From positions 2,576 to 66,575 of the forward strand of contig CADAHQ010000005.1 in the NCBI GenBank assembly GCA_902787715.1: 64,000 nucleotides of DNA. Reading direction: 5' to 3'. The translations under genes were made by a program, and so were the position numbers. Positions 1 through 64,000 of this stretch are shown piece by piece. The DNA comes from an uncultured Lachnospiraceae bacterium. Its GTDB lineage: Bacteria > Bacillota > Clostridia > Lachnospirales > Lachnospiraceae. The notes beneath the pieces are model-generated. The model saw only the letters and a program-made list of their open reading frames with translations, had not been told where the DNA came from and did no database searches. How positions within the stretch are numbered: position 1 is the first letter of the stretch; every line of letters starts with the position of its first letter.

Positions 1-491
1 ATCAAGGAAATCAGGATGCTTTGGAATACGAAGTCATGGAACAGATCAAGCTTTCTTCCGCAGTCCAGGAAGGTGATTCGCGTATACTGCTCTTCCTGAA
101 CCATCATATAGCGAAAATCCTCGACAAATCCGACCTCTCCGTCTTCGCCGAGCGCTGCCCGGATATATTTTCCCGCAGTCTCCTGATCGACCATGTAAAT
201 TTTCGACATGTCCGCATACACCACTTCTCCGTCCCTTGCAAGGAGCGCGGAAAAGAAACGGCTTTCATACAGAATCTCCTGCGACATGTCCTTCGGCAGC
301 CACGGCGGGCGCTCTTCCGAGACCACCGGGAACGTTCCCCCGTTCTCCGAGAGGATGGTGAGGGTGGTGTCGGCCTCCTTCACTACCGAGCGGTAGTTTA
401 AGATGTTCATGCCCGCAACAATCACGGCGAGGAGAACGAACAGCGCGGCCAACGCCAGTATGATAAACTTTCTTCGAAGTTTTTGAATCAT
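1..491 (-). CDS. sensor histidine kinase, N-terminal part (gene continues past the window start)
   Basis: Absent from the ORF track because it has no stop in the window. My translation of the minus strand starts at ATG 491-489, which overlaps the regulator stop as ATGA. It reads MIQKLRRKFIILALAALFVLLAVIVAGMNILNYRSVVKEADTTLTILSENGG... and stays open to nt 1. It has an N-terminal TM helix and lies directly downstream of an OmpR-type regulator. Catalytic domains lie outside the window, so the call is contextual. Confidence 0.55.
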   Translation of the reverse strand, partial: MIQKLRRKFIILALAALFVLLAVIVAGMNILNYRSVVKEADTTLTILSENGGTFPVVSEERPPWLPKDMSQEILYESRFFSALLARDGEVVYADMSKIYMVDQETAGKYIRAALGEDGEVGFVEDFRYMMVQEEQYTRITFLDCGRKLDLFHDFVFQSILISL

Positions 492-1159
492 TTCTTTTCC
501 TCCAGGGAATAGCCTGCATTTCTCGAAGCCTTGATGGCGACGTCCGCCGAGAGCGCATCCAGCTTCTTTCGAAGGTAGGAGATGTAAACCCAGACCACAT
601 TGATCTCCACGTCGGTGTCAAAGCCCCAGATTCTCTCCAGAAACCGTTCCGTGGCAACCACGTTGCGCGGGTTTGAGAGAAGCATCTCCATCATCTGAAA
701 CTCCTTGTTGGCCAGCCGGAAGCTGCCGAAGGGCGAGGAGAGCTCGAAGGTGGCACGGTCGAGGGCGATGTTGCCCATGCGAAGCTTGTTGTCCGCCACC
801 GCCCGGCTTCTGGTGATGGCGCGGATGCGGGCGAGGAGCTCTTTCGTGTCGAAGGGCTTCGCGAGATAATCGTTGGCGCCCGAATCCAACCCAAGCACCT
901 TGTCCTCCACCTCGGACTTTGCCGTGAGCATCAAAACCGGAAGGTTGTTGCCCGACTCCCGGAGTTTTCGCAAAACCGTGATGCCGTCCATCTTGGGCAT
1001 CATGATATCCAGAACTGCGACGTCGTAGTTTTCGCTCTGCAGGTAAGCCAGAGCGTCCTCCCCGTCGTACACCGGATCCACCGAGTAATTATTCTTCTCA
1101 AAAATCGAGACCAAAACGCGCGACAGCGCCTTCTCATCCTCCGCAAGCAGAATCCGCAT
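488..1159 (-). CDS. OmpR-family two-component response regulator
   Basis: ORF 488..1234. Start moved to ATG 1159 (MRILLAEDEK...), which has GGAGGG upstream. Receiver domain (LLAEDE, VLDIMMPKMDG, LTAK) plus a winged-helix C-terminus (NVVWVYISYLRKKL). Confidence 0.9.
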   Translation of the reverse strand: MRILLAEDEKALSRVLVSIFEKNNYSVDPVYDGEDALAYLQSENYDVAVLDIMMPKMDGITVLRKLRESGNNLPVLMLTAKSEVEDKVLGLDSGANDYLAKPFDTKELLARIRAITRSRAVADNKLRMGNIALDRATFELSSPFGSFRLANKEFQMMEMLLSNPRNVVATERFLERIWGFDTDVEINVVWVYISYLRKKLDALSADVAIKASRNAGYSLEEKK

Positions 1160-1368
1160 AAACCCTCCGTAAAGCCGTAATCGGCCGTGATTATCCGAAG
1201 AAACGGTCGGAAAATCCATCCCCGGCCTTCCCAATCGTACCGCGGAAAGATTAAATCAACTTAAAACAAATGCCTTCCTCTTCGCTCCTCTATAAAATAT
1301 CATAGAAAGCGCGTCCTTGCAATTGCACAGCCGCGCAAAAAGTCGCGCAATTTTTTTCAAAAAAGGGC

Positions 1369-1398
1369 TTGACAATCGGAAAATCCGGGTGTATAAAT
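1369..1398 (+). promoter_or_regulatory. sigma-A type promoter for glnN
   Basis: TTGACA (1369-1374), 17-nt spacer, TATAAA (1392-1397), with TG immediately upstream of the -10. The implied TSS is near 1404. Confidence 0.6.
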
Positions 1399-1407
1399 GG
1401 GCTCATG

Positions 1408-1425
1408 AAAGGCAACGGCGTCTTT
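1408..1425 (+). promoter_or_regulatory. leader hairpin A: 6-bp stem with hexaloop AACGGC (ANTAR-type antiterminator candidate)
   Basis: AAAGGC-AACGGC-GUCUUU. The loop has A at position 1 and G at position 4. The 3' arm (1418-1425) is shared with the 5' arm of terminator 1, so the two structures are mutually exclusive. Confidence 0.45.
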
Positions 1426-1457
1426 GAGTAATCACTCAGAGGCGCTTTCTCTTTTTT
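1418..1457 (+). terminator. intrinsic terminator 1 in the glnN leader
   Basis: 12-bp stem GCGTCTTTGAGT / ACTCAGAGGCGC (2 G-U pairs), loop AATC, followed by TTTCTCTTTTTT. Confidence 0.6.
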
Positions 1458-1493
1458 AGAAAACAATTTCACAATAAACGATTTCGGATCAAG

Positions 1494-1511
1494 AAAGGCA
1501 AAGGCGTCTTT
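1494..1511 (+). promoter_or_regulatory. leader hairpin B: 6-bp stem with hexaloop AAAGGC (second ANTAR-type candidate)
   Basis: AAAGGC-AAAGGC-GUCUUU, differing from hairpin A at one loop base. The 3' arm overlaps the 5' arm of terminator 2. Confidence 0.45.
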
Positions 1512-1548
1512 CGTACCCAGACGGTACGGGAGGCGCCTCTTTTCATTT
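1503..1548 (+). terminator. intrinsic terminator 2 in the glnN leader
   Basis: 15-bp stem GGCGTCTTTCGTACC / GGTACGGGAGGCGCC (3 G-U pairs), loop CAGAC, then TCTTTTCATTT. It ends 22 nt before the glnN ATG. Confidence 0.6.
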
Positions 1549-1569
1549 CCGGAGCGAAAGGAGAAAATT

Positions 1570-3675
1570 ATGAAGACAACGACAACGGTACCGGATTACT
1601 TCGGATGTGATGTATTTGACGACAGAGTCATGAAGGCGACTCTCTCCGCCAAAGTTTATGCATCCCTCCGTCGCACCATCGATGAGGGTGCGGAACTCGA
1701 TGCAAGTGTTGCCAATGCCGTAGCAGAAGCGATGAAGGAATGGGCAGTCGGCAAGGGAGCAACGCATTTTACGCACTGGTTCCAGCCGCTCACTGGTATC
1801 ACCGCCGAGAAGCATGACAGCTTCATCTCCCCGTCTCCGGACGGCGGCGTGATCATGGAGTTCTCCGGCAAGGAGCTCATCAAGGGCGAGCCGGATGCAT
1901 CCTCCTTCCCCAGTGGCGGCCTTCGCGCTACCTTCGAGGCGAGAGGATACACCGCATGGGATCCCACTTCCTACGCATTCTTAAAGGGCAACACCCTTTG
2001 CATTCCCACCGCGTTCTGCTCTTACGGCGGACACGCCCTGGACAAGAAGACCCCGCTGCTGCGTTCCATGGAGGCGCTCAGCAAGCAGGCACTTCGTATC
2101 CTTCGCCTCTTCGGCAACACCACGGCGAAGCGCGTTATCTCCTCCGTAGGACCGGAGCAGGAATACTTCCTCATTTCTAAGGAAATGTATGACAAGCGTC
2201 CCGACCTTCGTTTCACGGGCCGCACGCTCTTCGGTTCCAAGCCTCCGAAGGGCCAGGAGCTTGACGATCATTACTTCGGCGTTATCAAGCCCGGCGTACA
2301 GGCCTACATGAAGGACCTGAACGAGGAACTCTGGAAGCTCGGAATCCTTGCAAAGACCGAGCACAACGAAGTGGCTCCCGCACAGCACGAGCTGGCGCCG
2401 ATCTACTCCACCACAAACATCGCAACGGATCACAACCAGTTGACGATGGAGATCATGCAGAAGGTTGCTGCCAAGCACGGTCTTGTCTGCCTGCTTCATG
2501 AGAAGCCTTTCGCAGGCGTGAACGGCTCCGGCAAGCACAACAACTGGTCCATCGCAACAGACAACGGCCAGAACCTCCTCTCCCCCGGAGATACGCCTTA
2601 TGAAAATGCACAGTTCCTGTTGTTCCTTTGCGCGGTCATCAAGGCCGTGGACGATTATCAGGATCTGCTTCGTCTCTCCGTAGCTACCGCCGGCAACGAC
2701 CATCGTCTCGGCGCAAACGAGGCTCCGCCTGCAGTTATCTCCATGTTCCTCGGCGACGAACTGAACGCCGTTTTGGAAGCAATCGACACCGACAAGCCTT
2801 ACGCCGGAACCGAAAAGACCGTCATGAAGCTGGGGGTTGATGTTCTTCCGAAGTTCAACCGCGATACGACGGACCGCAACCGTACTTCGCCGTTCGCATT
2901 TACCGGCAACAAATTCGAGTTCCGTATGCTCGGTTCCTCCAACAGCATCGCATGTGCAAACATCATGCTCAACAGTGCCGTAGCAGAATCCCTGAAGATT
3001 TACGCCGACCGTCTGGAGGGCGCCGAGAACTTCGAGGATGCTCTTCACGCAATGATCAAGAAGACCATCAAGGATCACAAGCGCATCATCTTCAACGGCA
3101 ACGGTTACGATGATGCCTGGATCAAGGAAGCAACGGAAGTCCGCGGTCTTTCCAACTACCGCACGACGGCCGACTGCATGCCTCACCTTCTGGATAAGAA
3201 GAACGCCGACATGCTCATCTCCCACGGCGTGTTCACCATGGACGAACTTCGCTCCCGTGTTGACATCATGCTGGAGAACTACTGCAAGAGCGTTGCCATC
3301 GAGGCCAACACCATGGTTGACATGGCCAAGACCCAGATTGCACCGGCAGTCGACAAATACGCATCGGATCTCGCAAGAGACGTTGCTGCGAAGAAGGCTG
3401 TGGACGGATCCATTCCGTGCCGCCGCGACAGCAAGCTGATCGCAAGACTCTCCGCTCTCACCGACATCATCGACGAGCGCACGGAAGTTCTGGAGAGCAC
3501 CATGGTTTCGCTCCGCGAGATCGAGGGAATCATTCCCGAGTCCGAGTTTATCCGCGACAAGGTTCTGCCTGCGATGACCGAGCTTCGCATCGCCTGCGAT
3601 GAGGCCGAAACCCTCACGGCGAGAAGCTACTGGCCGTACCCGACCTACGGCGACATCCTCTTCAGCGTACGCTGA
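1570..3675 (+). CDS. glnN: glutamine synthetase, type III
   Basis: 701 aa. The N-terminus ...[30 protein letters not shown]...[24 protein letters not shown] and the ~700-aa length are characteristic of GSIII. AGGAG lies 7 nt before the ATG. Confidence 0.93.
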
Positions 3676-3850
3676 TCATAGCAAAACAAAACCGGACGGC
3701 TCCACGCAGCTCCGCTGGAGAGTTACGGGAGCCGCCCGGCGGAAATAAGTGTAGTAAAACAAAGGGAAAGGGGTTCCATGCCTCTGCAGCGACGCCGGCC
3801 GATGGAGCCGAACGGACCTGCAGGGAGTATTTACAAAGGAGGTGCTTGCT

Positions 3851-5605
3851 ATGTCAATCACCGATATTACCTCAATTGTCACAAAAGAAGCTTTTGGTAT
3901 CTGGTTCCTGATCGGAGCCGCACTCGTGTTCTTCATGCAGGCCGGGTTCGCCATGGTTGAGACCGGTTTCACCCGTGCGAAAAATGCCGGCAACATCATC
4001 ATGAAGAACCTCATGGATTTCTGTATCGGTACGGTTGTTTTCGTACTGCTCGGCTTCTCTCTCATGATGGCCGAGGATTATGTATGCGGATTTATCGGCA
4101 TTCCGAATCTTAAGATCTTCACCGATTTCGGTGGGTTCCTCGAGGACGGAATGGCTCCTTCCTTCGTATTCAACCTTGTGTTCTGCGCAACGGCAGCCAC
4201 CATCGTATCCGGCTCCATGGCAGAGCGCACGAAGTTCATCTCCTATTGCATTTACTCCGGCGTCATTTCGCTGTTTGTTTACCCCATTGAAGCCGGTTGG
4301 GTTTGGAACTCGCAGGGCTGGCTTGTGAAGCTCGGTTTCCACGATTTCGCAGGTTCCGCAGCGATCCACTCCGTCGGCGGTATCACCGCATTGATCGGTG
4401 CTATCCTGGTTGGTCCCCGCCTTGGCAAATACGTAAAAGACAAGAGCGGTAAAGTTACGAAAGTTAACGCTATTCCCGGTCACGCCATCACCTTAGGTGC
4501 TCTCGGATGCTTCATCCTGTGGTTTGGCTGGTACGGTTTCAACGGCGCTGCTGCCTGGGACGGAAACTCCCTTGCTTCCATCTTCGTCACCACAACGATC
4601 GCTCCGGCAGTTGCCACCTGCACCACTTTGTTATACACCTGGATTAAGAACGGCAAGCCCGATGTTTCGATGTGCCTTAACGCCTCCCTGGCAGGTCTTG
4701 TAGGTATCACCGCAGGGTGCGACGCTTTGGACGCTTTAGGTGCAAGCATCGTCGGTATCGTATCCGGTATCCTGGTAGTCATTGTTGTCGAAGTACTTGA
4801 TCTGAAGTGCCATGTGGACGATCCCGTCGGTGCCGTAGGTGTGCATTTTGCGAACGGCATCTGGGGAACCATCGCCGTAGGCTTGCTTGCAAACCCGAAG
4901 GCTCCCGCCGGGTTGGAAGGTCTGTTCTACACCGGTAGTCCCAAGCTTTTAGGCATTCAGGCACTTGGTATCGCTGCCATCCTTGCATGGACTGCAGTAT
5001 GCATGACCATCACGTTTATGATTATCAAGAAGACCATCGGTCTCCGTGTTTCGCCCGAGGAAGAGATTCGCGGTCTGGACAGCACCGAGCACGGTCTTCC
5101 GAGTTCCTACGCAGACTTCGCTCCCGCAGTTGCCGGTCTTCCTTACAGCTTCCCTGAGGCTGCCGATGCGGTTGCCGTTACCGGTGAGACGCCGGTTGCC
5201 GAGGCCGTTCCGGTAAAGAAGGTTGCCTCGGTTGTGGATGACGGTTCGCCGAAGTTCACAAAGGTTGAAATTGTCTGCCGTGAGTCCCGCTTCGAGCAAT
5301 TGAAAGAGGCCATGATGGGTATCGGTATCACCGGTATGACCGTCTCCCACGTGCTCGGCTGCGGTATCCAGAAGGGCAAGCCGGAGTTCTATCGTGGTGT
5401 TCCGGTTGAGGCCACTCTGCTTCCTAAGATTCAGGTTGACATCGTCGTCGTAGCGGTTCCGGTACGCAAGGTTATCGAGACCGCCAAGAAGGTGCTTTAC
5501 ACCGGACATATCGGCGACGGCAAGATCTTCGTATACGATGTGGAAAATGTCATTAAAGTCCGCACCGGCGAAGAAGGTTACGACGCTTTACAAGACGTAG
5601 AATAA
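3851..5605 (+). CDS. amtB: ammonium transporter AmtB fused to a C-terminal P-II (GlnB/GlnK) domain
   Basis: ORF 3842..5605. Start moved to ATG 3851, 8 nt after AGGAGG (3837-3842). The N-terminal ~410 aa are Amt-like (FFMQAGFAMVETGF, multi-TM). After a Pro/Ala/Val linker, the last ~112 aa (about nt 5261-5602) read as P-II: GITGMTVSHVLGCGIQKGKPEFYRG...TGHIGDGKIFVYDVENVIKVRTGEEG. Confidence 0.88.
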   Translation: MSITDITSIVTKEAFGIWFLIGAALVFFMQAGFAMVETGFTRAKNAGNIIMKNLMDFCIGTVVFVLLGFSLMMAEDYVCGFIGIPNLKIFTDFGGFLEDGMAPSFVFNLVFCATAATIVSGSMAERTKFISYCIYSGVISLFVYPIEAGWVWNSQGWLVKLGFHDFAGSAAIHSVGGITALIGAILVGPRLGKYVKDKSGKVTKVNAIPGHAITLGALGCFILWFGWYGFNGAAAWDGNSLASIFVTTTIAPAVATCTTLLYTWIKNGKPDVSMCLNASLAGLVGITAGCDALDALGASIVGIVSGILVVIVVEVLDLKCHVDDPVGAVGVHFANGIWGTIAVGLLANPKAPAGLEGLFYTGSPKLLGIQALGIAAILAWTAVCMTITFMIIKKTIGLRVSPEEEIRGLDSTEHGLPSSYADFAPAVAGLPYSFPEAADAVAVTGETPVAEAVPVKKVASVVDDGSPKFTKVEIVCRESRFEQLKEAMMGIGITGMTVSHVLGCGIQKGKPEFYRGVPVEATLLPKIQVDIVVVAVPVRKVIETAKKVLYTGHIGDGKIFVYDVENVIKVRTGEEGYDALQDVE

Positions 5606-5621
5606 TATACCCGGAAAGATG

Positions 5622-5668
5622 CAAACCCCCGAAAAGCCCCGCGATTGTGCGGGGTTTCGGGCGGTTTG
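5622..5668 (+). other. long imperfect stem-loop between amtB and asnB (weak terminator or processing site)
   Basis: Core CCCCGC-GATTGT-GCGGGG followed by TTT, extended by CAAACCCCCGAAAA / TTTCGGGCGGTTTG. There is no strong U-tract. The asnB RBS follows 3 nt later. Confidence 0.35.
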
Positions 5669-5685
5669 TAAGAGGTGAATTTACC

Positions 5686-7269
5686 ATGTGTTCCATTATC
5701 GGATACTGCGGGCCGGTGAGCGACCCGAGAGCATTTACGGAAGGATTTGCGCAGACCGTGTCCCGCGGCCCGGACGACACGCGCATCCTTGATACCGGCC
5801 ACGGCCTTCTCGGCTTCCACCGCCTTGCCATCATGGATCTCTCAGGCAGCGGCATGCAGCCCTTTACCCTCGGCGGAGACGCTGTTGTATGTAACGGCGA
5901 GCTGTACGGTTTTGCCGCACAGCGGGAGGCTCTTTCGAAGAAAGGCTACCGCTTCACCACCGACAGCGATTGCGAGATTCTTCTTCCGATGTACCGCGTC
6001 TACGGCACCGAAATGTTCTCGAAGCTGGATGCGGAGTTTGCCTGCGTGATTTACGACGGGCGGACCAATGAATTTATCGCAGCCCGCGATCCCATCGGCA
6101 TCCGTCCTCTCTACTACGGAACAGACAAAAACGGAACCGTGGTTTTTGCCAGCGAACCGAAGAACCTCACAGGCCTCTGTGAGCACATTCTCCCCTTCCC
6201 TCCCGGCTGCTACTGGAAGGGCGGCAAATTCTACCGCTACTGCGACATTGCAGCGGTATCGGAAGTCTCCGGCGACGATCTGGAGACCGTCTGCGGCAAG
6301 ATCCGCGAGAAGCTGATTGCAGGCGTTGAAAAACGTCTGGTTGCAGACGCAAAAGTCGGTTTCCTGCTCTCCGGCGGTCTGGACTCCTCCCTCGTGTGCG
6401 CCATCGCCGCGAGAAAGAGCGACAAGCCCATCCGCACCTTTGCCATCGGCATGAGCAAGGACGCCATCGACTTAAAGTATGCAAAGCAGGTTGCCGATTT
6501 TATCGGCGCCGACCACACGGAAGTTTTCATGACACCGGAGGAAGTTATCTCTTCCCTTCCGGAGGTCATTAAGCTCCTCGGAACCTTCGACATCACGACC
6601 ATCCGGGCGAGCATGGGCATGTATCTGGTATGTAAGGCAATTCACGAGCAGACGGACATCCGTGTGCTCCTCACCGGAGAAATTTCCGACGAGCTCTTCG
6701 GCTACAAATACACCGACTTCGCGCCCAGCGCGGAAGCTTTCCAGAAGGAGTCGCAGAAGCGCGTCCGCGAGCTGCACATGTACGATGTGCTCCGCGCCGA
6801 CCGCTGCATCAGCGTAAACTCCTTAGAGGCGCGGGTTCCCTTCGGCGATCTCGATTTTGTTCACTACGTGATGAGCATCGATCCCGAGATGAAGCGGAAC
6901 CATTACAACATGGGCAAATACCTCCTTCGCCACGCCTTCGAAGGTCTTGCGTACCTTCCGGATTCCATTTTGTGGCGTGAGAAGGCTGCATTTTCCGATG
7001 CGGTGGGTCACTCGATGGTGGACTACTTAAAGGAGTACGCCGAATCGCAGTACACCGATGAGGAATTCGAGGAGAAGCGCAAAAAATACACCCACGCGCA
7101 GCCCTTCACGAAAGAGTCGCTCCTCTACCGCGAGATTTTCGAGCAGTATTATCCGGGACAGGGCGAGATGATCGTCGACTTCTGGATGCCGAACCGCGAG
7201 TGGGAAGGCTGCAACGTCAACGATCCTTCGGCGCGCGTTCTCTCCAACTACGGCGCAAGCGGTATCTGA
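5686..7269 (+). CDS. asnB: asparagine synthetase (glutamine-hydrolysing)
   Basis: ORF 5647..7269. Start set to ATG 5686 so the mature N-terminus is Met-Cys (MCSIIGY), the class II amidotransferase nucleophile. SGGLDSS PP-loop motif present. 527 aa. Confidence 0.92.
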   Translation: MCSIIGYCGPVSDPRAFTEGFAQTVSRGPDDTRILDTGHGLLGFHRLAIMDLSGSGMQPFTLGGDAVVCNGELYGFAAQREALSKKGYRFTTDSDCEILLPMYRVYGTEMFSKLDAEFACVIYDGRTNEFIAARDPIGIRPLYYGTDKNGTVVFASEPKNLTGLCEHILPFPPGCYWKGGKFYRYCDIAAVSEVSGDDLETVCGKIREKLIAGVEKRLVADAKVGFLLSGGLDSSLVCAIAARKSDKPIRTFAIGMSKDAIDLKYAKQVADFIGADHTEVFMTPEEVISSLPEVIKLLGTFDITTIRASMGMYLVCKAIHEQTDIRVLLTGEISDELFGYKYTDFAPSAEAFQKESQKRVRELHMYDVLRADRCISVNSLEARVPFGDLDFVHYVMSIDPEMKRNHYNMGKYLLRHAFEGLAYLPDSILWREKAAFSDAVGHSMVDYLKEYAESQYTDEEFEEKRKKYTHAQPFTKESLLYREIFEQYYPGQGEMIVDFWMPNREWEGCNVNDPSARVLSNYGASGI

Positions 7270-7317
7270 CAAAACCGCACTGCGGCACGGAAATTATTAT
7301 TCTACAGAAATTCAAGA

Positions 7318-7350
7318 GGAATCCGAACGGTTCGGAGTTCCGTTTTGTGT
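7318..7350 (+). terminator. intrinsic terminator after asnB
   Basis: GGAATCCGAA-CGG-TTCGGA(G)TTCC (10 bp, one bulge) followed by GTTTTGTGT. It lies 49 nt after the asnB stop and 26 nt before the pyrG start. Confidence 0.5.
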
Positions 7351-7360
7351 GAAACGATAA

Positions 7361-8980
<1,620 letters not shown>

Positions 8981-9037
8981 CGCTCCGCCCGGACGGCCAA
9001 TTCATTTGAATCTTCTCTGTATTCCGAGGTTGTGTTT

Positions 9038-10462
9038 ATGAGTACATCGTTTGACAAATTACATGAGGAGTGCGGTGTCTTCGGTGTCTTCGCAAAAGAC
9101 CCTGTGCCGGCTGCGGAGATGGCCTACTACGGCCTCTACGCATTGCAGCACCGCGGTCAGGAGAGCTGCGGAATCGTCGTCAACGACGACGGAATCTTCC
9201 GCTCCCACAAAGATGTCGGTCTGGTCTCGGACGTGTTCCCGCGGGAGGTGCTGGCCTCCTTCCCCGCAGCGACCATGGCGGTCGCCCACACCCGGTACGC
9301 CACCACCGGCGGCTCCGGCCGAAGCAACGTCCAGCCCATTGAAGTCAACCACCAGAAAGGAAAGATGGCGCTTGCACACAACGGAAACATCAGCAACGCC
9401 GCCGAGCTCCGCTCCGCCCTCGAGCTGACCGGAGCCATCTTCCACACCACAAGCGACACCGAGATCATCGCTTATCTCGTGACCAAGGAGCGGCTCTTAA
9501 GCCCCTCCATCGAGGACGCGGTGAGCCGGGCAGTGGCATCGCTGCAGGGTGCATTTTCCCTGATTGTCATGTCGGCGCAGAAACTGATCTGCATCCGCGA
9601 TCCCCACGGTTTCCGGCCGCTCTGCTACGGGCAGACGGCGGACGGCACCTACATCGTCGCCTCCGAGACCTGTGCGCTGCACGCCGTCGGAGCAACGCCG
9701 ATCCGGGATGTGGAGCCCGGCGAGATGCTTGTCTTCAGCCGTGACGGTGTCGTCTCCCGGAAAGAGCACTGCGGAACCGCCCCGGTGCGGCACTGCATCT
9801 TCGAATACATCTATTTTGCGAGACCGGATTCCGTCATCGACGGCGTCTCCGTGCATGCGGCAAGACTGCGTGCCGGTGAGATTCTCGCCCTCGCCCATCC
9901 GGCGGATGCCGACATTGTCATCGGTGTTCCGGACTCGGGACTCGACGCGGCCATCGGCTACGCCAGAGCCTCCGGCATTCCCTACGGCATCGGGCTCATC
10001 AAAAACAAATACATCGGGCGCACCTTCATCAAGCCCTCCGGGCGGATGGACGCCGTAAAGATAAAGCTTGCCGCCGTGGAGGAGACCGTCAGGAACAAGC
10101 GCATTGTCCTGATTGACGACTCCATCGTGCGCGGCACCACCTGCGCCCACATCGTGCGGATGCTCCGGGAAGCCGGCGCGAAAGAAATTCATATGCGCGT
10201 CACGGCACCGCCCTTCCTGCATCCCTGCTACTACGGAACGGACGTGGATTCCGAGGACAATCTGATTGCGTGCAAACACACCGTTCCGGAGATTGCGAAA
10301 ATCATCGGTGTGGACACCCTCGGATACCTCCCTGTGGACGAGCTTCCGGGTCTGTGCGGCAGTGCCGACATCTGCAGCGCCTGCTTCGACGGCTCCTACC
10401 CGACTCCGGTTCCCTCGGACACGAGAAAAGACCGCTTCGAACAGCGGTTGTCCGAGCGCTGA
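9038..10462 (+). CDS. purF: amidophosphoribosyltransferase (with propeptide)
   Basis: ORF 9032..10462. ATG 9038 gives MSTSFDKLHEE|CGVFGVF, an 11-residue propeptide before the catalytic Cys as in the Bacillus enzyme. Cys ligands consistent with a 4Fe-4S cluster (CIFEYIYFARPDS, CSAC). Confidence 0.94.
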   Translation: MSTSFDKLHEECGVFGVFAKDPVPAAEMAYYGLYALQHRGQESCGIVVNDDGIFRSHKDVGLVSDVFPREVLASFPAATMAVAHTRYATTGGSGRSNVQPIEVNHQKGKMALAHNGNISNAAELRSALELTGAIFHTTSDTEIIAYLVTKERLLSPSIEDAVSRAVASLQGAFSLIVMSAQKLICIRDPHGFRPLCYGQTADGTYIVASETCALHAVGATPIRDVEPGEMLVFSRDGVVSRKEHCGTAPVRHCIFEYIYFARPDSVIDGVSVHAARLRAGEILALAHPADADIVIGVPDSGLDAAIGYARASGIPYGIGLIKNKYIGRTFIKPSGRMDAVKIKLAAVEETVRNKRIVLIDDSIVRGTTCAHIVRMLREAGAKEIHMRVTAPPFLHPCYYGTDVDSEDNLIACKHTVPEIAKIIGVDTLGYLPVDELPGLCGSADICSACFDGSYPTPVPSDTRKDRFEQRLSER

Positions 10463-10595
10463 TCTTTACCCGCGAAAAGCTGCAGTTTCCGTAAGCGAAA
10501 CTGTTTACAACAAATCAGAGAGCGCGTATAATCGTTTTGGTCGTGAAAACGATCTTGAAACCAAAGAATCTCACTCAGGAAAGGTCGAAACCAAG

Positions 10596-11714
10596 ATGCG
10601 TGAATTTGACCGAAAAATTATAACCGAGGACGGCGCGGAATACCTCGGCTACGGCTTCGGCGCCGACAGCGACGTTGTGTTGGAATTAGTGTTCAACACT
10701 TCCATGGTCGGCTACCAGGAGATCCTCTCCGATCCCTCCTACACCGATCAGGCGGTCGTTATGACCTACCCTCTCATCGGCAACTACGGCATGTGTGACG
10801 ACGACTATGAAACCGGTCGTCCCACCATCGGCGCGTTCCTTGTCCACGAATACAACGACGAGCCTTCCAACTTCCGAAGCACGGAGTCCCTCGGAAGCGT
10901 TATGAAGCGCTTCGGAATCCCCGGCGTAAGCGGCTTAGACACCAGAAAGCTGAATCGCTCCATCCGGGATTTAGGCTCCCGGAAAGTGCTGATTACCACC
11001 CCGGCGACAACGCTTGCGGACGGGCTTGCCGTAATCCGGAACACGGTCCTTCCGAAGGACGCGGTATCCCGGGTCAGCGGCCGCACCATCGAACTGTTCA
11101 CCCCGGATCCCGCCGTGACGAAAGACGGGGAGAAACCGCTGCACGTGGTTCTGATTGACTGCGGAATGAAGCGGAACATCCTCCGCTCGCTCCTTGCGCG
11201 CGGCTGTGAAGTCACCGTCGTACCGTGGGATACGGACGCCGCAACCATCCGACGCCTTGCACCGGACGGCGTGATGCTCAGTAACGGCCCCGGCGACCCC
11301 ACCGATGTTCCCGCAACCATCGCCACCGTCTCCGAGATGCACGGAACCCTTCCGATCTTCGGCATCTGCCTCGGACATCAGATTCTGTCGCTCTCCTACG
11401 GTGCGAAGACCTACAAGTTAAAATTCGGTCACCGCGGCGGTAACCATCCCGTGCAGGATCTCGCAACGGGCCGCATCGAAATCACCTCGCAGAACCACTC
11501 CTACGCGGTGGACGAGAACAGTCTGGCGGGAACGCCCCTTACGGTCACGCACAAAAACCTCCTCGATGGCACCGTGGAGGGTGTCGCCTGCGAAGCAGAC
11601 CGCGCCTTCAGCGTCCAGTATCATCCGGAGAGCTCTCCGGGGCCGCAGGACAGCGCGTATCTGTTCGACCGATTCCTTCGTTTGATGGAGGCGTACCATG
11701 CCGAAAAGAACTGA
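10596..11714 (+). CDS. carA: carbamoyl-phosphate synthase small (glutaminase) subunit
   Basis: ORF 10266..11714 overlaps purF. The in-frame ATG 10596 (GGAAAGG upstream) gives [22 protein letters not shown]...[13 protein letters not shown]...GICLGHQ...HRGGNHPV, 372 aa, a typical CarA length. Confidence 0.9.
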
Positions 11715-14700
11715 TATCAAAAAAGTATTAATCATCGGCTCCGGCCCGATTGTCATCGGACAGGCCGCCGAATTTGACTACGCGGGAACTCAGGCCTGCC
11801 TCGCCCTGAAGGAAGAGGGCTACGAGGTCATCCTCTGCAACAGTAACCCTGCAACCATCATGACCGACACCGCCATCGCGGACAAGGTCTACATGGAACC
11901 TTTGACGCTTGAATTTATCGCAAAGATCATCCGCTACGAGCGCCCGGACGCTCTTTTGCCCGGCATCGGCGGTCAGACCGGTCTTAACCTTGCGATGCAA
12001 TTGCAGAAGAAAGGCGTCCTCGCGGAATGCCGCGTGGAGCTTCTCGGCACCGACACCTCGTCCATCGAGCGCGCGGAGGACCGCGAGCTGTTCAAGGAGC
12101 TCTGCGAGGAGCTCGGCGAGCCCGTGCTTCCCTCGGACATCGCCACCAACGAAACAGACGGTATCCGCATTGCTGCGGAAATCGGTTACCCCGTCGTGCT
12201 TCGCCCGGCATTTACCCTCGGCGGAACCGGCGGCGGCTTCGCGGACAATGAGGAAGAATTTGTCGCAATGCTCCGAAACGGTCTCTCCCTCTCCCCGGTG
12301 CACCAGGTGCTGATTGAAAAGAGCATCAAGGGCTTCAAGGAGATCGAGTACGAGGTCATCCGCGACAAAAACGACACGGCCATCACCGTCTGCAACATGG
12401 AAAACCTGGACCCCGTGGGCATCCACACCGGCGACTCCATCGTGGTTTGCCCGTCCCAGACTCTGACCAACAAGGAATACCATATGCTTCGTGACAGCGC
12501 GTTGAAGATCATCCGCGCTCTCAAGATTGAGGGCGGCTGCAACGTGCAGTTCGCGCTGGATCCGAAGTCGTTCCAATACTACTTAATCGAGGTCAATCCC
12601 CGTGTGTCGCGCTCGTCCGCTCTGGCGTCCAAAGCCAGCGGCTACCCCATCGCCCGCGTCTCCGCCAAGATCGGTATCGGCATGACGCTTGATGAGATTG
12701 CGCTTGCGAACACCCCGGCCTCCTTCGAGCCGGCTCTCGACTACGTCGTAACGAAGATGCCGCGCTTCCCCTTCGACAAATTCGCCGACGCCGACAACTC
12801 CCTCTCTACCCAGATGAAGGCCACCGGCGAGACCATGAGCGTCGGGCGCACCTTTGAGGAGAGTCTCTTAAAGGGCATCCGCTCCTTGGAAACCGGCGTT
12901 TACCATCTGCACATGGCCAAGTTCGACGAGATGCCTGCGGATCAGCTTCTTTCTTACATCCGCATCGGCACCGACGACCGCATCTACGCCATCGCTGCTC
13001 TGTTACGGCTCGGCACCGGTATCGACGAGATTGCCGAAGCCACCGCCATCGACCGCTTCTTCCTTCGGAAGCTTCGCAATATCGTATCCATGGAGCGCGA
13101 GCTTGCTTCCGCCAAGGGCGATCTGCAGGTGCTTCGCGAGGCGAAGAGAATGGGCTTCTCCGACCGCGCCGTGGGCGATTTCTGGGGTATGAAGGAGCGT
13201 GAGGTTGCTGACCTTCGCACCCGGGAGGGCATCCGCCCCGTGTACAAGATGATCGACACCTGTGCATCGGAATTTGCCAGCTATGTGCCTTACTTCTACT
13301 CGACCTACGAGACGGAAAATGAATCCCTCGTCTCCGACCGCAGAAAGATCATCGTTCTCGGCTCCGGCCCGATTCGTATCGGCCAGGGCGTCGAGTTTGA
13401 CTACTCCACCGTGCACGCCGTAAAGACCATCCGCGCTGCCGGCTACGAGGCAATTATCATAAACAACAACCCGGAGACCGTGTCCACGGACTACACCTGC
13501 TCCGACAAGCTGTATTTTGAGCCCCTCTGCACCGAGGATGTCATGAACATCATCGATTTGGAAAAGCCCGAGGGCGTAATTGCCACCCTGGGCGGGCAGA
13601 CCGCCATCAACCTTGCGGACTCCCTTGCAGCGCGGGGCGTAAAGATTATCGGCACGGACTGTGCCGCCATCGACCGCGCGGAGGACCGTGACCAGTTCGA
13701 GCACCTGCTGCTTACGCTTGGCATCCCGCAGCCGAAGGGGCAGGCCGTAACCAGCATCGAAGAGGGTGTCGCCGCTGCCGCGGCGATCGGTTATCCCGTT
13801 TTGGTTCGCCCCAGCTTCGTCTTAGGCGGCCGCGCGATGCAGATCGTCTCCAAGGAATCCGCGCTTCGCGAATACCTTCACACCGCCGTGGAGATTGCCC
13901 CTGACAAGCCTGTCCTTGTGGACCGCTATATCCGCGGTAAGGAAGTCGAGGTGGACGCCGTCTGCGACGGAAAGAAAGTATTTGTCCCGGGCATCATGGA
14001 GCTTGTGGAGCGCACCGGTGTTCACTCCGGAGACTCCATCAGCGTCTATCCGCCCTACAGCCTCTCCGAGTCCGTGAAGAAAACCATTCTCCACTATACG
14101 GAAATGCTCGGTTTGGGCATCGGCATCGTAGGCCTGTTCAACATCCAGTTCATCGTGGACAAGAACGAAAAAGTATATATCATCGAGGTTAACCCCCGCT
14201 CTTCGAGAACGGTTCCCTTCCTCTCGAAGGCCACGGGCTACAGCCTTGCGGACATCGGAACCCGCGCCATCCTCGGGCACTCCTTAGAGGAGCAGGGCAT
14301 CAACTTCCTGTATCCGCCGGAAAAGAAGCGCTTCTACGTCAAAGTGCCGTCCTTCTCCTTCTCGAAGCTTCGCGGCATGGACGCCTACCTCTCCCCGGAG
14401 ATGAAATCCACCGGCGAGGCCATCGGCTACGACGAGAAACTGCATCGCGCGGCTTACAAGGCATTGATTGCCTCCGGACTCACCTTGAAGAACTACGGTA
14501 CGGTCTTAGTCAGCGTCGCCGACGAGGACAAGGACGAGGTGGTTCCTCTGATTCGCCGCTTCTACGAGATGGGCTTCAACATCGAAGCAACGTCCTTGAC
14601 CGGCGAAGTGCTCCGCGAGAACGGAATCCGCACCAGAATCCGCAGAAAGCCCAGTGAAAACAGCGAGGAAGTCCTCGACTCCATCCGCGCCGGATACGTC

Positions 14701-14871
14701 AGCTACATCATCAACACCCGGGCGATTCTCTCCGGTGTTCATTACGGCGACGGTGTTGCCATCCGCCGCTGCGCAGCTGCCCACGGCACCGCAATGTTAA
14801 CTTCCCTCGACACCGTCCGCATGCTACTGGACGTCCTCGAGGAAATGACGCTGCGGATCTCCACAATTTAG
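11698..14871 (+). CDS. carB: carbamoyl-phosphate synthase large subunit
   Basis: 1057 aa. [33 protein letters not shown] and duplicated ATP-grasp halves. The start overlaps the carA end by 17 nt (translational coupling). Confidence 0.95.
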
Positions 14872-14909
14872 ACTTGCGAAAGTTAAGATAACCGAAAGGA
14901 CCACGCACC

Positions 14910-16100
14910 ATGATTACCCCGAACATGAACTACGGCAATCTGAAAGATTCCTACCTCTTCTACAACATCTCGCAGAAAGTAAAGGCTTACCAGAACGCGC
15001 ATCCCGGCGAACATCTCTACCGCATGGGAATCGGCGACGTTTCGCTTCCGCTGTGCGACGTCGTTATCAAAGCGCTTCACGAAGCTGTCGACGATCAGTC
15101 CGACGCCTCCCGCTTCCACGGCTATATGCCGGAGTGCGGCGCTCCCTTCCTGCGCGAGGCCATTGCCGCACATTACAATGCCCGCGGCGTAAATCTAACG
15201 CCGGAGGACGTCTTCGTCTCCAGCGGCGCCAGCGACGAGCTCGGGGATATCTTAGATCTCTTCGACCGCGGCGGAAGCTCGCTGATCATCGAGCCCGCAT
15301 ACCCCGCATATGTCGATGCCAACATCATCGCCGGACGCAAGATCATTCACCTTCCCTCCGGTCGCGATAACGGCTTCCTGCCGGAGCCGGACAACTCCGC
15401 TGTGGCAGACCTCATTTACCTCTGCTCGCCGAACAACCCGACGGGCGCCGTATTTGACAGGGAGAAACTCACGAAGTGGGTGAATTTTGCGAACGAGCAC
15501 GGTTCGATTATCCTCTTCGATGCCGCATACGAGGCGTTCATCGAGGACCCCACACTTCCGCGGAGCATCTTTGAGATTCCCGGCGCACGGACCTGCGCTA
15601 TCGAGATCTGCTCGCTCTCGAAGACCGCCGGTTTCACCGGTACAAGACTTGGTTACACCGTCATTCCGCGGGAGCTTGAGCGCAACGGAATGAACTTAAA
15701 CGACATGTGGATTCGCAACCGCACCACCAAGACCAACGGCGTCTCCTACATCATCCAAAAGGGCGGCGCGGCCGTCTTCACGGAGGAAGGACAGCGCCAG
15801 ATTCAGGAGAACCTGCGGGTGTACAAAAACAACGCCGCAGTGGTCACCAAAGCGCTGGATAAGGCCGGAATATGGTATTGCGGCGGCAAGAACTCGCCCT
15901 ACATCTGGTTGCAGTGCCCGGACGGAATCGACAGCTGGTCGTTCTTCGACATGCTCCTCAACAAAATCCAGGTAATCGGAACTCCCGGTGCCGGCTTCGG
16001 TGCCTGCGGCGAAGGCTACTTCCGCTTCTCCATGTTCGGAAGTCCCTCGGATACCGCGGAGGCGGCAAAACGTCTTGAGTCCCTGCTTTGCAAACGCTGA
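14910..16100 (+). CDS. dapL: LL-diaminopimelate aminotransferase-like class I aminotransferase
   Basis: 396 aa. The N-terminal pattern N.NYGNLKDSYLFYNISQKV...RMGIGDV..PL and the SLSKTAGFTGTRLGY PLP-lysine region fit the DapL family as I recall it. Confidence 0.7.
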   Translation: MITPNMNYGNLKDSYLFYNISQKVKAYQNAHPGEHLYRMGIGDVSLPLCDVVIKALHEAVDDQSDASRFHGYMPECGAPFLREAIAAHYNARGVNLTPEDVFVSSGASDELGDILDLFDRGGSSLIIEPAYPAYVDANIIAGRKIIHLPSGRDNGFLPEPDNSAVADLIYLCSPNNPTGAVFDREKLTKWVNFANEHGSIILFDAAYEAFIEDPTLPRSIFEIPGARTCAIEICSLSKTAGFTGTRLGYTVIPRELERNGMNLNDMWIRNRTTKTNGVSYIIQKGGAAVFTEEGQRQIQENLRVYKNNAAVVTKALDKAGIWYCGGKNSPYIWLQCPDGIDSWSFFDMLLNKIQVIGTPGAGFGACGEGYFRFSMFGSPSDTAEAAKRLESLLCKR

Positions 16101-16148
16101 CCCGGTGCTTGCCCAAACAACACCCTTATCGGGGCAACACACAAAATA

Positions 16149-16186
16149 GCTGCCGTATTGCCTTTCGCAGTACGGCAGCGTTTCTG
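16149..16186 (+). terminator. candidate terminator after the dapL-like gene
   Basis: GCTGCCGTA (16149-16157) / TACGGCAGC (16171-16179), 13-nt loop, followed by GTTTCTGT. The U-tract is modest. Confidence 0.4.
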
Positions 16187-16219
16187 TACTTCCCACGGCA
16201 AATGCATCCACGTTTTTTC

Positions 16220-16248
16220 TTTACGTACGATAAAAAAGGTGCTATAAT
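16220..16248 (+). promoter_or_regulatory. promoter of the zinc-uptake operon (extended -10)
   Basis: TGCTATAAT (16240-16248) is a textbook TGnTATAAT. A weak -35, TTTACG, lies 17 nt upstream. Confidence 0.5.
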
Positions 16249-16285
16249 CACGATTGCCGAGAAACGGGCGGAGGCAATTACGGCA

Positions 16286-16594
16286 ATGAGAAAGATTCCG
16301 GACAACAGCAGAAAGCGTACTGCAGCGGGCATCATCGGATTGTTGATGCTTGTTGTTTTGATGCTCTCTTCGCTCTATATTGCTGCGGAATCCCACCATG
16401 ACTGTTGTGGTGACGACTGCCCGATCTGCGAAACCCTGCTGCAGTGCGAGAACACTTTGCAGCAGCTCGGCGAAAGCGCATGTGCTGCGGCATTCATTGC
16501 GATTGCCGTTCTCACGGTTCTTCTTGCTGCTCCGGCAGCATCTGTAATTCTCTCGGAAACCCTCGTTTCCAGAAAAGTCCGATTGAATAATTGA
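16286..16594 (+). CDS. small Cys-rich two-TM membrane protein, function unknown
   Basis: In-frame ATG 16286 within ORF 16088..16594 (GGAGG 12 nt upstream). 102 aa: a TM helix, then HHDCCGDDCPICETLLQCE, then a second hydrophobic helix. First gene after the promoter, directly upstream of znuA. Confidence 0.55.
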   Translation: MRKIPDNSRKRTAAGIIGLLMLVVLMLSSLYIAAESHHDCCGDDCPICETLLQCENTLQQLGESACAAAFIAIAVLTVLLAAPAASVILSETLVSRKVRLNN

Positions 16595-16680
16595 AACCTC
16601 CCCGTAGGGGCGTAGTGTACCCTTTCGTCGGGTGCACACGGCCTTCTTTTTGTGTTACAAAAAACTACGGAGGTTCTATC

Positions 16681-17739
16681 ATGAAAAAAATACTTTCTTT
16701 GCTTCTCGCCGCTTTGCTTACGGTGGGAAGTCTCACTGCCTGCAACGGCAGTTCTCCTGCCGATGACGGCAAACTTCGAATTGTTACCACCATCTTTCCC
16801 GAATATGACTGGGTGATGAATATTCTGGGCGACAACCCGGCGGGCGCCGAGGTAACCATGTTGCTGGATACCGGCGTTGATTTGCACAGCTTTCAGCCCA
16901 CCGCAGACGACATCCTGAAGATTTCCACGGCGGACATGTTTATCTACGTCGGCGGCGAATCCGACGAATGGGTTGAGAAGGCCCTCGCTCAGGCGAAGAA
17001 CAAAAACCTCGTTGCCATCAATCTTTTAGAGGTTCTCGGCGACGCCGTGAAGGAAGAGGAGGTTGTGGAAGGAATGCAGGCGGACCACGACCACGAGCAC
17101 GGGGATGATGACCACGATCATGAAGACGGTGATGACCATGATCATGAAGACGCGGACCACGAGGACGAGGATCACGACCATGACCACGAGGACGGCGAGA
17201 AGGAATATGACGAGCACGTATGGCTCTCCCTGCGAAACGCAAGCGCCCTGGTAAAGCACATTGCGGAGTCCCTTAAGAAGATTGATTCGTCTCATGCTGA
17301 CGTTTATACGGCCAATGCATCCGCCTATACAGACAAGCTGAAAGCCCTCGACGCGGAATACCAAAAAGCGGTGGACGGCTCCACTGTTCGCACTCTTCTC
17401 TTCGGCGACCGCTTCCCCTTCCGGTACCTGACGGAGGATTACGGGCTGAGCTATTATGCTGCATTTGTCGGCTGCTCCGCGGAGAGCGAGGCAAGCTTTG
17501 AGACGATTACGTTCCTCTCGAAGAAGGTGGATGAGCTCGGCCTTCCGGTAGTGCTCACCATCGAGGGAACGAACCACAAGATTGCGGAAACCGTTGTCCG
17601 GAGCACGCAGAACGGGGACCAGATGATTCTTGCGCTGGATTCCATGCAGTCGGTGACCGCTAAGGATGTGAAAGACGGTGCGAATTATCTCGCCATCATG
17701 GAAAAGAACCTGGAGGTTTTGAAAGAAGCCCTGAAATAG
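16681..17739 (+). CDS. znuA: zinc/metal ABC transporter substrate-binding lipoprotein (ZnuA/AdcA cluster 9) with a long His/Asp/Glu loop
   Basis: ATG 16681 (GGAGG 16669-16673). Signal peptide with lipobox LTAC. ~45-aa loop DHDHEHGDDDHDHEDGDDHDHEDADHEDEDHDHDHED typical of Zn-specific SBPs, followed by HVWLS. Confidence 0.9.
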   Translation: MKKILSLLLAALLTVGSLTACNGSSPADDGKLRIVTTIFPEYDWVMNILGDNPAGAEVTMLLDTGVDLHSFQPTADDILKISTADMFIYVGGESDEWVEKALAQAKNKNLVAINLLEVLGDAVKEEEVVEGMQADHDHEHGDDDHDHEDGDDHDHEDADHEDEDHDHDHEDGEKEYDEHVWLSLRNASALVKHIAESLKKIDSSHADVYTANASAYTDKLKALDAEYQKAVDGSTVRTLLFGDRFPFRYLTEDYGLSYYAAFVGCSAESEASFETITFLSKKVDELGLPVVLTIEGTNHKIAETVVRSTQNGDQMILALDSMQSVTAKDVKDGANYLAIMEKNLEVLKEALK

Positions 17740-17749
17740 GAGGTTGACT

Positions 17750-18463
17750 ATGGCTCTGCTCACTGTTACCGATCTCTCGCTCGGCTACGAGGGTCGGACC
17801 ATCGCGAAGGATCTGTGTTTCTCGGTCAATCCGGGGGACTATCTCTGCATCGTCGGAGAAAACGGCTCCGGAAAGACCACTCTCATGCGGACCCTTTTAC
17901 ATCTGCAGGCCCCTATAAGCGGGGAGATTTCGGTGGGTGACGGCCTAAAGAAAAACGAGATCGGCTATTTGCCGCAGCAGACCTTCATTCAGAAGGATTT
18001 CCCGGCATCCGTGAGGGAGATTGTTCTCTCCGGATGTCAGGGGCGCTGCGGTCTACGGCCGTTTTACGGAAAGAAGGACAAAGAAGCGGCAACTAAAGCC
18101 CTGGAGCGCATGGGTATCTCAAACCTTGCGGATCGCTGCTACCGGGAGCTCTCCGGCGGGCAGCAGCAGCGCGTGCTTTTGGCGCGGGCCCTGTGCGCAT
18201 CCGGGAAGCTTCTTCTCCTGGACGAGCCGGTGACGGGACTGGATCCGAAGGCAACGGCGGACATGTACGGTCTGATTGAGGAACTGAACCGCGACGGGCT
18301 TACAATCATCATGATCAGCCATGACATCGCCGCGGCCATACGGTATGCAAGCCATATCCTTCATATCGGAACCAGGGTCTTCTTCGGAACCAAGGAGGAA
18401 TACCTCGTAAGCGACACCGGGCGGTATTTTGCGGGGCAGGAAGGCGGTGAGTGCGATGCTTGA
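17750..18463 (+). CDS. znuC: zinc ABC transporter ATP-binding protein
   Basis: ATG 17750, 6 nt after AGGAGG (17738-17743). Walker A GENGSGKTT, signature LSGGQQQR, Walker B LLLLDEP. Confidence 0.9.
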   Translation: MALLTVTDLSLGYEGRTIAKDLCFSVNPGDYLCIVGENGSGKTTLMRTLLHLQAPISGEISVGDGLKKNEIGYLPQQTFIQKDFPASVREIVLSGCQGRCGLRPFYGKKDKEAATKALERMGISNLADRCYRELSGGQQQRVLLARALCASGKLLLLDEPVTGLDPKATADMYGLIEELNRDGLTIIMISHDIAAAIRYASHILHIGTRVFFGTKEEYLVSDTGRYFAGQEGGECDA

Positions 18464-19301
18464 TAAGTTGATGCAATATCTGCAGTTTCCGTTTGTGCAG
18501 TACGCTCTCATTGTCGGCGTTTTAATCGCGCTGTGCTCTTCCCTTCTGGGTGTCACGCTGGTTTTGAAGCGCTTCAGTTTCATCGGGGACGGCCTGTCCC
18601 ACGTGGCCTTCGGCGCCATGGCGATTGCCGCCGTGCTGAACCTCACCAACAACATGCTCTTAGTTCTGCCGATTACCATGGTGAGTGCCGTTTTACTGCT
18701 TCGGACCGGCCAGCACACAAAGATCAAAGGGGATGCCGCGGTCGCCATGATTTCCGTGGCGGCGCTGTCCTACGGCTACCTCATCATGAACATTTTCCCC
18801 TCGTCGTCCAACATCTCGGGGGACGTGTGCTCGACGCTGTTCGGCTCCACCTCAATCCTCACGCTGCAGCAGCGGGACGTGTGGCTCTGTGTGGCGTTGT
18901 CGGTGCTTGTGATTGTATGTTTTGTCCTTTTGTACAACAAGATTTTCGCCGTGACCTTCGATGAGGATTTTGCGAGGGCAACCGGCACCAATGCGGGGGC
19001 ATACAACCTGCTTCTCGCAATCATCATCGCCGTAATCATCGTTTTGGCGATGAACCTTGTGGGTTCGCTTTTAATCTCGGCTCTGGTTATCTTCCCGGCC
19101 CTTTCGGCCATGCGGGTATTCCGCACCTTTAAAAGCGTCACAATCTGCGCCGCCGTCCTTTCGGTGGTCTGCGCACTTCTGGGAATTCTGATTTCCATTC
19201 TGGCCGGCACGCCGGTGGGCTCCACCATCGTCGGCGCTGACACGGTGGCATTTGCCGTATGTTATGTACTTGGTTTTGTTTTGGGAGGTATGAAAAAATG
19301 A
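18456..19301 (+). CDS. znuB: zinc ABC transporter permease
   Basis: ATG 18456 (MLDKLMQYLQFPFVQYAL...) overlaps the znuC stop. Polytopic ABC-3 type permease. Confidence 0.88.
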   Translation: MLDKLMQYLQFPFVQYALIVGVLIALCSSLLGVTLVLKRFSFIGDGLSHVAFGAMAIAAVLNLTNNMLLVLPITMVSAVLLLRTGQHTKIKGDAAVAMISVAALSYGYLIMNIFPSSSNISGDVCSTLFGSTSILTLQQRDVWLCVALSVLVIVCFVLLYNKIFAVTFDEDFARATGTNAGAYNLLLAIIIAVIIVLAMNLVGSLLISALVIFPALSAMRVFRTFKSVTICAAVLSVVCALLGILISILAGTPVGSTIVGADTVAFAVCYVLGFVLGGMKK

Positions 19302-19891
19302 AAAAAAGAGTTGTCTGCAGTTTGCTTCTTCTGAGTCTGCTGACCGCCATTCTGAGCGGATGCGGCGCAAACAAGAATCAGGTTCCGACGAGGTCCCACG
19401 GAAACAAGACCCAGACCGTTTCGGATGTGATGCAGCAGGGCACGGGCGCAACGGCTACCCCGACGACAGCGGCACCTACGGACGTCGTTGCCCCGGAAGG
19501 AACACCCACTCCCGTTGCCACGGTGACCTCAACTCCGGTGGATCCCGGCAAAGTCGACATCGACCTGACGACACTCTCAAGCACTCTGGTGTACACCGAG
19601 GTTTACAACATGGTGGTCTCTCCGGAGAATTACCTCGGGAAGATTGTTAAGATGAACGGCCCCTTCGCCCACTACCATGACGACGTCACCGGCGCCGACT
19701 ATTTCGCCTGCATCATCGCGGATGCGACCGCGTGCTGCCAGCAGGGAATCGAGTTCGTTCTGGCGGGAAGCCACACCTTCCCGAACGACTATCCCGAGAT
19801 CGGCACGGACATCTGCGTCGTCGGCGAATTCGACACCTACGAAGAGGACGGCTACATGTACTGCACTCTGCGAAATGCTATCCTGCAATAG
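19298..19891 (+). CDS. lipoprotein with a Cys-rich C-terminal domain, function unknown
   Basis: ATG 19298 overlaps the znuB stop (ATGA), with GGGAGG 9 nt upstream. MKKRVVCSLLLLSLLTAILSGC lipobox, a Thr/Pro/Ala linker, then a ~110-aa domain carrying ADATACCQQGIEF and further Cys/His residues. Confidence 0.7.
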   Translation: MKKRVVCSLLLLSLLTAILSGCGANKNQVPTRSHGNKTQTVSDVMQQGTGATATPTTAAPTDVVAPEGTPTPVATVTSTPVDPGKVDIDLTTLSSTLVYTEVYNMVVSPENYLGKIVKMNGPFAHYHDDVTGADYFACIIADATACCQQGIEFVLAGSHTFPNDYPEIGTDICVVGEFDTYEEDGYMYCTLRNAILQ

Positions 19892-20348
19892 ACTTTCGGT
19901 AATCCCGCAGGAGCCTGCGGAAGTAGATTCTCGCCGCAATCTGCGGCAGCAGAAACAAAACGATCAGGGCTGCAAACCCGATGCCGATGAACGCATATCC
20001 CAGGGCAACCTCCGGATACTTGCAGACAGCTTCCCACTCGCGATGCAAAATCCATGCGTAAAGCGCTGCAAAGCTACCGACAACAAACAGCGTAAACAGC
20101 GCGGAGAGAACCGTGTACTTCATGCGGTATCGCCCGTTCTTCCGCTTGACAAAGTGGTATTGGAATTCATGTGTCACGCCGAATCTTGCCACTCCGATCA
20201 CGCTGATGATACAATCCTCCGGCAACCTTCCCTTCGCGGGATTTTTCAGGTACGGAGGATTTTTTCTGTAGATCCCGAACCAATAGACGGCCAATACCGC
20301 CCCGATACAAAGCAGCATTCCGCCGCACCCTAAAAGCATCTCTCTCAC
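19878..20348 (-). CDS. hypothetical membrane protein
   Basis: GTG 20348 overlaps the stop of the upstream radical-SAM gene (GTGA), with GGAGG 9 nt upstream. Four predicted hydrophobic helices. The 3' end overlaps the convergent lipoprotein gene by 14 nt. Confidence 0.55.
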   Translation of the reverse strand: MREMLLGCGGMLLCIGAVLAVYWFGIYRKNPPYLKNPAKGRLPEDCIISVIGVARFGVTHEFQYHFVKRKNGRYRMKYTVLSALFTLFVVGSFAALYAWILHREWEAVCKYPEVALGYAFIGIGFAALIVLFLLPQIAARIYFRRLLRDYRKSIAG

Positions 20349-21232
20349 TCTGTCAAACCTCCGAACATACTGAGCTGTTCATACTTCTCCGGAAGGTCGT
20401 TAAGATAAGCAAAACAGTCCTCCGGCTTATACAGCATCCCGTGTTCCTTACAAAAGTCCCGGAACAGTTTTCGAAGAGGCGCGGCGTTCGGGCTCGGAAG
20501 CTCGTACGCCTTGCCGTAGGTCTCGATATATCGTTTCTTTAACCCCGGAAAATGCCGGTCAAGCGCCGCGTAGTAATACTCCCGGTCGCCGTCCCGAAGG
20601 GTAAGTCCCATATCAAAGCAGATGATTCCCTTAACCCCAACGCGGGCGCACTCCGAAAGAATCGCGGAGACATTTTCCGCGGTGTCGTTAATGAATGGCA
20701 AAATCGGCGTAAGCCACACCATGGTGGGAATCCCGCGCTCCTTCATGGCCGCAAGAACCTCGATGCGGCGCTTCGTGTTGCAGACGTTCGGCTCCACAAT
20801 CTTACAAAGGTCATCGTCGAAGGTTGTGAGTGTCATCTGCACAACGCATTTGGCTTCCTCGTTGATCTCCGAAAGAAGGTCGATGTCCCGGAGGATCCGG
20901 TCGGATTTCGTGATCAGCGTTACACCGAAGCGGTACTTTTTGATGACCTCAAGGCACCTTCTGGTGAGTCCCAGCTGCTCCTCGCAGTGCATGTACGGGT
21001 CCGACATGGAGCCGGTGCCGATCATGCAGCGCTTCCGCTTGGAGCGGAGGGCTTTCTCCAGAAGCTCCGGCGCATTCTGCTTCACCTCGATGTCCTCAAA
21101 GGGATGCGTGAACTGATAGCAGAGGCTCCGGCTGTCGCAGTAGATGCAGCCGTGGGAACACCCGCGATAGATGTTCATCCCGAAGCTTCCGCCGCTTCCC
21201 GAAAGGATTCCTTTTGCGTCCACAAAATGCAT
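20345..21232 (-). CDS. radical SAM protein, SPL / DNA-photolyase-related family (COG1533-like)
   Basis: CSHGCIYC (CxxxCxxC) near the N-terminus. 295 aa. Good RBS (GGGGAGG). Confidence 0.8.
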   Translation of the reverse strand: MHFVDAKGILSGSGGSFGMNIYRGCSHGCIYCDSRSLCYQFTHPFEDIEVKQNAPELLEKALRSKRKRCMIGTGSMSDPYMHCEEQLGLTRRCLEVIKKYRFGVTLITKSDRILRDIDLLSEINEEAKCVVQMTLTTFDDDLCKIVEPNVCNTKRRIEVLAAMKERGIPTMVWLTPILPFINDTAENVSAILSECARVGVKGIICFDMGLTLRDGDREYYYAALDRHFPGLKKRYIETYGKAYELPSPNAAPLRKLFRDFCKEHGMLYKPEDCFAYLNDLPEKYEQLSMFGGLTE

Positions 21233-21267
21233 GGCTTCCTCCCCGATTTCCGCGCATTTCCGAAGTC

Positions 21268-21843
21268 TTACTTCGTCTCCTTGCGAACCGAATAGCCGAA
21301 GGTTCCCAGTTTCTCGCCGAGGGCGTGATAAACGCCGTGGGAGTAAGCAACCAGTTTCGCTGCCTCGAGGTCGAAGCGACCCTTCTCATCCATGTACCGG
21401 TCGTCCACCGTCACACCCACAACCTCCGCAATGTACATATCATGGGAGCCGAGGCGCTCCGTCTTCTTCACCTTGCAGTACAGATTGACGGGACTCTCCG
21501 CAATGGCAGGCGTCTCCATATACTCCGAGGTGTACGGTGCGAGATTGTTTTCGGCGAATTTGTCGTAATCGCGCCCGGAGCGCACGCCGCACCAGTCGCA
21601 GGCCTTCAAAAGGTTCTCGGTAACGAGGTTGACAACGAACTCACCGCTCTCCTCAATGAGCTCGTGGGAATACCGCTCCGGCCGCACCGAAACGGAGAGC
21701 ATCACGGGGTCGGAGCAGATGGTGCCCGCCCAGGCAAGGGTCACGATGTTCGGCTTCTCGTCAGCGCCTTTCTTCTTGCAGCTCACCATAACCACCGGCA
21801 CCGGGTAGAGCATGTTGCCGGCCTTCCAATTCTGTTTTCCCAT
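21268..21843 (-). CDS. flavin reductase-like FMN-binding protein
   Basis: 191 aa. LYPVPVVMVSC...NIVTLAWAGTICSDP...NLVT pattern of flavin reductase / flavoredoxin domains. AGGAGG RBS. Confidence 0.8.
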   Translation of the reverse strand: MGKQNWKAGNMLYPVPVVMVSCKKKGADEKPNIVTLAWAGTICSDPVMLSVSVRPERYSHELIEESGEFVVNLVTENLLKACDWCGVRSGRDYDKFAENNLAPYTSEYMETPAIAESPVNLYCKVKKTERLGSHDMYIAEVVGVTVDDRYMDEKGRFDLEAAKLVAYSHGVYHALGEKLGTFGYSVRKETK

Positions 21844-21861
21844 AGATTTGTCCTCCTGTAG

Positions 21862-23058
21862 TTAAGCGTTTGTATGGGACGTCCGCTCTGCCGAAGGAAC
21901 CCGGGCTGTAACGCGGAACGTCCGCTCCATCAAAAGAATCATAGCAACGAAAAATGCACCGACATAATACGGCAGCAGCCACATCCCCGTAAGCGACGCC
22001 AGCACGCCGAACAAGGGCGGAAGAAACGTGGAGCCCACGTAGGCACTCGCCATCTGCACGCTGATGACCGCCTGGGAATTGCCCTTGCCGAAATTATCGG
22101 GCGTCGCATGGATTGCGCATGGAAATACCGGCGCACAGCCAAGCCCGATGATGATGCAGCCCGCGAGGGCAACAGACGTCGGAAGCATCGGCAATGCAAT
22201 CAGCACGACACCGACGCCGGCGATTCCCGTACCCATACGGATCATGCCGCGGTCGCCGAAGCGGTTGGAAATCAGCCCCGAGAGAAACCTTCCCACCGTG
22301 ATTCCGATGCAGAACAGGGCCGCGTAAGCTGCCGCTGCTTCCTTGGAAACCCCACGGGTCCCGATCAAAAAGGAGGCGATCCACAACATGCTTGTGGCTT
22401 CCGCCGAGCAATAGCACAGAAATCCCAAAACCATGGTACGGACACCGCGGATGCGAAGCGCTCCCCGGACACCGATCACCGTTTCGTTGACGCCCTCCTC
22501 CGCATCTTTCTCGGCGTGCACCCGCCAAAGCGGCAGGGAGAGAAGCACAACGGCGGCGATTGTGAACTGGATGGTTCCGATGATGCGGTACCCGCTCTGC
22601 CACTGTGCATGTACAAGCGCGTAGCTCATGACGTACGGGCTGATGATGGTCCCGACGCCCCAGAAGCAGTGCAGCCAGCTCATGTGCCGTGACGAATAAT
22701 GCTGCGCCACGTAGTTGTTCAAAGACGCGTCGATTGAGCCGGCTCCGAGCCCGTACGGAATTCCCCAAAGGCACAATACCAAAAAGGAACCCGCAAAGGA
22801 GAAGCCGAACATGGCGGCCGCCGTCAGCGTGATGCTCACAAGCGTCACCAACCGTGTTCCGAACCGCTTCGTCAGCCGCTCCGCCATCAGACTGGAGATG
22901 ATCGTGGAGCCGGAAATCACGATTGTGGCGATGCCCATCGCCTGTTCCGGCACCTGAAAGTATTCATGCATCACCGGCCAGCCGGCTCCCAGAAGCGAAT
23001 CCGGAAGCCCCAGGCTGATAAATGCCAGATAAATGATTGCCAACAAAAGCAAAACCAT
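21862..23058 (-). CDS. MFS transporter
   Basis: 398 aa, about 12 hydrophobic helices. Lies just downstream of the GH10 gene (26-nt gap) in the same orientation. Confidence 0.8.
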   Translation of the reverse strand: MVLLLLAIIYLAFISLGLPDSLLGAGWPVMHEYFQVPEQAMGIATIVISGSTIISSLMAERLTKRFGTRLVTLVSITLTAAAMFGFSFAGSFLVLCLWGIPYGLGAGSIDASLNNYVAQHYSSRHMSWLHCFWGVGTIISPYVMSYALVHAQWQSGYRIIGTIQFTIAAVVLLSLPLWRVHAEKDAEEGVNETVIGVRGALRIRGVRTMVLGFLCYCSAEATSMLWIASFLIGTRGVSKEAAAAYAALFCIGITVGRFLSGLISNRFGDRGMIRMGTGIAGVGVVLIALPMLPTSVALAGCIIIGLGCAPVFPCAIHATPDNFGKGNSQAVISVQMASAYVGSTFLPPLFGVLASLTGMWLLPYYVGAFFVAMILLMERTFRVTARVPSAERTSHTNA

Positions 23059-23084
23059 GTCTTACATCCTTCGTACGATTGAAA

Positions 23085-24335
23085 TTACAGCACAACCGTC
23101 TCCGCGGTGTCGCTGCTCTCACGAAGCGAGAGCGCCGCACACGCCTTGCCGTCCGTGAGCTCGTAATCGCCCTTGAAGCCGGTAAGCGTAACGTATCCCG
23201 CCTCGTCGGTGGTCACGTCGGAAACCGTCCACCACTCGTTGTGAATCAGGTCTTTAAGCATCTCATACGCGGGCTTCGGCGAGCCGTCCTTGCGAAGCAC
23301 GCCGCTGGGTGCACCGAGCCATGCGCCGTCCGTAAAATCCCACCCCGTGATGGCCTCGACCAGCGGGTGCTCGAAGAGAATTCGATACATCTCCTCCATC
23401 TCGCGGCGCTGTCGTTCCTCGCCCTCGGGCGTCGACGGCCACTCCGGAACCTGCCAGTCGTTGAGGTCCACAATGTGGGCGGGCATCAGGTCGCCGGAGA
23501 TCAGTGTATTTTCCGTAAAATGAATGGGCTTTCCGAAGTGCTCGAAGCGCTTCAATACTTCCTCCACCTTCGCTGCGCCCCAGTAGCCCTGGTGCTGGTG
23601 CGACTGGATTCCGATGGCGTCGATGGATACGCCCGCGTTCAGGCAGCCGTCCACCAGAATCTCGTAGGAGATTGAGGTGTTGAAGTCGTTCAGAAGAAGC
23701 GTCGCATCGGGGTTTGCTTCGCGCGCCTGCGCAAAGACCTTGCGAATCAGGCCGATTCGGCCGTACTCGTTGCAGATGCGTGTGATGGCGTTGTCGTATT
23801 TGTCGAAAATCGGCATGATGACAACCTCGTTGATGACATCCCAGAAGTCGATGACGCCCTTAAAGTTCGTGACCTCTCTTGTGATGCGCTCCAGTTGCTT
23901 ACGCATGATGGTTTCGTTATCGTACTTCATCAGCCAGTCCACACAGGCCGTGTGCCAGCACAGAGGATGGCCCTTTACCGTAACACCCTTCTGCTGCATG
24001 AGTTTCGCGGTGTTGAGAAGGCCCTCCGTGTTGGGCTTGCCCTCCTCGTGCTCAAACCGCCCCCAGTAGAAGGGGAGCGTACCGTAGTTGTACACCGCAA
24101 GCCACTGCTCAATCTTCTTCTGCAAAAGTGTAAGATCCGGCCGGAACTGCTCCGGGATCCTCTCAAATGCCTTCTTGTCCTGACTGAGGGCGTACGGCAC
24201 AAAGTCAAATGCGCCGCAGCCAAACAAAAACTTGTGGTTCGTCTGGCGAAGCGTAAGCTTCGTGTTCGCCATGGCGGTTCCCGCGGCGTTTACTACCTTC
24301 ACTCTTCTTGTTGCTTTTCTGTGTTCGAAACTCAT
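23085..24335 (-). CDS. GH10 family endo-1,4-beta-xylanase (no signal peptide)
   Basis: Acid/base motif WDVINE and nucleophile region HFTENT, in a (beta/alpha)8-sized protein of 416 aa. Confidence 0.8.
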   Translation of the reverse strand: MSFEHRKATRRVKVVNAAGTAMANTKLTLRQTNHKFLFGCGAFDFVPYALSQDKKAFERIPEQFRPDLTLLQKKIEQWLAVYNYGTLPFYWGRFEHEEGKPNTEGLLNTAKLMQQKGVTVKGHPLCWHTACVDWLMKYDNETIMRKQLERITREVTNFKGVIDFWDVINEVVIMPIFDKYDNAITRICNEYGRIGLIRKVFAQAREANPDATLLLNDFNTSISYEILVDGCLNAGVSIDAIGIQSHQHQGYWGAAKVEEVLKRFEHFGKPIHFTENTLISGDLMPAHIVDLNDWQVPEWPSTPEGEERQRREMEEMYRILFEHPLVEAITGWDFTDGAWLGAPSGVLRKDGSPKPAYEMLKDLIHNEWWTVSDVTTDEAGYVTLTGFKGDYELTDGKACAALSLRESSDTAETVVL

Positions 24336-24422
24336 GTCGGTCTCCTTACGATTTATTCTTTATGCAGCTTTTCTTAAAAATGTGATTACACGCATTTTCT
24401 ATGTTCTACCATTGTAGAACAT

Positions 24423-25946
24423 CTAACTGATGTACCGGAAATCGCGGAACACTGCGGTTCCGCCGGCCCTCTCCGTGGAGAGCACGAACAAACCGAATCT
24501 CGCTCCCGTAAAATGGTCCAGTCGAAAATACATCCGATGCGGCTCCCCGATCTCCCGGGTCTCATTTCCGCGGCGCACATAGGCGCGGACCGTGTCTGTC
24601 ATTTTCGTAAAATCAGCGCGTATTCCGACGGTCAGCGTATCCTCCGAAATCTCCTCGCGATACGTAACCTCCGGCGGGTCCGTATCGCTGCCGCCGATTC
24701 CGAAGCCCGCTGCGGGCTCTTTTCGCTCCGTCACGGTGAGATACTTTCTTCCCGTCTCCTCCGAAATTCCGACAGCGAGATAAGCTCCCTGCAGGGCGCA
24801 CAATCCGGCGGTGTCCCCTTCCGAAAGCCCTGCTGTATCCACCGTAACCTCCGCAGCACAGGCGGGATAGAGCATCCTCTGGGTGAGGGTGTTTCGCACC
24901 TGGGTTACGTTCGAACACACCTCCCCGGTTGTAATGGCAAGCCCGCCTTCCGGAAGAATCGTCCACAGCTCGTCCTGCGGCACGTGATTCCACTGCCACG
25001 GAAGTGCAAGCGGGCCGCTGCCAGGCGCAAAGCTGTCCGAAACATACAACGGTGCATATTCATAGTCCGGACGGGTGCTTGTGATCGCGATATTCTCAGG
25101 AAGCCTGCCGTTCTCGCCGAACACCGGCATGGTTTCATCCCACGTGACCGGCACCAGCACGGGGATTCGCCCGATGGCCCCGGAATCCTGAAACAGGACG
25201 GCATACCACCGCCCGTCCGGGGTGTCGACAAGGCCTCCCTGCGCGATTCCCTGACCGCAATAACCGCCGTCATCCCGGAACACGTCGCCGCCCCTGTAGG
25301 GTCCGTCGACCGCTTCCGCGGTAAATACAGCCTCAGTGCGACGCCCGTTCTCCTTCGGCCAGTGAATCAGCGTGAGGACGTACCGCCCGTTGATTTTATA
25401 AAAATGCGACCCCTCATACCCGAGATGTACCTTGTCCCGGTCATCGCGAAGAATCACGCAATCAACGCCTCCCTCCGCGGGCCCAGAGAGATCCTTTGCA
25501 AGCTCCGTCAGCCGGATCTCCGTATTGCCGTGAACGATATACACGCGGCCGTCATCGTCCCACAGAAGAGAACAGTCGTGGTAATATCCGCGGATCTTCC
25601 GATGCTCCCACGGGCCGTCAATCGACTCCGCCGTGAAGAGGTGCGTATCCTCCTGCCCGTGGCTCACAAACGCCGCATAAAAACGCCCGTTGTGATGCCG
25701 CAGACTCGCCGCCCACATGCCCTTGCCATAGCTGTTCTGCCCGTTTTCAAGCCGTTCCGCGGGCGTCCCGTCCAGCTCGTCGAAGAGATATGTCGCAATC
25801 TCCCAATGTGCCAGATCGTAGGAGCGCAGAATCACTCCGCCCGGCACAAAATACATCGTGGTGCTGATCATGTAGTAGGTGTCATCCACGCGGATCACAT
25901 CCGGATCCGGGTAATCCATACGGGTCAGCGGATTGACATTTTTCAT
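24423..25946 (-). CDS. GH43 beta-xylosidase / alpha-L-arabinofuranosidase
   Basis: N-terminal NPLTRMDYPDPDVIRVDDTYYMISTT (catalytic Asp region), plus a C-terminal beta-sandwich-sized extension. 507 aa. Confidence 0.88.
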   Translation of the reverse strand: MKNVNPLTRMDYPDPDVIRVDDTYYMISTTMYFVPGGVILRSYDLAHWEIATYLFDELDGTPAERLENGQNSYGKGMWAASLRHHNGRFYAAFVSHGQEDTHLFTAESIDGPWEHRKIRGYYHDCSLLWDDDGRVYIVHGNTEIRLTELAKDLSGPAEGGVDCVILRDDRDKVHLGYEGSHFYKINGRYVLTLIHWPKENGRRTEAVFTAEAVDGPYRGGDVFRDDGGYCGQGIAQGGLVDTPDGRWYAVLFQDSGAIGRIPVLVPVTWDETMPVFGENGRLPENIAITSTRPDYEYAPLYVSDSFAPGSGPLALPWQWNHVPQDELWTILPEGGLAITTGEVCSNVTQVRNTLTQRMLYPACAAEVTVDTAGLSEGDTAGLCALQGAYLAVGISEETGRKYLTVTERKEPAAGFGIGGSDTDPPEVTYREEISEDTLTVGIRADFTKMTDTVRAYVRRGNETREIGEPHRMYFRLDHFTGARFGLFVLSTERAGGTAVFRDFRYIS

Positions 25947-25970
25947 ATTGCTATCCTCCTGCGGCGCCTC

Positions 25971-27629
25971 TTACAGCTGCTCCAAAAGGGCCGAAAGTCC
26001 GCCCTCTTTGTAAACCTCGCGGTAATACTCCACTTCCTCGCGAATCAGATCGTCAATCATCCGCATGCCGAGCAGCTCCACCGGCGCACGGTCGTCCGTA
26101 AGAATCCGATTGCCGCCCTCATAGCGCACCAGCGAGCGCGCAACCTCGTGCATCATGAGAGACAGCTCGCTGTCGGTCTCCTTCGCAATCTGCTCCGAAA
26201 GCTTCTCCGCAATCCCGCTTCGGCACGAAGCGAACAGTTCCTGGTTCGTGGAGCCCTTCACATCCACCGTGTAAACTTCCGTGAACACGCTTGCGATGGT
26301 GTCGGAGAGATAACGGTTGATACCGTCCTCGCGGTCGGCCTTCATGTTCATGTTCACAACCATCACGCCGCCCTCCGTCAGATGGTCACGCACAAGCGTA
26401 AAAAACTCCACTGACGACATCTGGAAGGGGATCGTGATGTCCTGGTAGGCGTCCACCATGATGACATCGTACTTTGTTTCCACGGCGTTTAAAAAAGCGC
26501 GTCCGTCGTAGGTCGTGACCTTCACATTCTCCGGGAGTTTGAAATACTTCTTCGCAAGCTCCGTAATCTTCTCATCGATCTCGACGCCCTCCACGGTCAC
26601 ATTCGTAAAATACCGCCCGCACTGCGTCGCGTACGTCCCCGAGCCGTTGCCGAGCACCAGGACGGAAAGCTCCTCGCGGTCGTTCACGCCCGCCATAAAG
26701 GGCGCCGCCATGGCGTAATCATAGTACATGCCCGTGAGGCCGCGGTTTTTCAGATACACCGACTGCACGCCGAAGAGAACGTTTGTGGAGAGCACCACGC
26801 GCTCGTCGTCCTCGTACACCTGCAGGTAGTTGTAAACCGACTCGCCCTCGTAGGTCAGGTCCTTCTCCCAGAAAGCAAAGCTGTTGTTATGACCGAAGAT
26901 GCAGCACACGATAAAGAGAATCATTGCCGCCGGAAGTTTCTTGATCTTCCGCACTGCAATCCCCGAGGAGATGAAATACACTGCCGCGAGCGCCAGAAGA
27001 ATGCCCGCAAAAATCAAAAACGTGATTGCCGTGCCCACCGCGGGGATACTGATAAACGTCGGCACGAAGGTTCCGATGATGCTTCCCACGGTGTTCGAGG
27101 CGTTGAGGTTTCCCACAAGACGGCCGTTGTCCTCCAGGTTGTCGGTGGCGAATTTGACGAGGGAGGGCGTGACGGTTCCGAGCAAAAAGAGCGGGAACAC
27201 AAAGATCACCATACATGCAGCAAATCCCGCAATCACCAGGAAGTTGCTGCTGACCGAGAAGATCAAAAGCCCTGAGATTCCGAGGATGATGTATTTGCCA
27301 AGCACCGGAATAAGGGCAATCCATACTGCCGCGATGATCACGCGGGCATACAACCGGTCGGGGTCGGGATTCTTATCCGCGCTGCGCCCGCCGTATATAT
27401 TTCCGAGGGCCATGGCAATCATGATGGTTCCGATGATGATGGTCCACACAATCTGCGACGAACTGAAATACGGCGCCAGCAGACGGCTCGCGCCGAGCTC
27501 CACCGCCATCACGGACATTCCCGCGAAAAATTCGGTCAGATACAAAAACACCCGTTTGCGGAGTATCGGTCTGCGCTCCGCCAAGCGGCTGACTTCGGTC
27601 TTTTTTTCCTCACTCACTGTCTCATCCAC
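25971..27629 (-). CDS. fused membrane domain / spermidine synthase-like methyltransferase-fold protein
   Basis: N-terminal ~230 aa are polytopic. The C-terminal part has VLVLGNGSGTYA...EGVEIDEKI...VDAYQD, typical of polyamine aminopropyltransferase folds. GTG start with a weak RBS, so the start is uncertain. Confidence 0.8.
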   Translation of the reverse strand: MDETVSEEKKTEVSRLAERRPILRKRVFLYLTEFFAGMSVMAVELGASRLLAPYFSSSQIVWTIIIGTIMIAMALGNIYGGRSADKNPDPDRLYARVIIAAVWIALIPVLGKYIILGISGLLIFSVSSNFLVIAGFAACMVIFVFPLFLLGTVTPSLVKFATDNLEDNGRLVGNLNASNTVGSIIGTFVPTFISIPAVGTAITFLIFAGILLALAAVYFISSGIAVRKIKKLPAAMILFIVCCIFGHNNSFAFWEKDLTYEGESVYNYLQVYEDDERVVLSTNVLFGVQSVYLKNRGLTGMYYDYAMAAPFMAGVNDREELSVLVLGNGSGTYATQCGRYFTNVTVEGVEIDEKITELAKKYFKLPENVKVTTYDGRAFLNAVETKYDVIMVDAYQDITIPFQMSSVEFFTLVRDHLTEGGVMVVNMNMKADREDGINRYLSDTIASVFTEVYTVDVKGSTNQELFASCRSGIAEKLSEQIAKETDSELSLMMHEVARSLVRYEGGNRILTDDRAPVELLGMRMIDDLIREEVEYYREVYKEGGLSALLEQL

Positions 27630-27662
27630 CTTTGTTATTATTTCACTCTCCGTGGGCCCGTA

Positions 27663-28322
27663 TCACTTCGAAAGCTTCCGAAGCATCCACCCGCAGGCGT
27701 CGTTCATATCTGTTGCGACGTAAGCGCTCAGCCTCTGCATCTCCTCCGTCACCGGCAGAAGATCCGGCACCATCACCGCAAGCATGCCGGCCGCATGGGC
27801 AGCGCGGATTCCGTTGTGGGAGTCCTCCACGGCAATCGCCTCTTCCGGGGCAACCGAAAGAGCCTCGCACGCGGTCAGAAAGATCTCCGGGTCAGGCTTT
27901 GAATGCGTCACCGTATCGCCGCCTACCACCGCGGTAAAGTACCGGTCAATCCCCGCGGACGCAAGCAATCGAAGCACCTTCTCGCGCCTGGTGGAGGATG
28001 CCACCGCAATCTTCGCGCCGGCCTTCGCAAGGGCCTCCAGCGTCTCCCGGACGCCTTCCTTCACCGGAACGCCGTGCTCCGCGATATATTCGTTGTACAT
28101 GGCGGAGGCGCGCCTGTCGTACTCCTCAAACGGAAAATCCTTCCCGTAATTGTCGTACACGATCTGCCTCGTCGCCTGGACGTTTACGCCGATGCAAAGC
28201 GCATACACCTCTTCCATGTTCGGAATCTCATACTCCTTCGAGAGCGCAATCCAGCAATCCCGGCAGAGCCGCTCGGTGTCAAAGAGGATTCCGTCCATAT
28301 CAAAAACAACTGCTGTAATCAT
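27663..28322 (-). CDS. HAD-superfamily hydrolase (beta-phosphoglucomutase-like)
   Basis: DMDGILFDTE motif I, ASSTRR motif II, and the EDSHNGIRAAHAAGM motif III/IV region. Confidence 0.85.
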   Translation of the reverse strand: MITAVVFDMDGILFDTERLCRDCWIALSKEYEIPNMEEVYALCIGVNVQATRQIVYDNYGKDFPFEEYDRRASAMYNEYIAEHGVPVKEGVRETLEALAKAGAKIAVASSTRREKVLRLLASAGIDRYFTAVVGGDTVTHSKPDPEIFLTACEALSVAPEEAIAVEDSHNGIRAAHAAGMLAVMVPDLLPVTEEMQRLSAYVATDMNDACGWMLRKLSK

Positions 28323-28342
28323 TTTTTATCTCCGCGAGATTT

Positions 28343-28768
28343 TTACTGCATTCTTCCCTCGCCGCCCATAAGCCGCGTCATCTCCTCGATGCGCTCAAGC
28401 GGGAAGGGAGGGTTCGTAAGCGGACGAAGGGCAATTGACATCAGCTTCATCGGATTGTCGTCCGCCGCCACGCGGTTTGAGCTCATGGCGCCGCACACGC
28501 GGCAGCGGTGAATAATCGCCCACTCGCCGTTCTTCCGCACCCAGACAGCAATGGCATCCATGTGACCGCCGCAGTCGCTCTCGCGATCACCCGGCTCAAT
28601 GTCCACATGAAGGCTGGTTAAGCAGTTCGGGCAATGGTTGCGGTGGTCGCTCCCCGCGCCCATCGGCACAACGGTCCGCCCGCACTCCTTGCACACGAAA
28701 GTCTCATCGCACGGGTGCGTCTTGTAATATCCTTTTTCGTAAGATCTCTTCTTGTTTTCCCGGTTCAC
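28343..28768 (-). CDS. RNHCP domain protein (zinc-ribbon-like)
   Basis: Contains the literal DHRNHCPNCLTSLHVD motif and further CxxC pairs (CKECG, CRVCG). GTG start with a GAGGAG RBS. Confidence 0.75.
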   Translation of the reverse strand: MNRENKKRSYEKGYYKTHPCDETFVCKECGRTVVPMGAGSDHRNHCPNCLTSLHVDIEPGDRESDCGGHMDAIAVWVRKNGEWAIIHRCRVCGAMSSNRVAADDNPMKLMSIALRPLTNPPFPLERIEEMTRLMGGEGRMQ

Positions 28769-28910
28769 GTTACATCGTCTCCTCAGTGAAATTTAGGTCC
28801 ACCCTATGCCCTTAAGTTTACCACACAACGCCTCATCATACAATGAAAAAAGCCTGTGTTTTCCTTTCCATTTCGCGGACGGACACGGGGAAGGGAAGGA
28901 TTTGCCGGGC

Positions 28911-28944
28911 ATAAAAAAGGCGGACACGCTGCGGTGTCCGCCTT
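28911..28944 (-). terminator. intrinsic terminator of the envelope gene cluster
   Basis: 11-bp stem AAGGCGGACAC / GTGTCCGCCTT. On the minus strand it is followed by TTTTTTAT, 7 nt after the stop of the 560-aa gene. Confidence 0.65.
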
Positions 28945-28950
28945 AGGGTT

Positions 28951-30633
28951 TTACTTTTGTTCGCCGTCCTTGTTTGCGGTCTTTGCAACCATCTCAAGGA
29001 GCAGCCACTTCGGATTGTCCTTGCCGTCATCCGGCGTTTCGTCGATATTGAGGAAATAGAGCGTGGAGTCCATCAGGCTCGTTACATCGGCCCCTGTTCT
29101 TGTAAGCTTCATGTGCTTTACGAAGTGAACGTAAACCGAGAAACAATTCTCCGTGTACACGGTGTACTCCGAAAGCGAAAGGTCGGTGATATAGTTGTTC
29201 GCCGCATTGTGATCGCTGATGAAGGTGATGTCAATGCTTTTGGCATACTTCTCCGCTTCATCATAGAGGAGGGAATTCTTTACGATATAGGAGCGAACCT
29301 CGGCAAGGCCGTAATTTTTGCCCTTAAGATCCTTAGTCGTAAAATCCATCCATTTCTTCGCTGTGGTGAGTGCAAGATCGTAGCGATCCTGCGGAAGCTC
29401 CAAATCGGTCTGCGGCTTGTAGCTTATATTAACGTTGCCGTCCGCATCCTTTTCAAAGGAAACCGGCGCCCCGGCAGCGTCCACAATCTTTACTTCCGGC
29501 TCATGCAAAAGGCCTTCCACGGAGTACGTCACATTGTTCGGAATCGTCACATAATCCGAGAGAAGCGACAACTCCTTCGGAAGCTCCGAATGGTCTGTGA
29601 TGTACTGTTCCGTGAGTTCCTTGCCGTTGACCGAAACCTTGTACCCCACCGGCACCGTGTACTCATAGCTGGAGGTCATAATCGTCTCCCCGGACTCCGT
29701 AATCACCGGCCAGATTTCCTCAATCTTCCAGTCGCACACCTCGAGGATGGCGAGGATGCGGCGGGGATTGTACGAAGTCAGCTTCATCTGCGCAACAAGT
29801 TTGTTGTCGCCGTAAATATCAAAGACGGGATTGGTGGTGCTGTAGCTCTTGGCGTTCTTCTGGCAGGTGTAGGTTCCCACCGCTGCAAGCTTCGCAAGGT
29901 ACTCCTCCTTGACGATATCCTTGCTCTCAAACTCACCGGAGAGCTCCGGAACTTCAATCTGACGGCCGAGAGAGCCGTCGCGTGCTTTCACTTCAAATTC
30001 CTGCAAAAGCCGGCCGACACAATTCACGACCTGCGATTTCTCATAATCCTGCAGGCAGCGGTCCGTGTATCTCCATACGAAGAATCCGCCGACCAAAAGA
30101 ATCACTGCCCAAAATGCAAGAAACACGAGGAACATCCGGCGACCGCGGCGAGCTTTCTTCTCCTGCGCACGCTGGCGGTTCCGGCGTCTGCGGGCTGCCT
30201 CGGATTCCTCATCGTCTCCGCCGTCGGGACCCGGTGTCACCGGTCTCTTCGGAGCTGCCTCTTTTCTTCCTGCTTTCGAAGCTCCGTCCGTGGACTTCGC
30301 GGTTCTGCTTACTGCTCTCTGGGTGCCTTCCGCTGCTCTTTCCGTGCGGGCTGCCGCAGGTCTTGCGCCTGCCGTGCGTGTAGCGCCGCCCTCAGCTCTT
30401 GCAGCTGTGCGGGTTGTGTCCACTGTTCTTGCAACCGCCGGTTTTGTGCCTGCCGCCTTAGGGGCTGCGGATCCGGCCGATGCCGGCTTCGCGCTCTGTA
30501 CGCTTCTGCCGGTGGCGCGCTCCAGATCTTTCCAGAAGGAATCGTCGCTCTCCACCTCATCGCGGTAGGCGTCGTACATATCGCGGTAACGCTTCCCGCT
30601 TACATTTCTCGGCGTTTTCTTGTCCTTAACCAT
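28951..30633 (-). CDS. hypothetical single-pass membrane protein with an Arg/Ala/Thr-rich cytoplasmic N-terminus
   Basis: ORF 28951..30654. ATG 30633 (MVKDKK...) is preferred; GTG 30654 overlaps the upstream stop. ~170 aa of low-complexity basic sequence, one TM helix (MFLVFLAFWAVILLVGGFFVW), then a ~370-aa extracytoplasmic domain with no motif I recognise. Confidence 0.65.
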   Translation of the reverse strand: MVKDKKTPRNVSGKRYRDMYDAYRDEVESDDSFWKDLERATGRSVQSAKPASAGSAAPKAAGTKPAVARTVDTTRTAARAEGGATRTAGARPAAARTERAAEGTQRAVSRTAKSTDGASKAGRKEAAPKRPVTPGPDGGDDEESEAARRRRNRQRAQEKKARRGRRMFLVFLAFWAVILLVGGFFVWRYTDRCLQDYEKSQVVNCVGRLLQEFEVKARDGSLGRQIEVPELSGEFESKDIVKEEYLAKLAAVGTYTCQKNAKSYSTTNPVFDIYGDNKLVAQMKLTSYNPRRILAILEVCDWKIEEIWPVITESGETIMTSSYEYTVPVGYKVSVNGKELTEQYITDHSELPKELSLLSDYVTIPNNVTYSVEGLLHEPEVKIVDAAGAPVSFEKDADGNVNISYKPQTDLELPQDRYDLALTTAKKWMDFTTKDLKGKNYGLAEVRSYIVKNSLLYDEAEKYAKSIDITFISDHNAANNYITDLSLSEYTVYTENCFSVYVHFVKHMKLTRTGADVTSLMDSTLYFLNIDETPDDGKDNPKWLLLEMVAKTANKDGEQK

Positions 30634-30650
30634 AAACTGTCTTTCCCCCC

Positions 30651-31739
30651 TCACTGCTTCGGCAGTACGACAAATGCATCCGGCAGATGCCAGGAGTCAT
30701 GCTGATAATAGAAGGTAACGCTGGTCATCTCATACTCCCCGTTGTAAACCATGGACGAGGAGCTGCCGCCGTCGAGGTTGGCGGCATTTACCGCGCCGTA
30801 ATCCAGCATAACGGCAATCAAATCGGATGCCGTAGCACCGAGATGTCCGCCGGCACCGCGGCCGTCCGTAACAAACAGAAGGATGGCACCGTCCGCGCGC
30901 TGTCCGATGGCCGTACGGGGATTGCTTCCGCTTCCCTGTCCCTTCAACTCACGGCCTTCGCCGTTAATGACGAGCGGAACGAAGTGGTTGTTAACGTCCG
31001 AGGCTTCCTCCTGGAACGTAACCGCATCCCGGATGTGCGCTTCCTTGATATAAGCCTCCACGGCCGACTTGCCCATGCCGTTCAGGTCCTTGATAACCAG
31101 CAGGTTGTCCTCATCCATACCGATGAGGTACAGACCCTTCTGGGTAGGAGAATTCCATTGAATCTGTCCCTTGGAAACGACAACGCCGTACGGTCTTCCG
31201 CCCTTGTTGGCCGTGGACTCGTACAAACCTCCGTTCACACCGGCGACTCCGCCGTAATTCTTCACAATGACATCCAGGTTCTTCCCGTACTCACCGAACG
31301 GATACGTGGTCCCCACGATAACCTGGGAAGGATCCTTGATGATCAACATTTTGCCGAAGAACGTACGTCCGGCAACCTCTTCGAGGCGCACGCCGTTCTC
31401 GTCGAAGACCTCTTCCTTCGCAACCGGATTCTTGGGATCCTTGCTCGGACCCTCTTTCTTTCCGATCTGGATCAGGTTCCGGTCGATGTCGGTATTCATA
31501 TCCTCCATCTTGTTGTTGTTTACAATCTCATTAATCTCTTCCTTGGAGCAGACCATGTTTGCGATAAACTTTAACTGTCCGGTCTCCAGAATCGTCGTGA
31601 TGAACGTTGCCTTCGCCTCCTGGGACGGCCCGTGGCAGATTTTGTACATGACGCCGTACAAAACGCCCACGAGGATCAACAGCGTTGTAAGCAGGACGAT
31701 GATAAATCGAAGGAAGTATTTGCCGATTCTACGCCACAT
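30651..31739 (-). CDS. phosphodiester glycosidase family protein (DUF2233/NAGPA-like), membrane anchored
   Basis: N-terminal TM anchor. C-terminal ...NPRTAIGQRADGAILLFVTDGR...GATASDLIAVMLDYGAVNAANLDGGSS, characteristic of this family. Confidence 0.78.
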   Translation of the reverse strand: MWRRIGKYFLRFIIVLLTTLLILVGVLYGVMYKICHGPSQEAKATFITTILETGQLKFIANMVCSKEEINEIVNNNKMEDMNTDIDRNLIQIGKKEGPSKDPKNPVAKEEVFDENGVRLEEVAGRTFFGKMLIIKDPSQVIVGTTYPFGEYGKNLDVIVKNYGGVAGVNGGLYESTANKGGRPYGVVVSKGQIQWNSPTQKGLYLIGMDEDNLLVIKDLNGMGKSAVEAYIKEAHIRDAVTFQEEASDVNNHFVPLVINGEGRELKGQGSGSNPRTAIGQRADGAILLFVTDGRGAGGHLGATASDLIAVMLDYGAVNAANLDGGSSSSMVYNGEYEMTSVTFYYQHDSWHLPDAFVVLPKQ

Positions 31740-32863
31740 TACTGAATATCCCCCTGTTTCTTTTTATTTGCGAAAACCCAGCGTTTCTGCACCTGGAAGC
31801 TGATGACAAACAGGCACATGTCAACGCAGAATTTGACTACCGATTCCAAAATTCCCGCGGTCAGGCCGAACAGCTGCTCGGCGACGAGGTGAACAAGCAA
31901 AAACGATGCCGTCATCTGGCATATCGCCAGAATGTAGTAGCGCACCAGCGTTCCGCCGACGGAGCCGTCGCTTTTGAACACCACTTTGCGGTTTAAGCAG
32001 AAATTGACGATTGTGCTGACCACGCGCGCGCCGACGGTTGCAAGCGCGATGCGAAGCTTGCCGTCCTCCGTCCCCATGCCGGCTTTCTGAAGGCCCACAT
32101 TGATGAGGAAGAACAAAAGCGTATCAATCAGGAAGCAAATCAGGGACGCGCCTAAGAACTTTGCAAGAACCGAGGTCCCGACATGCTTGAAGATAATCTT
32201 GTAAATTCTCCACGAATCGCGGAAAGGATGAAAATGCGAGGATGCGTTGTCGTCGATGTAGACCGTGTCGATCACGACCTCCCGAAGCGCAATTTTCTTA
32301 TCCTTGAGAATCAAAAGCTGGTTCGTCTCGTACTCATAGCGCTCGCCGGCAATCTCGCCCATGAGCGGAAGATACTTCGCGGGAATGGCACGAAGGCCGG
32401 TCTGCGTATCGCTGATGCGGATGCCGCAGAGGATCCGAAACACGGCTTTCGTAATATTGTTGCCGTTGCGGCTTTTGAAGGGAACGTCGGGCTTACTGAA
32501 ATCGCGGACGCCCAGAACGACCTTGTCGCCCTCCTCAATCATTGCCTCCGCACAGGCGCGGATGTCTTTCGGCAAATGCTGCCCGTCGCCGTCCACGGTG
32601 ACCACGCCCTGGGAATCGGGCCGGTTCTCGGCAATGTAGGCAAATGCCGTCTTCATCGCGCGACCCTTGCCCTTGTTCACCTCATGGGTAAGGACAGTCA
32701 CGCCCTCCATGGCCGCCACCGTCTCAAAAGGTTTTTTATACTCCGCTGCGCTTCCGTCATCCACTACCACGACGTCGGTAAATCCTTCCGCGAGGATGCC
32801 CTTCACGGTGTTCACCATCTTCTCATCGGGATTGAGGGACGGAACGATGATTGTTACGTTCAC
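31739..32863 (-). CDS. family 2 glycosyltransferase fused to a GtrA-like membrane domain
   Basis: IIVPSLNPDE...VVVDDGS...DGDGQH (GT2 DxD region), followed by four helices with the GtrA-like NFCLNRKVVF motif. The stop overlaps the next start (TAATG). Confidence 0.85.
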   Translation of the reverse strand: MNVTIIVPSLNPDEKMVNTVKGILAEGFTDVVVVDDGSAAEYKKPFETVAAMEGVTVLTHEVNKGKGRAMKTAFAYIAENRPDSQGVVTVDGDGQHLPKDIRACAEAMIEEGDKVVLGVRDFSKPDVPFKSRNGNNITKAVFRILCGIRISDTQTGLRAIPAKYLPLMGEIAGERYEYETNQLLILKDKKIALREVVIDTVYIDDNASSHFHPFRDSWRIYKIIFKHVGTSVLAKFLGASLICFLIDTLLFFLINVGLQKAGMGTEDGKLRIALATVGARVVSTIVNFCLNRKVVFKSDGSVGGTLVRYYILAICQMTASFLLVHLVAEQLFGLTAGILESVVKFCVDMCLFVISFQVQKRWVFANKKKQGDIQ

Positions 32864-32882
32864 GTTGCCTCCGAATACTCTT

Positions 32883-33479
32883 TCATTCTACTGTAGTAGA
32901 ATCCTGTTTCTCCGCCACTTTCTCGTTGCAAATATCCGCGTACCACACAAGTTTTTTGTACATCACATTCTCAATCAGAATGCCGGCAATACCAAGTGCG
33001 ATACCGTCCAAAAGACCTGCCAGAACATCGGTCGGATAGTGAATACCGATGTAGAGTCTGGAAAAGCCGATCAAAAGAGCCAGTGCCAAAAGCGGTATGG
33101 AATAACGCTTCTTCAAAAACCTGCACAAGGCAACCGCCGATGCGATGCTCGCCGCCGTGTGCCCGGACGGGAACGACGGGTCGGTGGCTCTCTTTCCGAT
33201 CAGTTTAAGTCCTTCAATCACCTCATACGGTCTCACGCGACCTACCAGAGGCTTTAAAATCATGTTGTTCAAAATCAGGGACCCTAAAAGCGCAATGGCC
33301 GAGCATACGGCCGCTCTGCGGGTCTTCTTAAAGCACATCAGGACCGCCGTCAGAAGGATCCAGAAACTTCCCGCAGTTCCCAGATGCGTGATGTACGGGA
33401 AGAAATGATCCAGAATCCCGCACCGGATATGGTCCTGTATGTAAAGTAAAAAATCTGCGTCCAATGACAAAAAAGGCAT
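32883..33479 (-). CDS. PAP2-family phosphatase (undecaprenyl-diphosphatase type)
   Basis: KPLVGRVRP, PSGH and SRLYIGIHYPTD: the three PAP2 signature blocks. Confidence 0.85.
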   Translation of the reverse strand: MPFLSLDADFLLYIQDHIRCGILDHFFPYITHLGTAGSFWILLTAVLMCFKKTRRAAVCSAIALLGSLILNNMILKPLVGRVRPYEVIEGLKLIGKRATDPSFPSGHTAASIASAVALCRFLKKRYSIPLLALALLIGFSRLYIGIHYPTDVLAGLLDGIALGIAGILIENVMYKKLVWYADICNEKVAEKQDSTTVE

Positions 33480-33550
33480 GTTTGTACGCTCCCCTCGGCA
33501 GTTGGTCGGTATTTCCGTGCTTCGACAGCACTCCGCAAAACACCTATCAT

Positions 33551-33579
33551 ATTATACTCACAGGCAGGCAAAAAGGCAA
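33551..33579 (-). promoter_or_regulatory. sigma-A promoter of the PAP2 / GT2 cluster
   Basis: Minus strand: TTGCCT, 17 nt, TATAAT (plus-strand ATTATA at 33551-33556). Confidence 0.55.
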
Positions 33580-33629
33580 GAAAAAACCACCCAGTTAACA
33601 ATTTTGTAGGATTTGCGGCAATTACCCCA

Positions 33630-33670
33630 AAGACGCAACAAAGGCGCCCCCGACGAAATGCGGCAGCGCC
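33630..33670 (-). terminator. candidate terminator downstream of the esterase gene
   Basis: GGCGC / GCGCC stem with an inner CCG / CGG helix. On the minus strand it is followed by TTTGTTGCGTCTT. Modest stem. Confidence 0.35.
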
Positions 33671-33759
33671 CTTTTCTCTTGTTGTTCGGTTGTTTGAACG
33701 CCGGCTCATTGGCACGGTTGTTTGACTTCCGCCATCCGCCGGCTTTCCGCGGCCGCGGT

Positions 33760-34581
33760 TTACTCCGCGTGCTCCTTCGCGAAGGTCTCCGGCTCCAACG
33801 CCCAGGTGAGTCCCGTCACCAGGTGCGTTCTCCAGAACCGGAAATCATGCACGCCGGGGGCTGTCACGAACGTCGCCGGCACACCGATGCCATCGAGGAA
33901 TGCCTTGAAATCGCGGTTTGGCTGGATCAGGAAATCCTCCGTCCCGCAAGCCATGAACACGTCCGGAATCTGCGCGCCGGACTCCTTCAGATTGCGCACC
34001 AAAACCTCGGGGTTGATGTCTGTCTGCGCCGCCTTCTTCAAGTCGCCGAATACCCACGCATAATACTCGTAGTTCGCCATGCCGTTTGGCATATCCGGGG
34101 TCATAAACGCCAGACCGTTTTGAATAAGCGCCGACGAAAGCGCAATCACCTTTCCAAACGTCTCAGGATACAGAAAAGCCGTGTGCAGAGCGCCGAAGCC
34201 GCCCATGGAAAGACCGCCGATGAAGGTGTCCTCTCTCTTGTCGGAAAGTCCGAAGGTTTTTCTGGTGTATTCCACGAACTCCTCGCCCGCGAAGGTTGCG
34301 TACTGACAGCCCGTCTGCGGCTGGTTCAGATAGAAGTTGTTATCCCCGTTTGGCATAAAGAAATTCACGTTAAAACGGTTCGCGATTTCCCCAAGCGGCG
34401 CGTTCGTGTACCAGTCCGTGTCGCATCCGCTGAAACCGTGCAGCAGATACACATTTTTCGCAGGCCTCTTAAAGTGCGGGTTATTCTCGATCCCCCATGC
34501 TGCGTCATTACTCAAAACCACCGTAAAATGCGTTGGACGATCCAGCATTTTCGAAAAATACGTTCCTTGCAAGTTTGCCAT
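33760..34581 (-). CDS. esterase (esterase D / tributyrin-esterase-like alpha/beta hydrolase)
   Basis: ORF 33760..34623. ATG 34581 (MANLQG...) has AAGGAG 9 nt upstream. Nucleophile elbow GLSMGG. YLLHGFSGCDTDW is typical of this family. Confidence 0.78.
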   Translation of the reverse strand: MANLQGTYFSKMLDRPTHFTVVLSNDAAWGIENNPHFKRPAKNVYLLHGFSGCDTDWYTNAPLGEIANRFNVNFFMPNGDNNFYLNQPQTGCQYATFAGEEFVEYTRKTFGLSDKREDTFIGGLSMGGFGALHTAFLYPETFGKVIALSSALIQNGLAFMTPDMPNGMANYEYYAWVFGDLKKAAQTDINPEVLVRNLKESGAQIPDVFMACGTEDFLIQPNRDFKAFLDGIGVPATFVTAPGVHDFRFWRTHLVTGLTWALEPETFAKEHAE

Positions 34582-34718
34582 ATCACAAAACTCCTTACTT
34601 TCATTTTTCCGCGGTGCACGCACCCCGCCGCACCACGTTCATTATACCCTGCGAAACCGCGGGAATCAATCCTTTTCCGTTCCTTCGCCGGCCGGCATCT
34701 CTGGTCCGCGCAGGCATC

Positions 34719-35567
34719 TCACAGAAAAATCTCGCGGCAGATCTCTTCCGCCGCCTTCCGGCAGATGATATAACTGTTGATGACCGGCGTGTTGAAGTCC
34801 TTAAGGGGAATCGCCAGAAGCCGCCCCTCCTCGATGTATGGCCGCGCCATGTCCTGCGGAAGGAATGTGTAGGTGTCGCGGTTCAGAAGATAGGGCACGA
34901 TCTTCATACAGTCATCGATTTCAAAGGCAAACTGGTGGTATTTCGGAAACAGCTTGCGGATGTACTGCCCCACGTCCTGAAGTGCGAAATTGCACATAAG
35001 ATACCGCTCGGGCGACAGCTCCGCCTCCGCGATGCCGTCCCGGTACTTCGTATTGGCGCTGTCCGTGACAAGCACAAGCTCGTCCTGCTTGTAAATCGTG
35101 CAAACCAGCGAGCTCTTCTTGATGGGCCGGTAAGTGAACACCACGTCCAAAAGATCGTCCTGAATCTGCTCAAGCAAATGGTCTGTGAGGCCGATGGTAA
35201 TCTTCAGCGAATCCTTCGGATGGGAGTTTCGATGGGCAAGGATAATCGGCGCCAAATGCCCCTCGTAGATGGAGTCCGTGCTCCCGATGCGAAGGTACCG
35301 CTCGTACCGCGGAATCGCCGACATCTCTGCTAAGGACGCGTCCGTGAGCTCCACCACCTTCTCCGCATACACCGCAAACCGCTCCCCTTCCGCCGTGAGG
35401 CTGACTCTTCGGTTCGTGCGCTCAAACAGCCGTAGGGAAAGCTCCCTCTCCAGCTCATTAATGCGGTTCGTCACCGTCGACTGGGCGACGAAAAGCTGAT
35501 CCGCCGTCTTCGTAAAATTCTTATTCTCCGCAAGCGCCAAAAATGTCCGAATAGATTCGATGTCCAT
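34719..35567 (-). CDS. LysR-family transcriptional regulator
   Basis: N-terminal HTH MDIESIRTFLALAENKNFTKTADQLFVAQSTVTNRINELE. Divergent from the HMGL-family gene. Confidence 0.9.
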   Translation of the reverse strand: MDIESIRTFLALAENKNFTKTADQLFVAQSTVTNRINELERELSLRLFERTNRRVSLTAEGERFAVYAEKVVELTDASLAEMSAIPRYERYLRIGSTDSIYEGHLAPIILAHRNSHPKDSLKITIGLTDHLLEQIQDDLLDVVFTYRPIKKSSLVCTIYKQDELVLVTDSANTKYRDGIAEAELSPERYLMCNFALQDVGQYIRKLFPKYHQFAFEIDDCMKIVPYLLNRDTYTFLPQDMARPYIEEGRLLAIPLKDFNTPVINSYIICRKAAEEICREIFL

Positions 35568-35736
35568 ATTGCTGTCCTCCGTGATTGTGCCGGGTCATGA
35601 TTTCCCTATTCGCAGTTCGCCCGACTGTATTGATGCATTTACCGAATCATTGCTATTTAGATTATTCATTTTACAAATTATAGCGCGTGTGTTAAAACTT
35701 GTAAAGTACATTTCGAAAAGCACGGAGGAATACGTC

Positions 35737-37119
35737 ATGCGGGATTTGGAGCTCAGCAACAAAACGTTCAAACTGGAACAGGATCCGTACATCTATCAAT
35801 TGCAGGACACGCCGGAACCGGAGTTGTTCCGGGAGATGTTCCCTTACACCGAAACGCCCAAGATTGCGTTTAACTATCGCCGCGTTCCGGAAAATATGCC
35901 CGAGGACATCTTCATCACCGACACGTCCTTCCGCGACGGACAGCAGTCCCGCACACCCTACACCACAGAGCAGATGGTGCACATTTATAAGCTTTTGCAC
36001 AAGCTCGGCGGCCCGAAGGGCATGATCCGCCAGACGGAGTTCTTCGTGTACTCCGAAAAGGACCGTAAGGCATTAGAGGAATGTATGGCTTTGGGGTTTG
36101 AATTTCCCGAGATTACGACGTGGATTCGCGCCAACAAAAAAGATTTCGAGCTCGTCCGCTCCGTCGGAATCAAGGAGACCGGAATTCTCGTGAGCTGCTC
36201 GGATTACCATATTTTCCACAAGATGGGCTTAAACCGCCGTGAGGCTTTGGACCGGTACCTCGGAATCGTGAAAGACTGCATTGACGCCGGCCTTCGGCCG
36301 CGCTGCCATTTCGAAGACATCACCCGGGCCGATTTCTACGGTTTCGTGGTTCCGTTCGCTAACTGCCTGATGGATCTCTCCCGCGAGAGCGGCGTTCCGA
36401 TTAAGATCCGGGCCTGCGACACCATGGGCTACGGCGTTCCGTACCCCGGCGCAACCATGCCCCGCAGCGTCTCGGGCATCATTTACGGTCTGATGCACTA
36501 CTCCGAGGTCCCTTCGGAGATGCTTGAGTGGCACGGCCACAACGACTTTTACAAGGGCGTGGTCAACGCCACCACCGCCTGGATGTACGGCGCAAGCGCC
36601 GTCAACTGCTCACTCTTGGGAATCGGCGAACGCACCGGCAACGTCCCTTTGGAGGCCATGGTCTTTGAATACGCCTCCCTGCGCGGCCACTTAAACGGCA
36701 TGGACACCCGCGCCATCACGGAAATTGCGGAATACATCCAAAATGAGACCGGCTACGAAATCCCGCCCATGACGCCCTTCGTCGGCGCTAACTTCAACCT
36801 GACTCGCGCCGGAATCCACGCCGACGGCATGATGAAGAACCCCGAGATTTACAACATCTTCGACACCGAAGCCATCCTAAACCGCCCGCCGAAGGTGTCC
36901 GTCTCCAACACCTCGGGCCTCGCCGGCGTCGCCTACTGGGTCAACGACTACCGCAAAAAATTTGGCCTTCCCGAGCTTCCGAAGAACAACCCGCTGATCC
37001 AAACCATCTACAACTGGGTCTGCAGCGAGTACGACGCCGGCCGCATCACCATCATCAGTGACGGCGAGCTGGAAGCCAAATACCACGAGCTCACCGCAGA
37101 CGGCGCCGAGGACAAGTAG
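35737..37119 (+). CDS. HMGL-like family enzyme (2-isopropylmalate / homocitrate / Re-citrate synthase type)
   Basis: ORF 35560..37119. ATG 35737 lies 8 nt after GGAGG. ITDTSFRDGQQS and HGHNDFYKGVVNATTA metal-binding blocks. 460 aa with no LeuA regulatory domain. Confidence 0.82.
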   Translation: MRDLELSNKTFKLEQDPYIYQLQDTPEPELFREMFPYTETPKIAFNYRRVPENMPEDIFITDTSFRDGQQSRTPYTTEQMVHIYKLLHKLGGPKGMIRQTEFFVYSEKDRKALEECMALGFEFPEITTWIRANKKDFELVRSVGIKETGILVSCSDYHIFHKMGLNRREALDRYLGIVKDCIDAGLRPRCHFEDITRADFYGFVVPFANCLMDLSRESGVPIKIRACDTMGYGVPYPGATMPRSVSGIIYGLMHYSEVPSEMLEWHGHNDFYKGVVNATTAWMYGASAVNCSLLGIGERTGNVPLEAMVFEYASLRGHLNGMDTRAITEIAEYIQNETGYEIPPMTPFVGANFNLTRAGIHADGMMKNPEIYNIFDTEAILNRPPKVSVSNTSGLAGVAYWVNDYRKKFGLPELPKNNPLIQTIYNWVCSEYDAGRITIISDGELEAKYHELTADGAEDK

Positions 37120-37154
37120 TCCGCGAGTCTCCGCCCTGTTCAGCCAATCCTGAT

Positions 37155-37470
37155 GAGGCGCAGGGAAGAACCGCAGGATGACCCAGTGTCGGGCGGCTCC
37201 AGCCGACTAAGAGCCTTCTTCAACTGCATACCGGAGGCGTTTTTGCGGGGCTTGCACGCCGCCTTTGAACAAACATCAAGGAAGGCGGCGTGCTACGAGA
37301 GGCGCTTGCGCCTCTACACCGCGAGGCCGGTTGCGGGCTCGCGGATAACCTCAAAACGCCTCCATGCAGTCTCGAACGCTCTAAGTCGACTTCTGTGAGT
37401 GCAAAGCCTTGCACTCACAGAATACCGCAATGCCCTCCGCTGTGTCTCCTGCGGTTCTTCCCTGCGCCTC
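37155..37470. other. 316-nt branched inverted-repeat element (structured RNA or MITE-like element)
   Basis: Perfect 24-bp closing stem GAGGCGCAGGGAAGAACCGCAGGA (37155-37178) / its reverse complement (37447-37470). Nested helices: 37201-14/37378-91 (12 of 14), 37223-29/37364-70, 37233-43/37353-63 (11 of 11). Local hairpins: 37254-63/37284-93 (10 bp), 37298-37315, 37319-37344, 37393-37422 (13 bp). Confidence 0.6.
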
Positions 37471-37480
37471 GATATGATAC

Positions 37481-37513
37481 AAAAAAAGGGCGGAGTCCTC
37501 GCGGACTCCGCCC
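37481..37513 (-). terminator. intrinsic terminator of hsp20
   Basis: GGGCGGAGTCC-TCGC-GGACTCCGCCC (11 bp). On the minus strand it is followed by TTTTTTT, 78 nt after the hsp20 stop. Confidence 0.8.
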
Positions 37514-37590
37514 CTCTGGGGGTATCTGCTTTGTTCGTTGACACGAACGTCAAACCTGCAAATGTAACATTTTTCCAACGGGCCTAAGCG

Positions 37591-38034
37591 TCAGCCCTCA
37601 ATCTGAATGTATTTCTTCTCTTCCACCTTAGGCTGCGGCTCCTTCTTCGGAACCGTGACAATCAGGATACCGTTCTCGAACTTTGCCTTGATATCCTCCT
37701 CGGTCACCTCCTTGCCTACAAAGAAGCTTCTGCTGCAGGAACCGTAGAAACGCTCGCGACGAATGTAGTGACCCTTCTTGTCCTTCTCGTCGTCCTCGGT
37801 CTTCTTGGTGGCGCTGATGGTAAGATAGCCGTTCTTCAGCTCCGCTGTCACATCTTCCTTGCCGTAGCCCGGCAGATCGATATCGAGCTCGAAACCGTTC
37901 TCGGTCTCCTTTACATCGGTCTTCATTAATCCGTTTATCGGGCGGGCACCCGCGAACCCGGGCTTTGCCGGAGCACGGAACTCATCAAAGAAATCATCAA
38001 AAAGGTCTTCACCGAAAATGCTGGGCATAAACAT
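37591..38034 (-). CDS. Hsp20 / alpha-crystallin small heat-shock protein
   Basis: 147 aa. MKTDVKETENGFELDIDLPGYGKEDV...GYLTISA...ERFYGSCSRSF...AKFENGILIVTVPK is a canonical ACD. AGGAGG lies 8 nt upstream. Confidence 0.92.
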   Translation of the reverse strand: MFMPSIFGEDLFDDFFDEFRAPAKPGFAGARPINGLMKTDVKETENGFELDIDLPGYGKEDVTAELKNGYLTISATKKTEDDEKDKKGHYIRRERFYGSCSRSFFVGKEVTEEDIKAKFENGILIVTVPKKEPQPKVEEKKYIQIEG

Positions 38035-38200
38035 ATGTCATTCCTCCTTTACGTGCATTGCACGCTTTCTGAAGTAACTCGGGAATCGCGGTCCGGAATC
38101 GCTTCACGGGCAACTCGCGTTCGCCTCACGGCTCATCGTCGGTCCCCTGCGGGCTCCTCTCGGACTCCCTTCCTTTGTTCTGACTATGTTATACCACTTA

Positions 38201-38227
38201 TTAGCACTCATGTCAAGTGAGTGCTAA
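38201..38227. promoter_or_regulatory. CIRCE operator (HrcA binding site)
   Basis: TTAGCACTC-ATGTCAAGT-GAGTGCTAA: a perfect match to TTAGCACTC-N9-GAGTGCTAA, 167 nt upstream of the hsp20 ATG. Confidence 0.85.
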
Positions 38228-38298
38228 CAGTTTTTTGTGAATATTTTGTGTCTTCTCTTGTGTGTAATGTTTTTACGTCCTGTAACGACTGTCCGCGA

Positions 38299-39225
38299 CT
38301 ACAGCGCCCCAATCGCCGCAAGCGGGCTCATGCTCCGAAGCACGCCGTCCCGGATCTTGTCCTGAATCGTGAACGCCGCGTGCTGCAGATCCTCGTCCCC
38401 CGCGCACTCGGGGAAAGCTTCCTTCACAAGGAAGAGCAGCTCCGAACAAGCCTCGGGGATGGCATCGTCCGCTTCGCCCGCCAGGGTCTCCTGCAAAAGC
38501 GCCGTCAAGGTATCGCCGTCCCGATAATCCTCCAAGGCCCGCAGACACCATTTATAGTACGGCGCCGGCCGGTTGTGAATCCAGCAAAAGGCGCTGACCG
38601 CCGCCTTCGCAAACTCCGCTGCCGCCAGCTGCGCCGTCGCGATATCATTTCGCGCGAGACTTCGCGGGTAGTTGTACTCTCCCGTCTGGCTCATGCGAAT
38701 CAGATAGCCGCACAGCTTCTTCCGCTGCACATCCGCCGGCGGATTGCTCCAGGCTTCGCGAATCGCGGCAAATTCACCCAACCCGTCATGGAATACCTCT
38801 CCGTTGATGGTCTCCGCAAGTGCCACATCCGGCACGGACAAAAAGGCCCGCAAGCCCACCGGCGTCCCCGGGATTCCGGTCATCTGCCGATAGAAGTCCG
38901 CCGTGCGGAACACTCCGTGGCGATTGCCGCCCGCGGGATTGAAAAGGCTTCGCTTTAAGCCGCAGAACTCCTTCGGAAGCGACTCGTAGCCGCGCCCCAG
39001 CAGAAACTCCTGCCGCCGGCTCACCCGGTCTTCATCGGGCAGCCAGATGCAGAAGCCATGCTCAAAGTCGTGATCCTTCGACACCTCGTCGTCGTAACCG
39101 TAGCACTCCGAGCCCGGCCCCACAAGCCCCACCGCCACCAGCGGCAGAAGCTCCGGAAACCGCTCTTCCATCATCGGCTTTCCGTACTCTTCCCAAAATG
39201 CTCTCGCTATCTCAAGTCCCTTCAT
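38299..39225 (-). CDS. DUF4037-like nucleotidyltransferase-fold protein
   Basis: ORF 38299..39417. ATG 39225 (MKGLEIARAFWEEYGKPMMEERFPELLPLVAVGLVGPGSECYGYDDEVSKDHD...) lies 6 nt after GAGAGGAGA. The G-S ... D.D pattern is that of pol-beta-type NTases. Confidence 0.7.
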   Translation of the reverse strand: MKGLEIARAFWEEYGKPMMEERFPELLPLVAVGLVGPGSECYGYDDEVSKDHDFEHGFCIWLPDEDRVSRRQEFLLGRGYESLPKEFCGLKRSLFNPAGGNRHGVFRTADFYRQMTGIPGTPVGLRAFLSVPDVALAETINGEVFHDGLGEFAAIREAWSNPPADVQRKKLCGYLIRMSQTGEYNYPRSLARNDIATAQLAAAEFAKAAVSAFCWIHNRPAPYYKWCLRALEDYRDGDTLTALLQETLAGEADDAIPEACSELLFLVKEAFPECAGDEDLQHAAFTIQDKIRDGVLRSMSPLAAIGAL

Positions 39226-39238
39226 ACGAAATCTCCTC

Positions 39239-39991
39239 TCATTTGCCGCCGTTTGCGTAAATGTCCGCGGCGCGCTTCGAAAGCTCCTCCGCGTAACGGA
39301 ACCAGCCGTAGTAGGAGAAGACAGGGGCGCATTTGTCGCAGACGAAAGCGTAGTGGCCGCCATGCGCAAGGCCTTCGGTCTCCAGAAGATCGTGGGCCTC
39401 CGTAAGGCACTGATCAATCCGCTCGCAGGCGTCCGCCATGCCGTACGCAGCCTCTAAGAGGTTTGCGAGGTTCAGCTTTGTCACCGCAAGCTCCGGCTCG
39501 GCGCCCGGCACCTTCTTCATCACCGCGAGCGCCCGCTCGTAGGCTTCCTCCGCCCGGACGTACTCTTTCGCGTCGGCAAATGCCGTGGCCATATTGTTGT
39601 ACAAGCTCCCGAGCCGCGGGTCCGCGCCGCCTAAGTTGCTCTCATAAATATCGGCTGCCTTCGCAAACAGCGGAAGGGCGTCGTCCACTTTGCCGAAGGC
39701 CGTGTATACGGTGGCGCAGTTGATCATCACGGTGCCCTCCGAGACGGTCCCGCTGATGCCCTCGCGCTCCGCCGCCGCAAGCGCCGCCTTCGCGCAGGCA
39801 ATCGCGTCATCGCCCTCGCCACACCGGCGGTGCAGGCCCATTTTCTCGTTGTAGAGCGTAATCAGGCTGCGGGTGTCCCCAGTCTGCTTCGCCTCCGCAA
39901 TCCAGTACTCGAGGTGCCGCTTTGCCCCCGCAGTATCGTTGCTCTCAAAGTATCGGTCCAAACGTTCCATCACCCGGTCCATCGGAATCAT
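39239..39991 (-). CDS. tetratricopeptide-repeat protein
   Basis: ORF 39239..40033 (GTG). ATG 39991 has GGAAAGGA 7 nt upstream. Repeated A/Y/L-rich 34-aa helical pairs (..AEEAYERALAVMKK.., ..ALPLFAKAADIYES..). Confidence 0.7.
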   Translation of the reverse strand: MIPMDRVMERLDRYFESNDTAGAKRHLEYWIAEAKQTGDTRSLITLYNEKMGLHRRCGEGDDAIACAKAALAAAEREGISGTVSEGTVMINCATVYTAFGKVDDALPLFAKAADIYESNLGGADPRLGSLYNNMATAFADAKEYVRAEEAYERALAVMKKVPGAEPELAVTKLNLANLLEAAYGMADACERIDQCLTEAHDLLETEGLAHGGHYAFVCDKCAPVFSYYGWFRYAEELSKRAADIYANGGK

Positions 39992-40074
39992 AGGGCTGTC
40001 CTTTCCGCGCAGCGCGCATGTCCGCTTTTCCACCGCCGAAGCGGCGATTTCCTTTGCAACAGGTCCTTTTGTTA

Positions 40075-40103
40075 ATTATAGCATCCGCGGCATGCGCATG
40101 CAA
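40075..40103 (-). promoter_or_regulatory. promoter of the TPR / NTase pair (extended -10)
   Basis: Minus strand: TTGCAT, 17 nt (including the TG of the extended -10), TATAAT; i.e. TGCTATAAT as the extended -10 (plus-strand ATTATAGCA at 40075-40083). Confidence 0.5.
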
Positions 40104-40106
40104 TCG

Positions 40107-40134
40107 AAAAGCGGAGGTAAATGCCTCCGCTTTT
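40107..40134 (-). terminator. bidirectional intrinsic terminator ending the marR-ABC operon
   Basis: AAAAGCGGAGG-TAAATG-CCTCCGCTTTT, with A- and T-tracts on both sides, 17 nt after the ABC gene stop. Confidence 0.7.
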
Positions 40135-40150
40135 GATTCGTACCCTTTAC

Positions 40151-47621: not shown

Positions 47622-49298
47622 GAGCGGAAGGAAGGTATAGCCGTTCTCGAGGCCCCACTGGATGATGCGCTCCACCGCATCGACGGAAAAGCCCTTGATG
47701 TCGTGCTGCAGCACGATGGAAATGTTGTGGTTCTTGATCTGGTTGATGGTGCTGTTGTAAACCTGGTCCGCGGTCGTCAGACCGTCGGAGTCGCCGCTTT
47801 GGACGTTCCAGTCCGTGTACTGGAAGCCGGCGGCCGTCAGGTCGCGGGTGAGGGCTGTCATGACGCCCTTGCAGTAGCCGCGGCTCACGGCGTTGGAGCT
47901 GCCGCCCGGGAAGCGAAGGATGGTCGAGCGCTTGCCGGTCTGCTCCTCAATGATATCGTTCATGGCGTTGAGGTCCGCAAAGTAGGCCTCTTCGCTTGCA
48001 TAGATTACGTTGTAACGGTGCGTGTAGGTGTGGATGGCAACGGTGTGCCCTTCCTCCGCCTCGCGCTTGATTAAGTACCGGTAATTCGGGAACTGGTTGG
48101 TTACGAAGAAGGTCACTTTGACGTCGTATTTGGCGAGGACGTCCAGGAGCTTTTCGGTGTAGACGCAGGGGCCGTCGTCGAAGGTTAAGTAGATGACCTT
48201 GCCCTCCGGGCGAACCTCCTCAACCTGCGGACGGGGAACAACCGAGACCTCGCGGGTTGCGACGCCCTCGTTGCCGTCCTTGTCCGTCACGCGGTAGGTG
48301 TAGGTATACACGCCCTCTTTGAAGTTGTCAATCTCGCCCTCCACGGTCACCTGCTCGCTCAGGTCGCCGTCGGCGTAGTCGATGGCTGTAAAGCCCGGTT
48401 CGTGGAAGCGGTCGCCCATGAGAACCGTGACCTTCGCGCCGCCGGTAAGCTTGATCTCCGGCGTCTCCAGGTCTTTCTTGATCACGATGCGGGTGGTCTG
48501 TGCGGTGTTGCCGTGGCCGTCGGTCACCTCGTAAACATAGAGGGTCTCCTCCGACGTTGCGCCGGACTTCGTGCTCACCGTCACGGAGGCGGTGACATCG
48601 CCGTCGCAGTCGTCCTGCGCCGTGAATCCGGGCTCCTTGTATTCGTCGCGGATGTCCACGTAGGTAACGCCCGCTCCGGCCAGGGTAATCACCGGCGCCG
48701 TGCGGTCGTCGTAGCGGATCTTCCGCTTCGCCTCGGCCTTGTTGCCGGCCTTGTCCGTCACGGTGTAGTACACGTAACCGTCACCCGGAATGTCCTTTTG
48801 GATGCGGTCCGTGATGTCACCCTCGTAAGCGTCATATGCGCTGCACCCTTCCTCGACGAAGGGCTGCCCCACCGGCGTGTAGAGGAGGTCATTTTCCGAA
48901 AGCGTGATCACCGGCGCCTGGGTGTCGGCAACTGTGACCGTGCGCTTCACTTCCTTCACGCGGGATTTGCGCTCCGCGCGGTAGATGATTTCGTACGTGC
49001 CGGGCACCTGCGTGTCCACGGTTCCCTCGATGGTAACCGCAAGCGGCGTCCGCTCGAAGAAGCTGAACCGCCCGCTTCCGTAGTAGGCGTCCGCGCCTTG
49101 CTCCTGATAGTCCGAACCGACCTCCAGCGTCATGGTCTGCTCCCCGTGAAGGGTCATGTTGATGCCCCAGCGCCCCAGCAGATAAACCACCAGAAACGCT
49201 AACGTCGCCAAGAGCAACAGCCCCGTGAAGCACACGATGAGCAACCGGCCGATCCGTTTTCCTTTCTTCCTCTTCATCCTTGTTATCTCACTTTCCAT
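47580..49298 (-). CDS. membrane-anchored polysaccharide deacetylase (NodB domain) with three Ig-like DUF5011-type repeats
   Basis: ORF 47580..49373; the start is uncertain (ATG 49298 or 49277). TM anchor. Three repeats of the type APVITL...EPGFTA.D..DGD.T. NodB motifs YLTFDDGP and HTYTH. Confidence 0.83.
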   Translation of the reverse strand: MESEITRMKRKKGKRIGRLLIVCFTGLLLLATLAFLVVYLLGRWGINMTLHGEQTMTLEVGSDYQEQGADAYYGSGRFSFFERTPLAVTIEGTVDTQVPGTYEIIYRAERKSRVKEVKRTVTVADTQAPVITLSENDLLYTPVGQPFVEEGCSAYDAYEGDITDRIQKDIPGDGYVYYTVTDKAGNKAEAKRKIRYDDRTAPVITLAGAGVTYVDIRDEYKEPGFTAQDDCDGDVTASVTVSTKSGATSEETLYVYEVTDGHGNTAQTTRIVIKKDLETPEIKLTGGAKVTVLMGDRFHEPGFTAIDYADGDLSEQVTVEGEIDNFKEGVYTYTYRVTDKDGNEGVATREVSVVPRPQVEEVRPEGKVIYLTFDDGPCVYTEKLLDVLAKYDVKVTFFVTNQFPNYRYLIKREAEEGHTVAIHTYTHRYNVIYASEEAYFADLNAMNDIIEEQTGKRSTILRFPGGSSNAVSRGYCKGVMTALTRDLTAAGFQYTDWNVQSGDSDGLTTADQVYNSTINQIKNHNISIVLQHDIKGFSVDAVERIIQWGLENGYTFLPLQPDSPTVHQRLNN

Positions 49299-49463
49299 CG
49301 GGTTCGCAACACCCTCCACAGAGAAGAGCGTCCCGATATGGAACGCTCTGTCTCTGCCACTATTTCCTTCCATGTTTGCGCATATCCGGCGGGCGTAATC
49401 AACGTCCCCGGAATCATCTTCGTTTGTGGATATGCGGAGCTGCTCTCCGCGAAGCGTTCCGGC

Positions 49464-51824
49464 TTACTTCGAAACCGGATCCGTCCAGTATTCCTTGTTG
49501 TACATATCCGTGAAGCGGTATGTGGTCTTCGCCGTCTGGCCCGTGATTTCAAGGTCTGTCACAGTGAGAGTCCCGCTGACGGTAATCTGGGTTCCCATCA
49601 TGTAGCTGTCCTGATACTCGCCACCGTAGGTGTAGTAGTCGCACAGGAAATCGATCTTGTCGCCGTTCACGATCTCCGTCATGTCCTTCGCTGCAACATC
49701 CACATCGCCGTCCGCGTAGTACGTGGTGGCGCCGTATACGGTGCCCTTGCCGGTCTCGTCGAAGACAACCTGCAGCTTCACGCGCTCGCCGTTGAGAAGC
49801 GCCGGAATGTATCCGTAGTAGTAATATACATCGTTGCCGTCACTGTCTTTCTTGACCTTGCCGTCATCCGTGTACTGCTTCTGGGTGGAGGTGTGGTAGT
49901 AAGCAACCAGCTGTCCGCCGATGCCGACCCAGGTCTTGTCCATGTCGCCGGTGAGAACGCCGTCCTTGTATTCGAACAGCTCATCCAGGCCGAGATCGAT
50001 AAATCCTGCCCCGTCGTCAAGGAACATGTTCTTGTCGACGCTCGTAATCATCGACCACTGGTCCTTGCCGAGGTTCATGGTGTATTTGCCGCCGTTTGCC
50101 GTCCAGACAAGCTTGGATGCATCCAGGTAGTTCTTTGCGTAGTACTCCGCTGCAGCATTTGCGTCAAATCCATCCATAAACCCGGTGTTCGTATCATCGA
50201 GTCCGCGGATGCTTCTGCCGCCGCCCAAGAAGCTGCCAAGGAGCGATCCAATCAGGTCAACGCTTCCGTTGGAGCCGCCGGTGCCGCCGCCGCCTAAGAG
50301 CGTGCCGATCAAAGAGCCTGCGGTGGTCGTACCGCCTGCTGCCACCTGACCGCCGGTCTCAAGGCTTGCAAACTTGCGGATGCAGTTTGCATACTCGCTG
50401 TCCATACCGATCTGGTCGTAGGTCTTGCAGGCGCTGTCCACCTTGCCCGTGGTGTTGTACGGGAAATAGATGGAGACGCCGTAGCAGTTGCTCATGTTCG
50501 TCGAGGTGCGGTTGTATTTGACGGCCTTCTGAATTGCCGCCGCAAGGTTCTTCGCCTCGCTGGTTCCGATATTGTTTGCAAGGTCTACAAGGTCAACCTG
50601 GTCGATGCGCGTGCTGGTGGCAAATTCTCTCGTCGCGGTGCGCGCTGCCGAAATTTCCTTGTACTCGTTCTTCGTAAGCTTTTCGCTGATGGACTTTGCA
50701 AAATTCTTCAGATTGTCCGGAATCGTGTATGCAAACTCCGCAAGGTCAATCACCGAGAGGGTGGTCTTCTGACCGTTGCAGCGGCGCTTGCACTCCGAAA
50801 CGAAATCGTCAACGATAATCTTGCCCACGTCCACGGTAGCCATGGACGTGTTCTTTGCGAATTTGTTCAGCCAGTTGGTGTAGTACCAGCCGATACCGGG
50901 CTCGGTCTCCTCGGACGCAATCAGGTAGTCCGCATAGGAGTCAAGCATCAAAGCGGTCTCCGCCGTAGCCATGAGGCAGGCGTCGAAGCCGATGAAGTCA
51001 AACTTTACGCCGGCGTTCTTAAGCGCCGTGTTGAGGCCCGCGAGGTTCATGGAACCGCTGCTCTTGTTCTTCTCGTCATAGCCGTAGCCGCTGACGGATC
51101 CGCCGCCGTGATCCCAGAGAATCAACTCGTAGCGGTCCGCAGGGAACGCGGTCACACCGTACTTGATGAAATCGGTGAGCGTCTGGGGTTTCGTCATGGC
51201 AGCATTGCCCGCGTCGTCCTTAAGGCGCGTCAGACCCTGTCCCTTCACCTGATAAATCTGGTTCACGGAGTTGCTGATGCCGCTGGTCTTCCACTTCGAG
51301 CAACCGCCGGTGTAAACGATGATATTGATGTTGTCACCGAGGTCGGCCTTCGCCATCTCCTGCAGGTCGTTGGAAGCCATGCCGTGCTTGGACTCGAGGT
51401 CCGTACCGCACATGTACACCAGAATTGTAACCTTGTCTTTACCGCCGCCCTTGATGGCGGTGTATTTGGCGCGGGAGCCCTTCTCAACCGTGGTGTCTAC
51501 GGAAGACTCCGTAACCGCAACATGGTCGCCGTCCTGCGGGGTCTGCTCCTCGGTTGTGTTGGTGGTGCCGCCCATCTTGCCGCCGATCACCATATAAATG
51601 ATGATACCGATGATGGCGAGAAGGCTGACGCCGCCCGCACGGGTGACGCCGTGGCCGCTGCCGGAGCTCGAGCCGTCGCCGAGGGAAACGGAGCCTCTCC
51701 GTCTTCCCGAGTACCCGTTTGAAGAACCGACGGGACCGCCGCCTAAGCCGGAGCCTCTTCTGTGCGCACCGTCAACGGAACCGGTGACATTTTTCTTTCT
51801 TCCGGAATTTCTGTTTTCGTCCAT
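49464..51824 (-). CDS. clostripain-family (C11) cysteine peptidase, membrane anchored
   Basis: Gly/Ser/Arg-rich N-terminus plus a TM helix. Catalytic His in LILWDHGGG and Cys in IGFDACLMA. 786 aa. Confidence 0.83.
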   Translation of the reverse strand: MDENRNSGRKKNVTGSVDGAHRRGSGLGGGPVGSSNGYSGRRRGSVSLGDGSSSGSGHGVTRAGGVSLLAIIGIIIYMVIGGKMGGTTNTTEEQTPQDGDHVAVTESSVDTTVEKGSRAKYTAIKGGGKDKVTILVYMCGTDLESKHGMASNDLQEMAKADLGDNINIIVYTGGCSKWKTSGISNSVNQIYQVKGQGLTRLKDDAGNAAMTKPQTLTDFIKYGVTAFPADRYELILWDHGGGSVSGYGYDEKNKSSGSMNLAGLNTALKNAGVKFDFIGFDACLMATAETALMLDSYADYLIASEETEPGIGWYYTNWLNKFAKNTSMATVDVGKIIVDDFVSECKRRCNGQKTTLSVIDLAEFAYTIPDNLKNFAKSISEKLTKNEYKEISAARTATREFATSTRIDQVDLVDLANNIGTSEAKNLAAAIQKAVKYNRTSTNMSNCYGVSIYFPYNTTGKVDSACKTYDQIGMDSEYANCIRKFASLETGGQVAAGGTTTAGSLIGTLLGGGGTGGSNGSVDLIGSLLGSFLGGGRSIRGLDDTNTGFMDGFDANAAAEYYAKNYLDASKLVWTANGGKYTMNLGKDQWSMITSVDKNMFLDDGAGFIDLGLDELFEYKDGVLTGDMDKTWVGIGGQLVAYYHTSTQKQYTDDGKVKKDSDGNDVYYYYGYIPALLNGERVKLQVVFDETGKGTVYGATTYYADGDVDVAAKDMTEIVNGDKIDFLCDYYTYGGEYQDSYMMGTQITVSGTLTVTDLEITGQTAKTTYRFTDMYNKEYWTDPVSK

Positions 51825-51882
51825 ACTCCCTTCTTTCTCCCCGGCAATCCATCCGCCGGAGTCTTTCCTCTTTTACGAAAAT

Positions 51883-53085
51883 CTATCGGTCGTGTTTCAT
51901 TCTCCATTCGATACAGCGCTCCAGATAGTGCTCATAATCGGGATTCTTGCACATTCCCTTGCCCTTTACATCGGAGAGCTTCGCAACGTCCATGCCGTTG
52001 CATGCCGTCGTCTTCATGACGATATTCAACGGCTCGGCAAATGTGTCGTTCGAGATGTACGTTCCGATTCCGAACGCAACCTTCGCCTTCCCCTTAAAGT
52101 ACTTCATTATAGCCGTAGCCCGCGCAAAATCCAGGCTGTCGCTGAACAGAAGCGTCTTCTGCGTCGCGTCGATGCCGAGCGTCTTATAGTGCGCAAGCAT
52201 CTTGTCGCCCCACTCGTACGGCGAGCCACTGTCGTGGCGGACACCGCTGAAGAGCGTCGAATATGTCAATTGGAAATCCTTCAAAAAGCAATCGGTGGTA
52301 ATGGTGTCCGTGAGGGCGGTTCCGTTCAAAACGCCGTACTCCTTCACCCACGCATCGAGGGCATACCAGTTGGAGTACGCCGGATTGTGCTTGTGGTTGC
52401 CCTGTCCCACGCACATGATCCACTCATGGGCCATGGTGCCCACCGGCGTCACGCCGTATTTCTTCGCTAGGTACACATTGGAGGTACCGACGAACTTCGA
52501 GGTCGGGAAAGTCTCCTCGGCGAGGCGCTTGATGGCCAGGTCCTCCGCCTCCGCGCACAGGCGTCTCCGGAGTCCGAACTCGGAAAATGCACCCAGCTCA
52601 TACTCCCCGGTCTTCAGCTTCGCAATCTTATCCTCCAGCCGCTCGCTGTAGCTCTTCATGAGTTCGTCGTGGTCGTAGCGCATCTGAAAATACACTTCGT
52701 TCACGATGGCAAGCGTGGGAATCTCGTACATGGACGTGTTGAGCCACGTGCCTCTGGTCTCGATGGTCAGTCCGCAGGGATCGTCCGTGCCGAACTCGAA
52801 ATCCGCGTAGCGCGGCTTCCAGAGTCTTAAGAAATCCACATAGGATCCCTTGATCCAGCGGATGTTCTCAAGGTAGGCAAGCTCCTCCTCGCTGAAGCGA
52901 AGGTCGCAGTACATCTTAATCTGACGCTTAATCTCCTCCACCATCTCCGGCGTGAAGAAAACATCCGTATTCCGACAATGGAAGGACCATGTCGTCTTGT
53001 AGTCACTGAACTGATGGTAGATTCCCTGTCCCATGGAGAACTTGTATGCATCGGTCTCCAACAGGCTGTTGACAATTCTTTCCAC
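51883..53085 (-). CDS. pncB: nicotinate phosphoribosyltransferase
   Basis: GTG start, 6 nt after AGAGGT. SLLETDAYKFSMGQ at the N-terminus and the GTMAHEW / GIGT blocks of NAPRTase. Confidence 0.88.
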   Translation of the reverse strand: MERIVNSLLETDAYKFSMGQGIYHQFSDYKTTWSFHCRNTDVFFTPEMVEEIKRQIKMYCDLRFSEEELAYLENIRWIKGSYVDFLRLWKPRYADFEFGTDDPCGLTIETRGTWLNTSMYEIPTLAIVNEVYFQMRYDHDELMKSYSERLEDKIAKLKTGEYELGAFSEFGLRRRLCAEAEDLAIKRLAEETFPTSKFVGTSNVYLAKKYGVTPVGTMAHEWIMCVGQGNHKHNPAYSNWYALDAWVKEYGVLNGTALTDTITTDCFLKDFQLTYSTLFSGVRHDSGSPYEWGDKMLAHYKTLGIDATQKTLLFSDSLDFARATAIMKYFKGKAKVAFGIGTYISNDTFAEPLNIVMKTTACNGMDVAKLSDVKGKGMCKNPDYEHYLERCIEWRMKHDR

Positions 53086-53282
53086 GAAGTTACCTCTGTC
53101 TTTCCGTATTCATACCTACGCTGTTTGCGCATTTCCGCGCTCCGTATCCCGGAGCGTGCACCCATACCGCGTTTATTATATCGCGATTTCGTTTTGCATG
53201 CAATGATTTTTCAACGAAAAAGCGCCCGCGCATTATCAGCACGGACGCCCTCGTCAGTTCCCGCAACACCGCAGGAGTGTCA

Positions 53283-53876
53283 TCATTTTTCCCTTTTCAG
53301 CACAAAACCCTCATCGAATGAGCCGCTCACGGAGAACTCATAGGTCTTGCCGAATTCGATCGCAAATGCTTCGCAGGGCTCGGTGTAAGCGTATTTTCCG
53401 CCGTTCTCCACGTCGCCGTCATCATACAGTTCGATCCAAAAAGAAAACTTCGTGTAGTCGGAGTCCTCCGGGAACTCCAGAGGCGACAGGGTGTACATAA
53501 GCGTTCCCTTCAAGGGAGCATGCCCGTAATCCGCCACCGTCTGCATTCCCTTGACGTCCCCGTCGAGTTGATACGGCATGGTCATCACATAAACATCCTT
53601 CACTTCGCCGGAGAGATCGATCTTCACCTTGATCAGGTCGGTTTCCTTGAAATCGATCGTTCCGCCCTCCTCGGACTTCCTGCGTAGCTCCCTGATCCTG
53701 GCTTCCCATTCCTCCTTCGTCTCCGCCGGCTCCTCCGTCTTGATCGCATCGCTTACATTCTTCGCGTCCGTCCCGGCATCTTTTGCGGCGTTCCGATCAC
53801 AGCCGAGCAGCAACGCGCTCAGGATCACCGCGCACGCCATCGCGAGCACAACCTTACAATTGTTTCCCATTTTCAT
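53283..53876 (-). CDS. hypothetical lipoprotein
   Basis: Signal peptide with lipobox LLLGC. Acidic linker. No recognisable catalytic motif. Immediately downstream of the BceB-like permease. Confidence 0.65.
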   Translation of the reverse strand: MKMGNNCKVVLAMACAVILSALLLGCDRNAAKDAGTDAKNVSDAIKTEEPAETKEEWEARIRELRRKSEEGGTIDFKETDLIKVKIDLSGEVKDVYVMTMPYQLDGDVKGMQTVADYGHAPLKGTLMYTLSPLEFPEDSDYTKFSFWIELYDDGDVENGGKYAYTEPCEAFAIEFGKTYEFSVSGSFDEGFVLKREK

Positions 53877-53897
53877 TTTCCCCCGCTAAATCTCTGC

Positions 53898-56066
53898 TTA
53901 CCGCACGATTCGATAGTATGTGCGCGCCGTCATACGGTAGATCACCATATAGATGAGCGCGAATGCCACTATCGTAAGGCCCGTGCAAATCACGAACAGC
54001 GTGTCGTTGGGCATCATCAGAAGCTTCAGAAGCTTGCGGATGACCGGATACGCAACCAACATGTGAATCACCGCCGTCACGAGAGGCAGGAAGAACACGA
54101 TCACAATCTGGCGGCGAATCGTCCCCTTCGTCTCCTTCTGCGTCATTCCGACCTTCTGCAGAATCTGGAATCTGCTGCGGTCATCATACCCTTCCGAAAT
54201 CTGCTTGTAGTAGATGATCAGAGCCGTTGCAAACAGGAACACCAAACTTAAAAGGATTCCCAAAAAGAACAGCGATCCGTACATGGCGAAGAGCTCGTTG
54301 CGCATCCCCCAGGTGGATTCCCAGAACCAATGCACGTCCGTATAGGACTTCGGTCCTTCCGGGTCATCCTCATCATTTTCCGGCTCGCCCCCATCATTTT
54401 CCGTCTCTTTCACACGCTCCTGAAGATACGTGCCGAAGGTGCTTGCCATCTGCATTTCGGTATCGACTTCCGCAAGTTTCCCCGCATCCGCAACCTGAAC
54501 GCAGTAGGTATAGTAGACAGAAGCATAAAGGTAAAACCGGGAGTCTCCGTCGTACGCTTCCTGCAACTCGCGGTCCAGTCCTTCCACGATCGCGTCGAGC
54601 GTGTCAATCGACGGAACGATGAGTCCGTATGCATCCGCGGTATAAGTCTCATTGGTCGTAAGCGAAAGCGCCTTAACCTCTTTTGCGATGCGCAACGGCT
54701 GCCCGCCGATTCGGAACTGTTCCGGCACGGTTTTGGTAATCTCCGGAGAGTCTGCGGACAATGCAAACCAACCGACCTCTCCGTCGCCAAGCGTAACCGA
54801 CTGTCCGCTGATACCGTTGTAATCCTCGACCGGAAGGATAATCAGCTGAACCGTCCCTTCCGGCATCGTGGCAAATGTGCTTCTGACCTCATAGATCGAA
54901 CCCTTGCCGTTCTCAAAGCGGAAGATATCCGACAGATTTCGCATCGGCCGGAAGGATACCACTTCCGTCCCGTAGTCTTTGACGGTCTTCTCCGTCAACT
55001 CCCGGATTGTCTCCGCGGGAAGTTGGTAGTTATGCGTTTCCCACCCGTTTTCCGTTTCCTCCGAATGCCTGCAGTTGGTTCTCAGAAAAATGTCCGCATC
55101 GCCGTTCAGGAAGTACTGCTTAATCGTCTGTTCCGTTCCGGTGTAAAGGCAGACCGTCGTGGACATCATGACGATTACGCCGGTAGCAAGAATTGCAATA
55201 GACGCGAGGCCGACTGCATTTTGCTTCATACGATACAGTAGATCGGACACTGCAACCATGTTCTTTCTACGATAGTAGAATCCTTTGTTTTTGCGTAACA
55301 GCTTCAGCAAAGCGATGCTTCCGGCAAGGAACAATGCGTACGTTCCGATAACGACCAGAATGACTGCCTTGAAGAAATCCGGGATTGCTTTCAGCGGTGA
55401 CTCTACCGTGAGTGCAATGTAGTAACCCGCGCCGAGAGTCAAAAGACCGATGACTAACAGAATCCACTTGATTTTCGGCTCCTTCTCTCCTGCCCCCGCG
55501 CTCGCGAGGAGCTCCACGGGGCGAAGGCGGGCCAGCCGGAAGCGGTTCCACAGAAACGCTGCGAAATACATCAAGGCAAATCCGCCGACCGTCTTTGCGA
55601 TGCACCCAGGATCCACGTAGAATCCGAGAATCGTATCGACATGGAGCATTTTACAGATGAACAGGCAGCACAGCTTGTAAATCAGAATTCCGAACAAAAC
55701 GCCGCTCACTAAAGAGATTGTCGTGGAGATCAGATTCTCCAGAAACATGATGCGTCCGACATGCCTCTTCTCCATACCGAGCACGTTGTACATTCCGTAC
55801 TCACGCGTTCGCTGTTTCATCAGGAAGCTGTTGGTGAAAAACACTAAAATCACGGAGAGGATCGCAACTACGGCGCAGCCGATGGCCATGATGGCCGGGA
55901 TGGCGTAGCCTCCCTTGATATCTTCGATTCGCTTATCGTTGGCGAGCGTCAGCATGACATAGAAGACGCCGGTCAGACCCGTACCCGCCAGAATATGCGG
56001 TATATACAGCTGGTGGTTCTTTTTGATGTTGGACCACGCCAGCCGGAAAAACAATCCGAGTCTCAT
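53898..56066 (-). CDS. BceB-like ABC permease (FtsX domains, 10 TM, large extracellular loop)
   Basis: 722 aa. FtsX-type helices at both ends and a ~230-aa hydrophilic domain in the middle. The ATG overlaps the ATPase stop (ATGA). Confidence 0.83.
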   Translation of the reverse strand: MRLGLFFRLAWSNIKKNHQLYIPHILAGTGLTGVFYVMLTLANDKRIEDIKGGYAIPAIMAIGCAVVAILSVILVFFTNSFLMKQRTREYGMYNVLGMEKRHVGRIMFLENLISTTISLVSGVLFGILIYKLCCLFICKMLHVDTILGFYVDPGCIAKTVGGFALMYFAAFLWNRFRLARLRPVELLASAGAGEKEPKIKWILLVIGLLTLGAGYYIALTVESPLKAIPDFFKAVILVVIGTYALFLAGSIALLKLLRKNKGFYYRRKNMVAVSDLLYRMKQNAVGLASIAILATGVIVMMSTTVCLYTGTEQTIKQYFLNGDADIFLRTNCRHSEETENGWETHNYQLPAETIRELTEKTVKDYGTEVVSFRPMRNLSDIFRFENGKGSIYEVRSTFATMPEGTVQLIILPVEDYNGISGQSVTLGDGEVGWFALSADSPEITKTVPEQFRIGGQPLRIAKEVKALSLTTNETYTADAYGLIVPSIDTLDAIVEGLDRELQEAYDGDSRFYLYASVYYTYCVQVADAGKLAEVDTEMQMASTFGTYLQERVKETENDGGEPENDEDDPEGPKSYTDVHWFWESTWGMRNELFAMYGSLFFLGILLSLVFLFATALIIYYKQISEGYDDRSRFQILQKVGMTQKETKGTIRRQIVIVFFLPLVTAVIHMLVAYPVIRKLLKLLMMPNDTLFVICTGLTIVAFALIYMVIYRMTARTYYRIVR

Positions 56067-56827
56067 CTCTGCTCACCACCTGTCGTCAGAAGTGTCAACG
56101 TGTCCGAAATCTTTTGATAGAGCTGTTCATTGGTGCATTCGCCGCGGTAGATCTGGTGGAACACCTCACCGTCGCGGATGAACAAAACGCGGGACGCATG
56201 ACTCGCGGCCTTCGTCGAATGGGTAACCATAAGAATGGTCTGTCCCTGGGAGTTGATATCCCGGAACACGCGCAGAAGGTCGTCGGTCGACTTCGAGTCG
56301 AGCGCGCCCGTAGGCTCGTCGGCGAGAATCAGCTTCGGATCCGTGATGAGCGCTCTGGCCACCGCCGTGCGCTGCTTCTGACCGCCGGACACCTCGTAGG
56401 GGTATTTGGCGAGAAGGTCCGAAATGCCGAGCCGCTCGGCGATCGGCAGAAGTTTTCCCTCAAGCTCCGCAGGTTTTGCACCGTTCAATACCAGGGGCAG
56501 CAATATGTTGTCACGGATAGAAAACGTGTCCAGCAGATTGAACTCCTGGAACACGAATCCGAGGTTTTCGCGGCGGAACGTTGCCATGTCCGCCTCCTTG
56601 ATTGTCGAGAGCTCTCTGCCCTCCAGAACAACCTTGCCGGCTGTAGGCCGGTCAAGAGCCGCCAGAATGTTGAGAAGCGTCGTCTTGCCGGAGCCCGACT
56701 CTCCCATGATTGCCACGTACTCGCCTTTCTCCACCGAGAAGGTCACGTTGGAGAGCGCCTGTACTTTGTTTCCCCCGAATCTTGTGGTGTACACCTTCTG
56801 CAGATTACTTACTTCCAAAATGGACAT
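56063..56827 (-). CDS. BceA-like ABC ATP-binding protein
   Basis: ORF 56063..57067. ATG 56827 gives MSILEVSNLQKVY. GESGSGKTT, VSGGQKQR, LILADEPTGALD. Confidence 0.9.
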   Translation of the reverse strand: MSILEVSNLQKVYTTRFGGNKVQALSNVTFSVEKGEYVAIMGESGSGKTTLLNILAALDRPTAGKVVLEGRELSTIKEADMATFRRENLGFVFQEFNLLDTFSIRDNILLPLVLNGAKPAELEGKLLPIAERLGISDLLAKYPYEVSGGQKQRTAVARALITDPKLILADEPTGALDSKSTDDLLRVFRDINSQGQTILMVTHSTKAASHASRVLFIRDGEVFHQIYRGECTNEQLYQKISDTLTLLTTGGEQR

Positions 56828-57068
56828 CTTGTTTTGTTCCTCCGTTTCCCGGTTTCTCCGGTTTCTTGGGTGTTTCCGATCCCCCCACACGCGGGATGCA
56901 CTCCCGTCCGCGATGCGCTCTCCCCCGTAGTGTCTCCCCGGCGGAACCTCCCGCCAAGCAAAACACCGTCGCACGCAGCCGGGGCACACCCCCGTGCTTA
57001 CATTGGGCATTATACGCCCTGCGACGGTGTCAAAACATCGATTTCGGTTACAATTCCACGCGGCCATG

Positions 57069-57082
57069 TGACATTTTTGTAA
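57069..57082. promoter_or_regulatory. BceR-type regulator box candidate upstream of the ABC genes
   Basis: TGACA-TTTT-TGTAA, an imperfect inverted repeat. It matches the TNACA-N4-TGTAA pattern I recall for BceR-like regulators. A TATAAT (minus strand, plus 57009-57014) lies ~60 nt downstream. Confidence 0.4.
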
Positions 57083-57139
57083 GGTCAGCCGCTTTTCGCG
57101 CTTTTTTCAGGCGCTTCCGCAATGCGGGCGCAAACGCCC

Positions 57140-58126
57140 CTACGGCACCTCGTCAAGGAGTGCGAAGCGATAGCCGGCCTCCTCGAGAAGCGTCAGAACC
57201 GCGTCCAATTCTTCCGCGTTCTGCTGGCAATCGTTGTGGATCAAGGCAACGGCGCCGCTGTGGTGGTACGTCTTAAAATGGTTCGTCACGTATCCCGGCG
57301 CCGGCGGATTCTTCTTGTCGTAATCTCCGTAGGCAATGCTCCAAAACACAGTCCGGTAGCCCGCGTCCTGAATGAGCGTAAGAAGCCGCACGGTATAGGA
57401 GCCGGACGGTGTGCGGAAGAACGGGTCCATCTCGTAGCCCGTCACCTCATAGAAATACTTCGCGCAGTCAAAGATTTCGGCGATGATATTCTCCACCTCC
57501 ATCACCCGAAGATCCGAATGGGACACCGTGTGGTTGCACACCGCGTGGCCCTCTTCCTTCATGCGGATGGCGTAGTCGGCGCATTTTTCGAGGTACATCT
57601 TCGTGACGAAGAAGCTTGCGTGGGCGTTGTGCTTCTTCAGCGTGTCCAGAATCTTCACCGTGAGGTTCGACGGATAGCCGCAGTCGAAGGTCAGGTAGAT
57701 GACCTTGTCGTCATCGGTGGCGGACTTGTCCACGTAGAAGCCGCCGTAGTCCGCAATCGGGATGAACTCCCTGGTGCCGGACTGGGTGTGGTCGGTCTTC
57801 CGGATAAACTGCCACGTGCGCTTTGAGGTGTTGTCCAGCGAGTTGTAGTAGTCCACCTTCGAGAGAAGCTCCTCCCGCTTTTCCTCAAGCTTTTCCACGG
57901 GCGTCTGCGTCGGCGTGGGCGTAGGCGTGTTGGTGGGCGTCGGTGTCGGTGAGTTCGTAGGCGTGGGCGAGTTCGTGGCCGTGGGCGTATAGGCCGCCGT
58001 CGGCGTATTCGCCGGCGTCACGCTCCCGTTGCCCGCGCCGCCCCTTGTGCAGGCGCCAAGCGCAGCAAATGCAGCCGCCACCGTGACAGCTGCCAGCATC
58101 TTACGAATGGTCTTTCCGTTTTTCAT
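57140..58126 (-). CDS. PdaA-like polysaccharide deacetylase lipoprotein
   Basis: ORF 57140..58405. ATG 58126 gives MKNGKTIRKMLAAVTVAAAFAALGAC (lipobox). Thr/Pro linker. NodB blocks YLTFDCGY and HAVCNHTVSH. Confidence 0.83.
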   Translation of the reverse strand: MKNGKTIRKMLAAVTVAAAFAALGACTRGGAGNGSVTPANTPTAAYTPTATNSPTPTNSPTPTPTNTPTPTPTQTPVEKLEEKREELLSKVDYYNSLDNTSKRTWQFIRKTDHTQSGTREFIPIADYGGFYVDKSATDDDKVIYLTFDCGYPSNLTVKILDTLKKHNAHASFFVTKMYLEKCADYAIRMKEEGHAVCNHTVSHSDLRVMEVENIIAEIFDCAKYFYEVTGYEMDPFFRTPSGSYTVRLLTLIQDAGYRTVFWSIAYGDYDKKNPPAPGYVTNHFKTYHHSGAVALIHNDCQQNAEELDAVLTLLEEAGYRFALLDEVP

Positions 58127-58160
58127 ATTCCCCCATGTCCTTTCCGTTATTTCGGATGAT

Positions 58161-59165
58161 TTATTCCACAACGACGGCGTCCTTGTGCATATCGATGGTG
58201 AAGGTGCTGCCCTTTCCGATCTCCGATTCCACGGAGAGCCCCACCTCAAGCTTGTGGGCAATCTTGTTGCAGAGATACAGTCCGAGGCCCGTGGAGCGCT
58301 CGCCGGATGCATTTCCCGCCAGGCGGCCGTTGAAGCCCGTGTAGCCCTTCTCGAAGATTCGCGGCACATCCTCCGGCGCGATGCCGATGCCGGTGTCTCG
58401 CACAATCACCTTCGCGTCCTCCGTGAGGGCGATGGTTACGCCGCCCTCGTAGGTGTATTTGACGGCGTTGGAGAGAAGCTGCTCGAGAAGGAAGGAGAAC
58501 CATTTGCCGTCGGTGACCACCTTCACTTTGTTCGGCTCGTAGTTGAGGGTCAGCTTCCGCGCGATAAACTGCGGCGCGAACCTGCGGATGGAAGCCCGCA
58601 CCAGCTCGTCGAGGTCGCACTCGCGAATCACCAGGTCATTGGAATCGTCCCCAAGCCGGATGTATCCAAGAGCCATATCGACGTAGCTCTCCGTGCGGAA
58701 CAGCTCCGTTGCGATGGCGCGGTTCGTCTCCGTGTCCTCGGTTTTCACAAGCATCTGCATCACCGAAAGGGGCGTCTTAATCTGGTGCACCCAGGTGGTG
58801 TAATAGTCCCGCGCCTCGCGCTTCTCGGTGTTGCTCTTCTCCTCCAGGGTGTCGATGCGCTCCCACAAAGCGTCCAGAAGCTGCGCATAATCCTGCCCTG
58901 CCATGCCCTGCTCCTCCGGCAGAAGGCCGCGGTCATACTGCGCTGTCGCCACGCACCGCATTCTCACGCGGTGCTTCCGAAGCTCCCGGATAAAATCCAC
59001 AACGCCCACCGCGAGCCCGCCGGCCACGCACAGCAACACAGCGTAAAGAATCGCTTCCATCGGCATGTTGTAAAGCCAGAACACCAGAACACACCCGGCG
59101 ACGGTGCATACGCCCCACATGACCGGGTACATCCGCTCCCTCAAAAAAGTCTTAAAAAACGCCAT
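58161..59165 (-). CDS. BceS-like intramembrane-sensing histidine kinase
   Basis: Two N-terminal TM helices with almost no extracellular loop. H-box (TWVHQIKTPL). N/G boxes (LSNAVKYT, DTGIGI, GLGLYL). Confidence 0.85.
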   Translation of the reverse strand: MAFFKTFLRERMYPVMWGVCTVAGCVLVFWLYNMPMEAILYAVLLCVAGGLAVGVVDFIRELRKHRVRMRCVATAQYDRGLLPEEQGMAGQDYAQLLDALWERIDTLEEKSNTEKREARDYYTTWVHQIKTPLSVMQMLVKTEDTETNRAIATELFRTESYVDMALGYIRLGDDSNDLVIRECDLDELVRASIRRFAPQFIARKLTLNYEPNKVKVVTDGKWFSFLLEQLLSNAVKYTYEGGVTIALTEDAKVIVRDTGIGIAPEDVPRIFEKGYTGFNGRLAGNASGERSTGLGLYLCNKIAHKLEVGLSVESEIGKGSTFTIDMHKDAVVVE

Positions 59166-59184
59166 CCGTTTTCTCCTTCAAGCC

Positions 59185-59856
59185 TCACTCTACGATGTAA
59201 CCGCTGCCTACTTTCGTAGTGATGAACCCGGGCAGCCCTGCGCCCTCCAGCTTCTTGCGAAGCCGCGTCACGTTGACGGTCAGCGTGTTCTCCTCGACAT
59301 AGCAGTCATCCTGCCAAAGCGCCGTCATGAGCGAATCCCGGGAGACGATTTTGCCTGCATTTTCCAAGAGGGTGCGCAGGATGCGGAACTCGTTCTTCGT
59401 AAGCTCCACCCGCTCCCCCTCGTAGGTTGCGGAATTGTCCCCGAGGTTCAGCGTAAGCCCGCGGTGCGACAGCGTCTGCGGCATCTCGCCGAGGTCGTAG
59501 GCCCGCCGCAGAATCGCGGACACCTTCGCCGTGAGAACCATGGGATCCACGGGCTTCGGAATGAAGTCGTCAGCGCCCAAGTTCATGGCCATCACGATGT
59601 TCATGTTGTCCGCCGCCGACGAGAGGAACACGATGGGCACGTTGGAAACTTTGCGGATCTCCGTGCACCAGTGGTAGCCGTTGTAAAAGGGCAGCATCAC
59701 GTCCACCAGCACCATCTGCGGCTCACATGCGGCAAATTCTTCCATCACCTTCCGAAAGTCCCGCACCGTGACAACCTCGTTGCCCCAGCTCTCAATCTGC
59801 TTTTTAATCGCCTGCGCAAGCGCGTAGTCGTCCTCAATCAGAAAAATCTTCTTCAT
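59185..59856 (-). CDS. BceR-like OmpR-family response regulator
   Basis: MKKIFLIEDDYALAQ..., VDVMLP, and the winged helix LTVNVTRLRKKL. Confidence 0.9.
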   Translation of the reverse strand: MKKIFLIEDDYALAQAIKKQIESWGNEVVTVRDFRKVMEEFAACEPQMVLVDVMLPFYNGYHWCTEIRKVSNVPIVFLSSAADNMNIVMAMNLGADDFIPKPVDPMVLTAKVSAILRRAYDLGEMPQTLSHRGLTLNLGDNSATYEGERVELTKNEFRILRTLLENAGKIVSRDSLMTALWQDDCYVEENTLTVNVTRLRKKLEGAGLPGFITTKVGSGYIVE

Positions 59857-59865
59857 GGCAAAACC

Positions 59866-61974
59866 TCACTGTTCCCAAGGATGTTCCGTAATAATACCGA
59901 TCAAACGCTCCCACGGCATCGGCTCCCTGCAGGCCGCAACGCTGGGAAATGCCGCCCGGATCATGGCGCAGAGACACTCCGCCTTCTCGCGGATATGCGG
60001 GCTGTTCAGAACCCGGTTGGCGTAGTGCGAGTAGCTCATCAGCACCTCCATAACCGTCGCCCGGTCCTCCTCTGGATACGTTCTTCCGTAGATTCTGGCA
60101 AACCAGTATTTGTCGGTTTCTCTCTGGCGGTCATCGTCGTAGGCCCCCAGATAGTTTTTTAATGTATAGGAATTGAAATAAGGGTATTCACTGCTGTTAA
60201 GCGCCTCCTCCCAGTACCCCAGAAGATCGCATCCGGTCTCCTTGCCGTAGGCTTTCAGCCGATAATCCATCAGATGCATGATCTCATGGGAAACGGTGGT
60301 GTACAGATTCGGATAATCCGGGTCGTACTTTAAGGCAACGTGGAGGGTCGGTCCGTCGGTGGCGATACCCACGGCATCCTCCGTCATTCCCGGGAGCCAC
60401 TTGGTCCCTTCGCCGTAAATGTAGAAGTCCATTCCCGACCGGAAACCAACCGGCAGCTCCGCGAAGAACCCCTCCGGATACTCCATCATCACCGAGCACA
60501 GGGAATCCATCATAAAAAGAAGCCGCTCCTCCTCCGCAATCGGATGGAGCACATACCCGAAGGTGAGGATTTTCATGCTGTCGCCCTTGTAATTCACCTT
60601 CGTTCCGAACCGCTTCCGAATCCACTCCGCGGTCTCCTCACAGACGTCCGTTCCGCTGCCCGCAGCCCCGCGATGCAGCACTTCCTCGCGGCGCGAAGGC
60701 TCTCCGCTGTAGTCCCAGTAATAAAACCGGTAACCGAACTCTTCGTCCTGATATATGCACAAAAGCAGCCGCGAATCGCCGACGAAAACGGCTGACTTGA
60801 TATAATTGCAGCCCGGAATCATCTCCAAGACGTTGTCAAACCGGACTCCCGTCCCCTCCGCCGTATTCACCACGGCAAATGCAGCCTTTTCGAAATTCTC
60901 CCGCCCGAGATCGTAATTCACCATGGACAGGGATACCAGGTCCCCCCGGCAATCCCTTACCACAGAAGAATCGTATCCCGGCATAAAAATCAGCCGGTTT
61001 TCCTGCGGGCGCAGGGCGGACCCCAGCTTCACCGTAGCGGAATAGCGCAAATCGTAGAGGAACGCCTCTCCCCGGCGGCCGACGACTTCGTACTCCGTCG
61101 ACTGGGAATATACCTTCTTCTCCGTTATCAGATTTCCTGCTTCGTCCTTTTCGAGGTAGAGCAGGGAAGACACACCGCTCTCCGTGACATAAAAAACGTA
61201 GGAGGTGCCGTCCATCGAGCAGAAGGTGAATTTGCCGCCCTCGCAGCGGTACTCCGCAGCGACATCTCCCTTTGCGTCCTGCGCGGTCAATGTTCCCGCA
61301 ATGTCATTGCGGAACCAGAAAAGCCCGTCCTCCGAGCAACCGACGTAGGTCCCGATGAAGGCAAACCGCCCGGTTTCCTTAAGCTCCGCGTCAAAGAAAA
61401 TCACGTTAAAATTCTTCTCATCGACATACCATACGGAGCCGTCCTCCTGCAAAAGCGCGGGCCCCAGCACGCCGCCGGTGAACGACCGCGACTTTATGTT
61501 GTCCGGCTCGTCCGCCTTAAAGAGATACATCGAGGTGGAAAATTTCCTGGCGTTGATATCGGCGGGCGAATCGAAATTCACCGCATCCACGAAAACATAC
61601 TCTCCCGCAGACACCACGCTGTGAATCAGGCGGTCCTCCGTTTTGTTGAGCGCCGCCAACGGCTTCAGAGCCTCCGTGCGGTCCACCACCGGCGTCGGCG
61701 TATGCAGCGGCACCGGCGTCAGGGTAGGCTTCGGCGTCCCTTCCCCGGGCGTCGTTCCGGTGGGCGCCGCCGTAGGCGCAGGCGTCTCCGCTCCGGGCGT
61801 CATCCCGGCAGGTGTCAGTGTTTCCTCTCCGGGCGTTATCCCGGAAGGCGTCGCCGTCCCGGCAGGTGTCGCGGAAACAGGCTTCTCCGGCGTTTTCTTC
61901 CCGCAGCCTGCACAAAGCAGCGCGAGCACTATTACAAGAATCAAAATTCCTTTTTCCCGTGCAAACCCTCTCAT
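59866..61974 (-). CDS. lipoprotein with a C-terminal HExxH (putative zinc metallopeptidase) domain
   Basis: ORF 59866..62028. ATG 61974 (GGGGGAG RBS) gives MRGFAREKGILILVIVLALLCAGC (lipobox). Thr/Pro-rich linker. The HEIMH motif in TVSHEIMHLMDY lies ~150 aa from the C-terminus. Confidence 0.72.
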   Translation of the reverse strand: MRGFAREKGILILVIVLALLCAGCGKKTPEKPVSATPAGTATPSGITPGEETLTPAGMTPGAETPAPTAAPTGTTPGEGTPKPTLTPVPLHTPTPVVDRTEALKPLAALNKTEDRLIHSVVSAGEYVFVDAVNFDSPADINARKFSTSMYLFKADEPDNIKSRSFTGGVLGPALLQEDGSVWYVDEKNFNVIFFDAELKETGRFAFIGTYVGCSEDGLFWFRNDIAGTLTAQDAKGDVAAEYRCEGGKFTFCSMDGTSYVFYVTESGVSSLLYLEKDEAGNLITEKKVYSQSTEYEVVGRRGEAFLYDLRYSATVKLGSALRPQENRLIFMPGYDSSVVRDCRGDLVSLSMVNYDLGRENFEKAAFAVVNTAEGTGVRFDNVLEMIPGCNYIKSAVFVGDSRLLLCIYQDEEFGYRFYYWDYSGEPSRREEVLHRGAAGSGTDVCEETAEWIRKRFGTKVNYKGDSMKILTFGYVLHPIAEEERLLFMMDSLCSVMMEYPEGFFAELPVGFRSGMDFYIYGEGTKWLPGMTEDAVGIATDGPTLHVALKYDPDYPNLYTTVSHEIMHLMDYRLKAYGKETGCDLLGYWEEALNSSEYPYFNSYTLKNYLGAYDDDRQRETDKYWFARIYGRTYPEEDRATVMEVLMSYSHYANRVLNSPHIREKAECLCAMIRAAFPSVAACREPMPWERLIGIITEHPWEQ

Positions 61975-62046
61975 CTCTCTTCTCCCCCGTTTCGGGCATC
62001 GTCCGATGCCCCTCATCCGACGATGCACTGAAGATAATTATACACT

Positions 62047-62075
62047 AAACCACGAACAATTCCAACCCATTACGC
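62047..62075 (-). promoter_or_regulatory. sigma-A promoter of the lipoprotein / Bce-like operon
   Basis: Minus strand: TTGGAA (plus 62070-62075), 17 nt, TATAAT (plus 62047-62052). Confidence 0.55.
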
Positions 62076-62079
62076 CGCA

Positions 62080-62190
62080 TCTTACAAGCTGTATAGTTCA
62101 GCGACTTACGCGCGACATCTTGTATGCCGCAAATTTTGGCAACTGACGCGCGATATCTTGCAAACTGTATTGTGCCGCGGCCCGCGAATG
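62080..62190. repeat. three degenerate ~37-bp tandem units (TKACGCGCGAYATCTTG...)
   Basis: Units start at 62080, 62116 and 62154: TTACGCCGCATCTTACAAGCTGTAT / TTACGCGCGACATCTTGTATGCCGC / TGACGCGCGATATCTTGCAAACTGTAT. They lie just upstream of the promoter above. Confidence 0.5.
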
Positions 62191-62220
62191 AAAAAAAAGG
62201 TGATTTCCGGGAAATTACTA

Positions 62221-62515
62221 CGGTATATGAAGAATGCGTGAGGATGCGTAGTACAAGACGTTGATGGAAGAAGAAAAAACACTCTTTCTGGGAGAAATTA
62301 CTACGCAATCAGGTGTTGTGCCGCAATTCTGTAGTAAGCAAGCGGGACATACTTGTTTCTAACAGGTGCTCCTCAGGAAGAATTACTACGGAAAACAAGA
62401 TAAAACATGGATGCGTAGTACTATTTGAAACAGATACTGTCCCGAGCAGGACAGAGCAGGGAAAAGTACTACGCAAACCCGGATAGGATTGAAAAAATGT
62501 AGTAAAACCCCGGAA
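62221..62515. repeat. four-unit tandem array (period 83-85 bp) of inverted half-sites TTACTACG-N23-26-CGTAGTA
   Basis: 5' arms TACTACG at 62226, 62309, 62394 and 62477. 3' arms (C/T)GTAGTA at 62257, 62341, 62424 and 62509. Odd units (..CGG...GGATGCGTAGTAC) and even units (..CGCAA...TGTAGTAA) resemble each other. Confidence 0.7.
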
Positions 62516-62517
62516 AA

Positions 62518-62630
62518 GACGCAAAAGCAAGTCCGGAGAAGGCAAAAGCAAACCCGAAAAAGCATAGAAACACCCCCGGGGAAGGCGCAAACAGCATCCC
62601 CCGGAATTAGCATAAAAAGCGAGGGCGCCG
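62518..62630. repeat. five degenerate 21-24-bp tandem units (CCCGGARAAGGCRCAAAAGCA)
   Basis: Units start at 62518, 62542, 62563, 62584 and 62608. The purine-rich strand is the plus strand. The last unit abuts the GH43 terminator. Confidence 0.45.
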
Positions 62631-62656
62631 ACCCCGGCGCCCTCGCAGAAAAGCCT
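62622..62656 (-). terminator. intrinsic terminator of the right-edge GH43 gene
   Basis: 12-bp stem GCGAGGGCGCCG / CGGCGCCCTCGC, loop ACCC. On the minus strand it is followed by TTTTTAT, 17 nt after the stop. Confidence 0.8.
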
Positions 62657-62672
62657 GAGCAAAAGATGGACT

Positions 62673-64000
62673 TTAGTGAATGAACCGCACCGACAACAGA
62701 TGTCCGTTGCCGCCGCCGACCTTCGTCAGATACAGGGCGGACACACCGTCCGGAATCGGGCAGGCTGCGCGATACTTCTCCCAGATGTCCGAGGAGTCCA
62801 CCTTGACGGTGCCAATGACCGGGCCGCCCAACTCGGTGCGAACCTCAAAGCTGTCATGGATGTAACCGCGAACCGTGAGCTCAATCTCCTTCACGCCCCG
62901 GAAGTTGATGTACTTAAAGCCGATGGTCGTACCCTCATGGATGTTGGCAACGTACGAAGGATTCTTATCGCCGTCGCGGCCGTCCTGGGTGATACGCGGC
63001 TGGTTGCCGATACCCACAAGCCAGTGCATCGGCTGCGTGATTTCGTTATCGAAGAGGTTGCAGGCAATGTGCGCCGGAATCTCCTCGGTGTCGCGCAGCG
63101 GACCGCCGTTTAAGCCGCAGGAGGTAATCTCCACCTGTGCAATGGAACCGTCCGCAGCAAACTTCACTTCCTCCGCACAGCCCTGACGCGAATACCACGT
63201 AGCGTTGGTCTGGCGATGGTAGAAAATGTAGCGCTTTCCGGCAATCTCGATGAGACTTCCGTGGTTGTTTGCGCCGTACGCCGCAGGCGTCTCCGCATCC
63301 TTGTAAGTTCCGATGTGGAAGTCGCTGTTACTTACAATCACGCCGCCGTAGGTGAACGGCCCCTCCGGGCTGTCCGACGTCGCGTAGCAAAGCTCGTGCA
63401 TCACTTCGCTGGAGTAGATGAAGTAGTAGCGGCCGTCGAATTTGCGGATGGACGATGCCTCGAAAAATGCATGCCCCTCATAGCCCGTGCCCTCGCTGTA
63501 GCAGGAGCCCGGAACCACGATGCGCGGCTCCTTCACGATGGTGAGCATATCCGGCGCAAGCACCGTCAGCTGCGAGCCGTGGCGGCTCTTATCGCCTCTG
63601 CCGCAGAAGCCCGTGAAGAGGTAGGTCACGTCGCCCTCGGTCAGAACGCCCGGGTCGAACTGCGGCTCGTCGCCTTCGCGCTCGCCCAGTTTCGTGCCGT
63701 CCTCATAGTGCACATAACCGTAGAATTCGTATTTGCCGGCCGGCGTGTCGCACACCGCAACCGAAACGATACCGACCTTATCCAGCACGTAGTACAGATA
63801 GTACCGACCGTCGGGACCCACGGTCACATCCGGCGCGTACAGAACCATGTTGCCGCGGGAGTTCACCGGGTCCTGGGTTTTCTTGTAGGTGACGCCTTCA
63901 TAGCGCCAGTTGCCGAGGTCGTTCACCGGCGCGGACCAGCACACATAGTCGCCCTGGCAGAACACATAGCCGTTGAATTGGTCGTGGGAACCGTACACAT
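62673..64000 (-). CDS. GH43 family glycoside hydrolase, C-terminal ~440 aa (N-terminus outside the window)
   Basis: The frame is open to the window edge. Five-bladed-propeller-type blocks (YAPDV, GRYYLYY, FEASSIRKFDGRYYFIYS) and a C-terminal beta-sandwich. The N-terminal catalytic Asp block is missing, so the gene is truncated by the window. Confidence 0.82.
   Translation of the reverse strand, partial: VYGSHDQFNGYVFCQGDYVCWSAPVNDLGNWRYEGVTYKKTQDPVNSRGNMVLYAPDVTVGPDGRYYLYYVLDKVGIVSVAVCDTPAGKYEFYGYVHYEDGTKLGEREGDEPQFDPGVLTEGDVTYLFTGFCGRGDKSRHGSQLTVLAPDMLTIVKEPRIVVPGSCYSEGTGYEGHAFFEASSIRKFDGRYYFIYSSEVMHELCYATSDSPEGPFTYGGVIVSNSDFHIGTYKDAETPAAYGANNHGSLIEIAGKRYIFYHRQTNATWYSRQGCAEEVKFAADGSIAQVEITSCGLNGGPLRDTEEIPAHIACNLFDNEITQPMHWLVGIGNQPRITQDGRDGDKNPSYVANIHEGTTIGFKYINFRGVKEIELTVRGYIHDSFEVRTELGGPVIGTVKVDSSDIWEKYRAACPIPDGVSALYLTKVGGGNGHLLSVRFIH

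Follow-up and report, generated by a model that had tools for sequence, protein, structure and literature searches.

What kind of sequence occupies positions 37155-37470 of the stretch of 64,000 nucleotides analysed here (hereafter, the window), which comes from the genome of a rumen Lachnospiraceae (G000; 2.48 Mb in 54 contigs)? The first-pass annotation, which was made from the letters only, described a 316-nt branched inverted-repeat element and left several readings side by side: a structured 3′ UTR or non-coding RNA, a target of RNase III cleavage, or an insertion of the MITE type. As discussed in the following sections, the element is probably one of the dispersed copies of a non-coding palindromic repeat whose maintenance takes place in the DNA itself, rather than a dedicated RNA gene.

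The element and its surroundings

The element follows a plus-strand gene of the HMGL family (Pfam HMGL-like), which is without a terminator of its own, and faces an hsp20 gene that is convergent to it. As originally described, it is closed by a perfect 24-bp stem, whose arms (37155-37178 and 37447-37470; 24 nt each, 268 nt apart) are 100% complementary, and it ends 10 nt ahead of the tract of the hsp20 terminator, the A/T tract being 37481-37487. It also starts just past the stop codon of the HMGL-family gene (37117-37119), although at a distance of 35 nt and not of 36. The branched multi-helix fold is confirmed, with a stability in the z = -14 class: the RNA fold of 37150-37475 reaches -203.8 kcal/mol on the plus strand (z -14.3) and -207.2 kcal/mol on the minus strand (z -18.3), and 0 of 100 shuffles equalled the value in each case. 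The inner helices are present much as claimed and comprise a perfect 11-bp stem (37233-37243/37353-37363), a perfect hairpin (37254-37265/37282-37293) to which 10 bp had been assigned but which has 12, an 8-bp hairpin (37298-37305/37308-37315), and an 11-nt hairpin that is 91% matched (37319-37329/37334-37344). The perfect hairpin on the 3′ side is likewise present, but it has 14 bp from 37391 (37391-37404/37409-37422), instead of 13 bp from 37393.

A feature absent from the earlier description is that the palindrome extends beyond the 24-bp arms, out to 37118 and 37507. As the whole gap (37118-37513) pairs end to end when folded as DNA (-142 kcal/mol, z -15.3), the palindrome is longer than was described. 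Its leftmost segment, 37118-37140, begins within the stop codon of the HMGL-family gene and pairs with 37484-37507. The features of the locus are listed below, together with those of a second copy of the family in the window. R1 is a covariance model of the 147-position core, and P2-P5 are the stems of that core.

37118-37154, no strand: outermost left part of the palindrome, in which 37118-37140 repeats part of the hsp20 terminator hairpin in inverted form
37155-37178, no strand: 5′ arm of the perfect 24-bp stem, locus-specific, with no second copy in the genome
37179-37200, plus strand: inner arm and conserved 5′ junction CGGCTCC; similarity to the paralogues starts 5-15 nt before the core
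37201-37391, plus strand: conserved branched core (stems P2-P5 and apex region), common to all copies (R1, 132 bits, E 1.5e-30)
37254-37293, plus strand: 12-bp perfect hairpin that replaces the short-variant apex loop CGCTnCGCTC in the alignment of long and short variants
37297-37345, plus strand: optional two-hairpin module of ~46 nt, found in 3 of 7 aligned genome copies
37391-37422, plus strand: hypervariable 14-bp hairpin, whose position is conserved in the alignments and whose sequence is different in most copies
37420-37433, plus strand: conserved 3′ junction motif GAATACCGCAATGC, from the copy alignment
37447-37470, no strand: 3′ arm of the perfect 24-bp stem, pairing with 37155-37178
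37481-37513, minus strand: hsp20 intrinsic terminator (T tract and hairpin 37488-37513), from which 37118-37140 was copied in inverted form
47154-47621 (core 47336-47495), minus strand: second family copy in the window (R1, 105 bits, E 1.5e-23)

Copies in the genome and in its relatives

The suggestion of a MITE-like insertion holds in that the element is multi-copy and patchy within the genus, but fails in that the 24-bp arms are unique and are not shared terminal inverted repeats. In a BLAST search of G000 with the 316 nt, the central 200 nt were found at six further places, and the 24-nt arms had no second occurrence. The near-identical copies that this search had been expected to reveal for a MITE did not appear, as the centres are alike at 75-88% only, and no near-identical pair at clearly different loci was seen. 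Using R1, we found 14 loci in G000 at 60-158 bits and one more at 40 bits, i.e., approximately 15 copies. Matches were also obtained in 12 of 30 other genomes of the same genus (1-14 in each; the remaining 18 had none) and in none of 30 genomes from other genera, and many relatives carry a shorter, 112-nt form of the core. A pattern scan of a genome-contig collection gave three matches, none of which fitted R1.

One of these copies is in the window itself. Its core (47336-47495, equivalent to G000:C5:49911-50070) lies in the palindrome 47154-47621, whose arms match at 84 of 103 positions. Rather than having arisen purely locally, this palindrome is a member of the same repeat family.

Several arrangements were observed among the copies. 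In G017:C102:7314-9422 (locus L047), there are three tandem copies in the same orientation (cores at 1259, 1501 and 1816), which are 242-315 nt apart and 88-95% alike and resemble a BIME array. Convergent pairs, in which a plus copy is followed by a minus copy 0.3-1.2 kb away, are frequent (for instance, G000 C2:347866-348397, G000 C16:11351-11998, G004:C93:6745-8122 and G011:C22:7019-7667), and the pair in G004 flanks a 263-aa gene. Two G016 contigs (C73 and C100; loci L040 and L049) end inside the same copy, with an overlap that is 100% identical over 141 nt, and the flanks of both halves map to a single G000 locus; consequently, the palindrome evidently breaks short-read assemblies. Finally, the gap at G000 C19:3881-3988, where two relatives have a full copy, retains only the 3′ junction motif GTCAATCCCGGCC and is a probable deletion remnant.

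Architecture of the core

The seven G000 copies that were aligned share one architecture throughout, which consists of an unrelated outer stem, the 5′ junction GGCTCC, stems P2-P5, the apex region, a variable hairpin and the 3′ motif GAATACCGC. RNAalifold predicted 55 pairs from this alignment, with changes on both sides in 29 of them. The halves of P2-P5 form an imperfect inverted repeat of ~45 bp, which is conserved among the copies, with co-variation by subfamily. There are also conserved features that are asymmetric, namely an A.A mismatch in P2, the junction sequences and the apex, and their conservation indicates that something selects on sequence.

Two parts of the core differ between copies in a modular way. 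The 46-nt two-hairpin module occurs in the window copy and in those at G000 C2:385152 and C2:348236, and one of these carriers has orthologues in G026 and G004 that lack it. As the module is shared within G000 and missing in orthologues, copies within a genome would seem to exchange sequence, which suggests gene conversion between copies or a mobile sub-module. The apex, for its part, has ~33 nt in the short variant (gCTGCGGAACTCGCTnCGCTCArACAGtCCtCg), with the layout TGC GGAACT CGCTnCGCTCAAAC AGTCC TCG. In the short variants of the genus, its 22-nt core is CGGAACTCGCTnCGYTCRRACA, flanked by TG and GTCCTC. The window copy presents a modified form of the apex, TGCGGGGCT...ACCTC, into which the 12-bp hairpin and the 46-nt module are inserted.

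Origin of the arms

If the core is shared, where do the arms come from? We collected 43 copies with their flanks, of which 37 had enough flank for an arm test. All 37 have cognate inverted-repeat arms, 23-119 nt long and mostly 75-95% matched, and the median alignment score was 64 for cognate arms vs 17 +/- 3.4 for non-cognate ones. Paralogues cease to resemble each other 5-15 nt outside the core on the 5′ side and from a few to ~110 nt beyond it on the 3′ side and, therefore, the larger part of each arm was not inherited together with the core. Two G004 copies 1.2 kb apart share the 3′ arm to +92, which indicates that the inner arms travel with the copy on duplication.

Comparisons of filled and empty sites identify the source of the outer arms in some cases. 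For instance, G004:C93 carries a copy where G000 has a gap of 36 nt (C2:73501-73537), and the first part of the insert is the right-flank terminator in inverted form, with ~20 nt from beyond it, this terminator being already present at the empty G000 site. In G010:C42, the left arm is an inverted copy (46/55) of the promoter region of the downstream gene, and this promoter is conserved, with 110 matched positions over ~146 nt, at the G000 C9 site that has no copy. In the window, 37118-37140 agrees with 37484-37507 at 21 of 24 positions once its reverse complement is taken, the loop being GCGA in one and TCGC in the other. The equivalent hsp20 terminator is found at the same position in all five relatives where this region was compared, but the neighbouring gene is not conserved in any of the five, and no orthologous empty site for the window copy was found among them. 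In four of these relatives (G004, G010, G015 and G025), the terminator has no adjoining element; only G026 has a copy beside hsp20, which is of the short type, inverted, and with arms that are recognisably related to those of the window. In these three cases, therefore, outer arms are inverted duplicates of host sequence that already existed in the other flank. The target-site duplications that a MITE would predict were not found, as no direct duplication appeared in the filled-vs-empty comparisons; the flank duplication is inverted instead, and the outer palindrome of the window is the inverted copy of the hsp20 terminator.

RNA or DNA?

Some orthologous loci carry the centre in opposite orientations. 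Between the same two genes, the G000 copy (C2:385152) and its G004 counterpart have cores that point in opposite directions, and the hsp20-adjacent copy of G026 is inverted relative to that of the window. More generally, no fixed orientation relative to flanking genes was found with the crude gene calls used, no recurrent ORF was found within 1.5 kb of the copies, and visual inspection of the flanks that were read revealed no conspicuous promoter motif.

The mismatches provide a further criterion. We reason that an RNA under selection would be expected to tolerate G-U on its own strand and to avoid A.C. The arms of the genus copies have 310 mismatches, of which 61 are G.T, 68 are A.C and 181 are of other types. 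In the core stems there are 1506 Watson-Crick pairs, 18 G.T, 32 A.C (17 of which come from one doubtful column) and 139 other mismatches. Thus, G.T and A.C are similar in both arms and core, and both are rarer than the other mismatches. Many core columns switch among two, three or four Watson-Crick types and, despite this heavy covariation, there is no excess of G-U on either strand, in arms or core. The mismatch spectrum looks like that of unfiltered mutation, with paired positions changing as complementary doublets. The combination of strong covariation without G-U excess, a flipped centre and no recurrent nearby ORF argues for maintenance at the DNA level. Two further observations concern this spectrum: one apex-stem position is G.U on the plus strand in all seven aligned G000 copies, which are all long-variant, and the arms of the metagenome loci (see below) have 54 A.C vs 24 G.T. 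A weak RNA-level or strand-specific signal is possible.

Database searches gave no known relative. The first-pass annotation had not recognised the element as any named RNA family and, in agreement with this, an Rfam scan of the region gave no match on it. There was no match in plasmid and phage collections, and searching the literature with the sequence of either strand, written as DNA or as RNA, brought up no paper. Taken with the absence of a G-U excess and an orientation that is not conserved between orthologues, the Rfam result speaks against the structured 3′ UTR or non-coding RNA that had been proposed.

The apex motif in metagenomes

A scan of public metagenome contigs for CGGAACTCGCTNCGYTCRRACA matched at least 120 contigs, compared with a chance expectation of ~4 if the collection is assumed to have ~10^12 bases. 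Among the matches listed, the contigs that bear the apex come from human-gut, marine, freshwater and soil projects and range from 33 to 72% GC, conservation is confined to ~33 nt, and the neighbours are unrelated housekeeping genes. Only 4 of the 80 metagenome loci examined among these matches fit R1, which implies that the apex motif is shared but the surrounding stems are not. The apex is mostly at the tip of a site-specific palindrome with a median arm of 26 nt, and 74% of the usable cases exceed the 95th percentile of non-cognate arm pairs (both values for the matches listed). An Rfam scan of 20 apex-bearing loci gave nothing. The exact apex pattern had no match in 401 sampled genomes of the phylum and, consequently, the short apex form is sparse there.

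Read on the minus strand, the motif includes GC-GNA-GC, whose central base is the variable one, and sequences of the type d(GCGNAGC) are very stable DNA mini-hairpins. We considered such a mini-hairpin at the apex and rejected it, as the apex by itself has no significant structure in nearest-neighbour DNA folding. To our knowledge, there is no enzyme, mechanism or name for this apex motif.

A probable DNA-level explanation and its alternatives

The pairing of the element is Watson-Crick, with no wobble preference, its centre is multi-copy and patchy in the genus, and its arms are site-specific. It seems likely to us that it is built in three layers: a strand-asymmetric centre, genus-specific stems and junctions (P2-P5, GGCTCC and GAATACCGC), and long locus-specific arms. 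Template switching between inverted repeats is reported to homogenise arms and invert the spacer (PMC8604942), and it has been reported for quasipalindromes of E. coli (PMC7202029). From the sequences compared here, we infer that template switching may also act at these loci. In such a model, the hairpin-prone centre would promote intramolecular template switching or snap-back synthesis during replication, copying one flank onto the other side. Repeated copying would keep the arms complementary, make the palindrome grow outward and, occasionally, invert the centre; the inverted duplication of flanks would be explained by the snap-back copying that this adds to template switching. New copies would be made when the centre, along with its inner arms, is duplicated or transposed with the help of a putative trans-acting factor that reads the apex. 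As no transposase or other partner for the repeat was found, mobility is deduced only from the distribution of the copies and from the filled and empty sites. As a side effect, transcripts that run on past the HMGL-family gene would carry the 24-bp perfect duplex, which might plausibly block the 3′ end or be cut by RNase III.

A structured non-coding RNA or 3′-UTR element selected as RNA, i.e., a multi-copy sRNA family, a stabiliser of mRNA 3′ ends or an RNase III site, would account for the very stable fold on both strands, the covariation in 29 of 55 core pairs, the conservation of junction sequences between variable helices and the apex-stem G.U that is invariant in the seven long-variant copies. 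Additionally, the element is probably transcribed, a prediction that derives from the lack of a terminator in the upstream HMGL-family gene. Selection as RNA is nevertheless unlikely: G-U does not exceed A.C on either strand, in arms or core, the orientation to flanking genes flips between orthologues, the outer arms are copied from host flanks, 18 of 30 other genus genomes lack the element, no Rfam family matches it, and no promoter motif was seen by eye in the flanks that were read. An ordinary MITE, which would be an internally deleted IS with the ~45-bp P2-P5 repeat as its terminal inverted repeats, a DDE transposase acting in trans and palindromes as its targets, strikes us as quite improbable. 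The P2-P5 repeat is conserved and co-varies by subfamily, as expected from the ends recognised by one transposase, copy number is patchy, and some IS elements do target palindromes. Against this, filled sites have no target-site duplication when compared with empty ones, the conserved sequence extends outside the putative terminal repeats (junctions and 3′ motif), the internal hairpin is hypervariable in sequence, the wider family conserves the apex and not the ends (among the metagenome matches listed), and neither a parent element nor a recurrent ORF is found near any copy.

It may also be asked whether the palindromes need a common origin, as purely local remodelling of terminator regions by replication errors, with no mobility, would produce arms that include inverted copies of local terminators or promoters, and template switching is a documented process (PMC7202029, PMC8604942). 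We consider this very improbable, since the same 147-position core is present at 14 G000 loci with 60-158 bits, at one more with 40 bits, and at dozens of loci in relatives. Independent local errors are, by this sharing of the core, excluded as its sole source. Returning to a dispersed repeat maintained as DNA, a broader proposal can be made, although we hold it tentatively and regard it as somewhat doubtful: apex-conserved fold-back elements might constitute a distinct class of prokaryotic selfish DNA. In these elements, a strand-specific tip of ~33 nt would be heritable, and the body would be formed anew at each site as host flanks are copied by snap-back synthesis, capturing inverted terminators, promoters or gene ends. 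A putative enzyme acting on single-stranded DNA would have accompanied the spread of the class across phyla, and the Lachnospiraceae subfamily would be an elaborated lineage of it.

Implications

If the DNA-level explanation is true, covariation and an extreme folding z-score can come from the maintenance of a palindrome in DNA and not from RNA, and the comparison of G-U with A-C separates palindromes maintained in this way from structured RNA. The element at 37155-37470 and the palindrome at 47154-47621 would be members of one repeat family, and this genus family would be tied to an apex motif of very different microbial communities. As the elements create inverted second copies of terminators and promoters, they could rewire transcription at gene ends. 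They would also break metagenome assemblies at such loci.

Comparison with known systems

Several families of intergenic repeats invite comparison. The pneumococcal BOX, the Correia elements of Neisseria and the enterobacterial ERIC/IRU have conserved ends and occur in one genus or family each, and Correia elements have a TA target duplication. In broad terms, the present element is like BOX, Correia and ERIC in its size (100-300 bp), its intergenic site and its strong predicted hairpins; BOX is, in addition, built of optional sub-modules, which correspond here to the 12-bp hairpin and the 46-nt insert. The difference is that the ends are here site-specific and that the apex occurs in contigs of 33-72% GC. 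Membership in the MITEs was also considered and discarded, as the 24-bp arms are unique to the locus, only the internal P2-P5 is shared, and there is no direct target duplication.

Closer parallels are found in REP/REPIN sequences (PMC3116915, PMC3337134), which RAYT (Y1 HUH) transposases mobilise and which are likewise non-coding, extragenic, multi-copy DNA repeats that form hairpins, persist in a lineage, vary in copy number among relatives and are often located between convergent genes. However, REPs conserve the stem, including the tag at its base (GTAG or CGTC), and vary in the loop, whereas in the present element the tip and the junctions are conserved and the stem is site-specific; no conserved stem foot was found, as the arms share no sequence between copies. 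A Y1 (RAYT) gene (PF01797) is found in 8 of 31 genus genomes and does not track copy number, with 7-10 copies and no PF01797 match in G004, G017 and G011, and matches and no copies in G013 and G022, bearing in mind that these are draft genomes, in which a gene may be missed. A REP/REPIN system with a RAYT was accordingly rejected, on the absence of a conserved stem foot and on a Y1 distribution, judged on draft genomes, that is uncorrelated with the copies. In G000 itself, a fragment of a Y1 transposase (IS200/RAYT-type, 109 bits) lies at a contig end (G000:C12:46519-46806).

Another group of oriented hairpin repeats, SRM/NTS, are cleaved by the SsnA nucleases, which are GIY-YIG enzymes specific for single strands; these repeats are found in many phyla and function in single-stranded form (PMC11893778). 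The element resembles these Ssn-related motifs in being an oriented hairpin repeat with conserved sequence next to a palindrome, but the motif differs, as the NTS consensus CGTCATTCCCGCGMAVGCGGGAATCYRG is absent here. Regarding the enzyme, no Ssn-sized GIY-YIG gene was found among the 31 genus genomes: in 30 of them there is only one GIY-YIG frame, of UvrC size (~490-714 aa), and one genome has a second match of 332 aa. For an inverton, in which a recombinase drives the switch, one would look for a neighbouring invertase gene and for a promoter within the invertible segment; on the first point, the copies have no recurrent ORF close by.

Finally, quasipalindrome template switching (the Ripley model; PMC7202029, PMC8604942) accounts for the complementary arms, the double changes without wobble, the inversion of the spacer and the inverted duplication of flanks. 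It is, however, a mutational process and not an element, and it leaves unexplained a centre that is conserved across dozens of loci and distant taxa. Of the systems compared, the element behaves most like a selfish repeat of the REPIN type combined with the dynamics of quasipalindromes.

Follow-up and report, generated by a model that had tools for sequence, protein, structure and literature searches.

By analogy, the enterobacterial BIMEs (arrays of REP or palindromic units, PU) and the neisserial NIMEs seem to be the closest known systems to the repeat array described here. NIMEs are built from dRS3 inverted repeats that flank variable RS segments, and they are hot spots for mobile-element insertion and strain variation. 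Palindromic REP units are known targets of insertion sequences (IS1397 and IS621). The sopC locus of the F plasmid is a centromere-like array of 12 × 43 bp, each unit with a 7-bp inverted repeat. REP/BIME palindromes end on one side in an unpaired tag, GTAG or CGTC (PMC3733652), and the operator of Bce-type response regulators reads TTACAA-N2-TTGTAA (PMC11034029).

The array under study lies in a 64-kb stretch of DNA (64,000 nt, hereafter the window) from an uncultured Lachnospiraceae bacterium, and is one copy of a dispersed, strain-variable intergenic array family. It lies within a 698-nt gap between the end of a GH43 ORF (62673) and the ATG of a lipoprotein gene (61974), both on the minus strand. 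An earlier sequence-only reading of the window had given the same gap size and noted its lower GC content, and both statements hold (GC 0.43-0.49 within the gap vs 0.57-0.62 in the surroundings). The upstream GH43/CBM6 gene is followed by an intrinsic terminator on the minus strand (62619-62646; 12-bp GC stem and T-run), which is kept in all strains compared and forms the edge of the variable region. The downstream gene encodes a 702-aa lipoprotein-like protein without a Pfam match and is the first gene of an operon that also encodes an OmpR-type response regulator (RR), a histidine kinase (HK), a polysaccharide deacetylase, an ABC ATPase and an FtsX-type permease. This operon is a Bce-like module. 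A sigma-70-like promoter, TTGGAA-17-TATAAT, could be placed in front of it at 62065 to 62037 on the minus strand as previously proposed; it lies outside the repeat element and is the same in all strains, whatever their repeat content. The 5' UTR of the lipoprotein mRNA contains a 13-bp stem-loop (61996-62026, minus strand), found as an inverted repeat in the sequence and likewise outside the repeat element; on the mRNA strand, every base change between strains that affects a paired position of this stem is G.U-compatible. A BceR-type box, TTACAAAAATGTCACA, with a half-site spacing of 3-4 nt was found at 57082-57067, upstream of ABC transporter genes.

The core of the gap consists of four bipartite palindromic units of the form KTACTACR-N24/25-YGTAGTAM with a period of 83-85 bp, which were delimited by repeat and pattern counts to positions 62215-62505. 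According to the motif scan, units 1 (62215-62254), 2 (62298-62337) and 3 (62383-62421) all begin with TTACTACG, and unit 4 (62466-62505) begins with GTACTACG; units 1 and 3 end in CGTAGTAC, units 2 and 4 in TGTAGTAA, and unit 3 has a 25-nt gap. The four copies follow each other at spacings of 83, 85, and 83 bp. Written as TACTAC-N25/26-GTAGTA, the units account for all four matches to TACTAC-N24-28-GTAGTA in the window, compared with an expectation of 0.00 from 100 shuffles, which confirms the set of four ~84-bp units with inverted half-sites that had been read from the sequence. KTACTACR occurs eight times within 290 bp here vs eight times in the remaining 63.7 kb, and the eight half-sites alternate in orientation (62215, 62247, 62298, 62330, 62383, 62414, 62466, and 62498). 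A ~167-bp super-unit of odd and even copies had also been suggested, and could be recognized from the recurrence of GGATGCGTAGTAC at a spacing of 167 and from an alternation of gc and cc in front of GTAGTA that is retained in a diverged allele of the array. The array is surrounded by an outer inverted repeat of 18 nt with 83% complementarity (62204-62221 and 62499-62516). As RNA, the window units fold with -5 to -12 kcal/mol (z 0 to -3), two of the four being no better than shuffles, in line with the earlier description of the hairpins as weak. The window units are degenerate relative to the unit consensus from metagenomes.

Two further repeat sets flank the array, and both are strain-specific tandem duplications. 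The one next to the promoter has a period of 38 bp and 2.7 copies (62070-62170; TRF, 69% matches), and has grown out of the local sequence ..aagatgcggcgtaatgg; it corresponds to a set previously described as 37 bp long, with coordinates that differ by ~10-20 nt. The other is a degenerate 20-25-bp repeat of ~5 units with the consensus CCSGRRAAGSC.AAA.GCA (62508-62620), located by repeat search and autocorrelation. It had been reported as five units of ~22 bp, of which two are clear in the window (62521-62562, 81%), while the other three are degenerate copies of 20-25 nt (62508-62620; autocorrelation 0.38-0.41 vs a background of ~0.28), and TRF did not call the set in the window. In strain L008, which has one copy more, the same set is clear (TRF, 21 bp, 2.7 copies, 94%). 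A possible BceR box within the 38-bp repeats (ATACAGCTTGTAAG) was rejected, as it matches only in part and has the wrong spacing, two strains with the same promoter (L003 and L012) lack these repeats, and the box at 57082-57067 is better. Of 12 arrays scanned, which represent 11 distinct loci because L017 and L019 share one array, 7 have other short tandem repeats within ~100 bp, and the three-repeat-family look of the window is therefore a recurrent property of array sites. The 38-bp and ~22-bp repeats probably arose by local replication slippage in one and the same slippage-prone context.

Assemblies of the same locus were gathered by exact RR, HK and lipoprotein sequences, and in these the RR is 100% identical and the promoter segment identical throughout. 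The DNA between the terminator and 'gatgcggcgtaatggg', however it is composed, varies widely between strains. Four units and both flanking repeat sets are found in the window and in L009, and also in L008, which has additional copies of 21-, 38-, and 24-bp repeats relative to the window. L006 and L011 have one unit following a microhomology deletion. L003 has four units without the 38-bp or 21-bp repeats, and L012, which also lacks these repeats, has a single unit and equals L003 minus an in-register deletion between two copies of TACTACGCTTTC. The number of units in the species thus ranges from one to four, so that the copy-number variation between strains that the sequence-only reading suggested looking for does exist. 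The flanks of the three single-unit strains (L006, L011, and L012) are 97-98% identical to the window.

The array itself occurs as two allele classes that are 69% identical within 98%-identical flanks. L003 has flanks 97.7-98.1% identical to those of the window and an array only 68.6% identical, while L008 is more distant overall (93%) and yet has a window-type array, which indicates old allele classes that recombine among strains. In both classes every unit retains its arms at a distance of 26 nt from each other, and the super-unit still alternates between gc and cc. Metagenome assemblies are often broken or N-gapped at the array (L004, L005, L010, and L001), and a variant of the locus (L002) carries foreign sequence for which we found no protein homolog, plasmid match or viral-contig match, apart from a weak chance match in phage records. 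The earlier reading had held that its view would be refuted, in favor of neutral slippage or duplication debris, if close relatives lacked the repeats next to an unchanged operon and if their deletion left expression unaltered. As regards the unit number and both flanking sets, the strain comparison does go against that view, since L012, L006 and L011 have a single unit and L012 has neither flanking set. This leaves the persistence of the arms unaccounted for.

Scanning metagenome contigs with a two-unit pattern returned 26 loci, 12 of which carry arrays of the same family with 2-5 units and the same period. Since two pairs are identical (L017/L019 and L021/L029), these represent ~10 distinct arrays. 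The remaining matches (L014, L016, L018, L020, L023, L025, L027, L028, L030, L031, L033, L034, L036, and L038) were placed outside the family, being either iteron clusters of phages or plasmids or else perfect tandem repeats that come from other habitats. Besides the rumen-type Lachnospiraceae species of the window, the family is present in contigs with a GC content of 46-59%, which implies that several taxa are involved. In L026 the array separates trpG from trpD within a trp operon led by a T-box, and in L013 it follows a bactofilin gene. Others lie beside genes for a CDF transporter (L015) and a GH10 protein (L024), upstream of an ORF that looks MerR-like from its N-terminal sequence (L017/L019), and also between convergent genes; no gene is common to the neighborhoods of different arrays. 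Often they come directly after terminator hairpins (window, L017, and L013), some starting ~23 nt past a terminator. The metagenome arms are better preserved than those of the window (tTTACTACGGAA-N18-TTCCGTAGTAAa), and the array edges decay in L021. L026 contains a two-unit duplication of 158 bp with 93% identity, and arrays hence grow and shrink by in-register duplication of one or two units (L026) and by deletion (L012).

A covariance model (R1) built from 35 units was used to search 1.16 Mb, comprising the window and 80 Clostridia loci. Only the four window units matched, and no array was found in the 1.1 Mb of other Clostridia loci. With one array in the 64-kb window and none in these loci, the family appears to be low-copy. 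The closest relatives of the RR (90-92% identical) come from rumen Lachnospiraceae and Lachnoclostridium MAGs; in the related species examined, with RR/HK 90-92% identical, no unit is present beside RR/HK and the upstream genes differ. A pattern scan of viral contigs and a blastn search of plasmids both gave 0 matches. Full-text searching of the literature with the arm sequence returned primers only, and no published description of the family was found in the literature search.

Each unit consists of an arm of ~12 bp with the consensus aTTACTACGGAA and its inverted copy. Of 39 units, 35 have exactly 26 nt from TACTAC to GTAGTA, and 24 of the 26 inter-unit spacers measure 45-47 nt; the loop and spacer sequences are not conserved, only their lengths are kept. 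The information content is restricted to (a)T-TACTAC-GGAA and TCC-GTAGTA-AAA plus a weak A-run in the middle of the spacer, and T+TACTAC (arm positions 0-6) is essentially invariant among 43 units. Single arms of the form aTTACTACGGAA have no internal dyad, complementarity being seen only between arm pairs 26 nt apart, and GTAG lies within the paired arm (GTAGTA/TACTAC). No polarity of the array could be established, since a PWM trained on four homologous arrays failed to support an orientation based on the flanking motifs GGAAAT/AAAA.

Covariation in the arms did not exceed the shuffle control (score 0.079 vs a shuffled mean of 0.087), and 78.8% of the variable stem positions pair, compared with 79.2% expected from shuffling. 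There is therefore no evidence of selection on base pairing itself. Stem position 7, with 10 G.T pairs, 4 A.C and 2 compensated A-T pairs, hints weakly at pairing. Folding is good in those metagenome units that are better preserved (-14.5 to -21.6 kcal/mol, z -3.5 to -6.2), and folds of whole arrays as RNA show nested long-range arm pairing and are uninformative. Rfam gave no relevant match for the array region (E ≤ 10), the whole window (gathering thresholds) or five canonical arrays (E ≤ 1). What these scans did return was terminator-like noise only. Taken as a whole, the analysis supports half-sites that behave as a conserved sequence and not as a structure-selected RNA stem. The sequence-only reading had taken them for DNA sites of a dimeric protein, and this part fits the lack of covariation, the weak window hairpins and the fixed arm distance; the further idea that they regulate the adjacent promoter and operon was not supported.

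Insertions of an IS256-family element were found at several arrays. Elements of this family are generally regarded as low in target specificity. L037 contains a complete element (Transposase_mut E = 4e-110, IS256-like terminal repeats). One IS end adjoins the array 27-29 nt past GTAGTA in L032, L035, L037 and L121, and the opposite end lies 27-28 nt ahead of TACTAC in L022 and L024. The 8-bp target duplication ccgcttaa is common to L035 and L024, which together restore a 47-nt spacer, and the insertion must therefore have occurred at spacer positions 21-28, that is, in the exact center. L121 belongs to the species of the window and has the L003-type allele, with the IS in the spacer that separates unit two from unit three. 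No two of the adjoining spacer halves are alike, which points to four or five independent insertions at one relative position. The transposase is thus guided by some property of the array, be it a structure or a bound protein. A literature search on IS256 target specificity gave nothing useful.

The array shares several features with BIMEs, being a palindromic motif that alternates in orientation, with two alternating linkers, and a specific target of insertion sequences. Both are extragenic, situated downstream of genes or between cistrons, with a copy number that varies between strains (REP properties; PMC3733652). The position of the arrays between unidirectional or convergent genes and downstream of ORFs (window, L013, L015, L017, and L026) is that of REP/BIME elements, and as to dispersal, the 64-kb window contributed a single array and the metagenome contigs ~10 at unrelated loci, and 1.1 Mb of other Clostridia loci contained none. 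In contrast to the 20-40-bp imperfect palindrome of a REP/BIME repeat, an arm of ~12 bp forms no stem-loop of its own here, the palindrome being made by two arms 26 nt apart, with linkers that are fixed in length and free in sequence. GTAG is paired within the arm instead of forming an unpaired tag. The host is a Firmicute, the family seems to be low in copy number, and no RAYT gene was seen among the window ORFs, which were partly scanned against Pfam. Because single arms are not palindromes, GTAG is paired and the copy number looks low, we place the array outside REP/BIME.

NIMEs resemble the array in having short conserved inverted repeats that alternate with variable segments in intergenic arrays, and in being hot spots for mobile-element insertion and strain variation. 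Their sequence is unrelated, though, their segments are 50-150 bp long and fall into repeat families, and they lack the strict 38 + 46 bp geometry of the array. With sopC the array has in common a tandem arrangement with a fixed period and a short inverted repeat per unit, which in sopC is the only part that binds protein. Yet sopC is a plasmid locus next to its partition genes, with units that are nearly the same, while the arrays here are chromosomal, dispersed, diverged and without a linked gene. Bce-type operators have half-sites that start with TTAC.. and end with ..GTAA-like sequence, and the operon here encodes such a regulator; their half-sites are however 2-4 nt apart as opposed to 26 nt, and a proper box is present elsewhere in the operon (57082-57067).

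We consider the array to be a BIME/NIME-like palindromic-unit array of a dispersed family, whose arms are putative recognition sites for a trans-acting protein and which is not an operator of the operon, an explanation that we hold as a whole with only middling confidence. Its central element, that the arms are recognized as duplex DNA by such a protein, is probably correct, given that the arms are conserved in sequence but do not covary, that the spacing is strict although its sequence is free, and that arm centers lie ~32 and ~53 bp apart. By simple arithmetic these distances correspond to ~3 and ~5 helical turns, and from this helical phase all sites would face one side of the helix, which might allow cooperative binding. 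The putative reader could have an architectural role or be related to a mobile element. The palindrome as such would fit hairpins of RNA or single-stranded DNA equally well, and the fixed gap length could partly reflect shared descent.

The main rival is a REP-like hairpin role, in which REP/BIME-like hairpins would act in RNA or single-stranded DNA by stabilizing 3' ends, attenuating read-through or stalling replication, and the arms would resemble each other through common descent or mobilization by a transposase. We regard this role as possible but rather doubtful. It gains from the strong folding of well-preserved units, the G.T excess over A.C and the two compensated pairs at stem position 7, the GTAG contained in the arms, and the fact that REP palindromic units are known IS targets. 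The arrays also lie 3' of genes, often past terminators (window, L017, and L013), or inside an operon (L026), a distribution like that of REP elements (PMC3733652). A stabilizing hairpin would, however, need neither an invariant 7-bp core nor a fixed 26-nt loop, and the covariation at shuffle level, the two window units that are no more stable than shuffles, the lack of an Rfam family match, the low copy number in the window and the other Clostridia loci and the non-palindromic individual arms all speak against it. That the array is an old tandem duplication or the remnant of a miniature transposable element, decaying without a function and with arms alike because of recent shared ancestry, is unlikely. 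Such neutral debris would agree with a unit number that is clearly dispensable, with the decaying array edges in L021 and the degenerate window units, and with flanking VNTRs that suggest slippage. Decay would not, on the other hand, leave 7-12 bp intact at fixed positions; arms and 26-nt distance are kept in every unit of alleles that are 68.6% identical, and contigs of 46-59% GC have the same arms even though their loops and spacers are unrelated.

Regularly spaced inverted half-sites 150-450 bp upstream of a good promoter, together with an OmpR-type response regulator encoded in the operon, could be taken for an operator array of a dimeric regulator, as the sequence-only reading had done. 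The strain comparison has largely refuted this, with one to four units occurring beside an identical regulator and promoter. The same kind of array is found at unrelated loci, and no array is present in the related species examined beside RR/HK that are 90-92% identical. The BceR-type box at 57082-57067, with its half-sites 3-4 and not 26 nt apart, offers an alternative site, and we find an operator function very hard to credit. The array is not the operator of the lipoprotein/Bce-like operon, and at most is a passive spacer from the GH43 terminator to the lipoprotein promoter. It is just as improbable that the arms are sites for site-specific recombination, in an inverton or shufflon or an integron-like cassette array, even though there are eight sites in alternating orientation, an 18-nt outer inverted repeat with 83% complementarity, frequent assembly breaks and N-gaps (L004, L005, L010, and L001), and the L012 deletion in register with the arms. 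Against this, the eight resolved locus assemblies with 3' context are all collinear with no inverted segment, no inversion separates the orthologous arrays L017 and L037/L022, no recombinase gene lies within ±10 kb, and the arms are unlike attC R boxes. Mixed strains explain the N-gaps, since these fall where one allele class borders on the other.

Several other identities were considered and set aside. An integron attC array has R''/R' boxes (RYYYAAC/GTTRRRY) at the borders of 57-141-bp sites that lie between gene cassettes. The arm TTACTACGGAA does not fit these boxes, and the 46-nt 'cassettes' are without genes. A CRISPR array, which has near-identical direct repeats of 25-40 bp, unique spacers and nearby cas genes, was discarded because the conserved motif is only ~12 bp and alternates in orientation, and because no gene is common to the array neighborhoods, and a structured RNA family because no Rfam family matched and covariation was at the shuffled expectation. 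Coding repeats, or a small ORF at 62264-62362 (MEEEKTLFLGEITTQ...), do not agree with a period that is not a multiple of 3 and with a 1-nt indel that shifts the frame in L003. The plus strand is purine-rich (by our own count ~16 GGA triplets vs ~9 expected), but a CsrA sponge or sRNA on this strand would have no plus-strand promoter, and other arrays start ~23 nt past a terminator with no room for one.

What at first looked like a local regulatory array is thus a member of a dispersed family, and the annotation of the locus changes in that the array is not an operator; from the strain comparison, the repeats are dispensable for the operon. The family is unusual in that conservation between taxa is limited to 7-12 bp of each arm, with both gaps keeping their length and not their sequence, in that array alleles are far more diverged than their own flanks, and in that one IS256-family element has inserted four or five times independently at the exact center of the long spacer. 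A structure- or protein-guided target of this IS family would interest transposon biologists, and might account for the breaks in rumen metagenome assemblies at such loci. More speculatively, and with considerable doubt on our part, the arms may bind a novel sequence-specific protein of several rumen Clostridia, forming a phased nucleoprotein array, with its sites 3 and 5 helical turns apart and any number of units, in which the IS256-family transposase would land at the dyad center between two bound units. If so, the phased nucleoprotein array would be a new chromosomal landmark or safe-harbor system in Firmicutes.

Metagenome assemblies of this locus are often interrupted at the repeat region. 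Four metagenome scaffolds (L001/L007, L004, L005 and L010) have 100-N gaps precisely in the intergenic region between the GH43 and lipoprotein genes, equivalent to window positions 62080–62640, and in L004 and L005 the gap covers the entire variable segment. Mixed allele classes within the sample, along with the tandem repeats, probably account for these gaps.

Within the array itself, one strain of the species to which the window belongs (L121) carries an IS256-family element (L121 1–62), which occupies the spacer between the second and third units in an allele of the type seen in L003, the diverged class of the array; the L121 contig stops within the element. A change of sequence was also seen in L002, a 3.5-kb assembly whose lipoprotein is identical to that of the window. 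Here unrelated DNA of ≈45% GC (L002 1–165) begins 34 nt past the unit 1 arm, corresponding to a switch after 62287 on the plus strand of the window. An open frame runs through it for 56 codons or more (MEEETTLFEAIYGRDEFKGLNKW...), the first eight of which (codons 1–8) fall in the window's spacer between units 1 and 2. Searches found no protein homolog, plasmid match or viral-contig match, and tblastn against phage records gave just a weak chance match (E 0.2). The unrelated DNA may represent an insertion or an assembly chimera.

Two metagenome contigs with the same array family at unrelated loci, L017 and L019, have a five-unit array in common and part ≈70 bp beyond its last arm (L017 1390–2700 compared with L019 6860–7290). 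Relative to L019, L017 has ≈880 bp of additional DNA coding for a 256-aa AAA_21/AAA_15 ATPase, a family that occurs in abortive-infection and defence systems. The sequence ATTTCCGGGAAAT immediately adjoins unit 1 of the window (62204–62216), and akin motifs (TTCCGGAAAT) lie ahead of the arms in L017 and in two further contigs with the array family, L013 and L022. The Noc-binding palindrome of B. subtilis is ATTTCCCGGGAAAT. Compared with this palindrome, ATTTCCGGGAAAT lacks one base, and the likeness is probably a coincidence.

The lipoprotein mRNA (minus strand) has a 13-bp stem-loop in its 5′ UTR at 61996–62026, with 12/13 positions paired, immediately followed by a GGGGGAG ribosome-binding site. 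The stem's paired positions have three substitutions among other strains (L003, L006/L011 and L008), all of them C-to-T and all, as read on the mRNA strand, retaining G·U pairs. The lipoprotein's N-terminal part (61600–61900) is Pro/Gly/Thr-rich and has 70% GC; in L008 this segment holds a 48-bp tandem repeat (L008 4036–4133). The length of the lipoprotein varies between 684 and 716 aa by strain.

Elsewhere in the window, the ≈940 nt at 46640–47579, flanked by a flavodoxin-like ORF (assigned by eye) and a 597-aa gene, contain no convincing ORF, and neither a tRNA nor an Rfam match. Upstream of the ABC-ATPase/FtsX genes, TTACAAAAATGTCACA was identified on the minus strand (57067–57082). This box is similar to the BceR-type operator class of S. 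mutans, TTACAA-N2-TTGTAA (PMC11034029). A TATAAT with a poor −35 is found on the same strand ≈52 nt downstream (57009–57014). The TTACAAAAATGTCACA box is probably the true target of the operon's response regulator.
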